Program-made: the position numbers and the translations under genes
Part shown: positions 1 through 9,900 of the stretch, piece after piece
How positions within the stretch are numbered: position 1 is the first letter of the stretch
Layout: each line of letters begins with the position of its first letter
Notes under the pieces: model-generated
What the model was told of the DNA's origin: nothing
Database searches by the model: none
What the model saw: only the letters and a program-made list of their open reading frames with translations
NCBI GenBank assembly: GCA_054661495.1
Contig: BAAFSQ010000341.1
Coordinates: 1 to 9,900 of the forward strand
DNA: 9,900 bases
Source of the DNA: Zygophlyctis sp. KS116
Lineage: Eukaryota > Fungi > Chytridiomycota
Reading direction: 5' to 3'

Positions 1-391
1 TGCTTAATAGATTAAATCAATAGGTAGCAACAATCAGCGGATCTACTCTTGGACGAATCTGGAACTCAGGATTAGTATGATTCATTCGTCCAAGAGTAGA
101 TCTGCTGATTGTTGCTACCTAACTAAAACAATTCAAATACAATTCAATTTTATTGATCTAATTGGTAAGTATCTGCTTAATAGATTAAATCAATAGGTAG
201 CAACAATTAGCAGATCTACTCTTGGACGAATCTGGAACTCAGGATTAGTAAATGAATCATGAACTAAAACAATTCAAATACAATTCAATTTTATTGATCT
301 AATTGGTAAGTATCTGCTTAATAGATTAAACCAATAGGTATCAAAAATTAGCAGATCTACTCTGGGACGAATCTGGAACTCAGGATTAGTA
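1..391. repeat. Tandem repeat block A, ~141-bp unit (about 2.5-3 copies, probably continuing beyond the window start)
   Basis: TGCTTAATAGATTAAATCAATAGGTAGCAACAAT..GATCTACTCTTGGACGAATCTGGAACTCAGGATTAGTA starts at 1, 174 and 315. Spacing 174->315 is 141 bp. The first unit is lengthened by an inverted segment at 84-121. Confidence 0.95.
21..121. repeat. 38-bp inverted repeat (fold-back) with 25-nt spacer
   Basis: 21-58 TAGGTAGCAACAATCAGCGGATCTACTCTTGGACGAAT is the reverse complement of 84-121 ATTCGTCCAAGAGTAGATCTGCTGATTGTTGCTACCTA with one mismatch. Confidence 0.95.
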
Positions 392-695
392 TATGTGATA
401 TTTTTATACATAGAAACTGATAGATAATTTAAAATATAACCAGATGTAATTTTTAATAAAATTTATTTATGACAATGAGATGCAACAAAAACTACGAATT
501 AGAACCCAGAGCTAACAGTTCCCGATTTTATATATATGTATATAATTAATAAAATGCTATATATTACTTCTGTGTCTTCGCCACATTGTAGGTCTGTGAA
601 TTTTCATTCTCACGTTTCGCGTTTCGAACTTTTAAAAAAGTTTAAATAATTTATATTTATTTGATAATTTGAAGCAGGAAAACTATTTCCTCTTC

Positions 696-798
696 ACTGG
701 TGTAAACCAGTTTTTGCACTAGTGAAAGCTAGTCTATTTCCCTGGTGCAAACCAGTAGATTTCGTGGTGAAAACCACTATTACCCTGGTGCAAACCAG
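696..798 (+). repeat. Array of five short hairpins/palindromic sites (5-6 bp stem, GNAA loop), period 21-23 nt
   Basis: ACTGGT-GTAA-ACCAGT (696-711), ACTAGT-GAAA-GCTAGT (718-733), CTGGT-GCAA-ACCAG (742-755), GTGGT-GAAA-ACCAC (764-777), CTGGT-GCAA-ACCAG (785-798). Confidence 0.85.
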
Positions 799-888
799 TG
801 GATTCTTTATGAATCCAGAATTGTTAGAAGGATGAGCTGAGCTCATTCTAGATCATATCCAAGAACTCAAAAACATCAAAAACATCAG

Positions 889-1124
889 TTCAAATACAAT
901 TCAATTTTATTGATCTAATTTGTAAGTATCTGCTTAATAGATTAAATCAATAGGTAGCAACAATCAGCGGATCTACTCTTGGACGAATCTGGAACTCAGG
1001 ATTAGTAAATGAATCAGGAACTAAAACAATTCAATTTTATTGATCTAATTGGTAAGTATCTGCTTAATAGATTAAATCAATAGGTATCAACAGTCAGCAG
1101 ATCTACTCTTGGACGAATCTGGAA
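889..1124. repeat. Tandem repeat block A' (about 2 more copies of the ~141-bp unit)
   Basis: The same unit restarts at 931 and 1061. Spacing is 130 bp because of an 11-nt deletion of one copy of the internal CAATTCAA duplication. Similarity ends at GGACGAATCTGGAA (~1124). Confidence 0.95.
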
Positions 1125-1296
1125 ACTGTAACAATTTTGAACTCATAAATAGGTTAAAAAGTCTAGATACTTTTGTTTATTTTTAAATGAATTTTATTAG
1201 TTAATGAGTTAGTTGTACAGTCATTTTCTTTACAAACTATAATTAAATGTACTTCACATCTTTGAGATAAATTTAACTGTCATCCAGGAGAAGCGA

Positions 1297-2310
1297 ATGG
1301 TAGGGTTTAAAAAAATGTTTTTTGACACTGTAGATCTTGGTGGACCAGAAAAAAGCAAACATGTGTCTGGATTGCTAGAGAATCGTAACAAAAAATTGGA
1401 ATTGGTGCTTTTATTTGGACTTGGCACTCAAGGTTCGTTCGCTATGGATATGGAAACTAGAAGATGGCGTTATATTCGGATAGATGATGTAAATTTAGTT
1501 TCTTCTGCCTACGTTTGTACTGGTCCTTCTATTCTTTATATTTTTGGAGGATATAGTCAATCTTCCCCTTTGAATATTATTTTCAAGTATGATCACAAAA
1601 CAGAGTCATTGTCAGAAGTATATGTTGAAGGTGAATATCTACCTCCTGCTCTCAGTCAGTCCGCAGCGATTCAGTATCTAGGGGATATATACATTTACGG
1701 TGGAAACACTTATGGCGGTTCCAGTGAATATTCATCAGATATGTATAAATTTAATCTACGGAATAAAATATGGCAGAAAGTGAAACATTATGGTCAAAAT
1801 AATCAGCCTCCCGCCGGAAGATGTGGTCATTCAATGAATATATGGGTCAGAAGTTTAAAAAATAAGACCACTCCGTTTCTCGTTATTTACGGCGGATACG
1901 TGAAGTACAATGAATTATATAATGGTCCTGATACAATTATGCTGTATAACATAAGTAAGAGTCAGTTTTAGTTTACAAATAGGTTCCAATAAGTGGATTC
2001 GACCTCATATTAAGAATTTACTAGGAGTTAATCTGATTCGAGCAGATCATATTGCGCTTGTCCAGGGGTGTAATCTAATTGTTTTCGGTGGTCTAGAAGG
2101 AAATATGAAGGAAATGGACCGCAATAAATATGTTAAGCTATCTCTTGGCGCAACATTCTGCCAGGTAAAAGAACAACTTGTGAATGTACTCCCCAGAGCA
2201 GCTCACTCCGTCTCAGTGGCTTTTAAAGATTCAGTTGCCATTATTTATGGCGGACAAATGAATGGGGAATTTCTCAACGAAACAGTAATTCTAGATTTGA
2301 TTTCTTTCCG
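1297..2310 (+). other. Kelch beta-propeller coding region (six blades) of gene 1
   Basis: Six hydrophobic-GG motifs (the first degenerate), preceded by R-x-x-H-type motifs (GRCGHS, IRADHI, PRAAHS) and followed by Y/F..W. Blade 5 lies in the spliced segment 1983-2104 that the ORF track misses. Confidence 0.88.
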
Positions 2311-3763
2311 ACCTATAAATATAAAGGTCAAGTTGGAGAATGGAAATTTTGTGTGGAGTGCACCTTATGATTTAAAAGACACTCAAAAATACACACTTGT
2401 GATAGAAAATATGACAAATCATGAAACTTTAGAAATCGAAACAAGACGAAGATATGTTTCTGTCACAGAACTAAATTTGATAAACGGAATCAGATATGAA
2501 GCTTACTTAATAATCTTTTTAGAAAGTAAACGTCGTGAAAATGGGCCTATCTATAAGTTCGTTTACAATGGTATATTTAGACTTAGTTCACAATAGACCG
2601 CAATCCGCCTGCTCAAAATTTAAAAGCTGTTGTGTCACAAAATGAATCAGTACAAGTACAATGGGATCGATTTCACGCCGATATAAAATACAGAGTTTTT
2701 TACAGGATTTGGAGTCATCTTAAAATTTCTCGGTATTCCAGCCATAACTATGTTCCAGGGACTTGGAAGGAAATTTGGAATTGGGAAGATATAAAAGAGA
2801 GAGGGATATGTAGACTTGAATTGAATCTCTCTAAATTACCTTCAGATGAACTTTATTCTCTCACTCATGACAAGGAAATAGAATTTGAAGTTGAATCGGC
2901 ACGCTGGGATACCAAATCGTATTCATATGTATTTGTTGGTGTGAATCTTCGTTTAGGGATACGAAAAATCGACGATATTTGTTCGTTTATATTTGTCGAT
3001 CTGATACTTTCCGAATTTTTTAATAGTATCACACTGTACTCTAAGAAATTTTTTTTAAAAGGCATGAAATTTTACATTAACCTTATAGAATGTGAATTAC
3101 AAATTAAAATCAAGGATAAAGAGGATTTCGAAATAGTAAAACGTAGAATCAAAAATGGTACAATGGCAGGCATCTTAGATTTAATGAATGAACGACTCGA
3201 GATATTCAGGATTGACAAATACGAGGATAATGATCTACTTATGAAGTAAATGCTGTGTTTAAGCTAATTTTAGAATGATAAAAATGTATCAGGAGATTTA
3301 TAAAAAACCAACATCAGAAAGACCTGGGATACAATTGCGAATAACAACCTTAAATGGTGCGCCTCAGGTGACTGTTTTTTCAGAGGGAGAGTGGAGAAAA
3401 GGATATAATATAAGAAGCTTGACTGGGAAACTGCAGACAATATCTGCGGAGGAAGAGGAGAGCTTAATGGGCTCAAACGATTTCAGCGTGATAATTTCTA
3501 CTAAGAAAAAAGAGACATCGCTGTTGTTTGGCCCCATTCGGCTCGTGAATCATCACTGTACCAAAAGTAATGCATCTGTATGTTCAATTATGTAACTTTA
3601 GATTTCCATTCATCATCCGATTCTAAGGGAAGTTATACTTGTCGCCACAGAAAAAATAGCCAAAGGAAATGAAATATTGACTTTCTATTCTAAAGACTAT
3701 TTTGGGAAAGACAATCAAGATTGTGATTGCTCATATCATAAAAGGTATTTTCAATGCGGTTAA
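1297..3763 (+). CDS. Spliced gene: Kelch-repeat + 2x FN3-like + Set9/Suv4-20-like SET-domain protein (~786 aa)
   Basis: Exons 1297-1954, 1983-2570, 2597-3245, 3274-3577, 3602-3763 (alternative end: intron 3745-3774, stop at 3808). Each GT-AG junction restores frame between consecutive ORFs. Kelch motifs: VLLFGLG, LYIFGG, IYIYGG, LVIYGG, LIVFGG, IIYGG. FN3-like: FVWSAP..Y.L..L.NGIRYEAYL and PPAQNLKAVVSQNESVQVQWD..YRVFYR. SET: NDFSVIISTKK..LLFGPIRLVNHHC and IAKGNEILTFYSKDYFG.DNQDCDCSYH. Confidence 0.85.
1955..1982 (+). other. Spliceosomal intron, 28 nt
   Basis: GTAAGA...ACAAATAG. Removal gives LYNISSNKWIRP..IRADHIALVQGCNLIVFGG, in frame with ORF 2105. Confidence 0.9.
2571..2596 (+). other. Spliceosomal intron, 26 nt
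   Basis: GTATAT...ACAATAG. Removal gives VYNDRNPPAQNLKAVVSQ, in frame with ORF 2632. Confidence 0.88.
3246..3273 (+). other. Spliceosomal intron, 28 nt
   Basis: GTAAAT...GCTAAT.TTTAG with a branch-like GCTAAT. Joins LLMK to MIKMY (ORF 3275) in frame. Confidence 0.88.
3578..3601 (+). other. Spliceosomal intron, 24 nt
   Basis: GTATGT...GTAACTTTAG, containing the in-frame stop of ORF 3275. Removal restores the SET C-terminal motif and post-SET CxC. Confidence 0.9.
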
Positions 3764-3972
3764 TCAAATATTAGTGAGCTTAAAACAAGAGAAAACATTT
3801 CTGGTTAAAAATAAAAGATAAATAATTGCGTAGATCATTAATCTGAAAACCTTATGTTGTCTAGTTACTAATTTTTATTACTGATTTGTGACATAACGTT
3901 TCTCTAGGTTGAGGAAGAATCAGAAATAAACACCTAACCAATGTAGGGTTAGTATTTTTGTATTTCTGACAA

Positions 3973-4368
3973 ATGAAGCAACCGAAACAATCCATCGGAT
4001 CAAACTATAATAGAAGGTCTTCAAATGATAGAGCCCGAATCCAGCTGGCTGGAGAGGATCATCGTACATTGTTACTTCGTTTGATTGAACATTTAAGAGC
4101 AGCCGGAGTGGTCAGAGAAGTCGATCATATTCCTTGGGACCGACAAGCGAATGAATTTACTTTCGCATATATAAGGATGGTTAGTAGTGAGCATGTTTCT
4201 GGTATGATTAGAATGGCTCAAACATTTCGTGACGTAAGACATTTAATCTAATATAAGGCACTGGAAAGCGTTCGAATCAATGAAAGGGATATAACTGTTC
4301 GAAGAGCACCGACTAGACTCAGACCGGGCCGCAATCAAAGAGCAGAACTCAAAAAGACAAAAGAATGA
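3973..4368 (+). CDS. Small RRM-like putative RNA/ssDNA-binding protein, spliced (~123 aa; 5' end uncertain)
   Basis: Exons 3973-4233 and 4258-4368. RRM-like order of elements: RIQLAG (b1), LLLRLIEHLRAAG (a1), VREVDHI (b2), FTFAYIRM (RNP1-like), helix ..DALESVRINERDITVRRA (b4), then an Arg-rich tail. Confidence 0.6.
4234..4257 (+). other. Spliceosomal intron, 24 nt
   Basis: GTAAGA...TCTAAT.ATAAG. Contains the stop of ORF 3973, and removal completes the RRM-like fold. Confidence 0.8.
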
Positions 4369-4408
4369 ATTAACAAATACATTTTACTTTAACAATCATA
4401 TGATTATA

Positions 4409-4449
4409 TTTCGTGGTGCAAGCCACTGTTCACCTGGTGATAACCGGTG
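4409..4449 (+). promoter_or_regulatory. Second copy (two hairpins) of the 696-798 motif array, ~105 nt upstream of gene 3
   Basis: TTTCGTGGT-GCAA-GCCACTGTTCACCTGGT-GATA-ACCGGTG aligns with TTTCGTGGT-GAAA-ACCACTATTACCCTGGT-GCAA-ACCAGTG (760-800). The regulatory role is inferred from position only. Confidence 0.55.
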
Positions 4450-4553
4450 ATTATTCCCCTTATTTTGAGCTGGGCTTATTCTTATACTTCGACCCATAGA
4501 ACATATCACTGTGCTCCTAACCATTCTAGAATTTTTTTACCTTATTTTTCAAA

Positions 4554-7500
4554 ATGATCAGATGCAGTAATTGTAAGAATCAATTTTCTACAAGAAGTGA
4601 GAAAGATCGACACTATCGTGTTTCTCACACAAACATGATCACAGTCGATAAAGTAAAATATTATAGAAATTCTATTACAATGCATTTCGAATGCAAGAAA
4701 TGCAATGGAAGTTATAGAGATCCAAAGAATTTGAAAGAGCACCTAAAAAAAACTCAATGTGCTAAAGAAAACTCTCTTGAAGAAGATGTTACTGAAAAAG
4801 GAACTCCAGTTGTGCAAAGTATGCTTAAGTCTGTGGAGTCACCTCAATCTCACAAATATTCCCAATCTTTGTTGCCATTATCGCAACATTTTTTAACCAG
4901 TAGTATCTCTGTCTTACAAGAAGAAATTCAATCGATGAATTCTGATAATAATACAACAAATAGGCCTAAGGAAAGAATCATGAGTGAACAATTTGAATCT
5001 AATCTGTCTATTGAATCTTATCAAGATCTAGAATCTAGAAAGTTGATACCGGTTCAAAGTACTCAATCTTGGGAAAACAATGTTTCTACTGAATCCTCCC
5101 CAAATCTAGGACAAACACACATCGCCAGTACATCTAAAACTGTCTCGGTGGAATTTTCAGATGATTTAAGAATTAGCCAATTTGATAAAGTTGGTATGGT
5201 TGCTAAACGAATGAGATCTGCAGCAGATGATAATGTTGTGACGCCCAAACAAATGGGTAAAAAAATATGTTCCTCTTCAGAAGCAATATCAAGCATATTA
5301 GATACAAATAATTCTATAGAAATGAAAGATGCGAATCAATCGTTAAATTCTTCTCCATTACAAAGTTTCACTCGTTCTCCCATATTTAAACTTACGGCTA
5401 ATCATTTCTCAAAAGGCAAGAAAGGCTCCATTAAAGGCTGTTGTGAGCCCGGGACCAAAAAAACAAGTAATTTCTAGAAACTTAACTTTAGATAAGAGTG
5501 ACCTAGAGAATAACATATTAAAATTTAATGAGACAGAGCTAATTATCATGTTTAATATGGGTTTATTCAGTTATGTGAATAATGATAGTCAGAGATGGAT
5601 AAAGATTTTATCTTCACACACAATCGAGAGACTGAAGAAAATTAATATAGAAAAAGAAATCATCTTGATAGGTAAAAATAATGTTGCACATCCAAATCTA
5701 AAAAATCTTTTGGTAAAAGACCTTGTGGAAAGAATTTTGGGTCTTATCGATTTAAGTGCAGCTGTCTCGTTTATTGTTAAAAAAGTTGGTCATCATAACC
5801 CGACAAATGAATTTAAAACTATATTTGCAGACCAAAAGGAATACATCAAACGCCATGTTATCAAATTAATCGATAATGTTCAATCTAGTGCATCTTATCG
5901 AAAATCTATGCTGGAGGCCTTGAATGCTTTATCTTTCAATACCGCAGAGGAATGTGACCTTCAAATTAAATTGTTAAAAAAAAAGGTTCCTATCATCTCT
6001 CATATTAAAAAAGAAAATGTGGAAGATGACACGACTATTGATTTGAAGAAAAAAAGTAAATTTAATCATTAAACTTTAGTTTGTGCTTACGCAAATGATG
6101 TTATACATTCTGAAGATGAAACTTCCAACTATTCTTCAGCGCCCCTCTCGCTAGAAGACGAATCTGAAGACTATGACTCTCTTGATGATGAAAATGGTAA
6201 GTGTTTAACAATTTAATCAGCTAGATATATCTGAAGTTTTGAAAGAGATGAAACAGCAGCAATGGCAAGAACAAATACTCGAGGATAAAAAAAAAATAGC
6301 CAATTATATCATTAACACTGATACACAAAAAACAAATTTAACTCAAGGATTATCCTACGAAGAGGTAGCTTTTTTTCTACGGGCGAAGGCGGTTTTCCAT
6401 CCAGCACCAAAAACAGATATCGAGTCGATTACCTTCACAAAATTCGTCCTGAATCTTTATGAATCGTTTGCTTCCCAAGATAATTTCTTTTAAACACACG
6501 TTATTGATGGACGTTTATGGATTTGCAGGATATATCTTTTTCCCCAGGTTACAAATAGATCAAAGGAAATGGTCAAACTATAATAACATGATGATCAATG
6601 ACGATTATCATTTCTTTATTGAAGAATTACTACTACCATGTATTCAAAGACTTAAACCCGATGGGACATTTCCTGATAATGTGAAATGTAAAAATCAATT
6701 CAAAGGAAATAACCGGAACAGTTTTAATGCTATTCAGCTACCTGTAGAAATATTTCATAAGGTTGTACAGGAAATGCGAAAAACCATTTCTTTACAACAA
6801 GACGAAAAAATGGAGCAATTTAAAGATTTTTTTTTTCATTTTCAGTCTATTGGGGTAAAGAATATATACAAGGGTGAAAAGAAAGACACTATTGATAAGC
6901 TTATAAATGTTTTGGAGAACTTTGTAAATGTTGATTGCGACGTAAAGGAATATTATGATATTGGTATCGAATTTTATTATGAAAACCTGGAGGAAAATTA
7001 TACCCTCTTTTGGTCTCAAGATGGAGCTGAGGCTCTTCATAATGGGCTTGATCTTCGTGGTAGTGTCACACGCACGGGTACCATGTACTCCAACGATCTC
7101 TTAGGTATTTTTACCCCGATTATAATATGTAAGGAATGGTCATCAAAAATCCTGACGCTAAAACTACGAACAAAAAATGGATATTCTGTCAAATGTATCA
7201 AGGTTTAAAAAACGCAATACAAACACCAGATAATATAAAGCGGTACGAGCCTCGTGAAGATGATTTTTTGGGGAAAACTCCCAAACATGTTTTTGAATAT
7301 CTAGCTATGGTCAATGGATTTTTAATCGGGAAGAAGGCAGTAAAGAATTACCCGGCCAGGTATGAAATACGAGTAAGAGGTCATAAGACGGCTCTAGCTT
7401 GTCTCGCAAAAGGCGAAAAACCAGATATCAAGTTTCATGTTTCACCTACATATTTAGTTTTAAAGTATTTGAGTCAGATCTCAGACATTTGGAGGTATAT

Positions 7501-9028
7501 TTTTACGAATGCACGCTTAATGCATTGCTCTGGCCCGCTAAGAAGAGATTTCCTAAAAATTATCAGGATCTCACTGTTAAGCCTTTTTAGAGGTTGGGAA
7601 TATGTAACAATCAAAGACAATTCAGTCGAGAAAAAAGATAAAGTTTTTCTTGGTATTCAAGATAGTATAAAAAATTATTCATTCCCATATATAGACTCAG
7701 AATTGGTAGATTTCAAACAATTACGATTTAAAGATGTATTAGACGAAACTCTCAAGTCAAGTTTTGACGAAGATTTACCTTTTGGATCAACAATTCCGGA
7801 TTTTATTGATAAAAATTTAGAGGAAGAGGCATTGCAACTTTACCAATATTTTAGAATGATATGGAATGAAGAACATCCCATTAAAAAGATTGCATATTTA
7901 CTCAATCAATCCGCTCAACAAACTATTTTGAAATCTATTCCAAGCTCGTATATCCGTCAAGTTTCAAAATCCATAAACGGTTATAGTATCTCCGATTTAG
8001 AAATGACTGTAAATTTGCAGATTAATTTTCGAAATCTTTCCTCTATTCATCTATTCGATACTATTTATGCAACCAATCTACATACAACGCATTGGTGGAA
8101 TGCTTCACTACACAACCATTTTTATAGGTATTTTATGAAAATGTTCAAGACCAGAAATACGCCAAAGGTTGCAGATTCATTGGATCTAGAGCTGCAGATA
8201 CTTATATGCGACTGGGAATTTTTTCCCTACATACAAAGTGATCGAATATGGGGCAATTGTGATGCTGAAAAAAATATTCTGAAGGCTTTTGTTGTAGAGG
8301 ATCTTCAGAATACAAAAATAGAACTCGTAAACTCTCAAAAAAAAAAACCACGCGCATTGGATTCTAAAAATATTGCTGAAAGTCTATTTAAATTGTTTTT
8401 ATTAGATATCTGGTCAGATGTAGATCAATCAGTCATGGAATATAGTCGAATTCTTCCCGAGAAAACAAAACTTTCGAGAAATCCTAATTTAACTTTATCA
8501 GATTTAATGGAATCATTTGAACTACAGTTTTTAAAGAAAATTGCTTTTCCGGGTGCGTACGTGAAGGTTACTAAGAAATCCAAAACCTGGAGTCAACGAT
8601 TTGACCATTTTTTTCCTTATCCTGTGGCTAACGAGTGGGATAAATCTCTAATAGGAAAGAAAAAATATGCCCTTAGATGGAGGGAGATAATCGCAGCACA
8701 TGAACAAAAGATTATAGTTAAAGTCATTCCCGAACTTTTCTCTCTTTTTCAAAAGCTAGAATGGTTTCCAAATCATCAAGGATTTCAGTCTTTTTGGAGA
8801 AAAAACAGAACAAGCATACATGACTATGATTTAATAAGGAAAAAAGATTTTGGAAAACAAGTACCGCTTATGGAGGAGAAACAATTACCAGTCATAGATG
8901 ATAGAGTTGTTGAAAAAAGAGCTTACACATCTCCAGTTGCTTATGAAACGATGAATGCTGGAGAATCTCATTCTGACAAAAACCTTAATAAATGGAAAAG
9001 TACCTTATATCCGCCAGAAAAAATGTAA
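4554..9028 (+). CDS. Large spliced gene (~1,450 aa): two N-terminal zinc fingers, Ser-rich linker, acidic patch, uncharacterised core, duplicated Trp-rich C-terminal module; one unresolved frame break (~6450-6493)
   Basis: Exons 4554-5466, 5492-6055, 6080-6196, 6225-7104 (with a +1 frame change or a weak 34-nt intron 6446-6479), 7134-9028; possible extra exon 9054-9180. Fingers: CSNC-x12-HYRVSH and CKKC-x12-HLKKTQC. Confidence 0.7.
5467..5491 (+). other. Spliceosomal intron, 25 nt
   Basis: GTAATT...CTTAAC.TTTAG. Its length (3n+1) converts the frame of ORF 4554 into that of ORF 5443 (KKTNKSDLE). Confidence 0.82.
6056..6079 (+). other. Spliceosomal intron, 24 nt
   Basis: GTAAAT...ACTTTAG. Contains the stop of ORF 5443, and reading continues through an acidic exon (ICAYANDVIHSEDE..DDEN). 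Confidence 0.82.
6197..6224 (+). other. Spliceosomal intron, 28 nt
   Basis: Consensus donor GTAAGT...CAGCTAG. Gives ENDISEVLKEMK, in frame with ORF 6239. Confidence 0.88.
7105..7133 (+). other. Spliceosomal intron, 29 nt
   Basis: GTATTT...ATGTAAG. Joins NDLL-G to MVIKNP (ORF 7136) in frame. Confidence 0.8.
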
Positions 9029-9177
9029 TTTATTTAGTTCGATTTATAACAAGAATTTTCAAATACCCTGTGGAGAGTGGAACCTTTGATCACCAAATAT
9101 ATGCTCAAAGCGCTTTATATAAGTGGTTCTGGGCCTGGACAGGTTGGTACCAACATGTTAGATATATTCTACAGCTA

Positions 9178-9270
9178 TGAAATTTGGCATACATGTTGAT
9201 CATATTGAAGAGAACTTTAGTACCAAATTTCAGGTCAATCGCGTAAAAACTCCCCGAGATAACAGCCTTG
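9178..9270. mobile_element. Helentron/HINE (DINE-1)-like inverted-repeat motif preceding the minisatellite
   Basis: TGAAATTTGGCA (9178-9189) and TACCAAATTTCA (9221-9232) form an 11/12 inverted match, followed by GGTCAATCG..CCGAGATA and then GGAC/AGAC-containing tandem repeats. The family assignment is from recalled resemblance only. Confidence 0.35.
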
Positions 9271-9840
9271 AAGCAAAATCCGGACGCAGACCCTAGTTTT
9301 CCGGACGCAGACCCTACATTTCCGGACGCAAGCCCTAGTTTTCCGGACGCAGACCCTAGTTTTCCGGACGCAAGCCCTACATTTCCGGACGCAGGCCCTA
9401 GTTTTCCGGACGCGCAGGCCCTAGTTTTCCGGACGCAAGCCCTACATTTCCGGACGCAGGCCCTAGTTTTCCGGACGCAAGCCCTAGTTTTCCGGACGCA
9501 GACCCTAAGCAAAATCCGGACGCAGGCCCTAGTTTTCCGGACGCAAGCCCTACATTTCCGGACGCAGGCCCTAGTTTTCCGGACGCAAGCCCTACATTTC
9601 CGGACGCAAGACCTAAGAAATCCGGATGCAAGACCTAGTAATCCGGATGCAAGACCTACATTTCCGGACGCAGACCCTACTTAAACTTCAAAATATAAGT
9701 ATTTTTTTGATTTGTCCAACTTTAAATTCAACTAGACCCTACATTTCCGGACGCAAGACCTAGTAATCCGGATGCAAGACCTACATTTCCGGACGCAAGA
9801 CCTACATTTCCGGACGCAAGACCTAAGAATCCGGACGCAA
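9271..9840. repeat. GC-rich 21-bp minisatellite, ~24 units, interrupted at 9681-9733
   Basis: Unit CCGGACGCA(GA/AG/GG)CCCTA(GTTTT/CATTT), with later variants CCGGA(C/T)GCAAGACCTA. About 19 units at 9280-9680 and about 5 at 9734-9840. Confidence 0.97.
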
Positions 9841-9853
9841 GGTTAGGGTTAGG
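9841..9853 (+). repeat. Short telomere-like tract GGTTAGGGTTAGG
   Basis: About two TTAGGG units directly abutting the last minisatellite unit. Confidence 0.55.
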
Positions 9854-9900
9854 AATTAAGATTTTATTAATTTTTCTTTTTTTAACCAGGTCTTATATTT

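Follow-up and report, generated by a model that had tools for sequence, protein, structure and literature searches.

Genes on the contig

The window analysed here is a 9,900-bp stretch identical in extent to its contig, which belongs to a 12.7-Mb, AT-rich, chytrid-like fungal assembly. It carries three genes, all co-oriented on the + strand as an earlier interpretation (the sequence-only reading) had proposed. To their left lies a repeat region, and to their right the 3' untranslated region (UTR) of a LINE. Exons were searched one at a time and joined only in a local script for the reading-frame check; the Pfam cut-off was E<=1 or E<=0.01, depending on the search. The features are summarized in Table 1.

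Table 1. Features of the 9,900-bp window, with the evidence on which each rests.
Feature	Position	Strand	Basis
Left repeat region	1..1164	none	TRF and repeat finder
Hairpin array, short 5-bp-stem GNAA-type	689..804	+	Repeat/hairpin search
Gene 1, predicted Kelch beta-propeller and SUV420H/KMT5-type SET	1297..3763	+	Pfam, SUV420H chains, frame check
Gene 2, 92-codon ORF, possibly running on through a short intron	3973..4251	+	ORF only
Second copy of two-hairpin module	4408..4449	+	Repeat finder
Gene 3 upstream part, C2H2 zinc fingers and variable region	4554..6493	+	Pfam zf-C2H2, frame check
Gene 3 downstream part, remaining putative Rep_trans-like alpha/beta domain and large helical C-terminal domain	6459..9028	+	ORF, frame check, motifs, fold matches
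260-bp deletion junction, 4-bp microhomology	6488..6491	+	Comparison with L049
LINE (non-LTR retrotransposon) 3' UTR	9113..9900	-	Shared sharp end and continuity with RT ORF

Gene 1 has five exons (1297-1954, 1983-2570, 2597-3245, 3274-3577, and 3602-3763), which the frame check joined into an open model of 786 codons. The Kelch region was matched by Pfam with an E value of 1e-18. In the separate exon searches, exon 4 matched a SUV420H2 chain at E 4.9e-8, and the top matches of exon 5 were SUV420H2 and SUV420H1. The SET core with its NHxC motif and the C-terminal Cys motif are both recognizable, and on this sequence evidence we assign gene 1 to the SUV420H/KMT5 family. Its product would be a Kelch-propeller protein with a SUV420H-type (H4K20-class) SET domain. 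Of the Kelch-FN3-SET architecture proposed earlier, the Kelch and SET parts stand, but Pfam did not detect an FN3 domain. Against the strain contig, the pN/pS of gene 1 is about 0.2. A SUV420-like paralogue is located on contig C83, and gene 1 is the second, divergent paralogue in the genome.

Gene 2 is an unsupported orphan ORF. The suggestion that it encodes an RRM-like protein found no backing, as Pfam returned no match and the ESM Atlas gave leads only (0.77). No relative of gene 2 was found in the related loci. Its pN/pS is about 1, a value calculated from only five differences, and one decayed fragment of it is present on contig C437. Kinship with the zinc-finger gene X found in relatives was considered and rejected, since the two have no similarity.

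The zinc finger expected in gene 3 was recovered by Pfam as C2H2 at the start of the gene. The upstream part comprises 620 codons in the frame check, with introns at 5467-5491, 6056-6079, and 6197-6224, and is colinear with the strain contig L049 at 98.3%. It terminates at a TAA (6491-6493) because of a 260-bp deletion: window positions 4701-6491 correspond to L049 1-1791, and window positions 6488-7165 to L049 2048-2724. About 86 codons are lost, the DIDSISFT strand among them, and the reading frame changes. The deleted segment is present in an intact 409-aa ORF (P0021), and in L011, L012, P0005, and P0013. The downstream part is open from the ATG at 6459 for 846 codons, with an intron at 7105-7133, and contains the motifs FKH (6489-6497), YYDIGIEF (6951-6974), QMYQGLKN (7190-7213), and ARYEIR (7355-7372).

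With the first carboxylate strand gone and the frame disrupted, the window copy of gene 3 is either a pseudogene of recent origin, a split gene, or just one of the haplotypes. The deletion itself may reflect heterozygosity or an error in the assembly. A 34-nt "intron" (GTCCTG...AAG) spanning the frame change at 6446-6479 was rejected; it would excise coding sequence that is conserved, and comparison with the strain contig reveals a simple loss of 260 bp.

Flanking repeats

The 141-bp tandem repeats with hairpins described earlier for the left side were confirmed. TRF reported a 141-bp repeat at 121-395 with 2.0 copies and a 96% match; units of 141 or 130 bp lie at 129-418, with two further units at 886-1164. 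An inverted partial unit forms a pair of 38-nt arms (21-58 and 84-121), and the contig begins within a repeat unit. The left repeats and hairpins were found at only one other locus in the genome, C137:7968-9013, which does not contain the genes. They are unrelated to the LINE loci, and the idea that they are part of the LINE on the right flank was rejected. The paired-hairpin pattern is unique to this contig within the genome. The hairpin motif said to be shared upstream of genes 1 and 3 is also real: the two-hairpin module at 759-800 is repeated at 4408-4449, 105 bp upstream of the gene 3 ATG.

The LINE 3' UTR on the right lies antisense, starts 85 bp past the gene 3 stop, and is cut off by the end of the contig. 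Its parts are a head (9113-9260), the 21-bp minisatellite that had been noted before (9279-9841, in blocks at 9279-9679 and 9738-9841), and a tail (9842-9887) containing CCCTAA-like repeats. The "inverted repeat" reported on this side is merely a 12-nt palindrome at 9139-9158. Copies of the UTR are present on at least 14 contigs, all with a sharp start at 9112-9117. On five contigs (C385, C590, C471, C745, and C137), the tail, minisatellite, and head come after the C-terminus of a 1008-aa RT ORF, which Pfam matched to RVT_1 at E 2.1e-28. With a sharp end common to many copies and continuity elsewhere with the 3' end of an RT ORF, the right flank is identified by sequence comparison as a LINE 3' end.

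Copy number, fragments, and relatives

The assembly, which is fragmented and could collapse repeats, contains one intact copy each of genes 1, 2, and 3. Decayed DNA fragments of gene 1 are present on contig C385, and of genes 2 and 3 on contig C437; both contigs are crowded with remnants of LINE, Copia-like, and hAT-like elements. The gene 1 fragment retains intron sequence and was therefore copied as DNA. Since the decayed fragments are co-linear, the segment was duplicated at least once. These pieces would be what is left of an earlier duplication at the DNA level, since degraded among transposons. If the locus were purely static, remnants of all three genes would not be expected elsewhere, and their presence counts against such a reading.

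Two strain contigs are about 98% identical to the window and colinear with it in gene order, and in the close-strain comparison gene 3 has a pN/pS of about 0.26. In the more distant relatives L011 and L021, gene 3 instead adjoins a zinc-finger paralogue and a Ulp1-like protease. The gene 3 homologues occur once per contig in the relatives, and the intron position is conserved. Inspection by eye revealed no hairpin module in front of the L011 and L021 homologues.

The gene 3 family and its likeness to Rep_trans

Members of the gene 3 family measure about 1,500 aa, with N-terminal C2H2 fingers, an alpha/beta domain of about 370 aa, and a helical domain of about 450 aa. A search of 1.84e9 protein representatives yielded 13 matches, all of them metagenomic and without a Pfam match. 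The family was found only in the lineage of the contig and in a handful of freshwater metagenome contigs; it is very rare and lineage-restricted. One member, P0013, is fused to SIR2 according to Pfam. A scan of metagenome contigs with the gene 3 alignment found no locus.

Apart from C2H2, and SIR2 in P0013, searches of the gene 3 exons and homologues against Pfam, PHROGs, and PADLOC returned nothing. Neither feature-based nor shape-based searches of the ESM Atlas gave a usable match, and a sequence profile search of the PDB found nothing. An AF2 model of the 630-aa exon from a three-sequence alignment had a pLDDT of 33, too low to be used. Rep_trans chains are the top structural matches of the conserved domain in the PDB, with scores below the level that would prove homology; Foldseek against the PDB produced no match at E<=1e-3. 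PF02486 was not matched at E<=1 in the gene 3 exons, in the homologues, or anywhere in the genome, and the hhalign comparison of the family with six plasmid Rep_trans proteins was not significant (P=0.63).

Rep_trans nicking enzymes are found in Gram-positive plasmids, phages, and conjugative elements. Their active site comprises D46, R140-x-D142-x-A144-x-D146, R189-x-Y191-x-K193, and R212-x-E214 (PMC4797284). In the sequence alignment, the gene 3 family has four invariant motifs in the Rep_trans order: DIDSISFT, Y-x-D-x-G/A-x-E-F, Q-x-Y-x3-K-N/T, and A/V-R-x-E-Y/I-R. Of the active-site residues, the family retains three carboxylates, the Tyr, and one Arg; R140 and R189 are not conserved (Y/F and Q in the family), and the Lys lies two residues away from its Rep_trans position.

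Interpretation of the locus

The sequence-only reading took the contig for a repeat-bounded, selfish three-gene unit whose limits are marked by terminal repeats of its own. Window and contig coincide, so the bracketing by repeats says nothing about an element; an assembler yields such bracketing anyway, and any short contig will appear "repeat-bounded". Assembly probably halted at the multi-copy LINE 3' UTR on the right and at the low-copy 141-bp repeat and hairpin region on the left. The right terminus is shared with the at least 14 other LINE-bearing contigs, and the sharp boundary at 9113, which might have been the edge of an element, belongs to the LINE. The repeat finder, run over the whole contig, detected no inverted repeat connecting the left and right flanks, as class II termini would require. 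Neither shared termini nor target-site duplications were found.

Several loci with the same gene order, another expectation for such a unit, were not seen; beyond the single intact copies there are only the partial fragments on C385 and C437, and the trio is split in the more distant relatives. The co-linearity of these fragments, on transposon-rich contigs, lends the idea of a selfish unit slight support. Single-copy genes and repeats occurring independently of them had been named as observations that would speak against it. The single intact copies and the gene-free left repeats on C137 agree with this, but the decayed fragments do not. We conclude that the contig probably carries normal nuclear genes with introns, set in a repeat-rich portion of a small chytrid-like fungal genome, and no delimited mobile cassette. 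The mobile-element claim fails, and gene 3 is the remaining point of interest.

For the alpha/beta domain of gene 3, our leading, though tentative, reading is that of a metal-dependent tyrosine DNA-nicking or DNA-binding module with a Rep_trans-like build. Three carboxylates on separate strands would hold the metal, the invariant Tyr would attack the DNA, and the zinc fingers would provide targeting. The earlier proposal that gene 3 is a replication or mobility protein gains a little from the Rep_trans matches and the motif series, but the scores stay under the level of proof and the window copy is broken. We consider it unlikely that gene 3 represents a eukaryotic, non-HUH tyrosine nicking family of Rep_trans type that carries C2H2 fingers and, in one relative, SIR2, and that acts as initiator for fungal rolling-circle elements of a class not yet described, or is a domesticated descendant of such an initiator, with the local hairpin modules as substrates. 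We know of no report of a Rep_trans-type enzyme in eukaryotes. If this proposal were true, it would reveal a second path to rolling-circle-type DNA processing in eukaryotes, one of non-HUH kind, or a case of its domestication. The intact gene 3 allele in the 98%-identical strain makes the Rep_trans-like reading directly testable.

It is also conceivable, if rather doubtful, that gene 3 encodes a host DNA-binding protein or chromatin factor without catalytic activity, whose extended beta-sheet would act as a TBP-like saddle binding DNA together with the C2H2 fingers, the likeness to Rep_trans reflecting shared sheet architecture only. Matches in a viral library to large subunits of early transcription factors and to a TFIID/TBP-like protein (E about 1e-2) point in this direction, and the SIR2 fusion in P0013 and the neighbouring SET gene suggest a chromatin context. 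However, the residues of the four invariant motifs (D, D/E, Y, K, R, E) are charged or nucleophilic and lie on different strands, as is usual in an active site and not in a saddle, and the best 50 PDB matches include no TBP chain.

Very unlikely is the reading in which gene 3, by itself or together with adjacent genes, serves as initiator for a hitherto undescribed eukaryotic element of rolling-circle type that is present in few copies and uses a tyrosine nuclease similar to Rep_trans. The hairpins near 4408-4449 and 689-804 would then act as origins or nicking sites, the window copy would be recently inactivated, and C385 and C437 would hold dead copies. The Rep_trans top matches and co-linear, active-site-like motifs are consistent with this, as are the conserved hairpin module directly upstream of gene 3, the internally deleted co-linear fragments in transposon-rich contigs, the Ulp1-like protease beside gene 3 in two relatives, and an inactivating deletion typical of transposon decay. 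On the other hand, the Rep_trans homology is itself unproven, and a helicase, shared termini, and target-site duplications are all absent. The intact copies are also few (one here, one per contig in relatives), as are the family representatives, the conserved intron position and the pN/pS resemble those of a host gene, and the homologues in L011 and L021 have no visible hairpin module.

Highly improbable is a subtelomeric, segmentally duplicated region, with the repeats as subtelomeric satellites and the fragments as paralogous chromosome ends: minisatellites, LINE fragments, and decayed duplicates on short repeat-rich contigs would fit, as would a TTAGGG-like dimer at 9842-9856, but this dimer belongs to the LINE 3' UTR and has the same place in internal LINE copies, and the contig has a telomere array at neither end, only the two-unit motif.

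Comparison with known systems

Exons 4 and 5 of gene 1 align to the SET core and the C-terminal Cys-containing motif of the SUV420H/KMT5B-C (Set9) H4K20 methyltransferases, to which gene 1 adds the upstream Kelch propeller and a region of about 215 aa without assignment. The right flank resembles other LINE 3' ends in being a 5'-truncated or contig-cut tail with a sharp 3' end common to many copies, whereas the 21-bp minisatellite and the telomere-like dimer inside the UTR are family-specific.

With Helitrons, the contig shares the idea of a tyrosine nuclease, hairpins close to genes, and gene fragments, captured or decayed, at other loci. In contrast to Helitrons, it has a single intact copy and no defined termini, and Pfam detected neither an HUH Rep nor an SF1/Pif1-type helicase in any exon or homologue. 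Ulp1-like proteases often travel with DNA transposons. KDZ/Plavaka elements and other Ulp1-associated transposons (Zisupton, Ginger1, and MULEs) resemble the locus in a zinc-chelating N-terminus, in the Ulp1-like protease gene that adjoins gene 3 in two relatives, and in a chromatin-enzyme neighbour, a parallel already drawn in the sequence-only reading. Unlike these elements, the contig is not multi-copy and has no terminal inverted repeats. No KDZ, DDE, or integrase model matched the gene exons and homologues at E<=1, and neither the KDZ transposase domain nor CxC clusters gave a Pfam match at E<=1 or E<=0.01.

The closest comparison for gene 3 is with the Rep_trans (PF02486) initiators and MOB_T relaxases (RepC/RepD of pT181, RepSTK1). 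The gene 3 domain is about 150 residues larger and has no significant sequence or profile match to them; it is eukaryotic and intron-bearing, is joined to C2H2 fingers and the helical domain of about 450 aa, and has no demonstrated replicon or element context. Yet in both, a carboxylate strand is followed by a DxAxD-like strand, then by a Tyr-Lys motif and an RxE strand.

Contig ends and flanking repeats

A search of the source assembly (12.7 Mb, 1,175 contigs, ~33% G+C) mapped the window to G000:C341:1-9900. Contig C341 is exactly 9,900 bases long; the window is the entire contig. Because a short contig necessarily stops at repeats that the assembler did not resolve, repeats at both ends of C341 are expected and by themselves are uninformative about an element. 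The sequence-only reading had described a 141-bp tandem repeat on the left, a hairpin motif upstream of genes 1 and 3, and a 21-bp minisatellite on the right, all of which were recovered, the hairpins as a two-hairpin module. The "inverted repeat" described on the right is just a 12-nt palindrome. No inverted repeat joining the left and right flanks was found in the window, and Rfam gave no match anywhere in it.

Flanking features of the window and conserved motifs of the gene 3 family (window coordinates unless P0016, a homologue of gene 3, is named)
Feature	Position	Strand	Detail
Inverted 38-nt arm pair	21-58/84-121		
141-bp tandem repeat	121-395		two copies, 96% match
Hairpin array	689-804		
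Two-hairpin module	759-800		second copy, 4408-4449
Two further 141-bp-type units	886-1164		
LINE 3' UTR, antisense	9113-9900	-	85 bp past gene 3 stop
12-nt palindrome	9139-9158		
21-bp minisatellite	9279-9841		
TTAGGG-like dimer	9842-9856		
Gene 3 motif 1	P0016 38-45		DIDSISFT
Gene 3 motif 2	P0016 245-252		Y-x-D-x-G/A-x-E-F
Gene 3 motif 3	P0016 318-325		Q-x-Y-x3-K-N/T
Gene 3 motif 4	P0016 372-377		A/V-R-x-E-Y/I-R

A genome search with positions 9040-9290 hit at least 14 contigs, each match starting at window 9112-9117. On contig C385, the right-flank sequence comes directly behind the stop of a 1,008-aa ORF with a reverse-transcriptase domain (RVT_1, E 2e-28); past this stop lie a tail with a CCCTAA-like dimer and then a head that ends the element. 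Tail, minisatellite, and head follow the C-terminus of homologous ORFs in the same order on C590, C471, C745, and C137. Given the shared start and the position after reverse-transcriptase ORFs, the right flank is the 3' UTR of a LINE inserted in antisense, and C341 stops within it. The TTAGGG-like dimer was rejected as a telomere, being part of this UTR. Among LINE copies the minisatellite is expandable, from 0 to about 24 units (window 9113-9900; C385 locus L013, 3394-3493). The two-unit telomere-like CCCTAA motif sits right behind the ORF, and the UTR has a sharp end in ...CCACTTATATAA.

In the source genome, pieces of positions 1-1000 (the repeat units, 396-490, 664-726, and 795-966) recur only on C137 (7968-9013), where they are rearranged and lie between LINE tails. 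The left-flank repeats showed no similarity to the LINE-bearing loci, and at the stringency applied no other place in the genome had the paired-hairpin pattern.

Gene models and copy number

The introns of all three plus-strand genes are very short (24-29 nt), with ends GTA.../...TAG or AAG. Exons were joined by a local script only, for frame checks; database searches used single exons. With its introns as modeled, gene 1 gives an open frame of 786 codons. Its Kelch repeats were recognized at E 1e-18. Exon 4 (E 4.9e-8) and exon 5 (E 0.017) aligned with human SUV420H2/H1 (KMT5B/C) across the NHxC and C-terminal Cys motifs. Exon 3 (215 aa) had no family match, its sole match being the strain allele. 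Across the exon 4 region (window 3275-3577), the alignment to strain contig L039 contains a 1-nt gap relative to the window. Searches of families, the genome, and the relatives' loci, together with the strain comparison, gave gene 2 no family, homologue, or sign of constraint.

In protein-level searches, the gene 3 core, gene 3 exon 1, and gene 2 each had one intact copy in the genome. The SET exon of gene 1 likewise had one, plus a paralogue on C83. This second SUV420-like gene (C83:23088-23273, locus L048) matches gene 1 exon 4 at 42% identity across 63 residues and could be the canonical orthologue.

Genes 1-3 also occur as internally deleted, patchwork fragments at L013 (C385, 7344-7757) and L015 (C437, 671-1099). 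On C385, window 1492-1800 (84% identity) is joined directly to 3461-3594 (93% identity); intron sequence is present in the latter piece, which marks this as a copy made at the DNA level. On C437, pieces of 4025-4122, 4540-4596, and 5057-5230 keep their original order at ~80% identity. C385 also carries the LINE and a retroviral-type integrase fragment, and C437 carries fragments that, judged by eye, are hAT-like and Copia-like. Both contigs are transposon debris, and we read the gene fragments on them as the remains of an old segment duplication.

Gene 3 is damaged in the window

Compared with the close-strain contig L049 (98% identical), 260 bp are missing from the window, with a 4-bp microhomology at 6488-6491 marking the junction. 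A single ORF of 409 aa (P0021) represents the intact allele. The missing segment encodes ~86 residues, including the DIDSISFT strand, and is present in L011, L012, P0005, P0013, and P0021. The loss of 260 bp, a length not divisible by three, shifts the reading frame into a stop: by the local script, gene 3 is open for 620 codons to the TAA at 6491-6493, and again for 846 codons from the ATG at 6459 to 9028. With this downstream frame uninterrupted and only ~2% divergence between the strains, the damage is a recent lesion, one haplotype, or an assembly error. We read gene 3 as inactivated in the source genome.

Conservation among strains and distant relatives

Colinear matches to window 2517-5114 and 4701-7165 came from two Logan contigs of other runs, at 97.9% and about 98.2% identity; close strains thus keep a stable gene order. 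Comparing these strains put pN/pS at about 0.26 in gene 3, on 18 non-synonymous against 17 synonymous differences, and at about 0.2 in gene 1; in gene 2 it came to about 1, on only five differences.

In distant metagenomic relatives (40-60% protein identity), the neighbors of gene 3 differ. On L021, a gene "X" precedes the gene 3 homologue and the start of an Ulp1-like protease lies behind it; on L011, Ulp1-like ORFs (Peptidase_C48, E 2.8e-4) come after the homologue, with X beyond them. Neither gene 1 nor gene 2 was seen on these contigs, and X is absent from the source genome. The protease adjoins the gene 3 homologue downstream in both relatives (L011 4073-4903; L021 5460-5570); the source assembly has no such neighbor, the sole Ulp1 match being a 36%-identical gene within the large contig C34. 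X on L021 shares the zinc-finger 5' module of gene 3, and the C2H2 modules of the two genes are ~93% identical within this contig (19-429 versus 1504-1809). The module of X on L011 (5066-5896) is 41% identical to that of window gene 3. The C-terminal part of X differs from that of gene 3, and the two look like tandem paralogues with a common 5' module. An ORF break in L011 coincides with the gene 3 intron at 7105-7133, which suggests that this intron is conserved. The L011 contig also ends in a short tandem repeat (5962-6123), read on the minus strand as a peptide repeat of FCVTNP type.

The sequence-only reading had taken the three genes for a mobile cassette with gene 3 as its replication or mobility protein. 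Each gene has a single intact copy and the repeats are found apart from the genes, which is most of what that reading had named as evidence against itself and leaves the cassette unsupported. Conserved synteny with housekeeping neighbors, also named there, was not seen; the trio is simply not conserved beyond close strains. We lean toward C341 being an ordinary locus.

The gene 3 family and its comparison with Rep_trans

Gene 3 belongs to a genuine protein family that is rare and undescribed. Across 1.84 billion representatives, an exhaustive profile search retrieved just 13 proteins, all metagenomic and all unnamed. Pfam found no domain in them except in P0013 (1,849 aa), where SIR2 occupies 262-460 and the gene 3 core the final ~850 residues (about 1000-1849). 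P0013 is encoded at L022 (JGI 3300049811, 88-5637), from an organism with 44% G+C.

The AlphaFold model of P0016, an uninterrupted 883-aa homologue, was built with 21 sequences (mean pLDDT 67.5); in it, a clearly defined alpha/beta domain at about 30-400 precedes a C-terminal half made of helices. Foldseek found nothing significant in PDB (RepDE at E 1.5, rank 42) or the ESM Atlas. The top viral-library matches were weak: early-transcription-factor large subunits and a TFIID/TBP-like protein. In the structural ranking of PDB chains, Rep_trans chains came first, with scores too low to prove homology; the next chains covering most of the domain scored 4.4 (START-like, <100 residues aligned) and 3.3-3.4.

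The active site of the rolling-circle initiator family Rep_trans (PF02486) comprises D46, R140-x-D142-x-A144-x-D146, R189-x-Y191-x-K193, and R212-x-E214, where D46, D142, and E214, from three different strands, bind the metal (PMC4797284). We confirmed this set in six Rep_trans proteins from plasmids. Members of the gene 3 family share, wherever their sequence reaches, four invariant motifs that run in the Rep_trans order; three of the four lie on modeled strands in P0016 (pLDDT of about 87). An hhalign comparison of the two families was not significant (P=0.63), and its local alignment pairs gene 3 motifs 2 and 3 with RLDLAFD and RIY.

Other findings speak against homology. In the genome search, gene 3 had no Rep_trans profile hit; two of the Rep_trans arginines are replaced in the gene 3 family and the lysine is shifted; and the gene 3 domain is ~150 residues larger. 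We think it unlikely that gene 3 represents a rolling-circle enzyme or element of Rep_trans type in eukaryotes. A Rep_trans-type ancestry of the domain is a tentative but credible proposal, and a predicted Rep_trans-like nicking module is our best current model for gene 3.

Follow-up and report, generated by a model that had tools for sequence, protein, structure and literature searches.

SET genes have been described in HarbingerS and MuDR transposons and in the proto-Helentron-Pi of Phytophthora; the Helentron SET, which was compared with Clr4, is a stand-alone, intronless ORF (PMC12730594, PMC4067079). Other chromatin-related genes are also associated with transposons: fungal DNA transposons carry TET/JBP, and the Vandal/VANC system of Arabidopsis is anti-silencing (PMC12730594). 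All SET transposons that we found in the literature belong to oomycetes, and none of them has a SET of the H4K20 type.

The window analyzed here is an entire 9.9-kb contig (C341) of the 12.7-Mb, 1175-contig, AT-rich assembly of Zygophlyctis sp. KS116, in which introns are 24-30 nt long. It contains a gene that joins a Kelch propeller and FN3 units to a Set9-derived SET domain, located in a mobile-looking cassette. Like the Phytophthora elements, the cassette would carry a histone-methyltransferase gene as a transposon accessory gene; unlike them, it is not from an oomycete, its SET domain is of the Suv4-20/Set9 type and has been joined to another module captured from the host, and it differs in element class. 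With the TET/JBP transposons and Vandal/VANC it would share a chromatin modifier or regulator that the element encodes and that may oppose silencing by the host; the enzyme class is another one. The reading that we favor, at slightly better than even confidence, is that of an element-borne, active methyltransferase in which a lost nucleosome anchor has been replaced by the Kelch-FN3 module, and which would bring H4K20 methylation to the chromatin of the element.

Gene model, domains and parentage of the fusion

The five exons that the sequence-only reading had proposed (Table 1) join into one 786-aa frame whose sole stop is terminal, with four GT-AG introns of 28, 26, 28 and 24 nt; none of 20,000 random 219-codon frames of the same composition was stop-free. 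That model needs two likely amendments. A fifth intron, of 27 nt, GC-AG and in frame, is probable because a divergent metagenome copy (L015) has a stop-containing GT-AG intron there and an intron of the native set9 gene coincides with it in position and phase; its splicing would give a protein of 777 aa. In alignment with three divergent copies, the start codon at 1315 is more likely than that at 1297. An alternative last intron (3567-3601) was discarded because it breaks the frame. Splice sites rest on comparison with relatives; database searches and fold predictions were done exon by exon, and the joined model was used for the frame check and for comparison with three loci.

Table 1. Features of the 9.9-kb window, in nucleotide positions.
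Feature	Position	Strand	Basis
Left end, tandem repeats of about 141 bp; the corresponding place in L015 has tandem repeats of unrelated sequence	1-1130		
Clustered GGTG-AAAC hairpin motifs with 75% identity in L015; 4409-4449 holds a similar pair	692-834		
Exon 1: Kelch blades 1-4, start probably at 1315	1297-1954	+	Pfam; alignment with three divergent copies
Intron, 28 nt, phase 1; position common to L015, L016 and the host C142 Kelch gene	1955-1982	+	
Exon 2: blades 5-6 of the Kelch propeller, then the first FN3-like domain (recognized by eye only)	1983-2570	+	
Intron, 26 nt, phase 1; common to the C142 gene	2571-2596	+	
Exon 3, 5' part: second FN3, with homology to the C142 gene extending to its last strand	2597-2949	+	
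Exon 3, 3' part: junction of the fusion, then putative Set9 N-flanking helical region	2950-3245	+	
Probable extra GC-AG intron, 27 nt, in frame; coincides in position with intron 1 of native set9	3062-3088	+	
Intron, 28 nt, phase 2; native set9 has the same position	3246-3273	+	
Exon 4: SET core, with NDFS at 3476, LLFGP at 3521 and VNHHC at 3545	3274-3577	+	
Intron, 24 nt, phase 0; native set9 has the same position	3578-3601	+	
Exon 5: SET-C and post-SET, with TFYSK at 3680 and CxC at 3722; protein end, no Set9 C-terminal tail	3602-3763	+	
Conserved 92-aa ORF, 51% to L015	3973-4251	+	
Large C2H2-zinc-finger ORF, several frames, candidate mobility gene	4554-9028	+	
Short remnant resembling the start of the exon leading into the Ulp1-like protease in L021/L022	9050-9112	+	
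Dispersed repeat with 21-bp tandem arrays, on >10 other contigs; probably a separate insertion	9113-9890		

Pfam confirmed Kelch repeats in exons 1 and 2 (six blades), whose nearest relatives in the PDB are the substrate receptors LZTR1 and KLHDC2/3/10. Two FN3 domains had been proposed to follow the propeller, and the second of these stands: in an AlphaFold2 model of exon 3, residues 1-115 form a seven-strand sandwich (pLDDT about 60-88), its Foldseek matches are FN3 domains and its phmmer matches are FN3-repeat proteins. The first gave no Pfam match and no HMM signal, and its FN3-like motifs were recognized by eye only. The assignment of the SET domain to the Suv4-20/Set9 type held, with exons 4-5 matching SUV420H1/H2 far above every other SET protein in the PDB (profile E of 1e-18 for SUV420H, compared to 0.1 for MLL3/4). 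The Set9 N-helix that follows the junction is weak by score (pairwise E 0.003; rank 1 of 2864 pieces at E 0.26). For the N-flanking four-helix bundle of Suv4-20/Set9, the motif of the first helix matches weakly and the AlphaFold2 model is helical with pLDDT < 50; the assignment is backed by a shared intron just downstream.

The passage from FN3 to Set9 lies at about nt 2950, inside exon 3 (2597-3245), so that the link between the two halves is independent of splicing, as had been pointed out, and it recurs in divergent copies. The front half corresponds to the Kelch-FN3-FN3 gene that the host carries on contig C142, which is the only other intact Kelch match in the genome (E 5e-34). The back half matches the host set9 on C83 (E 9e-10); outside the window there is no further intact SET match, and the remaining SET genes of the genome gave none. 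Both parents are still in the genome, the canonical set9 being separate from the fusion. Alignment between the fusion and the C142 gene extends as far as the last strand of the second FN3, after which the fusion continues with a segment that resembles, at a weak score, the first helix of Set9. The copied span of the C142 gene ends where its second FN3 ends, and that of set9 runs from the N-flanking helix to the post-SET cysteines. In position and phase, two of the five introns match the C142 gene and three match set9. Since the fusion retains introns from each parent, the joining took place at the DNA level, and retroposition is rejected. By these comparisons the gene is a DNA-level chimera of two host genes, and its product, as predicted from the joined exons, is a real, single Kelch-FN3-Set9 fusion protein.

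The C142 gene (L011 4512-7855) encodes a Kelch propeller with two FN3-like units, followed by a low-complexity linker and then, at the C terminus, a conserved domain. It shares 26-40% aa identity with the fusion over the Kelch and FN3 exons, as well as both intron positions, but has the linker and the conserved C-terminal domain where the fusion has SET. This domain is Tudor-like by eye and had no Pfam or PDB match. Syntenic orthologues of the gene occur on two metagenome contigs (L013 and L014), also without SET. The host set9 has a long acidic insert in its N-flanking region, and a downstream exon (L010 3109-3273, minus strand) contains a PWWP-like motif, seen by eye and without Pfam or PDB support.

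A Kelch propeller followed by FN3 units had been read as the architecture of Host Cell Factor (HCF). In outline the two do resemble each other, each having a six-bladed propeller and then two FN3-type units, and a true HCF orthologue fused to Set9 could have arisen from an ancestral HCF-Set9 partnership. The Kelch_HCF model, however, gave only 23 bits on exon 1 (cut-off 113) and no match on exon 2, and KLHDC2/LZTR1-type models score better. On exon 1 only, the copies of the fusion reach 12-23 bits and the parent gene 40-49 bits against the same cut-off, and a genome scan for Kelch_HCF returned nothing above it. In a small tree of Kelch exons, restricted to those of the genome and the metagenomes, four fusion exons and three parent exons group together against the other Kelch genes of the genome (support 86/96), with the fusion group itself weakly supported. 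We know of no HCF that carries a SET domain. In all HCF proteins the first Fn3 is split into Fn3n and Fn3c with a spacer between them (PMC6582346), whereas the FN3-like units of the fusion are contiguous and directly follow the propeller. We reject HCF orthology on the sub-cut-off scores, the genome scan and the contiguous FN3 units, and an origin from an HCF-Set9 partnership is largely refuted and, in our view, scarcely credible. The Rosetta-stone argument that the sequence-only reading drew from HCF biology also loses its footing, since the front half derives from the host Kelch-FN3-FN3 gene.

Conservation and active site of the chimera

Divergent copies of the gene were found in metagenomes: L015 holds the whole gene (32-57% aa), L016 the part up to and across the junction, L017 the Kelch part, and L019 the junction and SET in decayed form. 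L018, L020 and L055 are near-identical copies. The junction is conserved in three divergent (L015, L016, L019) and three near-identical (L018, L020, L055) copies, and those intron positions that can be checked are the same. An assembly chimera is ruled out by the presence of the junction on these six independently assembled contigs. Since the junction lies within an exon and recurs in three copies at 32-57% aa identity, the fusion is not an artefact of assembly or annotation. Two separate genes were rejected as unlikely, given the junction within an exon and the downstream introns that match set9. The sequence-only reading knew of no described protein with this architecture, and we likewise found no report of a Kelch-FN3-Set9 protein in the literature. 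When exon 3 was searched against 1.8 billion representatives, the only full-length matches were the contigs described here, and pattern scans of JGI metagenomes with the Kelch exon and the large ORF gave no confirmed relative.

Compared to L015, dN/dS ranges from 0.13 to 0.48, with dS near saturation. Compared to the 98%-identical L055 it is 0.39, with 11 synonymous and 15 non-synonymous changes (P 0.017 against neutrality). On these ratios the chimera has been under purifying selection, and gene order is the same in the divergent copies. Exon 5 is the best-conserved part (58-67%). Among L015, L016 and L019, exons 2-3 have a dN/dS near 0.8, and this faster change may reflect relaxed or diversifying selection. 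L016 and L019, which come from one sample, show 16 non-synonymous differences but a single synonymous one in the second FN3, which could be due either to diversifying selection or to the decay of L019. Decayed copies are found on C385 and L019, and L020 has a 1-nt deletion. Two divergent copies co-occur in each of two samples.

The SET half was compared with Suv4-20 using the residue numbering of mouse Suv4-20h2, in which the roles of Ser161 and Tyr217 have been described (PMC3874154). Ser161, Asn182, His183, Cys185 and Tyr217 are retained in all three divergent copies (3/3), and the NHxC and YFG motifs are also invariant, in copies that are only about 40% identical. The methyl pocket has changed: Phe191/Trp174/Ala178/Ile181 of Suv4-20 correspond to Ile/Leu/Ile/Val in the window, compared to Phe/Phe/Ala/Val in the native set9. 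Trp174 is replaced by Leu and Ala178 by Ile in all three divergent copies, while Phe191 is kept in L015 and L019 and is Ile in the window copy. The paired replacement of Trp174 and Ala178 may be compensatory within the pocket, where the methyl group of the substrate sits. The RYSS loop near the cofactor, present in the host set9, is unrecognizable in the fusions; by our reading of the chain offsets, this loop holds the cofactor-contacting Ser196 of mouse Suv4-20h1. The fourth zinc ligand is out of register in the fusion.

Two features of SUV420H1 matter for its activity on nucleosomes: a DNA-contacting loop with R257/K258, which is needed for this activity, and C-terminal arginine anchors to the nucleosome acidic patch, which are needed for full activity (PMC10697951). 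The STRK loop reads S-T-K-K in the window copy, with K-K at R257/K258, and is altered in L015 and L019. The arginine anchors cannot be present because the protein ends just past the post-SET cysteines, by about 10 residues in the window, L015 and L019. As the canonical pocket and the C-terminal anchors are both missing, we call the fusion Set9-derived rather than a canonical Set9. It resembles Suv4-20/KMT5B-C and fungal Set9 in SET-I, SET-C and post-SET sequence, in the Ser161/Tyr217-type active site, in a weakly matching N-flanking helix and in the three intron positions common with the host set9. It differs in gaining the N-terminal Kelch-FN3 and losing the C-terminal tail, in its altered Trp174, Ala178, RYSS loop, fourth zinc ligand and (in the window) Phe191, and in its location in a mobile-looking cassette.

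A rival reading keeps the element-borne chimera but gives it a non-histone or non-H4K20 target bound by the Kelch propeller, for example a protein of the element or a silencing factor of the host; the methyl pocket remodelled alike in all copies, the missing acidic-patch anchors, the loss of the R257/K258 loop in L015 and L019 and the substrate-receptor nature of the closest PDB Kelch proteins would fit such a target. We consider this distinctly unlikely, in that the window copy retains the S-T-K-K loop and H4 recognition by Suv4-20 is mostly main-chain (PMC3874154), so that side-chain changes need not shift the substrate. Improbable, in our estimate, is a pseudo-enzyme or decoy whose SET fold binds H4K20 or SAM, or competes with the host Set9, and blunts silencing without catalysis. 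Such a role would agree with the lost RYSS loop and fourth zinc ligand and with Ile in place of Phe191 in the window copy, but Ser161, NHxC, Tyr217 and YFG are invariant at about 40% identity and exon 5 is the best-conserved exon.

The cassette and its relatives

The hairpin array (fold z -4.2) has counterparts at L015 467-643 and G000:C128 19192-19228, and its motifs are possible binding sites for the zinc-finger protein of the element. The 92-aa ORF has a dN/dS of about 0.2, and a fragment of it is also found on C437; it matched no family. The large ORF of the window contains a deletion of roughly 78 codons with a frameshift at about 6490, and the window copy therefore combines an intact fusion gene with a broken large ORF. 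Relatives of this ORF occur at L021 225-4188 and L022 46-2986, with a strongly conserved core of about 60-70% aa and a Ulp1-like protease after it. It gave no informative Pfam match, an AlphaFold model with pLDDT 36 and no class in a plasmid search; an Atlas score of 0.77 to RAG1/Transposase_21 is a lead only. We regard the large ORF as a candidate transposase of an unclassified element.

L015 has the same layout as the window, with tandem repeats, hairpin array, fusion gene, 92-aa ORF and C2H2 zinc-finger ORF. It overlaps L021, from the same sample, in a tandem repeat (94% over 241 nt), and a join of the two is likely, though not proven. Next on L021 come the large ORF (about 60% to that of the window), the Ulp1-like protease, a second zinc-finger gene and 21-bp repeats. 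In the window, the exon leading toward Ulp1 appears to be cut off near 9110 by the dispersed repeat. This repeat is non-coding, and a short version that joins both of its ends is present on C385 (L009 3421-3493); the repeat has the look of a distinct, non-autonomous element that inserted itself into the Ulp1 region.

Decayed or deleted pieces of the cassette are scattered over C385, C437 and C137 amid debris of retrotransposons and DNA transposons, and the piece on C385 joins a Kelch fragment to a SET fragment, with stops. The assembly contains one near-complete copy, that of the window, which is a whole contig, and neither an empty site nor a target-site duplication or terminal inverted repeat was found. 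Helitron or Helentron signatures were also sought, and the ORFs of the window and of L021 gave no Pfam match to an HUH Rep or PIF1 helicase. L019 has, in place of fusion exons 1-2 and antisense, a Helitron-Rep-like fragment (2-1019, minus strand) with an HUH motif (Pfam REP_ORF2-G2P, E 0.004).

From this context the cassette is most likely a mobile element. The same genes could also form a host-domesticated, non-mobile cluster, for example a subtelomeric one, in which the chimera serves the host; this would explain one near-complete copy per assembly, the lack of defined terminal repeats or target duplication and the TTAGGG-like words in the end repeats. We find such domestication decidedly improbable, as it sits poorly with decayed partial copies amid transposon debris, with a large ORF that is broken in the window copy, with a contig devoid of ordinary housekeeping genes and with two divergent copies per sample, although the latter could represent two species.

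A possible re-aimed chromatin writer

In the mechanism that we propose for the mobile cassette, it would be a DNA transposon-like element whose mobility protein is encoded by the large zinc-finger ORF, followed by the Ulp1-like protease in the relatives. The chimera would act as a SAM-dependent lysine methyltransferase, with the Kelch propeller replacing the lost acidic-patch tail of Set9 as an aiming device that binds a peptide of a partner, which could be an element-encoded DNA-binding protein or the host partner of the parent gene. H4K20 methylation, possibly with a shifted methyl state, would then be written on the chromatin of the element and might favor its persistence or movement. A bolder version, in which the cassette represents an undescribed class of large eukaryotic mobile elements with a mobility protein outside the known transposase families and a chimeric H4K20 writer, built from two host genes, that the Kelch-FN3 module aims at the element's own chromatin through the zinc-finger protein and the hairpin array, is one that we put forward tentatively, as possible but on balance unlikely.

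Out of two host genes, the apparent element has made a domain architecture that is new, and it has maintained this over some 50-60% aa divergence. With both parents known and present and their introns matching, the fusion is a clean case of exon shuffling, and the unclassified large ORF could be the sign of a new family of elements. The system allows one to ask whether exchanging the nucleosome anchor for a propeller that binds peptides can re-aim H4K20 methylation, and whether the H4K20 mark benefits a selfish element. Taken together, the locus suggests a selfish element that carries its own re-aimed chromatin writer.
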